DNA from: Candidatus Micrarchaeota archaeon
GTDB lineage: Archaea > Micrarchaeota > Micrarchaeia > Anstonellales > Bilamarchaeaceae
Assembly (NCBI GenBank): GCA_040754495.1
Contig: JBFMCO010000015.1
Location: 1-35,218 of the forward strand
DNA: 35,218 nucleotides
Direction of reading: 5' to 3'
Shown here: one piece after another, positions 1 to 35,218 of the stretch
Layout: the number at the start of each line of letters is the position of its first letter
How positions within the stretch are numbered: position 1 is the first letter of the stretch
Position numbers and translations under genes: made by a program
The notes under the pieces: model-generated
Database searches by the model: none
Told to the model about the DNA's origin: nothing
The model's input: only the letters and a program-made list of their open reading frames with translations

Positions 1-725
1 GGCGGGACGCCGACGGCCTCGACGTAGTTTGTGAGGTTTCTTGCCGGCACCGAGGCATTCACCGCGCCGGCATCCACTGTGGCATTGAGGTATACGACTG
101 AAGAAGCGCCTGGAGCGAGGGGGCCGACATCGTCCCAGTCTATTGACTGGCCTATCACAGCGTCCGGTGAGGGGTAGGCGGAACTGAAGGTCAGGCCCGC
201 CGGAAGCTCGTCGGTCAGCTCTACCGGACTCAGCGACACGTTGCCCGTGTTCGTTATCGTGAGGTTGAACTGCACTGTTCCGCCAGGCGATGGCTGGGCG
301 GCCGTCTGGTCGAGCTCGAGGACTGAGACGCTGGCGTAGTAGATTGTGACGTTGGCCGAGCTTGAGGCGGAAATGTTGCCCGAGAACTGGTCAGTGCCGG
401 TGGCATTGACTACGTTGGTGAGGCTGCGGACAGGCACGGACGCATTCACCGCGCCTGGGTCTACGGTCGCGTTCATGTAAATGACCGATGAGCCGCCCGG
501 CGCAAGGGAGCTGATGTTGTTCCAGGTTATTGCCTGCCCGATTACGGAGTCCGGCACAGGGGCAGCCGACGAGAATGTCAGGCCCGCTGGGAGCGCATCC
601 ACGACAGACACGGGGTTGAGCGAAAGGTTGCCAGTGTTGGTTATCGTCATGTTGAACCGGACGATGCCGCCTGGCGAAGGCTGGGCTGCGGTCTGGTCGA
701 GCTTGAGGGCAGAGACGTTCGCAGT
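1..725. repeat. Tandem DUF11-like (conserved repeat) domains, 387-bp period
   Basis: LDQTAAQPSPGG-x-VxFNxTITNTGNxSL...DxLPAGLTFSSA occurs twice (693-704 vs 306-317). Confidence 0.85.
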
Positions 726-3700
726 GAGGTTGTTCTGCAGTATTCCGTAGATGCTGGCCGGATTCATATTGATGAGTGTGAGCGTGTTGGCGGATGGGTC
801 AAGCGCAGCGTTCATGTCGTTCCAGGTGCCGTTGTGCTTCCAAATGCCGAATCTGGATTCGTTGTATCCGCCTGACTCGCCATCAAGCCAGTGCCATGTA
901 ACGGCGTCTATCGACAACGTGCTCAAGTTGCCGGTGATGTTCAGGTATTTGCGCTCGAAGCCGATGAATCCTGGCGGCGCGCTTGACGATGCCCAGGTCA
1001 GGGCGTATTCGGAGGATACGGACACCGTGTCATTCATGGAGAGGTTGGTGTAGTTCTGCAAAACGCCGGCAGGGCTGTCGAATATCACGTTCGAGACGTT
1101 TACAACGAATGGCACGCCCCCGCTGCTCTCGGATATCGCAAGGTCGCGGCTGTTTCCGAAGTAGTGGCCGTTGAGTATCCTGGTTTTGTTCGCGCTGATG
1201 ATGTGCGTACCCATAAGGGAATTGCTGTACGCCATGCTGTCGGCGATTGTATTGTTTGTGCCTGAGTAGAGGTAGAAGCCAGTCGCCCCGTTGTTGTAGG
1301 CGTAGTTGTTGGACAGGAGGGTATTGTTGCTCGAGTAGAGGTAGAAGCCGTGCTGGGTGTTGTTGTAGGCCGAGTTGTTGGTCAGGGTGTTGTTGGCGCT
1401 GAAGAGGACGTAGATGCCATACAGTGTGTTGTTGTAGAAGGAGTTGCCGGAGAGGTCATTGCCGGCGCTGGAGGAGATGGTAAGACCGTACTGCGTGTTG
1501 TTGTAGGCCGTGTTGTTCGAGAGGGCGTTGTAGGCGGCATTTGAAGACAGTGAAAATCCGTTCAGGTTATTATAGGCGGAGTTATTTGAGAGAGAATTGC
1601 TGTTCGAGCTGGCGAAGAGGAGGAAGCCGATTACGGAGTTGTCGGAGGCGGAGTTGCCTGCAAGGGTGTTGTTGGGGCTGGAACTGAGGTAGAAGCCGTC
1701 CTGGCAGTTGCGGGCGGTGTTGTTCGCGAGTGAGTTGTTCGAGCTGGCTGAGATTATGTAACAGTACCGCGAATTGTTTGCGGCGGAGTTGTTGAAGAGA
1801 AGGTTGTTGGGGCTGGAGGTGAGATAGAAGCCGTCCTGGGAGTTGCGGGCGGTGTTGTTCGCGAATGAGTTGTTCGAGCTGGTGGCGACATGGAATCCAT
1901 AGGTGCCGGCAGCCCCGGATGCGGTATTATTGTAGACGCTGTTGTTGTCAGAGTTCGCATTCACCAGGAAGCCGTCCGTAGCGTAGCTGGAGGCGTTGTT
2001 GTTTCTTACAGTGTTGTAGGAGGAAAGCCAATCGAGGTCGAACCCAACGGAGCCGCCCAGCACCAGGTTGGAATCGAGTGTGTTGTTGCGGGAATTGACA
2101 TAAACGAGGAAACCGGTCGGGCTGGCTGACACGGAGTTATTGAAGACGGTGTTGTTGGAGCTTTCATAGAGGTAGACGCCATCCTGGGAGTTGTTTGTGG
2201 CGGAGCTGTTTGAAATGCTGTTATTGTGGCTTCTGAGAAGGTAGATTCCGTATTCCGTGTTATTGGACACCGAGAGGTTCGTCAGCACGTTGGTGCTGGA
2301 CTCGAAGAGCTCTATACCGCGGGTGTAGTTGGAAATCGCAGGGCAATTCCGTATGGTGACATTGGTGCGTGAGCCGTTGAGGAGGATGCCGTAAGTGGTC
2401 GCAGACCCATCGCCAGTGATAGAATATCCGTTGCAGTCGAAAAGGACATCCGAGGCTGCGATTTTAATGCAGACATTTCCGGTAAGGGGAGACGCGCTGA
2501 ACGGGGCGCCGCTGAAGCTTCCGTTCATCGTGTAGGAGCCTGGCGCGTTTATCACCATGCAATTCGTCGCGTTGGCCGTGTAGCCTGAGAAACTTGCGAC
2601 CGAGAAGGTAGTCAGGTTGGCGGAGCAGGTGTGCTGGATGCATTGCGGCCCGGAGCATTGGCTGCCTCCGGCCACTATCTGCGCCGAGTTAGCCGGGAAG
2701 CCGGCCATCCAGTATATCGCGGCCGGGCACTGCCTTGCATAGGTCGTGACGTTGGCCGGTATTGCAAGCTCGGGCAGCGCGGTGGAATTTATGGATGCGA
2801 TGTCATAGTTCAGGACCGTATTGCCGGCATTCACGCTCTTAGCCAGCGCTACGTTGCCCTGGGGGAAATTAACCCTGCCCTGGTTCCTGACGAAGGTGAC
2901 ATTCGTGTAATTGGCCCTCGAGCCGGGGTTGTATATGAAATTCCCCGAGTTAGTCTCAAGGACCATTCCGGAGAATGAGTTGTCGTTCTGGCCGCTCACG
3001 GTGATATATACCGGGTATGAAGTCGAATTGACTGATATGCCGCTGAAATTGTTCATGAAGACGCGGTCACCGTAGTACTGGTTCTCGATGGAGATGCCGT
3101 AAGTCGCGTTCGTTACCGTGCCGTTGATGAAGGAGTTATACCTGACACCGTCGTCCCCTCCGTTGCCGGCAACGCCGTTCCAGCGGTAGCATGCGGTGAC
3201 ATTGGCGCACGAGGTGTTGACGAACCGGTTGTACTGGAAGCCTCCATTCCAGCGGCTGATGTACATCGAAACGCCGTAGGCAGTGTTGGCTATGGAGTTG
3301 TCCGTGAAATTGTTGTACGAGAGCCAGTTCACGCTCCATGCTTCATAGAGGTTCATGGCGATCGCGGTGCCGCCGGCCGGCCCTGAGATCGTGTTGTTCC
3401 GGACTATTGTGTCGCGGTAGTAGCCGGCACCTCCGTTGGAGTGAAGCTGAATGGCCGCCCCGCTGTTGTTCCGGAATACGTTGTCGATGATGCGGTGCGC
3501 GTTCGGCCGGTCGGCGAATACGCCGTTCGAGGAAGTGTTCGCGATGACATTCCCGATGATGTTCGGCCCGTAAGACGATGCGAAGGTGCTCACGCCGATG
3601 TAGCCGCCCGAGACGGTGTTGTTGGTCACCGAGTTGTTCTGGTCGACATAGGTGTAGACGTTCCCTTCTGAGCCGCTGTCCCCGTTACCTGAGAGGAAGG

Positions 3701-6700
3701 AGTCCCGGACGGTGCTGTTTGCCGTGTTCCAGAAGAACACGCCGTACTCCCCGTCTCCTCTAACGCTGCTGTTCGATATTGTTATGTTAGTGCTGTCTAC
3801 GGTGCTGAAGAGGCCGAGGTTGGAAGCGTCTGCGGTGCTGTTTATGTCGAGGCCGGTGAGCTGGACGTTGCTCCAGTTGTAGTAATGGTAGAACGTATTG
3901 TCGTCGAGCGTATTCCTGTTGCCGAAGTCGTTCCGGTAGTTGTTGTCGTTGTCGTACCAGCCGAAATAGGCGGCATACGAGGTGATGTTATAGAACCGGT
4001 TGCCGGTGAAGTTGTTGTACATTATCCTGCCGTTCCAGTCCTGCGGGCTGAAATAGACGCCGTTCGTGGAGTTCCTGAGCGTGTTGTTGTTGAAGACGTT
4101 GTGCCAGAGGTAGCCACCGCCTCCGTAGAACATGACGCATGTGGTGGTGTTCGCGCAGCTGTTATAGTCGAACCGGTTATAGGCTATGCTGCTTGGCACC
4201 CACCTGTTGATGTTCATGGCGATGCCGTTCGTGGAATTTCCGAGGGAGTTGCCGGTGACGTTGTTGTAGTCTATGTGACCGCCGCCCCAGCCCTCCCACA
4301 CCTGCATGAAGATTGAATTGCCGCCGGATGGGCCGCTTATGGTGTTGTTGGCTATGGTGGTGTAGCCCCTTGAGCCCCCGCCGTCTACGTAGAGGAAGAT
4401 GCCGTTCGTGGTGGCGTTCCTGATGGTGTTGTTGAGATATTTGTCGTAGTAGGGCCAGTGGGCTAATATTCCGTAGGACGCAGTGCTGATTATGGAGTTG
4501 TCTGCGACGGTAATGCTGTCCGTGGTTCTCGGAGAGTACGTATAAACTCCGATGCGGCCTCCGGATAGTGCATTGCCCCGGACCTCGCTGGAATTGTCAT
4601 ACCCCGAGTAGACGTTGGCTTCGTTGCCCGAATCCCCGTTGCCGGTTATCGAGTTGTTGGTTATCCTCACGCCGTTGCTGTTCCAGAGGAAGACCCCATA
4701 TTCGCGGTCTCCGGTGACATTGCTGCCCTCAAGGGTGATATTGGTGCTGTCGACCGTTGTGAAGGAGCCGAGGTTGGTCGCGTCCGCGCTGCGGTTTATG
4801 TTCCGGCCAGAGAGGCTGACATTGCTCCATAGGTAGTAGTGGTAGAATGGATAGCCGTCCTGCGTGTTCGCGCCGGCGAAGTCGTTACGGTAGTTGTTGT
4901 CGTTGTCGTACCAGCCGAATATCGCCGAGTAGTTGCTGATATTATTGAACTGGTTGCCGCTGAAGCGGTTGTTCATTATCCTGCCGTTCCAGTCCTGTGG
5001 CCTGAACCAGACCCCGTTCGCCGAGTCCCGGAAAGTATTGTTGATGAATGAGTTGTTGGTGAGGTAGCCCGCGCCGCCCCAGAACGTTACGCACGTCCCG
5101 GTGCCGCTGCAGGTGTTGTTCTCGAAGCGGTTGAACGAGACGCTGCTCGGCATCCAGCGGTTGATATACATCGCGATGCCGTGCGCGAGGTTGCCGAAGT
5201 TGTTGTCGGTTATATTGCTGTAATCGAGATGCCCGCCACCCCAGCCTTCGATGACTGAGAAGTAAAGACCGGTCGCTCCGGATTGGCCGAGCATGGTGTT
5301 ATTCGAAATCACGGAGCGGCCGAAGTCCCCTCCGCCGTCCATGTACATGAGGATGCCATAAGCAGTGGAATTCAGTGCCGTGTTGTTCCTGATTGTGTCG
5401 GAATACGGCTTGTACAGGTAGATGCCGTTGGAGTAGTTCACAAGCGTGCATCCGGCAATCACGACTCCGTTCCTCTGCGAGGCGAAGATGCCGGTCCCGG
5501 CCCCGTTTCCTACGAGGATAGTGCCGTCGCATGTGAGGTTGATGCTGTTGTTGTTGGCGATGATTACGCCTGTAGAACCGGTGTCGTTGATGTAGAATGT
5601 GCCGGGGCAGAACGTAGTTGAGACGTTTACGGGATAGTCATTGGCTGGGACGGTGCAGGACGAGGTTATCAGCTTGGTGTCGGACCACCTCATCGGGGAA
5701 AGGTTGAGGGTGTCGTTCGACTGCGCCGAGACGTTCACGTAGCTCCCTGCGCTGAAGTTGCCGCTAAGGAGCGTCGAGTTCGCAATGGTGCCGCTCGGGA
5801 CAAGGGCGCTCGTCTCGTTGAATACGCTCGTCCCGTTCACGTACCAGTAGAATGTAACGCGGCCGGAATCGTTATCCGGGTCGGTGTAGTTTGCCGATGC
5901 CGTGAGGTTGTCGCGATCGTCAGGAGAGGGCGGGTCTATCACGGGCGCGGTTATATCCGGGGGCGTGTTGTTCTCGGCAGCGTAGCCCGAGAAGCTTGCC
6001 GTGGTGAATGCCACGTAGCTGCCATCGCATGATATGGCCGTGCAGTCCGGCTCAAGGCAGCGGGTTCCGTTGACGATTACGTCGAGCGAATTGGTCGGGA
6101 AGCCTGTTTTACGGAACACCCTGCCCGGGCAGTCGGTCATGTTCCGGATATAGAGGCCTATCCCCGCCTGCGAGCCGGTGAAAGCAGAGAGGGTGGCGTT
6201 GTTCAGGCTGACAATGTTCTGGCTTATGAGCGTGTTGGAAACGTTCACGGACTGGCTGAGCGAATATTCGGACGGGAAGGACAGGCTGGCCCCCTGGCGC
6301 GAGAATGTGACGTTTGTGAGATTGGTCGCGGCGCCGGGGTTGTAGATGAAGTTGCTCGCGTTGTCATTGATGAAAGTGGTGTTTGCGTAGGAATTGGTGG
6401 CCGGGGCGGAGTCGGTGTAGTAAAGCGGGTAGATGGTGGCGTTTATCGAGTTGTTCGTGATGTTGTTGTAGCGGAACTCCGCGGATGCCGCATAGACGTA
6501 TATGCCGTATGCCGTGCGGTTGATGACGTTGTTCTGCATCAGGTTGTAGCGGGTGTATTTGACGGCGTAGGTGTCGATATTGAAGCCCCGGCTCATGTTG
6601 GCGAAGCTGTTTCCCGTGAAGGTGTTGTTCTCGAAATAGAGCTGGGCCCAGTTGGGTGATGTTGCGTAGGTGCGGAAGCCGTAGCCCGTGATATTCTCTA

Positions 6701-9700
6701 TCACGTTCCCGGTCAGGTCATTGTACCTGAACGCCCCCGTGACTGAGGAGGGGTTGTAGACATAGATGCCGTCGGTGCCGCCGGACATGGTGTTGTTTTC
6801 GAAGACGTTGTAGTAGGAGTTGCCGTTGTCCACATTGAAGAGGATTCCAGTGGGGTTCGACCTCATCCGGTTGTTCAGGATATTGCTACTTGAAGACGGG
6901 GCATCGAAGTATATGCCGTAGGTCGTCATGTTCTCTATTACATTTGACGCGGCGGTTATGGATGTCTCGACAAGCGTCATGCCATTGGGGCATGCGGACA
7001 GCGTGTTGTTCGCATGCGTGTTGGCGGCGCCGCTGTAATCGTAGATGCATGCCTCGCCTGCGGCGTTTCCGTTCCCGAAGATGACGTTGTTCTCGACCGT
7101 TACGTTTGCATTCTCATAGGAATAGACGCCGTGGTTCAGGCCTCCGGTGATGTTGCTGCCCCTCAGGCTCGTATTGGTGCTGTAGACGATGCTGGCAAGG
7201 CCGAGGTTGATGGCCTTGTCCCAGCTGGAATTGAGGCTGAGGTTCCCTATCTGGCGGTTGTTCTGGTAGTATTGGTGGATGGGCAGGCCGTTGAGGTAGT
7301 TTACGCCGCCGAAGTCGTTGCGGTAGACGCACGCGGCCTGGTCTGTCGGCATGTAGACTGCGTAGGTTGAGATGTCGTTGAAGCTGTTGTTCACGAAGGT
7401 GTTCGGGAACATGTAGGATGCGTCGTAGCCGAAGTCGCCGCAGCTGCTCGTGTTGAAGACTATGCCGTAGGAAGCGTTGTTCACGGTGTTGTTGTAGAAG
7501 GAATTGTACCTGACGTATTTGATGGCGTACACGAAAAGGTTGAAGCCCCGGCTCATGTTGGCGAAGCTGTTTCCCGTGAAGGTGTTGTTCTCGAAATAGA
7601 GCTGGGCCCAGTTGGGTGATGTTGCGTAGGTGCGGAAGCCGTATTCGGTGAGGTTCTCCACGGTGTTGCCCGTGAAGTTGTTGTATCTGAAGGCACCGGT
7701 AACGCTGGACGGGTTGTAGATATAGATGCCGTTCGTCCCCCTTCCGATGGTGTTGTACTCGAAGACGTTGTAGTAGGAGTTGCCGCTGTCGACATTGAAG
7801 TAGACGCCGTGGACGTTCCCTGAGAGCCGGTTCATGCTCGCGTTGTTGTTGGATGAGGGGGCATCGAGGTAGATGCCAACAGAGGAGCTGTTTTCCACGC
7901 TGTTGTTCCATATCGTGAGGCCGGAAACGGTAACGAGGCGCATGCCGGTCGAGTAGTTCGCGAACGTGCAGCCCGACACAGTAACGCCGCCCCTGTTCGT
8001 GGCGTTGAAGCCGTATCCTGCACCGTTTCCTATTATCACGGTCCCGTCGCATGTGATGTTCGTAGCATTTACGCCAGCGATTATTACGCCGGGAAGGCCG
8101 CTGTCGTTAATGTAGTAGGTGCCCGGGCAGAATGTGGTGGAGTTGTTGACGAGATAATTGTCGGTTGGAGTGGTGCAGAGGCTCTGGTTGTCCTGAAGGA
8201 CTCCGTATGTGCTGGAAGGCACGAGGTTCGAAATTGAGAGGGAATTGGCCGATTCGTTGAGCGTCGCGTTCAGCTCCGACCATGAGCCGGCATATCTCCA
8301 GAGTTCCAGCCTGGATTCGGTAAAGCCGGCCAGCTCGCCGTCATTCCACGACCATGACACGGAATCCAGCGAGACGTTGCCGCTCTGGTTAGTTATATTC
8401 ACGAACTTCTCCCTGAATGCCACGCGGCCCGGAGGGAGGCCGTAGCCATTCGGCGTCCAGTTGAGCGTGTAAGCCTCCATCGTCAGGATGTCGCTGATTG
8501 TCAGGTTGGTGAATGACTGCATGTCCCCTGCGGGATTGTCGAAGACGAGGCTGTATGCGTCGAAATCTGTCGAGAAGCCGGACCAGTGGGCCGCCTCCAG
8601 GTCGTAGGAGTTGTTGTAATAGTGCTCGCCGCTGAGCGTTATGGGGACCGAGTCCATGATGCGCTCGCCCCTGTTTGCGTTCCTGCATACCGTGTTGTTA
8701 ATGAGCTCGTTGTAGTTGCTCGACGAGTAGAGGTCGATGCCGTAGCGACCGTTGTCGCAGGCGGTATTGTTGATGATGTCGTTGTAGTTGGCATAGCCCC
8801 CGATTGAAATGCCGTCGTTCAGATTGCCGCTCGCGTTGTTGCCGCTGAGCAGGTTGAACGGGGTGTTGTCGATGCAGACGCCCTTGCCGTTCAGGAACGC
8901 GTTATTGTTCGTCAGGTTGTTGTACTCGGAGACGCTGTAGAGGTAGAAGCCGCAGAACCCGGAGTTGTTGATTGCCGCGTTGCCGTCAAGAAGGCTGTTG
9001 TTGGTCCCGATGAGGTCGTATCCGTAGTCAGTGTTGTTGGCCGCGGAGTTGTTGATGAGCCTGCTCATGTTGCTATTGAAAAGAGCGAATCCGGCCCAGT
9101 AGCTTCCAGATGCCGTGTTGCCGCTCATGTTTATGCCGTTGGACTCCTGGATCAGGAAGCCGTAATCCGAGTTGTCCTGGGCGCCGTTGCCTGAGAACCG
9201 CGAGTCCCCGCTGAAGTTCATCTCGTAGCCGCTCAGGTTGTTCAGGTATGCGCTGTTCTCCGTCAGGTTCGAGTAATGGGTGTTGTAGAGGTAAAAGCCG
9301 TCGCCGGTGTTGTTGCATGCGGTGTTGTTGTTGAGGAGGTTGTAGTCGGAGTTCACGACCGAGAAGCCGCTCGATGTGGCGTTGCATGCCGTGTTCCCGT
9401 CGAGGATGTTGTACGAGCCCCCGCCGAACGTGTCGTCTATCTCGAATCCGGACGTTACGTTCTCCGCTGAGTTGGAGTATAGGGCGTTGTATGATGCGAG
9501 CTCTATCCTGAACCCCGCAGACACGTTCCGGGCGTAGTTGCCCGTGAGGGTGTTACTGTCGCCGCCAATCTTGAAGCCGAACGAGCCTGCGGAATCCGCG
9601 CGGTTTCCGCTGAGATTGTTGCTGGCGCCGCCAATGTCGAACCCGTTGCCGGCAAAGGTGGCGTTGTTGCCGGAAAGGAGGTTGCCATCGTTGGAGAGGT

Positions 9701-10241
9701 ACATTGCCGTGCTGGTGAGGTTGTCGAGCGAATTGTTCTGGTATGATGAGAAGCCGGCGGTGGCGAAGAAGCCGTATTCCCCGTCCCGGACGCTGTTTGC
9801 GATGAATGAGCAGCCGGATGGCGAGTTCAGGCCGCGCAGGCCGTAGTTGGACGTCGTGATGTTGTTGCCCCGGACCGTGCAGTTGGTCGCGCCGGTGACC
9901 GAGATGCCGGTACTTGCATACTGGCCGGTGCTGATAGTGCCGTTCAGCCTGCAGTTCCGGACCGTGATATTGTTGCCTTCCAGGCTTATGCCGGTCGGGC
10001 CGGTGGCGGATGTGCCCGGCGTAATCGAATACCCCTGGCAGTCGAAGGTGATGTCGGACGCGTTGATGAGGATGCAAGCGTTGTATGCGCCGCCATAATA
10101 GGCGTTGGGGGCGCCAGATACGTCCTGCGTGAGCAGGTAGCTCTCGCCCAGCGTGCCGAGGACTGCGCAGCCGGTTACGTTCGCAGAAAAAGAAATCCCC
10201 GAAAGCACCAATAGAGCCAGAACTGCTGTTATCCCCCGCAT
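1..10241 (-). CDS. Giant secreted surface protein (>3,400 aa, 3' end outside window): parallel beta-helix (NosD/CASH/PbH1-like) blocks, repeated beta-sandwich caps, one Ig-like domain and at least 2 DUF11-like repeats
   Basis: ATG at 10241 gives MRGITAVLALLVLSGISFSANVTGC (signal peptide). The same frame reads as sensible protein at spot checks near 8.4, 6.0, 4.3, 2.7 kb and at position 1. No ORF in this frame appears in the track, consistent with no stop before the edge. Contains G(I/F)xLxxSxNNxxxNN beta-helix coils, dense N-x-S/T sequons and paired Cys. Confidence 0.92.
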   Translation of the reverse strand, partial: MRGITAVLALLVLSGISFSANVTGCAVLGTLGESYLLTQDVSGAPNAYYGGAYNACILINASDITFDCQGYSITPGTSATGPTGISLEGNNITVRNCRLNGTISTGQYASTGISVTGATNCTVRGNNITTSNYGLRGLNSPSGCSFIANSVRDGEYGFFATAGFSSYQNNSLDNLTSTAMYLSNDGNLLSGNNATFAGNGFDIGGASNNLSGNRADSAGSFGFKIGGDSNTLTGNYARNVSAGFRIELASYNALYSNSAENVTSGFEIDDTFGGGSYNILDGNTACNATSSGFSVVNSDYNLLNNNTACNNTGDGFYLYNTHYSNLTENSAYLNNLSGYEMNFSGDSRFSGNGAQDNSDYGFLIQESNGINMSGNTASGSYWAGFALFNSNMSRLINNSAANNTDYGYDLIGTNNSLLDGNAAINNSGFCGFYLYSVSEYNNLTNNNAFLNGKGVCIDNTPFNLLSGNNASGNLNDGISIGGYANYNDIINNTACDNGRYGIDLYSSSNYNELINNTVCRNANRGERIMDSVPITLSGEHYYNNSYDLEAAHWSGFSTDFDAYSLVFDNPAGDMQSFTNLTISDILTMEAYTLNWTPNGYGLPPGRVAFREKFVNITNQSGNVSLDSVSWSWNDGELAGFTESRLELWRYAGSWSELNATLNESANSLSISNLVPSSTYGVLQDNQSLCTTPTDNYLVNNSTTFCPGTYYINDSGLPGVIIAGVNATNITCDGTVIIGNGAGYGFNATNRGGVTVSGCTFANYSTGMRLVTVSGLTIWNNSVENSSSVGIYLDAPSSNNNASMNRLSGNVHGVYFNVDSGNSYYNVFEYNTIGRGTNGIYIYNPSSVTGAFRYNNFTGNTVENLTEYGFRTYATSPNWAQLYFENNTFTGNSFANMSRGFNLFVYAIKYVRYNSFYNNTVNNASYGIVFNTSSCGDFGYDASYMFPNTFVNNSFNDISTYAVYMPTDQAACVYRNDFGGVNYLNGLPIHQYYQNNRQIGNLSLNSSWDKAINLGLASIVYSTNTSLRGSNITGGLNHGVYSYENANVTVENNVIFGNGNAAGEACIYDYSGAANTHANNTLSACPNGMTLVETSITAASNVIENMTTYGIYFDAPSSSSNILNNRMRSNPTGILFNVDNGNSYYNVFENNTMSGGTDGIYVYNPSSVTGAFRYNDLTGNVIENITGYGFRTYATSPNWAQLYFENNTFTGNSFANMSRGFNIDTYAVKYTRYNLMQNNVINRTAYGIYVYAASAEFRYNNITNNSINATIYPLYYTDSAPATNSYANTTFINDNASNFIYNPGAATNLTNVTFSRQGASLSFPSEYSLSQSVNVSNTLISQNIVSLNNATLSAFTGSQAGIGLYIRNMTDCPGRVFRKTGFPTNSLDVIVNGTRCLEPDCTAISCDGSYVAFTTASFSGYAAENNTPPDITAPVIDPPSPDDRDNLTASANYTDPDNDSGRVTFYWYVNGTSVFNETSALVPSGTIANSTLLSGNFSAGSYVNVSAQSNDTLNLSPMRWSDTKLITSSCTVPANDYPVNVSTTFCPGTFYINDTGSTGVIIANNNSINLTCDGTILVGNGAGTGIFASQRNGVVIAGCTLVNYSNGIYLYKPYSDTIRNNTALNSTAYGILMYMDGGGDFGRSVISNNTMLGQSGATGLYFSVIEGWGGGHLDYSNITDNNFGNLAHGIAMYINRWMPSSVSFNRFENNTCSGTGTCVTFWGGAGYLTNNSFINNTFRDSANGVWFRPQDWNGRIMNNRFSGNQFNNISNYSAIFGWYDNDNNYRNDFAGANTQDGYPFYHYYLWSNVSLSGRNINRSADATNLGSFTTVDSTNITLEGSNVTGDREYGVFLWNSNGVRITNNSITGNGDSGNEANVYSGYDNSSEVRGNALSGGRIGVYTYSPRTTDSITVADNSIISTASYGILAHWPYYDKYLNNTIRNATTNGIFLYVDGGGSRGYTTIANNTISGPSGGNSIFMQVWEGWGGGHIDYNNVTGNSLGNSTNGIAMNINRWVPSSIAYNRFDYNSCANTTTCVMFYGGGGYLWHNVFNNNTLRNSTNGVYFSPQDWNGRIMYNNFTGNRFYNITSYAAYFGWYDNDNNYRNDFGNRNTLDDNTFYHYYNWSNVQLTGLDINSTADASNLGLFSTVDSTNITISNSSVRGDGEYGVFFWNTANSTVRDSFLSGNGDSGSEGNVYTYVDQNNSVTNNTVSGGYIGVSTFASSYGPNIIGNVIANTSSNGVFADRPNAHRIIDNVFRNNSGAAIQLHSNGGAGYYRDTIVRNNTISGPAGGTAIAMNLYEAWSVNWLSYNNFTDNSIANTAYGVSMYISRWNGGFQYNRFVNTSCANVTACYRWNGVAGNGGDDGVRYNSFINGTVTNATYGISIENQYYGDRVFMNNFSGISVNSTSYPVYITVSGQNDNSFSGMVLETNSGNFIYNPGSRANYTNVTFVRNQGRVNFPQGNVALAKSVNAGNTVLNYDIASINSTALPELAIPANVTTYARQCPAAIYWMAGFPANSAQIVAGGSQCSGPQCIQHTCSANLTTFSVASFSGYTANATNCMVINAPGSYTMNGSFSGAPFSASPLTGNVCIKIAASDVLFDCNGYSITGDGSATTYGILLNGSRTNVTIRNCPAISNYTRGIELFESSTNVLTNLSVSNNTEYGIYLLRSHNNSISNSSATNNSQDGVYLYESSNNTVFNNSVSASPTGFLVYVNSRNNTLDSNLVLGGSVGFDLDWLSSYNTVRNNNASSYATDGFLVNANSDNNSVYNNTASGAAGTYGFHVATSSNNSFANNTARNSQDGFYLTSSPNNLLFNNSAANNSRYCYIISASSNNSLANNTARNCQDGFYLSSSPNNTLAGNSASDNSVIGFLLFASSNSNSLSNNSAYNNLNGFSLSSNAAYNALSNNTAYNNTQYGLTISSSAGNDLSGNSFYNNTLYGIYVLFSANNTLTNNSAYNNTQHGFYLYSSNNTLLSNNYAYNNGATGFYLYSGTNNTIADSMAYSNSLMGTHIISANKTRILNGHYFGNSRDLAISESSGGVPFVVNVSNVIFDSPAGVLQNYTNLSMNDTVSVSSEYALTWASSSAPPGFIGFERKYLNITGNLSTLSIDAVTWHWLDGESGGYNESRFGIWKHNGTWNDMNAALDPSANTLTLINMNPASIYGILQNNLTANVSALKLDQTAAQPSPGGIVRFNMTITNTGNLSLNPVSVVDALPAGLTFSSAAPVPDSVIGQAITWNNISSLAPGGSSVIYMNATVDPGAVNASVPVRSLTNVVNATGTDQFSGNISASSSANVTIYYASVSVLELDQTAAQPSPGGTVQFNLTITNTGNVSLSPVELTDELPAGLTFSSAYPSPDAVIGQSIDWDDVGPLAPGASSVVYLNATVDAGAVNASVPARNLTNYVEAVGVP
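3150..5300. repeat. Second internal repeat family in the giant gene (about 954-bp period; two clear copies plus a degenerate third)
   Basis: The GWYDNDNNYRNDF-coding segment occurs at 4878-4919 and 3924-3965 (offset 954). The motifs GIAMYINRW, GIAMNINRW and GVSMYISRW recur three times. Confidence 0.85.
6580..7643. repeat. Internal 960-bp-period duplication in the giant gene, with an identical 104-bp core (6580-6683 = 7540-7643)
   Basis: Lines 6601 and 7561 are identical. Identity runs 6580-6683 vs 7540-7643. Flanks are similar at protein level but diverged at synonymous sites. Confidence 0.95.
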
Positions 10242-10541
10242 TGCATCGACGAGCGCCGAAGAACGGCAATTGTGAATAGGATTTCACCTAAACTTTATTA
10301 AGGTTGGGGAGATGGATTCGGACCGTTTAAAATTTTTAGGGGCACCGAACTCATTTCGGGTTGTTGGGCTGCAAAAGCAACGCAACTGCGCAGTGTTGGC
10401 AGTTAAAAGTAGGAAAATTGCACGAGCGAGTGGAAGGAGGAATATGCAAGCCCCGGAAACCCCCTTCCCCTGGCAAGACGCCAGCTCGCATCGTGCAGGG
10501 ATACTTCTCACGCTGGGTTTATAATGCTTGTGAATTTTTTT

Positions 10542-11162
10542 TCACTCCTGTATTTCCGCTACGCCGCGGACGCCGTCCCACGTCTTTTTCCACTCCCGGA
10601 TTTCGAGCTTTTTCCTGAAGAAAGGGGCGTCCGCCACGAACGTCTCGCCCTCGCCGCCTTCCAGGAACGGGTGGACGTTAGGTTTTTTCGCTTCTACCAA
10701 CTTCTTCAGGGGCTCGCCTAAGAACTCCGGGCCGAGCCCTTCGGCCGAAACCGCGGTCACGTAAATCTCGAAATATTCGAGCATTTCCTGCAACACTGCG
10801 CTTTTTTCCTTGTGCCAGAGCGGGGCGTACGTAGGGATGCCGAGCTCCTCGCCTATGGAGTCGATGCGCCGCCTCTGGTACTCGCTCGCCACCGCGCCGG
10901 CCACGATGCCCCCGGCACCCAGCATCCGGAACGTTTCGATCAATTTCCCGCGCCAGTCCTCTTCTGTTGTTTCGACGAAGACCTGCGGAAGTCCCATGGC
11001 ATCCGCCTGCCTCTTCGTGGCACCTACATTGGGGTGGTGGAACATCATCGAGTATTCGGGCGGCCTGACCGTGACGAGATGCGGCTCGAACCCGTGCATC
11101 AGAGCCCAGAACGTGGCGAACACTGAGTCCTTGCCTCCTGAAAAAAGGACCGCTACACGCAT
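10542..11162 (-). CDS. dph6: Diphthine--ammonia ligase (Dph6/DUF71 PP-loop ATPase)
   Basis: N-terminal MRVAVLFSGGKDS PP-loop, GAVASEYQ, PLW and GEGETFV motifs. Confidence 0.85.
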   Translation of the reverse strand: MRVAVLFSGGKDSVFATFWALMHGFEPHLVTVRPPEYSMMFHHPNVGATKRQADAMGLPQVFVETTEEDWRGKLIETFRMLGAGGIVAGAVASEYQRRRIDSIGEELGIPTYAPLWHKEKSAVLQEMLEYFEIYVTAVSAEGLGPEFLGEPLKKLVEAKKPNVHPFLEGGEGETFVADAPFFRKKLEIREWKKTWDGVRGVAEIQE

Positions 11163-11195
11163 ACAGTTATAACGTCCGCTCGCCTATAAAAATCC
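11163..11195. promoter_or_regulatory. Back-to-back archaeal TATA boxes for dph6 and the HAD gene (probably leaderless)
   Basis: TTATAA at 11167-11172 lies 23 nt before ATG 11196. TTTTTATA on the minus strand at 11185-11192 lies 22 nt before ATG 11162. Confidence 0.6.
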
Positions 11196-11951
11196 ATGAT
11201 AAAGGCGGTCATATTCGACCTGGACGGCACCCTGTATGTCGGGGATTCCCCGGTTCCGGGCGCGGCAAAGAAGCTTGCAGCGCTCCGCGGGCAGGGGCTG
11301 AAGGTGCTCTTCCTCACGAACGCGGCGATACGGAGCAGGCCCGGGATAGCAAAAAGGCTCGATGGCATGGGGTTCGAGGCGCACAAGGAGGAGGTGTATT
11401 CCAGCGCTTACGTCCTTGCGAGGTACATAAAGGAGAACCACCCCGGGAAAACGGTGTACGTGGTGGGCGAGAGGGGGATGTACGAGGAGCTTGAGGAGCT
11501 GGGCATAAAAGTCGTCGAAGAAGGCGCGGACATAGTCGCGGTCGGCCTTGACCGGGAACTGACCTACGGCAAGATAGCAAAGGCCCTCACCAACATCCTC
11601 GGCGGGGCGGTGCTGATGGCGACCAATCCTGACCCGACCTACCCTACCGAAGAAGGGCCGCGGCCCGGGGCCGGGGCTGTTGTCGCTGCAATCGAGAACG
11701 CCTCCGGAAGGAAGGCGCACGTCATCGGCAAGCCGAATCCCTACACGCTGGAGCTCATCAAAAGCGAGCATGGCCTTTCCAATGAGGAAATCCTCATCGT
11801 CGGGGACAGGCTGGACACGGACATCAAGTTCGCGCGGGACTGCCGGGTGCGGTCCGCGCTGGTGCTCAGCGGCAGCGCGAAAGAAGAGGAGATAAAAGAG
11901 ATAAAGCCGGATTACGTGTTCCGGACTGTGGCCGAGCTCACTCTTCGATGA
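11196..11951 (+). CDS. HAD-superfamily subfamily IIA hydrolase (NagD-like)
   Basis: DLDGTL motif I, LTN, GKP and GDRLDTDI motifs. Confidence 0.9.
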   Translation: MIKAVIFDLDGTLYVGDSPVPGAAKKLAALRGQGLKVLFLTNAAIRSRPGIAKRLDGMGFEAHKEEVYSSAYVLARYIKENHPGKTVYVVGERGMYEELEELGIKVVEEGADIVAVGLDRELTYGKIAKALTNILGGAVLMATNPDPTYPTEEGPRPGAGAVVAAIENASGRKAHVIGKPNPYTLELIKSEHGLSNEEILIVGDRLDTDIKFARDCRVRSALVLSGSAKEEEIKEIKPDYVFRTVAELTLR

Positions 11952-12207
11952 TGTCCCGGAGCGTCTCGCTCTGGATGTCCGGAGTGAAGAGGCTCTCGTC
12001 TATGTTCACGACTCCTGATTCGGCCTGCGATTCGCTTTTCTGCTGCGCCGCCTGCTCGCCCACGATGCTGTAGCTTATCTGGAGCGAGTTGCCGCACCTG
12101 CATTTTCCTGCGAAAAGCAGCTCCCGCACGTCAAGGTCGCTGCTGAGCGTTATGCTGGATTCGTTCCCGCAGTTAGCGCATTTGATGGTCCGTCTAAGGT
12201 CGGTCAT
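11938..12207 (-). CDS. Small putative Zn-ribbon protein with acidic tail (89 aa)
   Basis: CANC...CRC motif; starts 32 nt downstream of the cyclo-ligase stop on the same strand; protein-like composition. Confidence 0.7.
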   Translation of the reverse strand: MTDLRRTIKCANCGNESSITLSSDLDVRELLFAGKCRCGNSLQISYSIVGEQAAQQKSESQAESGVVNIDESLFTPDIQSETLRDIIEE

Positions 12208-12238
12208 CCGATCACCGCCACTCTATCGCATCCCTTAT

Positions 12239-12784
12239 TTATAATGTTATTATGCGCTTCTCTGTTATTATCTCGTCCATGCGCTGGTCGTCCTCGTGAC
12301 TGGGGAGCTTCTCGACGACCTGGAGGTCGTAGCAGACGCCCACCCGGTAGGCGAAGGATGATGCGAGATAGCGGTCGTAATACCCCTTGCCATAGCCGAG
12401 GCGATGCATGCACAATCCGAACGCGACGCCGGGCACCACTATCAGCTCGGGCTCGAGCGGCTCGCGCGAATCCGGCTCCAGGATGCCATATTTCCCGGCC
12501 TTCAGGGACTCGAAAGACGTGAAGCGGCAAAAGGTTATCTTATGGTCCGTATACGGGACCGCGACCGTCTTTCCCATCGCGAGGGTACGTTCTATCATCG
12601 GTCGGGTGTCCACCTCGTTGCCTTTCGGGATATAGAAGCCTATAATTGAGGCCTCTCGGAAGCGCTCGCGCGAGAACAGCTCGACCATTATCGCATCGCT
12701 CATGCGCCTGACGTCCCCGGCAGGGAGGGAATCCCGCTTCCGGAGCATGTCCGTCCTCAGGGCCGCCTTGAGATGCTGTACCAT
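12239..12784 (-). CDS. 5-formyltetrahydrofolate cyclo-ligase
   Basis: NEVDT, IVVPGVAF, RLGYGKGYYDR and HD-x-x-MD motifs of the YgfA/MTHFS family. Confidence 0.9.
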   Translation of the reverse strand: MVQHLKAALRTDMLRKRDSLPAGDVRRMSDAIMVELFSRERFREASIIGFYIPKGNEVDTRPMIERTLAMGKTVAVPYTDHKITFCRFTSFESLKAGKYGILEPDSREPLEPELIVVPGVAFGLCMHRLGYGKGYYDRYLASSFAYRVGVCYDLQVVEKLPSHEDDQRMDEIITEKRIITL

Positions 12785-12836
12785 CGGGCATAATCAGGCT
12801 GGAACTGTTAAAAAAGGTTGGATGCGTGATTCGGCC

Positions 12837-13397
12837 ATGGAAGCGCTGGTCAGGTACATATTCGAGGCTGGGATGCTGAAAAAGGTGAAGAGGAGCGGCT
12901 GGTGGAGCGAGAAGGTGGATGACCCGGAGAGCGTGGCCGAGCACACCTTCAGGACGGCGGTCATCGCGTTCGCGCTTGCCAGGATGGAAGGGCTGGATGC
13001 GGGGGCGGCGAACCGGCTCTGCACGGCTGCAGTCTTCCATGACATGCACGAGACAAGGCTGCTGGACCTGAACAAGATAACGGCAAGGTATATTACAGTC
13101 GACAAGGAGCTTGAGGGCAGGGTGGAGAAGGAGCAGGTGCAGGGGATGGAGCCGGAACTCCAAAATGCCATACTCGGAGCGCTCGCCCTCTCCGGCAGGG
13201 AAGCGGTCGTGCTCAAGGACGCGGATTACCTTGAGTGCGCAATCCAGGCGAAGGAATACGCGGATATCGGGCACAAGACAGAGGGCTGGCTTGACAATAT
13301 CGAGAAGAAGGTGCAGACGGAAAGCGCGAAAACGATGATTGCGCTTCTGAAAAAGAGCGACTCGAAGGAGTGGCTGAAAGGGCTGAAAAGGCTTTGA
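12837..13397 (+). CDS. HD-domain hydrolase (YfbR/HDDC2-like 5'-deoxynucleotidase)
   Basis: LKKVKRSGW, ESVAEHTFR, HDMHE and DADYLE motifs. Start placed at ATG 12837, 21 nt after TTAAAAAA; 12822 is an alternative. Confidence 0.85.
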   Translation: MEALVRYIFEAGMLKKVKRSGWWSEKVDDPESVAEHTFRTAVIAFALARMEGLDAGAANRLCTAAVFHDMHETRLLDLNKITARYITVDKELEGRVEKEQVQGMEPELQNAILGALALSGREAVVLKDADYLECAIQAKEYADIGHKTEGWLDNIEKKVQTESAKTMIALLKKSDSKEWLKGLKRL

Positions 13398-13406
13398 GGT
13401 GGATAA

Positions 13407-13904
13407 GTGTTCGATGCAGTGAAATCATCCATAGGACTATTGCTGGTGCAAAAAAGGATATTCGCGGGTTCTCTGCTGATGATGAAGGTTGCGATGATTG
13501 CATTTATCGCAACCAAGTACGAATACTTCTTTAGTTTCGATTCCTCCGCAATATTCGCGCCTTTAATTTTCGATGGGATTGGGATCTTCCTTATTTCATT
13601 ATACTTTGCCGGAAAAAAGGCATTGAGCATCAAGCAGGGAGCCGCGCTTGGCTGGAGTGTCGGAATGGTTTCGGCGCTGGTCGACACCGCCTTGTTGCTG
13701 CTTTTTGTTTTATACTTTTTGACTTTGAGCTGGGACACTAGAGGCCAGACGCCTGATCCCGATGTGGGTTTCGTGACCCTGCAGATTTTACTTATTGCAT
13801 TTGTATTGCTTATCTTAGGAAGATTGGCCAGTGGTCTTTTCATTGGCATCATCCCGGGAATCCTTGGAAGCGCTATGGGAGGCATGCTGGGCAAAAACAA
13901 GTAA
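13407..13904 (+). CDS. Hypothetical multi-pass membrane protein
   Basis: About 4-5 hydrophobic segments; GTG start just after the HD gene; lower GC than neighbours. Confidence 0.65.
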   Translation: MFDAVKSSIGLLLVQKRIFAGSLLMMKVAMIAFIATKYEYFFSFDSSAIFAPLIFDGIGIFLISLYFAGKKALSIKQGAALGWSVGMVSALVDTALLLLFVLYFLTLSWDTRGQTPDPDVGFVTLQILLIAFVLLILGRLASGLFIGIIPGILGSAMGGMLGKNK

Positions 13905-13906
13905 CC

Positions 13907-14563
13907 TTATTCCCATCCTCCCTTCCCGACTAGCGGGACGAAGCACACCGGGAGGAAGCTTTCTGATTTGCCGGTTTTGTTGTCGTATAGGACCAGGTCC
14001 TGGGAATGGTAGCCGCCCACAGGGGCAACCAGTTTCCCGTCTCCTGCAAGCTGGGCTAAAAGCGGATGGCCCAGGTCCAAAGACGGCATGCCGGCGGTGA
14101 CCAGTATGCGGTCGTACGGCGCGCCCTCTGAATAACCCTCGCTTCCATCGCCTACAACGATGGTCATGTTGGTTTTGGGTTTTGGTAGTTTCGAGAGGTT
14201 GGATTCAGCTAAGGCCGCGAGCTCCGGAATCAGCTCCATCGTGATGACTCTGCCCTTCCTTCCCACCAGTTCCGAGAGCAAGGCTGCGGCGTATCCGCTC
14301 CCGGTGCCTATCTCCAGGACCTTCATCCCCGGGCGGACGTCAAGATGGGAGAGCATGCTCGCGACTACATCGGCCGCGGTTATCACCTGGCCGGAGCCTA
14401 GGGGGAAGGCCTGGTCCGGAGAGTATGCCTGGTCCTGGTATGCCCGTGGAACGAAAAGCGCCCTGTCGATTTTCAGCATCGCCCTGGCGACCCGCTCATC
14501 AGTGAGGTAAGCAGTATAGCGAAGATACCGGACCATCGCCAAAAGGCCTTTTGCTGCCGACAT
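13907..14563 (-). CDS. pcm: Protein-L-isoaspartate O-methyltransferase
   Basis: VLEIGTGSGY SAM motif, APYDRILVTAG, C-terminal FVPLV. Confidence 0.92.
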   Translation of the reverse strand: MSAAKGLLAMVRYLRYTAYLTDERVARAMLKIDRALFVPRAYQDQAYSPDQAFPLGSGQVITAADVVASMLSHLDVRPGMKVLEIGTGSGYAAALLSELVGRKGRVITMELIPELAALAESNLSKLPKPKTNMTIVVGDGSEGYSEGAPYDRILVTAGMPSLDLGHPLLAQLAGDGKLVAPVGGYHSQDLVLYDNKTGKSESFLPVCFVPLVGKGGWE

Positions 14564-15208
14564 TCACTTCAGCTTCCTTATTATGTTCGCCCTGCCCCTC
14601 TTGAACTTGCGGACATGGCCGGTCTGCTCGAGTTCCGTGAGGATGAGGCTGAGCTTTGCATCCGAGAACTTCAGCGTCTCCTTTATTTCCTTCTGCGTTG
14701 CCCGCCCCTCCATCCCATCCAGGACGCGCAGCACTGATTTCGCATCTTCGTCCAGTTCGAATTTTTGCTCCGCCACCGGCTCTTGCGATGCCCGTTCCGG
14801 CTTGCGGCCATTTTCCTGCCCTGCGGCTTTGCCCCAGCGCCTGCTGGACCACAGGAATATTACGGCTATTGCGCAAAGCGCGAGCAGGAAGAGCGCGTAT
14901 TCCGCGCGCAATGCCGGCCTGAGAACCAGGTCCACCCGCTGGTCCTCCGGTCCGACGCTCACCTTCTCCAGCGAGCGAAGCTCGCCAGCGCCGGAATCCG
15001 ACGAGCTCGCGGAGATGGCATAATCGCCTTCCGGAAGGAATATTGAGTAGTTCGCCTTGTCTGTGACGAGCTGGTAAGTGAACCTGCCTTCGATGCGGAT
15101 TGCGGTCCGGTTGAGTTTCTGCAGGTCCTGCTGGTAGATGTCGCCATATACATAGGCTGCGCTCGCCATGCCGATGAGCGCGAGAAGAAGGAGCGCGTTT
15201 TTCCGCAT
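14564..15208 (-). CDS. Membrane-anchored winged-HTH regulator (signal peptide + extracellular beta domain + TM + cytoplasmic wHTH; COG2512-like)
   Basis: MRKNALLLLALIGMASA signal, a central TM, and C-terminal ATQKEI...FSDAKLSLILTELE...KRGRANII wHTH. Its stop TGA directly abuts the pcm ATG. Confidence 0.8.
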   Translation of the reverse strand: MRKNALLLLALIGMASAAYVYGDIYQQDLQKLNRTAIRIEGRFTYQLVTDKANYSIFLPEGDYAISASSSDSGAGELRSLEKVSVGPEDQRVDLVLRPALRAEYALFLLALCAIAVIFLWSSRRWGKAAGQENGRKPERASQEPVAEQKFELDEDAKSVLRVLDGMEGRATQKEIKETLKFSDAKLSLILTELEQTGHVRKFKRGRANIIRKLK

Positions 15209-15310
15209 ACGCCGTAATCGGCTTTCCTGATTTATAAAGATATTTTAGCGGAAGCTTTCGCGAAAAATTCCATTAAAAGAAAGGATTTCAGCGCAATAGC
15301 GGTGATTGGA

Positions 15311-16141
15311 ATGGATTTCAGGATATTGGCGATGCTCGCCCTGATGGCGGCTGCGATATTGGGAGTGGCAGGGACGACTACCCGGGCCTACCCGCCCGTA
15401 AATGGTGCGGGCAACCTCACTCAGCCGGACGAAACTGCTATCGGTGGGGAAGTGACCTATTATTACTCGACAGTGACTATGAGCAGCTTCGCATCGGAGA
15501 GCGTGAAGCCGGATACCGCCAGCTTCGTAGTTACCATAAAGACATTCGATGAGAATTCGAAGGCCGAATCCTCAAGGCACAACGCGGAATCAGCGAAAAA
15601 GGTGAAGGATGCGCTCGCTGCGAATGGTTTGGATAAAAGCGACATGGCGACGTCAACTTATTACGTGACCGAGAAATACAACAGTACCTACGATTATGGC
15701 TATTACAATGGCGACGTATTGACGGGATATGAGACGACACACGAGATATTGGTGAAAACGGACAAACTCGACAGCCTGGGCAGGTTTTTCGATACAGCCC
15801 TGCAGAACGGGGCGAGCGATGTTGGAGACGTGCGCTGGTCCCTTAAGGAGGATACGGTTCTGGAGCTCCAGAAAAGGCTCTCGAAGGAAGCGATGGAGAA
15901 CGTGAATGAGAAGGTCATCTACGCGTTCCCGGAGGCCGAAGAGTACGACCTCAACAGCGTGGAGGAATCCCTTGCTTATAGCACCTGGAACTACTATCCA
16001 GGCTACACTTTCGGTGCATCGTGGTACGGCTTCACCGATGGGGATGAGCTGACCGAGGTGGAGATTCCGGACATCGAGATTAAAGTAGATATGGTCGCAC
16101 AATATATAGTGCGGGATTTCGATGCGGCTGAGGCGTGGTGA
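15311..16141 (+). CDS. Secreted SIMPL (DUF541) domain protein
   Basis: GGTGAT SD at 15301-15306 then ATG 15311; signal peptide; VKPDTASF, NAESAKKVKDAL, ALQNGASDV family-like segments. Confidence 0.8.
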   Translation: MDFRILAMLALMAAAILGVAGTTTRAYPPVNGAGNLTQPDETAIGGEVTYYYSTVTMSSFASESVKPDTASFVVTIKTFDENSKAESSRHNAESAKKVKDALAANGLDKSDMATSTYYVTEKYNSTYDYGYYNGDVLTGYETTHEILVKTDKLDSLGRFFDTALQNGASDVGDVRWSLKEDTVLELQKRLSKEAMENVNEKVIYAFPEAEEYDLNSVEESLAYSTWNYYPGYTFGASWYGFTDGDELTEVEIPDIEIKVDMVAQYIVRDFDAAEAW

Positions 16142-16145
16142 GACT

Positions 16146-16814
16146 ATGAGGATTCTGCTATTCGGGATTTTCGCGGCCTTGCTCCTCTCCGGTTGCATCA
16201 TCCCGGAACAGCCAGCGGGGGAGCGCGGGGAGATAGAGAAGGAGCTGGTCGCAAGCCCTCCGGTCCAGCAGGAGGGGCTGATAATCGCCGGCGGGGACGG
16301 GAAGCTCTCGGTCGTCACAATCAAGGCGGCGAACGCGAGCGGCAGGTGGCAGTTCCCGCTCGAGAACCGCACGGACGAGTTCGCCTGGGCAGGGCTCGAG
16401 AGCGACGCGTACATAGAATTGAACCGGACGCACATCGCCTGGCTCGGAGACGGCGAGTCGATATGGCTCACGCCCATGATAAGGAAGGGCGACAAGGCCG
16501 TGCTCTTCAACGCGGTATACGTAAACGAGCCCGGGGATTGCGGGGCGGCTCCGCTCACCATGCTGGGCAGGGAGTATGCCGCGGCGGGACTGCAGGATGG
16601 CTCCAGCTTCGAAAACGACGACAAATGGAAGGTGGCGGTGGATTCCAGCGCCGGCTGCGTCAAAAAGGTGGCCATCTACATGGACGGCTACTTCTCGGAC
16701 CTCGGAGACGGCGACCAGATTCCGCTGTTCAGGAACGACAATACGGTGCTGTTCGCCTTCGAAGGACTTGGGGACGAGCCGCAGGCGAGGCTGATAGCGA
16801 CGCGGCCGGCCTGA
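16146..16814 (+). CDS. Predicted lipoprotein of unknown function (weak resemblance to S-layer-protein segments)
   Basis: MRILLFGIFAALLLSGC lipobox. The LTMLGREY segment recalls the 'I-x-(L/F)LGKEY' stretch of euryarchaeal S-layer proteins (from memory, weak). Confidence 0.7.
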   Translation: MRILLFGIFAALLLSGCIIPEQPAGERGEIEKELVASPPVQQEGLIIAGGDGKLSVVTIKAANASGRWQFPLENRTDEFAWAGLESDAYIELNRTHIAWLGDGESIWLTPMIRKGDKAVLFNAVYVNEPGDCGAAPLTMLGREYAAAGLQDGSSFENDDKWKVAVDSSAGCVKKVAIYMDGYFSDLGDGDQIPLFRNDNTVLFAFEGLGDEPQARLIATRPA

Positions 16815-16866
16815 AGGTCTTTCTGAGGGTATATTTATTTAAATATTTTCATGCACGAAATAATAC

Positions 16867-17076
16867 ATGAAAACAATCACCATAGACGATGAGATATACC
16901 GCAAGCTTGCAGAAGCCAAAGCGACCCTGGGGGTGCGCAGCTTCAGCGAAGCGCTGAAGAAAATACTCAGCGAAGACCGCGTGAAATGGGTCTACAGGCT
17001 GGGGGGCAAGGTGGAGATAGACGAGGCCAGGGTGAAGAGGCTTCAGGGGGGCTGGAAAGCATGGCATATAAGGTAA
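16867..17076 (+). CDS. vapB: VapB-type antitoxin (DUF217-like ribbon-helix-helix)
   Basis: MKTITIDDEIYRKL...SFSEAL pattern; overlaps a downstream PIN gene; TTTAAATA at 16838-16845. Confidence 0.8.
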   Translation: MKTITIDDEIYRKLAEAKATLGVRSFSEALKKILSEDRVKWVYRLGGKVEIDEARVKRLQGGWKAWHIR

Positions 17077-17438
17077 TCCTGGACACTTCGGCAGCTATAG
17101 AACTGCTCAAAAGGAACGACAGGAAGGTCCTTGAGCAGATAGAGAAGGAAAAGCCCGATGAGGTGCTCATAAGCGGCGTCACGAGATTCGAGCTGGAAGT
17201 GGGAAGCGACGATGACGAAAGGATAGGTGACATTCCTTGCGTTTCCCTCGGATGCGAAGCGTTCGCATTGGCCGGCAGGATATATTCCGGTCTTGGCTCG
17301 AAAGGGCGGATGCCGAGCATCAAGGATTGCTTTATAGCAGCGTGCGCGATAATTGAGGAGGGAACCCTGATAACGTATGACCGTGATTTCGAGGCTTTTT
17401 CCGAGTACGGACTCGATGCGAGAATCCTGAAAAAGTGA
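17061..17438 (+). CDS. vapC: VapC-type PIN-domain ribonuclease toxin
   Basis: VILDTS, E(L)E, DCFIAA and TYDRDF acidic PIN motifs; ATG 17061 overlaps the antitoxin end. Confidence 0.88.
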   Translation: MAYKVILDTSAAIELLKRNDRKVLEQIEKEKPDEVLISGVTRFELEVGSDDDERIGDIPCVSLGCEAFALAGRIYSGLGSKGRMPSIKDCFIAACAIIEEGTLITYDRDFEAFSEYGLDARILKK

Positions 17439-17445
17439 TAAAAAA

Positions 17446-18522
17446 ATGGGCATCCAGGAGAAGCTGAAAGAGCTTGAAGACGAATTGGCCCGGACGCAGA
17501 AGAACAAGGCCACCGAGTATCACATCGGAATACTCAAGTCCAAGATAGCGCAGCTCCGGCGCGAGCTGATTTCTCCGAAAAAGCACGGAGCGAGCGCGGG
17601 CGGCTTCGACGTCAGGAAGAGCGGGGACGCGACCGTCGCCATGATAGGGCTGCCGAGCGTGGGCAAGAGCACCCTGCTCAACAAAATCACCAATGCTGAG
17701 TCCAAGACCGCTGCTTATGCCTTCACCACCCTCAAGTGCATACCCGGGATAATGGATTATAAGAACACGAAAATCCAGGTGCTTGACCTTCCGGGAATCA
17801 TAGAGGGCGCGAAGGACGGCCGGGGACGGGGGCGCGAGGTGATTGCAGTCGCGAGGGGTGCGGACCTGATACTCGTCCTCATCGAGGCCGCGAACCCGAA
17901 GCAGGCGAGGGTCATAGAGAGCGAGCTCTACGGATTCGGCATAAGGGTGAATTCCGAGCGGCCGGCCGTGTCGATATCGAAACAGCTTCGCGGCGGCGTC
18001 ACCATAAACTCGACCGTCCATCTCACTAAAGTAACCCACAGGGAGATTCTCGCCGTGCTCAACCAGTACAGCATCTTCAACGCCATCGTGGTGCTGCACA
18101 AGGACATAACGATTGACGAATTCATAGACGCGCTGGAGGGGAACCGGGCGTACATCCCTGCCGTATACGTGCTCACAAAGGCTGACCTTGTCCGGGAGAG
18201 GCCGAAGCTCCCGTACCAGTACGTAGCGATTTCGGCCGAGAGCGGCTCAGGCATAGACGAGCTCAAGAGGGAGATTTACGACAAGCTCGCGCTCATACAC
18301 GTATTTACCAAGAAGCGCGGGGAGGCGGCCGACCTTGAGGAGCCCCTCGTGGTCCGCAGGGGGATAACGATGGGCGAGGTGTGCGAGAAGCTCCACCGCG
18401 ACCTCAGGAAGGAGTTCCGCTACGCCCTCGTGTGGGGCAAAAGCGTGAAGCACCAGCCGCAGAGGGTGGGGCTCGAGCACGTGCTCGCGGATGGCGACAT
18501 AGTGCAGATAATAAAAAGATAA
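17446..18522 (+). CDS. drg: DRG/OBG-family ribosome-associated GTPase with TGS domain
   Basis: TQKNKATEYH, GLPSVGKS (G1), YAFTT (G2), DLPG (G3), TKAD (G4), VGLEHVLADGDIVQI. Confidence 0.93.
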   Translation: MGIQEKLKELEDELARTQKNKATEYHIGILKSKIAQLRRELISPKKHGASAGGFDVRKSGDATVAMIGLPSVGKSTLLNKITNAESKTAAYAFTTLKCIPGIMDYKNTKIQVLDLPGIIEGAKDGRGRGREVIAVARGADLILVLIEAANPKQARVIESELYGFGIRVNSERPAVSISKQLRGGVTINSTVHLTKVTHREILAVLNQYSIFNAIVVLHKDITIDEFIDALEGNRAYIPAVYVLTKADLVRERPKLPYQYVAISAESGSGIDELKREIYDKLALIHVFTKKRGEAADLEEPLVVRRGITMGEVCEKLHRDLRKEFRYALVWGKSVKHQPQRVGLEHVLADGDIVQIIKR

Positions 18523-18531
18523 CTGCCCGGC

Positions 18532-19536
18532 TCAGGGGGGCAGGAAGTGGTACGTGCCGAGCGAATACCTCGCGATTCCTTCCGGGTACGCGGCCACGGA
18601 GCTGGTCACGATGGTGACGTCCCTGCCGCTCGTCCCGTAAGGAAGCGTCAGGCCGCAGTCCGAGCAGTTCACTATATCGAAAGCGAACATGTCGCTCCTG
18701 TAAGCGACGCTCAGGCTCGCGGGGTCGGCCGGGTCAGCCCATATGCGGCCCTCCACGTTTTCTATGGTGGACGGGGTGGGGTTGCGCGCCGGAAGCGCGA
18801 AATAGTTCACGCTGGCGCCGGTGCCGGAAAGCGCGTTCTTCACGGGCATGTAGTCCGCCGGGTCGGTCACGAGATAGACGGTCTTCTGCGTCTCCTCCGG
18901 GGTGCGGCCGACCGGGTTCATTACCTCGAACGTAACCCTGCGCACGCTCTTGCCCGCGACAGTTTCGGTGGTCCCGTTTATCGCATGCACCTGCCAGACC
19001 GTGGCATCCGAGGTGGACGGGATGTTGTACGCCTGGCCCTCCGAAAACGGCTCCGTGACGAACCTCCGGAGCTGGATGGCATCGAATGCCGGGCTGATGA
19101 GGAAATTGTATTCGTTCTCAAACACCTTTATGACCTGCCGGTGGATGGCGAGCCTTCCGCGCGTGAGGTCGTCCTTGGGAATCTGCATCGCCCCGCTCGA
19201 TATGTGCGTGAACTCCCCGTCCTGGGAGGTTATGTGGTCCACGCAATCTATGGGCGTGAGGCTGTAGCGCATGTTGTCGACAACGCCGAGGTTCGGCATC
19301 TGGTAAGCCTCAGTCGGGCCGTAGTGTACGCTCCCGATTCCGGGCGTCGTGCACACCCCGCCATCGGGCCCGGGGCCCCCGTCTCCGCCCCCGTCGCCGG
19401 AATGCGTGCCGTCTTCCCCGCTGCACCCGATTAGCGCCACAAGGGCCATGCCCGAGAGCGCAGCGCGCAGCGGCCTCCTCGCCGGCTCGTGATTCGGTTT
19501 CCCCCCCACCGTATCATGCAAAACTAGCTTTTTCAT
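18532..19536 (-). CDS. Predicted lipoprotein of unknown function with G/D-rich linker
   Basis: ATG 19536 lies 22 nt from a TTTTAAA box; hydrophobic stretch ends in LIGC; followed by a GDGGGDGGPGPDGG linker. Confidence 0.7.
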   Translation of the reverse strand: MKKLVLHDTVGGKPNHEPARRPLRAALSGMALVALIGCSGEDGTHSGDGGGDGGPGPDGGVCTTPGIGSVHYGPTEAYQMPNLGVVDNMRYSLTPIDCVDHITSQDGEFTHISSGAMQIPKDDLTRGRLAIHRQVIKVFENEYNFLISPAFDAIQLRRFVTEPFSEGQAYNIPSTSDATVWQVHAINGTTETVAGKSVRRVTFEVMNPVGRTPEETQKTVYLVTDPADYMPVKNALSGTGASVNYFALPARNPTPSTIENVEGRIWADPADPASLSVAYRSDMFAFDIVNCSDCGLTLPYGTSGRDVTIVTSSVAAYPEGIARYSLGTYHFLPP

Positions 19537-19604
19537 ATGAGAATATCGCACTAAAGACTTTAAAAGGCCACAGGGAAGGGCAAAAAATTTAAAACTTCGG
19601 CGAC

Positions 19605-19622
19605 ATTTAGGGTAACCTAATT
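19605..19622. promoter_or_regulatory. Putative DtxR/MntR/SirR-family operator upstream of sod
   Basis: Inverted repeat TTAGG-GTAA-CCTAA at 19607-19620, just downstream of TTTAAAA (about 19590-19596). Confidence 0.5.
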
Positions 19623-19637
19623 CGAAGAGGTGTGAAT

Positions 19638-20246
19638 ATGCATGAACTAGGAAAGCTGCCATACTCGTACGACGCGCTGGAGCCGTATATAGACGCGAAG
19701 ACCATGGAGATACATTTCAGCAAGCACCACCAGGCATACGTGAACAACCTGAACGCCGCCCTCGACAAGCACCCCGAGCTGCACAAGAAAAGCCTCGAGG
19801 AGCTGCTCTCAGGCCTCGACAAGGTGCCTGAGGATATAAGGACCGCGGTAAGGAACCACGGCGGCGGGCATGCGAACCATACCTTCTTTTGGGGGGTTAT
19901 GGGCCCAAATGCAGGAGGTGAACCAGAGGGGAACGCCGCGGACGCTATTAAACAGAGTTTTGGCGGCTTCGATAAATTTAAGGAAGAGTTTACGAAAGCG
20001 GGCTTAACAAGATTCGGCTCCGGCTGGGCTTGGCTTGTAATGGATAATGGCAAACTGGCTGTTATGAGCACTCCAAACCAGGACAGCCCTTTCATCGAAG
20101 GAAAGAAACCGATACTTGCGATAGACGTCTGGGAACATAGTTATTACCTAAAGCACATGTGGAATAGGGCGGCTTACATAAACGATTGGTGGCAAGTTGT
20201 AAATTGGAAACAAGTAGAGCGAAATTACAAACAAGCGATGGGGTAG
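19638..20246 (+). CDS. sod: Fe/Mn superoxide dismutase (Mn/cambialistic-type signature)
   Basis: [43 protein letters not shown] and DVWEHSYY motifs; GAGGTG SD before ATG 19638. Confidence 0.95.
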
Positions 20247-21080
20247 CTATCTGCCGTTGTTTAGCCAATTTTTTACTGCGTCGCTTTTTTCTCCTTTTAA
20301 TTTTGTAGTACTGATATTCTCGAAAAACCTTCGCACAAATTCTTTTTTATAAATTCTCAAATGATATGCTTTTTTCCTCACGAAGCCATCTTTTCCGAGG
20401 AATGCTGCTTGGGTGGAGTATCGGGCAGTGATGCCAAGCTGGTCATTCAAAAGAGTTCTTATAAGTTCTAGATATTTGTAATTTGTACAGCAGATATCCA
20501 GGCATATTTTTGGGGTTTTTCTAGCCTTTTCTTTAATGATTTTAACGCAACCTTCGGCATCAAAAAAGCCTTCGATAAATTCGAGCGAATTTTTGTAGTG
20601 ACTGCCTTTTGCAATAAGATTTGATAACAATCCAATGTCGCCCCTTATTTGCCGGAATAGAAAATAAAGTTGAAGGTTTCCGATATTTACAAACCACACA
20701 TTACGGCGCCGGTTAATATAGTTCTTGACCTTGTTGCGAGAGCATATCGATAATTTTATCGTGAACTTTTTCGTAAAGTCTTTTTCACCGCTGATGTTTA
20801 TCAGATGCCGGTGCCCTTTCTTCCAGTAGTAAGGGCATCCATCGCCTAGTAACGCTCCTAATACATAAAATAACTCGGGCGTGTCCTTAAGCTCGCCCCT
20901 TCTCCCGTATGGATTGGAGACACCCGAGTACCAATCATTGAGTGTCCCTTTCGGAATATGGAACTCGGCATTGATATTATCTACTGTCTCGTTTCTAGAA
21001 AGACCAGTTTTTTTAAGTTCATTGAGCTTATCGAAAGCATTTATTCTCAATTCATGATTAATTCTAACGTTTCCGTCCAC
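20247..21080 (-). mobile_element. Free-standing double-motif LAGLIDADG homing endonuclease with N-terminal HTH-like region
   Basis: Motifs YVLGALLGDG and FIEGFFDAEG. GTG start after GGGGAT SD; own stop. Three of four hand-counted 60-nt lines were 28-37% GC (one 53%), against visibly GC-rich flanks. Confidence 0.88.
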
Positions 21081-21216
21081 TGTTCATCCCCCAGTATCGC
21101 ACCAGGCTTTCGCCATTTATTAGCTTAGGCAGACCTCATTTCCCGGCCAAGGATTTTGTTACATGAAGTGGGCGGTGGGACCAGGTCGGCCTCTTCTACA
21201 AGGACGCCATGCGCCG

Positions 21217-22485
21217 CTAAAGCGCCTTCATCCTTTTCCAGAACAGGCAGTGCGCGGGCCTCCAGGCGACCTCCACGAGGGCAAGTAGCAGGATGGCTAC
21301 GAGATACACGAGCAGGAAGCCCGCGAAGTAGAGGAAGATGCCCAGCACCGGGATGAACATCACGACCATGAGCACTATATAGGCCGCGAAATAGAACACC
21401 ATCATTGGTATCGAGGCCAGGAGTATCATCACAAGCAGGATGAAGTCGAACACGATGACTTCGAGCGGATTTCTCCGGACCAGCGAAAGCCCGCCCTTCA
21501 GCGAATCGATGATGCCGCGGTTTTCCACAGCAAACCCGTACCTCCAGAACTGCGTGAGGAACTCGTAGAGGGCCCCTGCGAGCATGAGGTATACGATGAA
21601 GAACAGGTAGGCGGCCATCAGGCCGACCATGAGACTCGCGCCCCCTGCGCCCGGCCCGAGCGCAACATAGAGGACTGCGATGACCGCTGCTGCCGGAACC
21701 AGCATGAGTATCCTGAATGCCGCGTCCGCCACGGTATAGGACAGCGTCCTGCCCTTCTGGGAAATGAGTGTTTCTGCCATCGAGTATTTCCTGCCGCTCA
21801 GCATCGCGTCCGTCATCGTGTAGGCCGCGGCCTCGAAGGCGTTGTTCACCCAGAAGATTACGAAGTAGCCGGCCAGAATAACCGCAGCCATGAGAATGAT
21901 GCCCACGATGCCTCCGCCGAGAGAGGCTGTCCCGAACACCAGCGCCAGTGCGAGGAGAAGCATGATGATGAAGGCTCCGACAGAAACCACTAACTTCATC
22001 AGGCCGAGCTTGAGGAGTTCGATGTAGTATTGCTTGAAGTTCGCTCGGACGAAGTCCCACCAGCCAAGGAGCGGGACCTTCATGTTTTCTATAAACTCGT
22101 CTTCCTCCTTGTCGGGGGGTTTCGGGGCGGGAGGTTGTGCGGTTTTCGGCTGGGGCGTAGTAGGGGCTGGAGCCGCTTTTTGTTCGGACGCTTTCGGAGC
22201 CGGGGCCTGCGCAGGAAGCTGGGCGGGTTTCTGTGCAGCGGGTTTTGCCGGCGCAGGAGCGGCTTCCTGAGGCCCGGCTTCTGGTGGCGCCGGCTTTAGA
22301 GCCGATGCCGGCGGCCGGCTGCCGGATGCCGGAGACGGGATGCCTGCCTGCGCCGTCCCGGAGCGCATTACTGCCGGCGGCTTCGCCTTGGGGCGTGAGG
22401 GTTGTTTCGCAATGGTCGGCGTGGCCAGCTCGAATTCCCCCTGCTTCCTTGCAGGCTTTTTCCGAGAATCAGGATTTTCAGCCAT
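21217..22485 (-). CDS. Membrane protein with about 130-aa Pro/Ala/Lys-rich disordered N-terminus and multi-TM C-terminal domain
   Basis: Low-complexity PAPAKPAAQKPAQ... followed by 6-7 hydrophobic segments; TATA 22 nt upstream of the ATG. Confidence 0.8.
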   Translation of the reverse strand: MAENPDSRKKPARKQGEFELATPTIAKQPSRPKAKPPAVMRSGTAQAGIPSPASGSRPPASALKPAPPEAGPQEAAPAPAKPAAQKPAQLPAQAPAPKASEQKAAPAPTTPQPKTAQPPAPKPPDKEEDEFIENMKVPLLGWWDFVRANFKQYYIELLKLGLMKLVVSVGAFIIMLLLALALVFGTASLGGGIVGIILMAAVILAGYFVIFWVNNAFEAAAYTMTDAMLSGRKYSMAETLISQKGRTLSYTVADAAFRILMLVPAAAVIAVLYVALGPGAGGASLMVGLMAAYLFFIVYLMLAGALYEFLTQFWRYGFAVENRGIIDSLKGGLSLVRRNPLEVIVFDFILLVMILLASIPMMVFYFAAYIVLMVVMFIPVLGIFLYFAGFLLVYLVAILLLALVEVAWRPAHCLFWKRMKAL

Positions 22486-22535
22486 TATGGGTTATCCCAG
22501 TCAATGATTATAAAGAGCCGGAGCGAGTCCAGTGC

Positions 22536-22796
22536 ATGGTCACCAAGGAGGAAATCGACAAGGTCATCGCCTGGTGCGAGAAGGTAAAGGCCGAGCGCAA
22601 GCGCATCTACGTCATCGAGCGCAACCCGTTCCGTGAGGAGGTGGACTGGATGCGGAGGTTCCCCCTCATCGAGATAGACAGGCCCAAGGAGGTCGCGTCG
22701 AAGAACGACATCGTGTACGATTCCACGATAAAGACGCTCTGGCAGTTCATGAACGGGGACTGGCGCAAGATCGAGCCGGATATCCGCGTCGGATGA
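22536..22796 (+). CDS. Hypothetical protein (86 aa)
   Basis: ATG 22536 lies 21 nt after TTATAAA; host-like codon usage; globular-looking sequence MVTKEEIDKVIAWCE... Confidence 0.7.
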   Translation: MVTKEEIDKVIAWCEKVKAERKRIYVIERNPFREEVDWMRRFPLIEIDRPKEVASKNDIVYDSTIKTLWQFMNGDWRKIEPDIRVG

Positions 22797-23297
22797 CTAC
22801 CCCATGGAGATTCTTTTTATCTGCTTCAGCCCGCGGAGCTTCCCTATGCAAGTGCCAGGCAGCCTTTTTTCGAGGATGATTGTCAGCTTCGGGTTCGGGT
22901 AGATGTCCGGGTCGTCGCTGACTATCTGCCTTATGCTGATTCTTTTTTCCGCGATGATGGCCGAAACCGCGGCTACGATGCCAGGGGCATGGGGCTCGGC
23001 CTCTATTTCCAGGACCTCGAAGCCGAGGTGCTTCGCGACGCCCCGAATGAACGAGGTTGGGGCAAGGGACTCGAATATCCCGAAGAGCTCCGGTATTCCA
23101 GCTATCATCTGCGCGGTTTCGAGGACAACCCTCCGGTCCACCCTGAGGGCCCGCGCGATTTTCACCGGGCTGACCTCGACCTCCCCGGAGAATATCCTGC
23201 CTTTCCCATCCACGCGCATGCCCTGGCGCAGCAGGAGCTCGGCCACTTTTTTGCGCATCGGGTAGCGTATGAACGCGTCTTCAAGGATAGGGTACAT
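22797..23297 (-). CDS. trpY: TrpY-type archaeal tryptophan regulator (HTH + ACT, COG2150)
   Basis: YPMRKKVA...IARALRVDRRVV...PGIVAAV...ISIRQ...DP...PKLTII pattern. It is 166 aa, divergent from trpE, with TGTACA boxes in between. Confidence 0.85.
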   Translation of the reverse strand: MYPILEDAFIRYPMRKKVAELLLRQGMRVDGKGRIFSGEVEVSPVKIARALRVDRRVVLETAQMIAGIPELFGIFESLAPTSFIRGVAKHLGFEVLEIEAEPHAPGIVAAVSAIIAEKRISIRQIVSDDPDIYPNPKLTIILEKRLPGTCIGKLRGLKQIKRISMG

Positions 23298-23330
23298 GAT
23301 GTACATTATTGTACATAAAAGATTTAAATA
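23291..23330. promoter_or_regulatory. TRP boxes (TrpY operator) and shared trpY/trpE TATA box
   Basis: GGTACA 23291-23296, TGTACA 23300-23305, TGTACA 23310-23315 (4-bp spacer); purine-rich BRE-like tract then TTTAAATA 23323-23330. Confidence 0.8.
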
Positions 23331-23365
23331 TTTCATTGGTGCCAATCCCTTTCGAAGTGATTCCG

Positions 23366-24694
23366 ATGATTGAGAGAAAGCTCAGGCTCGCCCTGAACCC
23401 GTACCAGATGTACTCCCTGGTGAACCGCGAGTACGACCATTCCTTCCTTCTCGAATCGATGGAAGGGGATGAGAAGCTGGCAAGGTTCTCGTTCATAGGC
23501 TTTTCGCCATCGTCCATGATGAGCGCCCGGGACGGCGTGTTCGGGAGGGACGGGGAAGAGGCGGATTCGGAAAATCCCATAAGGGCCCTTGCCGCGGCGA
23601 TACCGCGGAGGGAGGCGGTGCGGGAAGGGTTCGTGGGCGGGGCCGTCGGATATTTCTCCTATGAATATGCGCGCAGGCTTGAGCGGCTGCCCGATGGCGG
23701 GAAGACGGCGTCCGGATTCCCTGATTTCGAGTTCGGCATATTCGACGACTGCCTCGTCTACGACCACCGCGACCGGAGCGTGCGCTACATAACGCATGGC
23801 GAAGACCGCTCCGGGGAGCTGGTGAGGCTCGCCTCCGAGGACGCTTTCCTCGGCCCTTTCCAGGCCGGGAACCCGAAGACCGATGCCGGGGAGGAGGAGT
23901 TCGTCGGCGCGGTCGCATCGGCCAAGGAGAGGATAGCCGAGGGCGAGATATTCCAGGTCGTCCTCTCAAGGAGGTACGAGTTCCCCTTCGAGGGCGACAT
24001 GCTGAGGTTCTACAACGTCCTCAAGCAGTCCAACCCGTCCCCGTACATGTATCATCTCAGCTTCGGGGACCGGAAGATAATCGGGGCGAGCCCTGAGAAC
24101 CTGGTCCGGGTTGAAGGGAGGACGATTGAGAGCTCGGCAACGCTGGCCGGAACGATGCAGAGGGGAAAGTCGGCCGCGGAAGACAGGGCGCTCGAGGAGA
24201 GGCTTAAAGGGGACGCGAAGGAAAGGGCGGAGCACCTCATGCTGGTGGACCTCACCAGAAACGACGTCGGAAAGGTCGCGAGGCCCGGCTCGGTCGACGT
24301 ATCCGGCCTCATGAAGGTGCACAAATACAGCCACGTCCAGCACCTCGGTTCGCATGTCAGCGGGGAGCTCGCGGAGGGGAAGGACTGCTTCGACGCGTTC
24401 GAGGCGCTCTTCCCTGCCGGAACTCTCACCGGGGCGCCGAAGGTCCGGGCGATGGAGGTTATAGAGGAGCTCGAGAGGAGCAGGCGGGGCCCTTACGGGG
24501 GCGCGGTCGGGTATTTTTCCTTCAACGGCAACTGCGATTTCGCAATCGCGATACGGAGCCTTTTCGCCCGCAGGCAGAAGGCGTACATACAGGCCGGGGC
24601 GGGGATAGTCCATGATTCCGTGCCGGAGCGCGAGTACAAGGAGACCGAGAACAAGATGAGGGCGCTCATGGATGCGCTGGGGGCCGGGGCATGA
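23366..24694 (+). CDS. trpE: Anthranilate synthase component I
   Basis: FLLES and NPSPYM Trp-feedback motifs, GEIFQVV, EHLMLVDL, PAGTLTGAPK; GTGAT SD before ATG 23366. Confidence 0.93.
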   Translation: MIERKLRLALNPYQMYSLVNREYDHSFLLESMEGDEKLARFSFIGFSPSSMMSARDGVFGRDGEEADSENPIRALAAAIPRREAVREGFVGGAVGYFSYEYARRLERLPDGGKTASGFPDFEFGIFDDCLVYDHRDRSVRYITHGEDRSGELVRLASEDAFLGPFQAGNPKTDAGEEEFVGAVASAKERIAEGEIFQVVLSRRYEFPFEGDMLRFYNVLKQSNPSPYMYHLSFGDRKIIGASPENLVRVEGRTIESSATLAGTMQRGKSAAEDRALEERLKGDAKERAEHLMLVDLTRNDVGKVARPGSVDVSGLMKVHKYSHVQHLGSHVSGELAEGKDCFDAFEALFPAGTLTGAPKVRAMEVIEELERSRRGPYGGAVGYFSFNGNCDFAIAIRSLFARRQKAYIQAGAGIVHDSVPEREYKETENKMRALMDALGAGA

Positions 24695-25257
24695 TTCTTC
24701 TCATAGACAATTACGACTCATTCACGTACAACCTTTACCAGTGCCTCTCAGGCCTCGGGGCGCAGGTCATGGTGCGGCGGAACGATGCGATAAGCATCGG
24801 GGAGGCGGAGGCTCTCGCTCCGGAAAGAATCGTGCTCTCGCCCGGGCCCGGCCACCCTGCCAACAAGCGGGATTTCGGGGTGTGCAGGGACATACTCGAC
24901 GAGGTGACGGGCATCCCGGTGCTCGGCGTGTGCCTCGGGCACCAGGGGATAGTCCTGCGCTTCGGGGGGAAGGTGCAGAAGGCGGCCGCGCCCATGCACG
25001 GGAAGACGAGCATGGTTGAGCATGACGGGAAGGGGCTTTTTGCCGGCATCCCCTCGCCGATTGAGGCGATGCGCTACCATTCGCTCGTAGGGACGGATAT
25101 CCCTGACGAGCTCGAGGTTACTGCTACAAGCATGGATGACCGCCAGGTGATGGCAGTCCGGCACAGGACGCTGCCCATATCCGGGGTGCAGTTCCACCCG
25201 GAGAGCGTGATGACGCCCTGCGGCGGGAAAATACTTGAGAATTTCCTGAGGTGCTGA
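24691..25257 (+). CDS. trpG: Anthranilate synthase component II (glutamine amidotransferase)
   Basis: IDNYDSFTYN, SPGPG, GVCLGHQ and QFHPES motifs. Confidence 0.93.
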   Translation: MILLIDNYDSFTYNLYQCLSGLGAQVMVRRNDAISIGEAEALAPERIVLSPGPGHPANKRDFGVCRDILDEVTGIPVLGVCLGHQGIVLRFGGKVQKAAAPMHGKTSMVEHDGKGLFAGIPSPIEAMRYHSLVGTDIPDELEVTATSMDDRQVMAVRHRTLPISGVQFHPESVMTPCGGKILENFLRC

Positions 25258-25260
25258 GGG

Positions 25261-26247
25261 ATGGAGACGCTGGAAAAGCTTGTCCGGGGGGAGGACCTTG
25301 ATGGACCGGAAGCGGAAGCCCTCCTTCGGGGGATGATGGAGGGAAGGTTGAGCCCTGCCGCCTCAGCGGCTGCCCTGGTCGCGCTGCGGATGAAAGGCGA
25401 GAGCGAGGGGGAGATAGCCGCGCTCGCCCGCGAGATGCGGAGGCATGCGGAGAGGATAAGGCCGGCCGTATCGGGGCTCGTGGATACGTGCGGGACGGGC
25501 GGGGATTCGCTTGGCACGATGAACGTTTCGACAGTAGCGGCGATAATCGCCGCGGGTGCCGGCGTGCCTGTCGCGAAGCACGGCAACCGGTCGGTGTCCG
25601 GGAAGTCCGGCTCGTTCGACCTCCTCGAAAAGCTCGGCGTGAAGCCGCTGGAGCCGAAGCTGGTGGAGCGCTCCATAGAAAGGATAGGCATCGGGTTCAT
25701 GTTCGCCCCGGTTTTCCACCCCGCCATGAAGAATGTCGCGCCGGTGCGGAAGGAGCTCGGAATACGCACCGTGTTCAACCTACTTGGTCCCCTTGCCAAT
25801 CCGGCAGGGGCGGAGAACCAGCTTGTCGGAGTCTGCGAGCCGGGGCTTACCAAGGTTTTCGCTAACGTCCTCCGCGAGCTCGGGGCTGAGCGCGCCCTGA
25901 TAGTGCACGGCGAAGGTGCGGACGAGCTGTGCCTGGGAAGAAGCGTGGTGAGCGAGCTGAGGGACGGCAGGGTGGAGACGTATGCGGTTGATGCCGCAGA
26001 ATTCGGATTAATGAGAGGGGAGATACCGCGGGTTGCCTCTCCGGAAGAGAGTGCCGGCATCGCGATGGGCGTGCTGGGTGGCGCGAAAGGCGCGGCCCGT
26101 GACGTCTGCCTGCTGAACGCAGGAGCGGCGGCATACGTGGGGGGGAAGGCCGGCTCCATCAGGGAGGGCGTGGAGAGGGCAGGGCGCGCGGTGGATTCCG
26201 GAAAGGCGCTCTCGAAGCTCAGGGAGGCAGCGGCATTCGGGGGATAG
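25261..26247 (+). CDS. trpD: Anthranilate phosphoribosyltransferase
   Basis: DTCGTGGD, KHGNRSVSGKSGS, RTVFNLLGPLANP motifs. Confidence 0.95.
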   Translation: METLEKLVRGEDLDGPEAEALLRGMMEGRLSPAASAAALVALRMKGESEGEIAALAREMRRHAERIRPAVSGLVDTCGTGGDSLGTMNVSTVAAIIAAGAGVPVAKHGNRSVSGKSGSFDLLEKLGVKPLEPKLVERSIERIGIGFMFAPVFHPAMKNVAPVRKELGIRTVFNLLGPLANPAGAENQLVGVCEPGLTKVFANVLRELGAERALIVHGEGADELCLGRSVVSELRDGRVETYAVDAAEFGLMRGEIPRVASPEESAGIAMGVLGGAKGAARDVCLLNAGAAAYVGGKAGSIREGVERAGRAVDSGKALSKLREAAAFGG

Positions 26248-26249
26248 GC

Positions 26250-27020
26250 ATGGATATTCTCGACAGGTTCATCGGATGCGCGAGGGAAAGCCTCGCGGAG
26301 GGATATTATGCCGGCACTAGCGCGCGGCCGGAGGGTGGAATGGCATCGCTGAGGAAGCGGTTCTATTCGGGGTTCGTGCTGATATGCGAGATAAAGCACG
26401 CATCGCCCGCTGGCGAGTACGGATATCGGCAGATAGACGTGGCGAAGACTGCGGCAGCGTTCAGGGCAGGCGGCGCGGATGCGATTTCGTGCGTGGTCGA
26501 GCCGAAGGTGTTCCGCGGGGACATCGGGAATGTCGCGCTGGCGAAGAATGCAGGCCTGCCGGTGCTTTTCAAGGATTTCATCTTCGCAAAAGAGCAGATA
26601 GGCGCGGCGCACCGGGCCGGGGCGGACTGCGTGCTCCTTGTGATGAAGGTGGCGGAGAGGACGGACGCGGACCTCGATTCCCTCATCGCCCATGCGCACT
26701 CTCTCGGCCTTGAGGTGCTCCTTGAATGCTATGACGCTACGGAGCTGGAGAAGGCGATGGGCACGGATGCGGACATCCTCGGCATCAACAACCGCGACCT
26801 CGCAACGCTGGGCGTGGACATCGGAAGGACGGCGCGGATACTGCGGGAGGCCGGCGGCGCTGACCGCCCGGTTGTCAGCGAGAGCGGCATAAGGAGCGCG
26901 GCGGATATCGCCCGCCTGAGGGATGCCGGCGCGTCCGGAGTTCTCGTGGGGACTGCAATATGGAAGGCGGCGGACATGCAGGCGCTGATAGCCGAGCTGA
27001 AGAAGGGTGCGTCCGCATGA
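26250..27020 (+). CDS. trpC: Indole-3-glycerol phosphate synthase (not fused to TrpF)
   Basis: EIKHASP, KDFI, GINNRDL and SESGI motifs; 256 aa. Confidence 0.92.
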
Positions 27021-28186
27021 GCCGCTATTTCGGCGGATACGGAGGGCAGTTCGTGCCCGAGACGCTTGTCGGCCCGCTCGCGGAGCTGGAGGCGGGATAC
27101 GCCAGGCTGAAAGAGGACGACGGCTTCAGGAAAAAGCTGGCTGCATATCTTGAGAGCTACGCAGGCAGGCCGACCCCGCTTTATCTTGCCGAGAGGATGA
27201 GTGCGCATGCCGGCGGCGCGAGGATTTATCTCAAGCGCGAGGACCTCCTGCACACAGGAGCCCATAAGATAAACAACGCAATCGGGCAGGCGCTCCTTGC
27301 CAAGATGATGGGGAAGAAGAGGCTGATAGCCGAGACCGGCGCCGGCCAGCACGGCGTCGCGACCGCTACGGCGGCCGCTCTGCTCGGCCTCGAGTGCGAG
27401 GTTTTCATGGGCGCGATTGACGCGAAAAGGCAGGAGCACAACGTGTTCAGGATGAGGCTGCTTGACGCCAAGGTCATCGAAGTCGATAGCGGCTCGAGGA
27501 CGCTGAAGGACGCCATAAACGAGGCGATGCGGGATTACGCCCTGAATTTCCGGGATACGCATTATCTCATAGGGTCGGCGCTCGGCCCGCACCCCTACCC
27601 GTCCATGGTCCGGGATTTCCAGTCCGTGATTGGGAGCGAGGCGCGCAGGCAGGCTCTCGAATCCGAAGGCAGGCTGCCGGACGCGCTTGTCGCGTGCGTG
27701 GGCGGCGGGAGCAACGCCATAGGGCTGTTCCACGCTTTCAGGGACGACGATGTCAGGATGGTCGGGGTGGAGGCAGGAGGCAGCGGGAAACTGCACGCAG
27801 CCCGCCTCACAGGCAAGGCGAGGGTCGGAGTCCTGCACGGCATGAAGACGTTCGTCCTGCAGGACCTGGACGGCCAGATAGGCGAGACGCACTCGGTTTC
27901 GGCAGGACTGGATTACTGCGCAGTGGGGCCCGAGCACGCGTTCCTCAGGGAGATGGGCAGGGCTGAATATGTGGAAGCCACCGACGCGGAAGCGCTCGGT
28001 GCGTTCAGGGCGCTGTCTTCCCTCGAGGGGATAATCCCTGCCCTCGAGAGCGCGCATGCGGTCGCGCACGCGATGAAGCTCGCAAAAGGGATGCCCGGGG
28101 GCAGCTCTATTATCGTCAATCTTTCAGGCAGGGGGGACAAGGACGTGGCGTATGTCAAGGAGTTGATAGGGGGTGGCCGGGCATGA
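27017..28186 (+). CDS. trpB: Tryptophan synthase beta chain (TrpB1)
   Basis: [18 protein letters not shown] site, [15 protein letters not shown]; ATGA overlap with trpC. Confidence 0.96.
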
Positions 28187-28962
28187 GGGGGCTTTTCAGG
28201 AAACCGGCGTTCATGCCGTACGTCTGCTGCGGGGACCCGGACGAAGAGGGGACGGTCCGGCTTGTCAGGGCGCTTGTGGAAAACGGCGCGGATGCAATCG
28301 AGCTCGGCATCCCGTTCTCGGACCCGGTTGCCGACGGAAAAACCATACAGCACGCCTCCCAGAGGGCGATTGGCGGGGGCATGAGCCCGGGAAAGGCGCT
28401 CGCGCTCCTCTTCCGGCTGAGGGGGGAGGGCATCCGCATCCCGGTGTTCGTCATGACGTATTACAACATAGTGTTCTCGAATGGCGTCGAGGATTTTGTC
28501 GCGAGGGCGGGGAAGGCAGGCGCCGACGGCTTCATCATCCCGGACCTGCCGCCGGAAGAGGCCGGGGAGATGGAGGCCGCATGCCGGAGGACTGGCCTTG
28601 CGCTCGTACGATTCATCACGCCCAACTGCAGCGAAGCGCGGATAAGGCGGATAGCCGAAAACGCGTCCGGCTTCCTTTATGCGGTGTCGGCGTACGGCAC
28701 GACCGGGGCAAGGGACGGGATGTCGCAGGATGCCATCGGCCTCATCAGGAGGGCGAAGGGCATCACGGGCCTGCCGCTCGTCATAGGGTTCGGCATCTCC
28801 ACGCCGGCACAGGCAGCGGGTTACGTAAAAGCCGGTGCCGCGGGGGTGATTGTCGGGAGCCGCATAACTGAGCTGCACAGGAGCGGAGGGCTGGAGGCGG
28901 TGGCGGCGTTCTCGAAAAGCGTAGCCGGCGCCATTTCCGCTCCGCCTGAGAAGCCTTTATAA
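28183..28962 (+). CDS. trpA: Tryptophan synthase alpha chain
   Basis: [23 protein letters not shown] and GFGIS motifs. Confidence 0.95.
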
Positions 28963-29011
28963 AAACTATGTTCCTAAAATCTATGTAGATAAGTGTCATA
29001 TTGTGGTTCGA

Positions 29012-29101
29012 ATGGAGCGTGCTAAAGCGTCCGGCCCCGCATGGGGATATTCGTTCGGCTTCTTCAGCTTTAGCTATCGCTATCAGGAAAACCACTATTG
29101 A
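29012..29101 (+). CDS. Putative aro-operon leader peptide MERAKASGPAWGYSFGFFSFSYRYQENHY (29 aa)
   Basis: ATG 29012 to TGA 29099-29101. Nine W/Y/F codons fall among codons 11-29. It lies directly upstream of DAHP synthase and overlaps a 13-bp perfect inverted repeat. Confidence 0.7.
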   Translation: MERAKASGPAWGYSFGFFSFSYRYQENHY

Positions 29102-29144
29102 GCGTTTCTTTTCTCCTTGGTTTTCCTGATGCATATGGAGGCTA
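29071..29144 (+). terminator. Candidate attenuator structure: long hairpin plus U-rich tract
   Basis: ATCAGGAAAACCA (29082-29094) is the exact reverse complement of TGGTTTTCCTGAT (29118-29130). The pyrimidine tract TTTCTTTTCTCCTTGGTTTTCC spans 29105-29126. Confidence 0.6.
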
Positions 29145-29175
29145 GTGGTATTGATGAAAAAACGGGATGGTGTTC

Positions 29176-29988
29176 ATGAAAAATCTCAAACTTGCGGCGT
29201 TGAACGGGCATGGGCGGACGGTCGTCCGCGTGGGGCAGGTCAAAGTAGGGCAGGGGTTCACGGTCATTGCCGGCCCCTGCGGCGTGGAGAGCGAGGAGCA
29301 GACGCTCGAGACGGCAAGGGCGGTCAAGGAGGCCGGGGCTGACATGCTCCGCGGAGGGGCCTTCAAGCCCAGGACCTCCCCGTACGCATTCCAGGGGCTG
29401 GGCCTGAAAGGGCTCAAAATCCTCGAGAAGGCGCGGGACGAGACAGGCCTGCCGATTGTCACCGAGGTCATTGACACTCGGGATGTTTCCTGGGTGTGCG
29501 AATACGCGGATGTCCTCCAGATAGGGGCGAGGAACATGCAGAATTTCTCGCTGCTAAAGGAGGTCGGGAAGGCGAACAAGCCGGTCCTCCTGAAGAGGGG
29601 CATGCACTCCACCATGGAGGAGTGGCTCAACTGCGCGGAGTACATCCTGAACGAGGGGAACCCGGACGTCATACTGTGCGAAAGGGGCATCCGGACATTC
29701 GAGACCTACACGAGGAACACGCTTGACCTGAGCGCGGTGCCGGCCATAAAGGAGCTGACGCACCTGCCGATAATCACCGACCCGACGCACGGGACCGGCA
29801 GGGTGAGCCTCATCCTGCCCATGAGCCTCGCATCGGTAGCCTGCGGGGCGGACGGGATAATAATAGAGGTGCACCGCAACCCGCCCGAGGCCCTCAGCGA
29901 CAAGGAGCAGGCGCTCACGCCGGCCCAGTTCAAGGCCATGATGGGCAAGGTGCGCACCATGCATAAATTCATGGAGGGGCTTTCATGA
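29176..29988 (+). CDS. aroF: 3-deoxy-7-phosphoheptulonate (DAHP) synthase, type I-beta, no regulatory domain
   Basis: [39 protein letters not shown] and DPTH motifs. Start ATG 29176 after GGTG; 29167 is an alternative. Confidence 0.93.
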
Positions 29989-31016
29989 GGACGATGACGC
30001 TGTCCGCTCCGAGCGGCGCCTGCCAGATGGCGCTGGGGGAGAGCATAGACAACCTGAAAGGGTATTGCCAGGGGGCAGGGAAGCTGGTCGCCATCACCGA
30101 CAGGAACGTGCGCCACCACCACGGCGGGCGGCTGGACGGCTTCGAGCTCGTGGAAATCGGCCTCGGGGAGGAGAGCAAGACGCTCGATACGGTGAGGATG
30201 CTCTATGAGCGCTTCATGGAGCTCGGGCTGGAGCGCGACTCCTTCGTGGTAGGCGTAGGAGGGGGGATAGTGTGCGATGTGGCCGGGTTCGCCGCATCCA
30301 CGTACCTGCGGGGCGTGCCGTTCGGCTTCGTGCCGACGACACTGCTCGCGCAGGTGGATGCCAGCGCCGGGGGTAAGAACGGGGTGAACCTCGGCGGATA
30401 CAAGAACCTGGTCGGCACCATCAGGCAGCCGCAGTTCTGCCTGTGCGATTTCTCGCTGCTTGCGACGCTCCCGAAGAGCGAGATGCGCTGCGGGTTCGCG
30501 GAGGTCGTGAAGCATGCCGCAATCGGGGACGCGGGGCTGTTCTCATACCTGGAAACAAGCTGGAAAAAGGCTTACGACCTGAACAGGGCCGCCATCGAGA
30601 AGGTGGTGCACGATTCGCTCGCGGTCAAGACGGGGATAGTCGGCAGGGACGAGAGGGAGAAGGGCGAGAGGATGAAGCTGAATTTCGGCCACACCCTCGG
30701 CCACGCGATAGAGAAATCCACCGGCATCCCGCACGGCGAGGCGGTTTCCATAGGCATGGTGGCCGCGGCCAATCTTTCAGTGAAAAGGGGGCTGCTCCAG
30801 GCAAAGGATGCGGAAAGGCTAGAGGCACTGCTTTCAGGCATCGGCCTGCCGACTGCCGCGGCTACGGACAGGGGGAAGGTCCTTGATGCGATGAGGAAGG
30901 ACAAGAAGAGGTTCAGCGGAAAGATGAAGTTCGTCCTGCTGGAAGGGATAGGGAAGGCGCGCATAGAGGAGATAGCACTGGAGGAGCTGGAGGCGGCAGT
31001 GGATGATATGCGTTAG
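29985..31016 (+). CDS. aroB: 3-dehydroquinate synthase
   Basis: [41 protein letters not shown] and HGEAV motifs. Confidence 0.95.
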
Positions 31017-31656
31017 CATAGCCGAGGAGACCGCGGAAGGCGCGTTGCGGGCGCTCAAAGGGCTGGAACTTGCAGAGATACGGCTGGACGCCCTGGCCGA
31101 ATCGGAACTCACACCGGAAAACGTACGCAGGATATTCTCTTCCCCATCGCGGCTCGTGGCCACGTGCCGTCCCGGAAAGCTTGGTGTTGAAAAAAGGAAG
31201 GAGTGCCTTTCCCATGCGATAGAGGCAGGGGCGGGATACGTAGATATAGAGGTCGAGGCACCAGACTCCTACAAGAAGGAGCTTATCGAAAAGGCCAGGG
31301 AGAAGGGGTGTACGGCCATAGTATCGTATCATGATTACAAACGCACCCCGCCCGAGGCGGAGCTTCTGCAGATAATCCAGTGGTGCTTCGACAGCGGGGC
31401 GGACATCGCGAAAATCGCGTGCATGGTGCATGGTGCGCGCGACAATGCACGCCTGCTCGGCCTGCTGGATGGCAAAGGCATTATCGTCATAGGCATGGGC
31501 GCCAAGGGCAGGGTCACGAGGATAATTGCCCCGCTGCTCGGAAGCCCTTTCACGTACGCCTCTGCAGGGAAGGGAAAGGAAACCGCGGAAGGGCAGATGG
31601 ACAAGGCAACGCTCGAGAGGGCGATTGGTGCAATGAGGGAGGCTCTGGGGAGATGA
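31003..31656 (+). CDS. aroD: Type I 3-dehydroquinate dehydratase
   Basis: AEIRLD, YVDIE, SYHDY, DIAKIA (Schiff-base Lys) and APGQ-like AEGQ motifs. Confidence 0.9.
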   Translation: MICVSIAEETAEGALRALKGLELAEIRLDALAESELTPENVRRIFSSPSRLVATCRPGKLGVEKRKECLSHAIEAGAGYVDIEVEAPDSYKKELIEKAREKGCTAIVSYHDYKRTPPEAELLQIIQWCFDSGADIAKIACMVHGARDNARLLGLLDGKGIIVIGMGAKGRVTRIIAPLLGSPFTYASAGKGKETAEGQMDKATLERAIGAMREALGR

Positions 31657-32957
31657 CAGACCTGTATGGGGTGGTGGGAAAGCCGATCCTGCACAGCCGC
31701 AGCCCGCAGATGCACAACTCCGCTTTCAGGACGCTCGGCATAGATGCGGTCTATGTCAGGCTCGCTGCGGAGAGCGCGGAGGATGCGCTGAGGTCCGCGC
31801 GCGGGATGGGCATGAAAGGGCTGAACGTGACGGCACCGTTCAAGGAGGAGATGGCTTCGCTCGTAGAGCCGGCGGATGACGGGGCGCGCAGGCTTGGAGC
31901 CGTAAATACGGTCATCATGGGCAAGGACGGGCCGGTGGGATACAACACCGACCCTGACGGCGTGGCCCAGGCCCTGAAAGAGAACGGCGTGAAGCTCCGG
32001 GGGAGCAATGCCGTGGTGCTTGGCGCCGGCGGTGCGGCGAAGGCCGCTGTCCTTGCCCTGATGAAGGAGGGCGCCTCGGTCACAGTGGCCAACAGGACGC
32101 GCTTCAAGGCCGAGAAGGCGGCGCAGGAGCTTGGCTGCGGGCTGTGCGATATCGAGGAGCTGGAAGGCGCCCTTGCCGATGCGTCCGTCCTTGTCTCGGC
32201 ATTGAGCACGAACGAGAGAGTCGTCGCGCCGGGGGCGCTCCGTAAAGGGCTCGCGGTGCTGGATGCCAACTATTCTGCAACGACTTCCCTTGCGCATGAT
32301 GCAACGGATGCGGGATGCAGGGTGATTGACGGGAGGGAGTGGCTCCTTTACCAGGGGGCGAAGGCGTTCCTGATTTTCAGCGGGAGGGCTGCGCCGCTGA
32401 GGGAGATGAGAAAGGCGCTATTCGAAACCGGAAACGGCAACCCTGAAACCGGCAACATCGCGCTAATCGGGATGATGGGCAGCGGAAAGAATACCACTGC
32501 CAGGGCGCTCAGCGAAAAAACCGGCATGGAAATAATGGATATGGATGCCGAAGTCGAAAGAAAGGCAGGGAAAACGATAAAAGCCATATTCGAAAGCGAA
32601 GGGCAGGAGGAGTTCCGCAGAAGGGAGAGCCTGGAGGTGTCAGCCGCAGGCAAAGCGCAGAACAAGATAATCAACTGCGGGGGCGGAGCCATACTCGAAA
32701 CCCGAAACCGCGACACCCTGAACGGAAATGCGAACGTCGTGTGGCTATGGGCTAAACCTGAGACGATGGCGAAGAGGGTTGCCGGGGATGACTCGAGGCC
32801 GCTTCTCAATGTTCCTGCCGACGAAAAGAAAGAGGTGCTTGGCAGGGTGCTTTCAGCCAGGCTCGGGTTTTATGCCGGAACATCGGATTTGGTGATTGAC
32901 ACGGAGCGCATGACGCCAAAGCAGGTGGCGGAGAGGATACTTTATGAGATTCATTAA
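31653..32957 (+). CDS. aroE: Shikimate dehydrogenase-shikimate kinase fusion (AroE-AroK)
   Basis: N-part has HSRSPQMHN, NVTAPFK, GAVNT, YNTD and GAGGAA. C-part has GMMGSGK P-loop, DMD, FRRRE and GGG. ATGA overlap with aroD. Confidence 0.93.
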   Translation: MTDLYGVVGKPILHSRSPQMHNSAFRTLGIDAVYVRLAAESAEDALRSARGMGMKGLNVTAPFKEEMASLVEPADDGARRLGAVNTVIMGKDGPVGYNTDPDGVAQALKENGVKLRGSNAVVLGAGGAAKAAVLALMKEGASVTVANRTRFKAEKAAQELGCGLCDIEELEGALADASVLVSALSTNERVVAPGALRKGLAVLDANYSATTSLAHDATDAGCRVIDGREWLLYQGAKAFLIFSGRAAPLREMRKALFETGNGNPETGNIALIGMMGSGKNTTARALSEKTGMEIMDMDAEVERKAGKTIKAIFESEGQEEFRRRESLEVSAAGKAQNKIINCGGGAILETRNRDTLNGNANVVWLWAKPETMAKRVAGDDSRPLLNVPADEKKEVLGRVLSARLGFYAGTSDLVIDTERMTPKQVAERILYEIH

Positions 32958-34224
32958 GCCTTCGCGCGTATCAGGCACGATAGATGCCCCCCCGTCAAAG
33001 AGCATGATGCAGCGGGCGGTGATAGCCGCGGCGTTGAGTGATGGGGAGACGCTGATAACGAATCCCAGTTTCTGCGATGATGCCCTTGCAGCGATGCGGG
33101 TCGTGGAGGCGCTCGGTGCCAAAGTGAAGAGGGAGGAGGGCGGCGTGAGGATTACCGGGATGCCAAAACCCGGAACTGGAAACCGGAAACCGGATGCCGG
33201 CGGCGGGGTGCTTGATTGCGGCGAGTCCGGGACATTAATGAGGATGATTTCAGCGGTGGCCGCGCTTTATGACAGGGAATTCACGATAACCGGCAGGGGC
33301 TCGCTGATGAAGCGGCCGGTCGGGATGATTGAAAAGCCGCTGCGGATGCTGGGGGCGGAATGCAGCACGAATGGAGGCTTCCCGCCGCTGAAGGTGAGGG
33401 GGCCGCTCCAAGGGGGCAAGGTCGAGGTCGACGGCTCGGAAAGTTCGCAGTTCGTGAGCGGCCTCCTGTTGGCGCTTCCATTGTGCACCGAGGATTCGGA
33501 GCTCAATGCGCTAGGCCTCAAAAGCAGGGAGTATGTGGGCATGACGTGGGAGACTCTTACCCGCTTCGGGGTCAGGATTGAGAAGGACATGCACGTGAAG
33601 CCCAGGGAACGGCGGGACAGGTATTTCATAAAGGGCGGGCAGAGGTACAGGGCCGGCAAATTCAGGGTTGACGGAGACTGGTCGGGGGCTGCTTTCTTGC
33701 TTGTCGCCGGAGCCATAGCCGGCGAGGCGGAGGTCAGGCAGCTCGGATTCGGGCAACCCGATTCCGCGATAATGGACGCACTCTTCGACGCCGGGGCTAA
33801 GACGGAGCTGGAATGCGACGTCGCACGTGTCAAGGGCGGAAAGCTCAGGGCATTCGAGTTCGATGCCAGCGATTGCCCGGATTTGTTCCCGCCCCTTGCC
33901 GTGCTTGCGTGCAATTGCGAAGGAACGAGCGTCATACGCGGAGCCTCAAGGCTCCGCCACAAGGAGAGCGACAGGGCGGCCGTGCTGGCGCAGGAGCTCG
34001 GCGGGCTGGGAGCGGATATAAAGGTCATCGGGGACCGGATGGAGGTAAGCGGGGGGAAGCTCAGGGGAGGGCGGATGAATCCCCACGGAGACCACAGGAT
34101 AGCCATGGCGGCCGCGGCCGCGGCGCTGAATTCGGAAAAAGGCGTTGAGATAGAAGACGAGGATTGCGTTTCGAAGTCTTATCCCGGGTTCTTCGAAGAC
34201 CTGGAAAAGCTGGTGGAAAGATGA
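32944..34224 (+). CDS. aroA: EPSP synthase
   Basis: PPSKS, DCGESGT, SSQF, RHKESDR, DHRIAM and KSYP motifs. Confidence 0.95.
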   Translation: MRFIKPSRVSGTIDAPPSKSMMQRAVIAAALSDGETLITNPSFCDDALAAMRVVEALGAKVKREEGGVRITGMPKPGTGNRKPDAGGGVLDCGESGTLMRMISAVAALYDREFTITGRGSLMKRPVGMIEKPLRMLGAECSTNGGFPPLKVRGPLQGGKVEVDGSESSQFVSGLLLALPLCTEDSELNALGLKSREYVGMTWETLTRFGVRIEKDMHVKPRERRDRYFIKGGQRYRAGKFRVDGDWSGAAFLLVAGAIAGEAEVRQLGFGQPDSAIMDALFDAGAKTELECDVARVKGGKLRAFEFDASDCPDLFPPLAVLACNCEGTSVIRGASRLRHKESDRAAVLAQELGGLGADIKVIGDRMEVSGGKLRGGRMNPHGDHRIAMAAAAAALNSEKGVEIEDEDCVSKSYPGFFEDLEKLVER

Positions 34225-35218
34225 ACACTTTCGGAAGATTATTCAGGGTAAGCATGCTCGGCGAATCGCACGGCGAGTGCGTTGGCGTTTTGCTGGACGG
34301 GGTGCCCGCCGGCCTCGCGCTCACGAGCGACGAGATGCTGCCGGATTTGGAGCGGAGAAAGGGCATGGGGGCGAAAGGAACCACGCCGAGGAAGGAGGCT
34401 GATATCCCAATGCTCAAGAGCGGCGTCTTCAAAGGAAGAACCACCGGCGCGCCGCTGCTCATCATGTTCGAGAACAAGGACGTGGATTCGAAGGCTTACG
34501 AGATGCTGAAGGACACCCCGAGGCCGGGCCATGCAGACCTTGTGGCGAGGCAGAAGTACGGCGGCTTCAGCGATTATCGCGGCGGGGGGCATTTCTCGGG
34601 GAGGCTGACCGCTGCCCTAGTGGCAGCCGGAGTCGTGGCGAAGAAGCTCATCGCCCCGGCCAGGGCAGAAGCGAAGCTGGTGGAGGCAGGCGGGACGACG
34701 GACGAGAAAAGCATCGGGAAGGCTATCGACGCGGCGCTTGCAGACGGAGACTCCATCGGCGGCATCGTGGAATGCCGGGTGAAGGGGCTTCCGGCTGGGC
34801 TTGGCGAGCCGTTCTTCGATTCTGCCGAGTCCCTGCTCGGCCATGTGATACTATCCATACCCGCAGTCAAGGGCGTCGAGTTCGGGGCGGGGTTCGCCTC
34901 GGCCAGGATGCGCGGGAGCGATTGCAACGACGAGATACTTGACGAGCGCGGAAGGACCGCCACGAACAATGCGGGCGGGATAAACGGCGGCATAACGAAC
35001 GGCAACGAGCTCATGCTCAGGGCGGCGGTAAAGCCCGCTTCGAGCATAAGGAAGGAGAAGGGGACTGTGAACCTGGAAACCGGGGGACGGATGCCGATTT
35101 CAGTTTCGGGCAGGCATGATGCGTGCATCGCCCTGCGGGTCCCGGTGGTGCTGGAAGCCGCGGTGGCGATAGCGCTCGCGGACTTGATGATGATCGAGCA
35201 GAGGATACCGAGGGTCAT
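34221..35218 (+). CDS. aroC: Chorismate synthase (3' end runs off window)
   Basis: ATG 34221 gives MNTFG...GESHG, RPGHAD, GGGHFSGRLT, NNAGGINGGITNG, KPASSI and GRHDAC motifs. Confidence 0.95.
   Translation, partial: MNTFGRLFRVSMLGESHGECVGVLLDGVPAGLALTSDEMLPDLERRKGMGAKGTTPRKEADIPMLKSGVFKGRTTGAPLLIMFENKDVDSKAYEMLKDTPRPGHADLVARQKYGGFSDYRGGGHFSGRLTAALVAAGVVAKKLIAPARAEAKLVEAGGTTDEKSIGKAIDAALADGDSIGGIVECRVKGLPAGLGEPFFDSAESLLGHVILSIPAVKGVEFGAGFASARMRGSDCNDEILDERGRTATNNAGGINGGITNGNELMLRAAVKPASSIRKEKGTVNLETGGRMPISVSGRHDACIALRVPVVLEAAVAIALADLMMIEQRIPRV

Follow-up and report, generated by a model that had tools for sequence, protein, structure and literature searches.

A putative mobile cassette of a free-standing LAGLIDADG endonuclease gene and a replacement superoxide dismutase gene end in a Micrarchaeota genome

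To our knowledge, nearly all homing endonucleases described from the chromosomes of cellular prokaryotes belong to introns or inteins, and free-standing endonucleases that spare an essential target by means of a spare, cut-resistant gene end have been described mainly in fungal mitochondria. The gene hybrids formed there by mORFs affect atp6 in Allomyces macrogynus, atp6, atp9, cox2 and nad3 in Glomus sp., atp9 in Rhizopus oryzae and cox2 in Mortierella verticillata (Beaudet et al., 2013, PMC3630166). Phylogenies of these hybrids group the native C*-terminus with its relatives and show the inserted tail to be foreign (PMC3630166).

A comparable arrangement is evident in the window analyzed here, a stretch of 35,218 nucleotides of contig JBFMCO010000015.1 from a Candidatus Micrarchaeota archaeon (assembly GCA_040754495.1), where a LAGLIDADG endonuclease gene adjoins the gene for Fe/Mn superoxide dismutase (sod). 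We suggest, with a probability of about 0.8, that the segment from 20139 to approximately 21135 is a mobile cassette of about 1 kb, comprising the endonuclease gene and a replacement 3' end for sod; that the enzyme cleaves, which sequence it targets and in what order the events took place are what we infer from the comparisons below. Residue and codon numbers of sod are, unless stated otherwise, counted from the GTG at 19632, which places them two above those of the initial annotation of this DNA, which counted from the ATG at 19638. The locus comprises the following features:

19582..19637, + strand: sod upstream region, with an A/T-rich TATA-like box AAAAAATTTAAAA at 19582-19594 and a Shine-Dalgarno sequence GAGGTG at 19627-19632 (functions predicted from the sequence)
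19638..20246, + strand: Fe/Mn superoxide dismutase gene sod, intact (Pfam Sod_Fe_N and Sod_Fe_C)
19638..19856, + strand: native, genus-type 5' part of sod (GC3 ~0.77; closest to that of G021, an endonuclease-free genome of the genus)
19857..19871, + strand: recombination breakpoint zone, codons 76-80 from 19632, in the NHGGGHANH codons (maximum chi-square)
19872..20138, + strand: foreign sod tract, read as co-converted donor DNA (identities, GC3 ~0.46, C-part tree, AU test)
20139..20246, + strand: putative cassette-borne replacement sod tail, codons 170-204 and stop (orphan starts equivalent to codons ~170-177 in 11 related loci; GC3 0.39)
20154..20174, + strand: recoded stretch H-M-W-N-R-A-A in place of Y-Q-N-R-R-P-E (codon alignment)
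20247..21080, - strand: free-standing single-chain LAGLIDADG homing endonuclease gene, 277 aa (Pfam LAGLIDADG_3, motifs, AF2 and Foldseek)
21081..21135, - strand: region upstream of the endonuclease gene, taken up to the approximate right boundary of the low-GC insert, with an SD-like GGGGGAT at 21086-21092 and a TATA-like TAATAAAT at 21115-21122

The sod reading frame matches both Pfam families (Sod_Fe_N, 7.6e-31; Sod_Fe_C, 8.9e-40), as well as the NCBIfam models for Mn-SOD and Fe-SOD, the latter two under their equivalog cut-offs. Its translation holds H28, H83, D165 and H169, which we take, after E. coli MnSOD, to be the four metal-ligand residues. The product has 202 aa when read from the ATG at 19638 and 204 aa with the GTG at 19632; the ATG appears the likelier start, since the Shine-Dalgarno sequence overlaps the GTG, in which case the codon numbering of the initial annotation would be right. 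The stop codons of sod and the endonuclease gene touch on opposite strands, TAG being directly followed by CTA at 20246/20247, as had been noted earlier. Because the sod frame is uninterrupted and the endonuclease frame lies on the other strand, the endonuclease is free-standing, residing in neither an intron nor an intein; its start codon is a GTG, preceded by the TATA-like and SD-like elements listed above. Upstream of sod lie a Drg-type GTPase gene (17446-18522) and a 376-aa ORF, and downstream of the endonuclease gene a gene for a DUF7847-like membrane protein (21217-22485, - strand) and a TrpY-like gene. The native genes on both sides of the low-GC segment (Drg upstream, DUF7847 and TrpY-like downstream) are syntenic with those of genus mates, and the locus, being flanked by the Drg GTPase and the TrpY-like gene, is therefore archaeal and chromosomal, not mitochondrial.

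Base composition sets part of the locus apart. The endonuclease region, described earlier as low in GC, has a GC content of 0.36-0.42 (~0.38) against 59.5% for the genome, where the median gene GC3 is 0.77; to its right, GC climbs to 0.62 from ~21160. Within sod, the earlier hand counts of GC3 proved exact, with 61/77 for codons 1-77 vs 63/125 for codons 78-202 when counted from the ATG at 19638 (Fisher p = 6e-5). By segment the values are 0.77, 0.46 (37/80) and 0.39, and the best likelihood changepoint falls at codon ~83-91. When the last 105 informative codons were contrasted with the preceding 80, window sizes that were picked after the data had been seen, the drop at the 3' end of sod ranked 2nd among 1043 ORFs of at least 180 codons, and a GC3 of at most 0.44 occurs in just 2.4% of all 105-codon windows of the genome. 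This contrast replaced a whole-gene changepoint ranking (sod 131/1199), which was swamped by low-to-high changes due to over-extended starts. The initial annotation had called for a comparison with endonuclease-free relatives; these lack the drop, the GC3 of sod being flat in G021 (0.76, 0.79, 0.79) and G011 (0.82, 0.85, 0.88), both of the same genus, as well as in G006, a further endonuclease-free congener.

Similarity changes along the gene as well. The window's sod was aligned with five sod genes from the genus and with 34 from other phyla that lie beside an endonuclease gene. Over residues 1-79 its amino acid identity is 0.81 to G021 and 0.78 to G011, against 0.50 and 0.51 over residues 80-204; to L039 (Nanoarchaeota) and L027 (Woesearchaeota) it rises from 0.63 and 0.61 in the first part to 0.75 and 0.69 in the second. 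Nucleotide identities run parallel, 19638..19856 being 77% identical to G021 and 60% to L039 and of the genus type at 9/12 informative sites. The foreign tract (19872..20138) shares 52% amino acid identity with G021 vs 72-73% with L039, L027 and L029, and the sod tail (20139..20246) 82% with the tail of L039 vs 46% with that of G021. Maximum chi-square analysis of 60 informative nucleotide sites places the breakpoint at codons 76-80, that is, at 19857-19871, and so coincides with the break that had been located near 19869. Separate phylogenies of the two halves, also proposed in the initial annotation, gave incongruent trees. In the C-part tree the window and G006 group with L039 in a clade of Woesearchaeota, Nanoarchaeia and CPR sequences (SH-aLRT 95) that is separate from G021, G011 and G008, and the C-part data reject the clade G000+G006+G021+G011 (AU p = 0.002). 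The best N-part tree includes this latter clade, and the N-part data reject the clade of the C-part tree (AU p = 0.004), the clades for both tests having been named once the trees had been seen and the N-part tree (80 columns) being poorly resolved. With congruent trees rejected, sod is a true mosaic, native in its first ~80 codons and foreign in the rest.

The comparisons yielded no close donor for the foreign part, the best C-part match being 76% at the amino acid level; synonymous sites are saturated in all sod comparisons, and the closest endonucleases carry other sod tails. The search for a donor was extended to P0004 and P0002, the endonucleases most similar to that of the window, and none was identified there; their sod tails (YYLRYFNRRDEY and YYKKWGPARADY) are unlike the tail in the window, so that the histories of endonuclease and tail are incongruent. 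Tails and endonucleases have probably recombined among themselves.

A search with the endonuclease protein found 283 relatives, mostly in DPANN archaea and some in CPR bacteria. The loci were then scanned using one genome per species, which gave 40 loci, and the 36 with real similarity (37-69% identity) were counted; the other four are partial matches (24-43%) to other LAGLIDADG genes. The expectation that homologous endonucleases always neighbor sod holds throughout: sod adjoins the endonuclease in 36/36 close homologue loci, and the same arrangement is present on two more contigs (L067 and L068) fetched via the most similar proteins. The two genes are convergent in 34 of the 36, with a median stop-to-stop gap of 0 (range -62 to +27), which makes the abutting stops of the window a family trait; the exceptions, L061 and L062, are co-directional and belong to Thaumarchaeota. 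The hosts of the close homologues are DPANN archaea, Bathyarchaeia, Thaumarchaeota, Methanosarcinales and three CPR bacterial phyla.

At 11 of these 36 loci an additional, incomplete sod 3' end is present past the endonuclease gene, on the sod strand (E 1e-5 to 3e-12). These orphan tails start at the equivalent of codons ~161-180 and extend to the stop codon, and their translations open with A-Y-Y-L, Y-Y-L-K-Y-Q-N-R-R or Y-Q-N-R-R (e.g., YYLKYQNRRPEY... in L045 and L055, AYYLQYK... in L053). The orphans keep the canonical YYLKYQNRRPEY, and the resident allele at the same loci is recoded. The canonical motif is also found in endonuclease-free sod genes of the order, with Y-x-N kept in G008, G011 and G021, and resident endonuclease-linked copies are often rewritten at the motif (e.g., YYVRYTYNRAAY, YYKKWGPARVEY); the resident sod genes of the window and of L039 are likewise rewritten, codons 175-181 of the window's gene completely so in the codon alignment. 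Since the orphans begin there with the canonical motif and the residents are often rewritten there, the insertion point would lie at about codon 170, in the region of the D-x-W-E-H-A-Y-Y signature. Junctions and recoding together suggest a target that spans W-E-H-A-Y-Y-L-K-Y-Q-N-R-R, and the stretch H-M-W-N-R-A-A at 20154..20174, which falls within the right half of this site, is a candidate for the change that confers immunity. The canonical Y-x-N is absent from 22/37 endonuclease-linked alleles and kept in 15/37; recoding is therefore not universal, and in these cases it could be synonymous or lie elsewhere. In the window, a tblastn search with 40 sod queries (E <= 0.05, resident sod masked) found no orphan sod 3' end, in agreement with the initial annotation, and neither an orphan tail nor a second sod fragment was found in the genus mate G020, a Micrarchaeia MAG (JBNLBN01; locus L050 of the scan). 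As the window has no orphan tail, its insertion point and its approximate right boundary at ~21135 are set by analogy.

The initial annotation had interpreted the endonuclease as part of a selfish element without intron or intein that cuts sod near the HGGGH codons and repairs it with its own sod 3' part. The linkage and the mosaic agree with an element that is specific for sod and travels with a replacement sod 3' part; the location of the cut does not stand in the same way. A cut at or near the HGGGH codons (~19869), with all of sod from codon 78 onward belonging to the cassette, would account for the breakpoints in composition and similarity at codons 76-80 in the window and 85-90 in G006, as well as for the altered residues in linked alleles (NTGGGTSNH in G020, NHGGGFINH in L039). 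However, 11/11 orphan tails, with their A/YYLKYQNRR starts, begin ~90 codons downstream, and the cut site at the HGGGH codons is thus probably wrong. Nor do these codons qualify as the site of resistance: across codons 74-83 the window shares 27/30 nucleotides with the endonuclease-free G021, all three differences being synonymous, and it is therefore not protected there, the rewritten codons being 175-181 instead. We consider a cut at HGGGH unlikely on these grounds. Given orphan starts at about codon 170 and an HGGGH region that is not recoded, we assign 20139-~21135 to the cassette and interpret 19872-20138 as a tract of co-conversion, the distal end of which is the more plausible explanation for the break at HGGGH.

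The cassette could have reached its present state as follows. The endonuclease would recognize and cut the conserved sod sequence coding for W-E-H-A-Y-Y-L-K-Y-Q-N-R-R in an empty allele, and a cassette-bearing copy would serve as the template for repair of the break. The repaired sod would then end in the donor tail, whose codons right after Y-Y are rewritten and would hence offer no target, and the recipient's own tail would be shifted past the endonuclease gene to become an orphan. In the window, repair would also have reached upstream of the insertion point and brought in ~270 bp of donor sod, the tract being resolved in the near-identical NHGGGHANH codons (19857-19871), the longest such block; the outcome would be a functional-looking mosaic sod with codons 1-~78 native and ~80-204 foreign. 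The orphan tail would later have been lost from the window, probably along with a metallophosphoesterase gene. Such a gene directly follows sod in both G006 and G021, and it is absent between sod and DUF7847 in the window. The only homologue elsewhere, on contig C26, is 38-42% identical and probably a paralogue, which points to a loss at the sod locus, and the orphan tail and the metallophosphoesterase gene were probably deleted together.

Is the endonuclease likely to be mobile? The 277-aa ORF matches Pfam LAGLIDADG_3 with 36.2 bits (cut-off 22.5), and a search of NCBIfam matched no model. Its first motif is LGALLGDG with D80 and its second IEGFFDAEG with E176; across 21 family members G79-D80-G81 and D174-A175-E176-G177 are invariant, including the acidic residues D80 and E176, and the family alignment has 42 invariant columns. 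An AF2 model (pLDDT 90.7, pTM 0.85) together with Foldseek recovers the pseudo-dimeric alpha-beta-beta-alpha-beta-beta-alpha fold. The best Foldseek match is I-DmoI (E 1e-8, TMt 0.65), the best solved structures being I-DmoI, PI-PfuI and I-Tsp061I (TMt 0.61-0.68, probability 1.00), and PI-PfuI is also the sole match in the PDB at the sequence level (E 0.0016). Residues ~9-52 form three helices in the model, from which this N-terminal domain may be HTH-like; a Pfam search of the N-terminal 68 residues (E <= 1) found no family. Judged by motifs and predicted fold, the endonuclease looks active, cleavage being its presumed function.

An alternative scenario is that the LAGLIDADG protein has been domesticated as a partner of sod, for instance as an HTH-bearing regulator or a repair factor, and is no longer mobile. 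Its strict adjacency to sod, the conserved N-terminal three-helix domain and the 42 invariant columns could all be understood in this way. We nevertheless regard domestication as very unlikely, given that the close homologues occur sporadically (in 2/40 genomes of the genus and 5/401 sampled genomes of the phylum), that most sod genes of relatives do without a neighboring endonuclease, and that the composition is foreign, with orphan tails at related loci. A family that spans two domains at 47-69% identity and keeps both catalytic acidic residues also argues against it.

A more complicated history is apparent from G006. Its sod is itself a mosaic, with an amino acid identity to G021 of 0.91 in the N part and 0.54 in the C part, a breakpoint at codons 85-90 and a tail reading YYLKHMSNRAGY. 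To judge from these sequences, G006 looks like either a resistant allele whose endonuclease has been lost or the result of an older conversion that happened separately. As this mosaic comes with neither an endonuclease nor a GC3 drop, several events must have shaped the history within the genus. G006 also lends something to the idea that the 3' part of sod was exchanged through ordinary horizontal transfer with homologous recombination, the endonuclease having hitch-hiked or being there by coincidence, since here a mosaic exists without an endonuclease gene. Yet this would leave unexplained why 36/36 homologues adjoin sod and why tails are duplicated at one codon position, and G006 is readily understood as a cassette that lost its endonuclease; we hold ordinary recombination to be highly improbable. 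That the sod contigs of two organisms were joined in the conserved HGGGH block is scarcely credible, for although the genome is a metagenome bin of 72 contigs, 80% complete, and the breakpoint lies within highly conserved DNA, the high-GC genes on both sides of the low-GC segment are syntenic with genus mates, so that a chimera would need two compensating misjoins, and the same architecture recurs in ~38 independent assemblies.

The putative mobile cassette extends an mORF-like strategy to archaea and to bacteria of very small size, where it affects a single enzyme at a single codon position. The window supplies a clear co-conversion tract, in which ~90 extra sod codons, two of the four metal ligands included, came from another lineage, and G006 is a congener resembling an endonuclease-free, resistant end state. 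We further propose, at about even odds, that the cassette acts as a natural "cut-and-rescue" gene drive of prokaryotic chromosomes that moves between DPANN archaea and CPR bacteria, and whose long co-conversion tracts shuffle the active-site-bearing halves of sod between phyla and repeatedly build functional inter-phylum chimeras; in that case one genus would display two stages of the homing cycle, in the window and in G006, with (i) a resident cassette and (ii) a resistant, endonuclease-free allele. Selfish elements can thereby create mosaic housekeeping genes that mislead single-gene phylogenies, and the proteins constitute a candidate family of natural meganucleases with a defined and highly conserved putative target.

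Searches of the literature on sod together with LAGLIDADG or homing endonucleases found no description of the cassette, which seems undescribed in the literature searched. At the level of the protein, I-DmoI, I-Tsp061I and PI-PfuI share with the sod endonuclease the two-motif monomeric fold and the acidic residues that end both motifs. The genes for these enzymes lie within rRNA introns or inteins, whereas the sod endonuclease is free-standing, has an extra N-terminal helical domain of ~65 residues and is only 18-24% identical to them. At the level of lifestyle, the seg and mob endonucleases of phage T4 (e.g., mobE; PMC2790892, PMC2988022) are likewise free-standing, outside introns and inteins, and spread, as proposed here for the sod endonuclease, with conversion of neighboring target-gene DNA, the resident allele being presumed cleavage-resistant. 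They are GIY-YIG or HNH enzymes located between phage genes and are not known to duplicate a gene end. The sod endonuclease differs in being a LAGLIDADG protein that lies in a cellular chromosome, among cellular genes, and carries a replacement gene end; it has neither a GIY-YIG nor an HNH domain and its surroundings are not those of a phage genome.

The closest described analogue of the sod cassette is to be found in the mORF gene hybrids of fungal mitochondria (PMC3630166). In both, an endonuclease ORF (for mORFs mostly LAGLIDADG) is placed near the 3' end of a conserved gene, and in both a foreign C-terminus is supplied in frame while the native C*-terminus is left as a downstream duplicate. 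The differences are those of setting and orientation: mORFs are mitochondrial, the sod cassettes lie in prokaryotic chromosomes of archaea and CPR bacteria and target sod, and the mORF endonuclease follows its host gene on one strand or is even in phase with it, in contrast to the opposite-strand, convergent orientation at 34/36 sod loci. The window departs further in that its native tail is gone and its foreign tract reaches ~90 codons upstream of the insertion point. It thus has no displaced native C*-terminus, no same-strand ORF and no mitochondrial context, but it does share with the mORF hybrids a foreign C-terminal part that continues in frame from a native core, in this case that of sod.

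A mosaic sod like that of the window, yet without any endonuclease gene, is present in one genus mate (G006), whose sod locus (L002) comprises:

L002 1492-2109, sod of G006
L002 2111-2926, metallophosphoesterase gene of G006

The C-terminal part of this sod is foreign, with the tail YYLKHMSNRAGY; the breakpoint falls at codons 85-90, and GC3 along the gene is flat and host-like. We regard G006 as a candidate for the "resistant, endonuclease-lost" stage of a homing cycle. A metallophosphoesterase gene directly follows sod both in G006 and in a second endonuclease-free genus mate, G021, but is missing from the window (20247-21216, compared with L002 and the G021 locus L005), where the endonuclease gene takes its slot ahead of the DUF7847 gene. 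The sole homologue in the window's genome, on contig C26, is 38-42% identical.

Comparison with G021 also bears on one recoded stretch of sod:

window 20154-20174, recoded stretch of sod

Here the conserved N-R is offset by one codon (H-M-W-N-R-A-A in the cassette vs. Y-Q-N-R-R-P-E in the canonical motif), and the rewriting therefore looks like a shift in motif register rather than a set of point substitutions. Five sod-adjacent endonuclease homologues (L041, L049, L052, L058 and L059), with open frames of 220-252 aa, lack the N-terminal helical domain of about 65 residues, and the neighbouring sod alleles keep the canonical Y-Q/N-N-R motif in all five. The domain may contribute to recognition of this stretch; alternatively, the domain-less copies may be decaying.

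Displaced sod tails lie beyond the endonuclease at three loci:

L027 1965-2054, orphan sod tail
L029 2906-3022, orphan sod tail
L059 3265-3354, orphan sod tail

As the distance from endonuclease start to orphan tail is 650-1950 bp, these cassettes must hold extra DNA, possibly cargo genes. At a further locus, a sequence partially matching residues 8-65 of sod (L056 5464-5646, E 6e-5), on the opposite strand just upstream of the resident sod, may represent a second, N-terminal sod fragment.

Upstream of the window sod lies an overlapping frame:

window 18532-19662, reverse strand, 376-aa ORF (first possible start codon taken)

The overlap with the sod start arises only from this choice of start codon. 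Around codon 48 the GC3 of this frame rises sharply, from 0.27 to 0.84; the gene therefore probably begins close to the MKKLV methionine, which would leave a divergent promoter region of about 100 bp between the two genes.

The orientation differs in two Thaumarchaeota loci:

L061 3305-4768, sod-adjacent endonuclease homologue locus
L062 2750-4083, sod-adjacent endonuclease homologue locus

In both, sod and the homologue share a strand, with the homologue downstream, an arrangement nearer than the convergent one to the layout of fungal mitochondrial mobile ORFs (mORFs).

Follow-up and report, generated by a model that had tools for sequence, protein, structure and literature searches.

The first gene of the shikimate operon in the Micrarchaeota genome analysed here is preceded by a short upstream open reading frame (uORF) that is rich in phenylalanine, tyrosine and tryptophan codons. 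Comparative sequence analysis makes it highly probable that this uORF is an aromatic leader read by the ribosome and embedded in a covarying RNA switch, so that it would act as a sensor of aromatic supply. The whole reading, in which the ribosome-sensed leader of the aroF operon mRNA combines the sensor, the switch and a transcription termination output, is one that we favour by a small margin over its being wrong in some part.

Genomic Context of the Leader

The DNA analysed, called the window, is a stretch of 35,218 nucleotides corresponding to contig C15 of a 1.63-Mb metagenome-assembled genome (MAG) of a Micrarchaeota (DPANN) archaeon with a GC content of 59.5%. The leader element is located in a 204-nt gap between trpA (28183-28962) and the gene for 3-deoxy-d-arabino-heptulosonate 7-phosphate (DAHP) synthase. 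The genes trpD, trpC, trpB and trpA are found on the 5' side of this gap, and those coding for DAHP synthase, aroB, aroD and aroA on its 3' side. The features of the region are listed in Table 1.

Table 1. Features of the leader region and the first gene of the shikimate operon (positions in the window)
Feature	Positions	Strand	Sequence	Description and support
TATA-like box	28956..28964	+	TTTATAAAA	Overlaps the trpA stop codon (28960-62); sequence
Whole leader element	28988..29139	+		Match of covariance model R1, 118.3 bits, E 1.5e-24
P0 5' arm (region 0)	29003..29008	+	GTGGTT	3 nt 5' of the uORF start; pairs with AACCAC 29090-95
Leader uORF	29012..29101	+	MERAKASGPAWGYSFGFFSFSYRYQENHY	29 codons and TGA (29099-29101); sequence, composition, conservation
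P1 5' arm	29021..29028	+	GCTAAAGC	Codons 4-6; reverse complement of 29067-74; compensatory variants in relatives
P1 3' arm	29067..29074	+	GCTTTAGC	Within codons S19-F20-S21; pairs with 29021-28
Stem B 5' arm (region 3)	29082..29094	+	ATCAGGAAAACCA	3' part (29090-95) doubles as P0 3' arm; folding, covariation
U-rich tract	29105..29124	+	TTTCTTTTCTCCTTGGTTTT	Stem B loop and 3' arm; candidate archaeal termination signal
Stem B 3' arm (region 4)	29118..29130	+	TGGTTTTCCTGAT	Pairs perfectly with region 3
Conserved block	29142..29156	+	CTAGTGGTATTGATG	After stem B; family consensus YTAGWGGTATTGAT; conserved in alignment A1
aroF (DAHP synthase I family)	29176..29988	+		Gene 1 of the shikimate operon; Pfam PF00793, E 2e-80

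The start codon of aroF is probably the ATG at 29176 (MKNLK...) and not the one at 29167, because in several relatives an in-frame TAG immediately precedes the corresponding ATG. The tetranucleotide GGTG is present 3 nt 5' of the ATG at 29176. A TATA box similar to the one in Table 1 is found 52-56 nt 5' of the ATG of the uORF in other genomes as well; a strict pattern identifies it in at least 8 relatives, and it is seen by eye in more of them. For this reason, the aro mRNA probably begins with the leader, with the transcription start predicted at about 28986-28990 and a 5' untranslated region of about 25 nt. A motif, TAAGTGTCATATTGTGG, that resembles the family consensus YTAGWGGTATTGAT of the block following stem B is located at this predicted start (28989-29006). 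The segment from the trpA stop to the aro leader (28960-29011) contains no T-run, and the aro TATA box overlaps that stop. It seems possible from the sequence that transcription may run on from the trp operon into the aro leader.

Composition and Translation Signals of the uORF

The initial annotation described a uORF of 29 codons with one Trp, four Tyr and four Phe residues in codons 11-29, and both its coordinates and its composition have been confirmed. These nine aromatic codons extend from W11 to Y24 (29042-29083), with Y29 at 29096-98, and the stop codon lies 5 nt 3' of the 5' arm of stem B. Nine or more aromatic codons never arose when the mononucleotides of the uORF were shuffled 20,000 times, and the same number of aromatic residues is found in only 10 of the 4,555 ATG-ORFs of 20-40 codons present in the whole 1.63-Mb genome. 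As in bacterial attenuators, a short uORF rich in codons for the end products of the pathway is thus located directly 5' of the DAHP synthase gene.

With respect to translation signals, inspection of the sequence 5' of the uORF revealed no canonical Shine-Dalgarno (SD) motif, in agreement with what had been noticed before. SD-like 4-mers precede 24% of the crude gene starts of the genome, as compared with 15% in a control window. The 16S rRNA 3' end, which was sought in order to read the anti-SD sequence, is not in the MAG assembly.

A look through the whole genome (G000) for other leader-like uORFs yielded none that was convincing. The candidates located before genes for a DegT aminotransferase, a PIN protein, an MFS transporter and proteins without a Pfam match were considered unconvincing, and an aromatic ORF on contig C2 was dismissed, since it is part of a divergent promoter region and coincides in part with the 5' end of an ORF on the minus strand (616-1050). 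A separate 17-codon ORF, MAPANAGKAFRFFISFY (L107; G000:C33:17316-17369), is situated 30 nt before a gene of 361 amino acids without Pfam match. Its outline resembles that of the aroF leaders, and the covariance model of the element (R1, see below) does not match it.

Conservation of the Element in Micrarchaeota

The aroF gene was located in 105 related loci and the small ORFs upstream of each were listed. About 45 Micrarchaeota loci possess an aromatic-rich ATG-uORF of 20-40 codons, 60-250 nt 5' of aroF, with a conserved core close to FFSFSY. The covariance model R1, built from 24 of these leader loci, has a single full-length match in the 1.63-Mb genome containing the window. Among 151 genomes sampled across the order, 38 are matched by R1, nearly always once (two genomes have a second, weak match); aroF is present in 47 of them, and 34 have both the gene and the element. 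In 33 of these 34 genomes the element is on the same contig and strand as aroF, 30-290 nt upstream of it, although the leader loci share phylogeny and statistics of this kind, including those on covariation given below, overstate their independence. An aromatic-rich uORF and a covarying stem, which the initial annotation had suggested looking for 5' of aroF orthologues, are therefore both present across Micrarchaeota.

Three loci (L036, L042 and L066, the last one labelled Acidobacteria) have a close aroF homologue and neither a uORF nor an R1 match within the 400 nt upstream. Judging from these sequences, either the element has been lost or the contigs are organised differently.

Selection on the Reading Frame

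Comparison of the relatives indicates that the reading frame of the uORF is under selection and that its peptide sequence is not conserved. In the unpaired, variable loop of helix P1, 165 of the 311 frame-0 codons are aromatic (53%), the values for the other two frames being 5% and 15%. Shuffles of this loop give 51.8 +/- 5.5 aromatic frame-0 codons (17%), with a maximum of 71. In an alignment based on sequence alone, the aligned start codon and the AGC anchor are 45, 48, 51, 54, 57 or 60 nt apart, a multiple of three in 24 of 24 sequences, and the start codon itself is conserved among the relatives. An extra GC-rich hairpin inserted within the uORF is found at L015 (1281-1471), L030 (2256-2441) and L087 (2253-2449), for instance ...FGSGASGQLEAFSF..., and there too the frame is kept.

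The sequence AGC TTT AGC TAT is nearly invariant in the relatives, synonymous sites included. This invariance of nucleotides is due to P1 pairing, and it reflects a constraint on the RNA and not on the peptide. Compensatory changes in P1 do alter the encoded residues (AKA to PKQ, SFS to SFG), and in many genomes a CAG to TAG change removes the QENH tail while the helix is retained. What is conserved in the uORF is aromaticity alone, not the positions of the aromatic residues. A frame that is kept while the peptide sequence drifts is also what is found in bacterial attenuators.

RNA Helices of the Leader

Three helices, called P0, P1 and stem B, are formed by the arms listed in Table 1. The perfect 13-bp stem B (29082-94/29118-30) was already part of the initial annotation, and it turns out to covary across the family. 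The segment 29075-29135 folded alone has an energy of -21.5 kcal/mol (z = -6.2), and none of 200 shuffles was as stable. The 186-nt region folded as a whole is unexceptional (z = -0.16). P0 and P1 together constitute hairpin A, which encloses the whole uORF. Folded alone, the hairpin-A stage of the window does not reach significance (z = -1.33), so that the support for hairpin A comes from covariation and not from energy.

RNAalifold found no structure on a first, gappy MAFFT alignment (A1), because the arms of the helices were misaligned in it. A trimmed MAFFT alignment (A2), to which no structure was fitted and in which the named helices were examined, worked. In A2, P1 and B together are 81.9% paired as compared with 37-51% in slid controls, and their covariation score is 0.262 as compared with at most 0.125 in controls, a value reached in none of 500 shuffles. 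The corresponding figures for the pairing of P0 and P1 are 75% and 37-46%. Individual pairs vary between the sequences: pair 40-107 of A2 is GC in 9 sequences, CG in 5, UA in 3 and AU in 2, and pair 121-164 is GC in 11, AU in 7 and GU in 5. P0 is 73.9% paired across 24 sequences, with pair 32-123 being UA in 11, CG in 4 and UG in 3. Compensatory changes affect 15 pairs among 37 model-aligned sequences. In addition, the cognate arms of P0, P1 and B pair better than arms swapped between genomes (p<=0.0002 for each helix), whereas control segment pairs do not. The frequent G:U pairs indicate that the structure is that of the RNA of the + strand.

Hairpin A and stem B share region 3, P0 and B overlapping at 29090-94, and they are consequently mutually exclusive. 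Their mean energies are close (-32.8 and -36.7 kcal/mol, respectively). A different competitor of stem B, the helix ACCACTA/TAGTGGT (29091-97/29143-49), had been put forward initially. This helix is present in the window but it is not conserved, since region 3 and the block after stem B (block 5) do not pair cognately in the family (p 0.11); the conserved competitor is the upstream helix P0. No convincing helix was found for the conserved block at 29142-56 when partners were sought, the P1 5' arm giving a cognate p of 0.0007 and the others values of 0.1-0.86. In some relatives the block contains UAG every 6 nt. A search of positions 28600-29500 against Rfam with cmscan (E<=10) gave three matches at chance level only and no curated RNA family.

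Ribosome Position and the Choice of Fold

The position of the uORF relative to stem B is maintained in the family: in each of the 24 seed sequences the stop codon falls within the 5' arm of B or shortly behind it, its first base being located between -6 and +17 nt relative to that with which the arm begins. When 37 leaders were folded with a 30-nt ribosome mask, the stall being placed at the aromatic codon before the anchor, a stalled ribosome allowed B to form in 35 of them. With the mask at the stop, B was formed in 3 and blocked in 34 of the 37 loci. Before region 4 exists, P0 is formed in 30 and P1 in 33 of these loci. Folding with a ribosome footprint was a check that accompanied the initial proposal, namely, that a ribosome at the stop opens the stem and one stalled on the aromatic codons lets it form, and the geometry proposed holds across the family. 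As in bacterial attenuators, exclusive helices are chosen by the position of the ribosome, in this case in computational folding. It is thus likely, with some room for doubt, that the leader has two exclusive folds, A and B, switched by ribosome position.

The U-Rich Tract and a Proposed Mechanism

No bacterial-type terminator, that is, a GC-rich hairpin followed immediately by a U-run, is present between the uORF and aroF. After stem B, which is A/U-rich, comes GCATATGG; the U-runs of the stem are located in its loop and 3' arm. This part of the window is 50% T and has only two T4 runs (29109-12 and 29121-24). From the uORF stop to the end of B the leaders are on average 41% T, all 37 loci having a run of at least T4 and 31 of them one of at least T5; the stop codon and U-rich tract described at the stem in the initial annotation are, with respect to the tract in the loop and 3' arm, universal in the family.

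Termination in archaea has been described as occurring at oligo(dT) tracts, which yield 3' ends rich in U, or through the factor FttA, which prefers U-rich nascent RNA; a hairpin is not mentioned in that description (PMC13681488). The genome to which the window belongs carries a full-length FttA/aCPSF1 gene (C14:22466-24346; TIGR03675, 817 bits for a cut-off of 580). Besides FttA/aCPSF1 it possesses three shorter beta-CASP paralogues, one of them with an internal TAG (G000 contigs C14, C28, C18 and C32; L116-L119).

The mechanism that we propose is essentially the model of the initial annotation, with the upstream competitor P0/P1 added to it. The mRNA would start about 25 nt before the uORF. 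If the leader is not translated, hairpin A would fold before region 4 exists, region 3 would be locked and the U-rich tract would remain single-stranded, so that the operon would be off. When aromatic aminoacyl-tRNAs are abundant enough for the ribosome to reach the stop, it would cover region 3, and A could re-form after its release, the result being again the off state. To break A and yet leave region 3 free, the ribosome would have to be stalled on the Phe, Tyr and Trp codons, as expected when these aminoacyl-tRNAs are scarce; B would then form once region 4 emerges, turning the operon on. In the presence of B the tract would be hidden and RNA polymerase would continue into aroF; in its absence the single-stranded tract would lead to early termination, either via FttA/aCPSF1 or at the oligo-U itself. 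That the output is regulated transcription termination at the U-rich tract, as these steps suppose, is a proposition to which we give even chances.

Some features fit this mechanism less well. The T-runs of the window do not exceed T4, a weak signal for intrinsic termination in archaea. Stem B leaves the first U-run unmasked, since this run is in its loop. B would also have no control over intrinsic termination at the U-run of region 4, a segment that the polymerase would still enclose at that moment. For this reason, the model leans on a factor that acts after the RNA has emerged. With respect to the sensor, the uORF has no Shine-Dalgarno motif, and its AUG is inside P1 in many relatives.

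Alternative Explanations

Two alternatives keep the sensor and differ in the output. The same sensor and A/B switch could operate on a terminator of bacterial style, constituted by hairpin A and a U-run just after region 3; a stalled ribosome inside A would prevent termination directly and B would only lock the read-through state. Most loci do have a run of T5-T7 located 2-15 nt after region 3, and hairpin A forms before region 4 in 30-33 of the 37 loci. In some genomes A would be extended by a 5' A-tract that pairs with the U-run, this pairing being strong in L070 (-16.8 kcal/mol), L039 (-12.9) and L037 (-9.6) and weakly cognate overall (p 0.015). However, in about one quarter of the loci there is no U-run between regions 3 and 4, the sole T-run being inside region 4, and the window has only TTTCTTTT at the position following region 3. 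This alternative also leaves no strong role for stem B, which is the best conserved helix (mean -20.4 kcal/mol), and archaeal termination is described without hairpins (PMC13681488), so that we regard it as unlikely. We give a similarly low probability to a switch that would act, like translational attenuators, on the translation of aroF, on re-initiation or on the stability of the mRNA. The absence of a bacterial-type terminator, the short T-runs of the window and the statement that post-initiation control of transcription is not known in archaea (PMC8448881) are in favour of it. On the other hand, aroF starts anywhere from 15 to 222 nt after the end of B, the element has no conserved pairing with the aroF start region (aro and block 5, p 0.11), and the ribosome-binding region of aroF shows no notable structure in the window (z = +0.40).

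The third alternative dispenses with the sensor: the uORF would encode a small conserved protein, or its frame would be incidental to a structured RNA without coding function, such as a riboswitch or an sRNA. The invariance of AGC TTT AGC TAT points to selection on the RNA and not on the peptide, and the lack of an Rfam match would be compatible with a new RNA class. Nevertheless, incidental coding is hard to reconcile with an aromatic enrichment that is specific for one frame, with indels that are all multiples of three and with a conserved start codon. A functional peptide is in turn at odds with the residues altered by compensatory changes in P1, the QENH tail that is cut off and the aromatic positions that drift. 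We consider this explanation very improbable. The reading that we prefer continues to be a ribosome-sensed leader that controls termination at the U-rich tract.

Significance for Gene Regulation in Archaea

DPANN archaea are usually regarded as auxotrophs. If the leader is a sensor as read here from its sequence, some of them would regulate the synthesis of aromatic amino acids according to supply. Attenuation and antitermination were considered not known in archaea by Blombach et al. 2021 (PMC8448881), and a 2025 perspective describes direct functional evidence for archaeal transcription-translation coupling as scarce (PMC13681488). Our literature searches for a leader-peptide attenuator in archaea found none. 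The sensing of aromatic supply by a ribosome on this leader is very probably an instance of a kind of control that has until now been established in bacteria alone. The further claim, that it is a working archaeal attenuator of a design unseen in bacteria (a bare U-rich terminator, a hairpin antiterminator and a three-helix ribosome switch), is a serious possibility to which we give slightly less than even odds.

The element is conserved, covarying and frame-preserving, and its geometry is only sensible if the ribosome reads the leader during RNA folding. Were the proposed mechanism true, Micrarchaeota would have functional transcription-translation coupling and would regulate a biosynthetic operon after initiation. 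The leader offers a concrete object, accessible to mutation, on which to ask whether ribosome position controls RNA polymerase in archaea. It also raises the question of how an RNA structure could gate a termination machinery that relies on U-tracts and not on hairpins.

Comparison with Known Attenuation Systems

In bacteria, attenuation by leader peptides is textbook knowledge. The nearest bacterial aroF homologues are 72-79% identical to the archaeal protein and are found on contigs of Bacteroidota/Ignavibacteria, Syntrophorhabdaceae, Desulfobacterales and Spirochaetota. These bacterial genes (L064, L067, L068, L073, L078, L079, L088, L090, L100 and L104) are also preceded by leaders rich in Phe, Tyr and Trp, for instance MNMFKRYYLYYYPRARD... 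and ...YYYFWYWYGK..., and in this respect they resemble the archaeal loci. However, they differ in having strong GC hairpins with T5-T10 runs about 50 nt later, and in sequence they bear no relation to the archaeal element. R1 has no match at the leaders of the bacterial aroF loci, and homology between archaeal and bacterial leaders is therefore not supported. Taken together, these sequences point to transfer of the aroF family between domains and to widespread, apparently uncurated attenuators of bacterial aroF genes.

In translational attenuators, such as those of the ermC type and the poly-Cys uORFs of mycobacteria, the gene that follows has its ribosome-binding site made inaccessible by an alternative structure. 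The start region of aroF is unstructured in the window and shows no cognate pairing (p 0.11).

Among experimentally studied systems, the aroR leader of Corynebacterium glutamicum is the nearest case, as described in the account of Neshat et al. 2014 given in PMC11802643. This leader contains Phe and Tyr codons and precedes an aroF operon, ribosome stalling at these codons raises transcription of the operon, and the same account describes it as a transcription attenuation system. The archaeal element resembles it in having a short aromatic leader ORF and an operon in which DAHP synthase comes first. It differs from aroR in the absence of a GC-rich hairpin with a U-run, in its nine mixed Phe, Tyr and Trp codons and in a uORF that is wholly enclosed by a hairpin.

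The tnaC leader of Escherichia coli provides a different parallel. In that system the position of the ribosome controls the access of Rho, and the nascent TnaC peptide serves as the sensor of free tryptophan. The likeness is that nascent RNA would be exposed to, or hidden from, a termination factor (here putatively FttA/aCPSF1) by the position of the ribosome on the leader. In contrast to tnaC, the signal in the archaeal leader is codon composition, and the role of FttA is putative.

In the trpL-trpE and pheL-pheA leaders of E. coli, which PMC11802643 also covers, the terminator is hairpin 3:4 together with a U-run, and the antiterminator is 2:3. The archaeal element has in common with them a three-state logic (off when untranslated, off when fully translated and on when the ribosome is stalled), exclusive helices that share a strand, and a stop codon placed in such a way that the terminating ribosome covers the shared strand. 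Unlike its E. coli counterpart, however, the archaeal 3:4 helix would form on stalling and holds the U-rich tract in its own loop and 3' arm, so that it would hide a termination signal rather than create it. The parts of the trp attenuator would thus be inverted in the archaeal leader, the proposed terminator being unstructured and the proposed antiterminator a hairpin.
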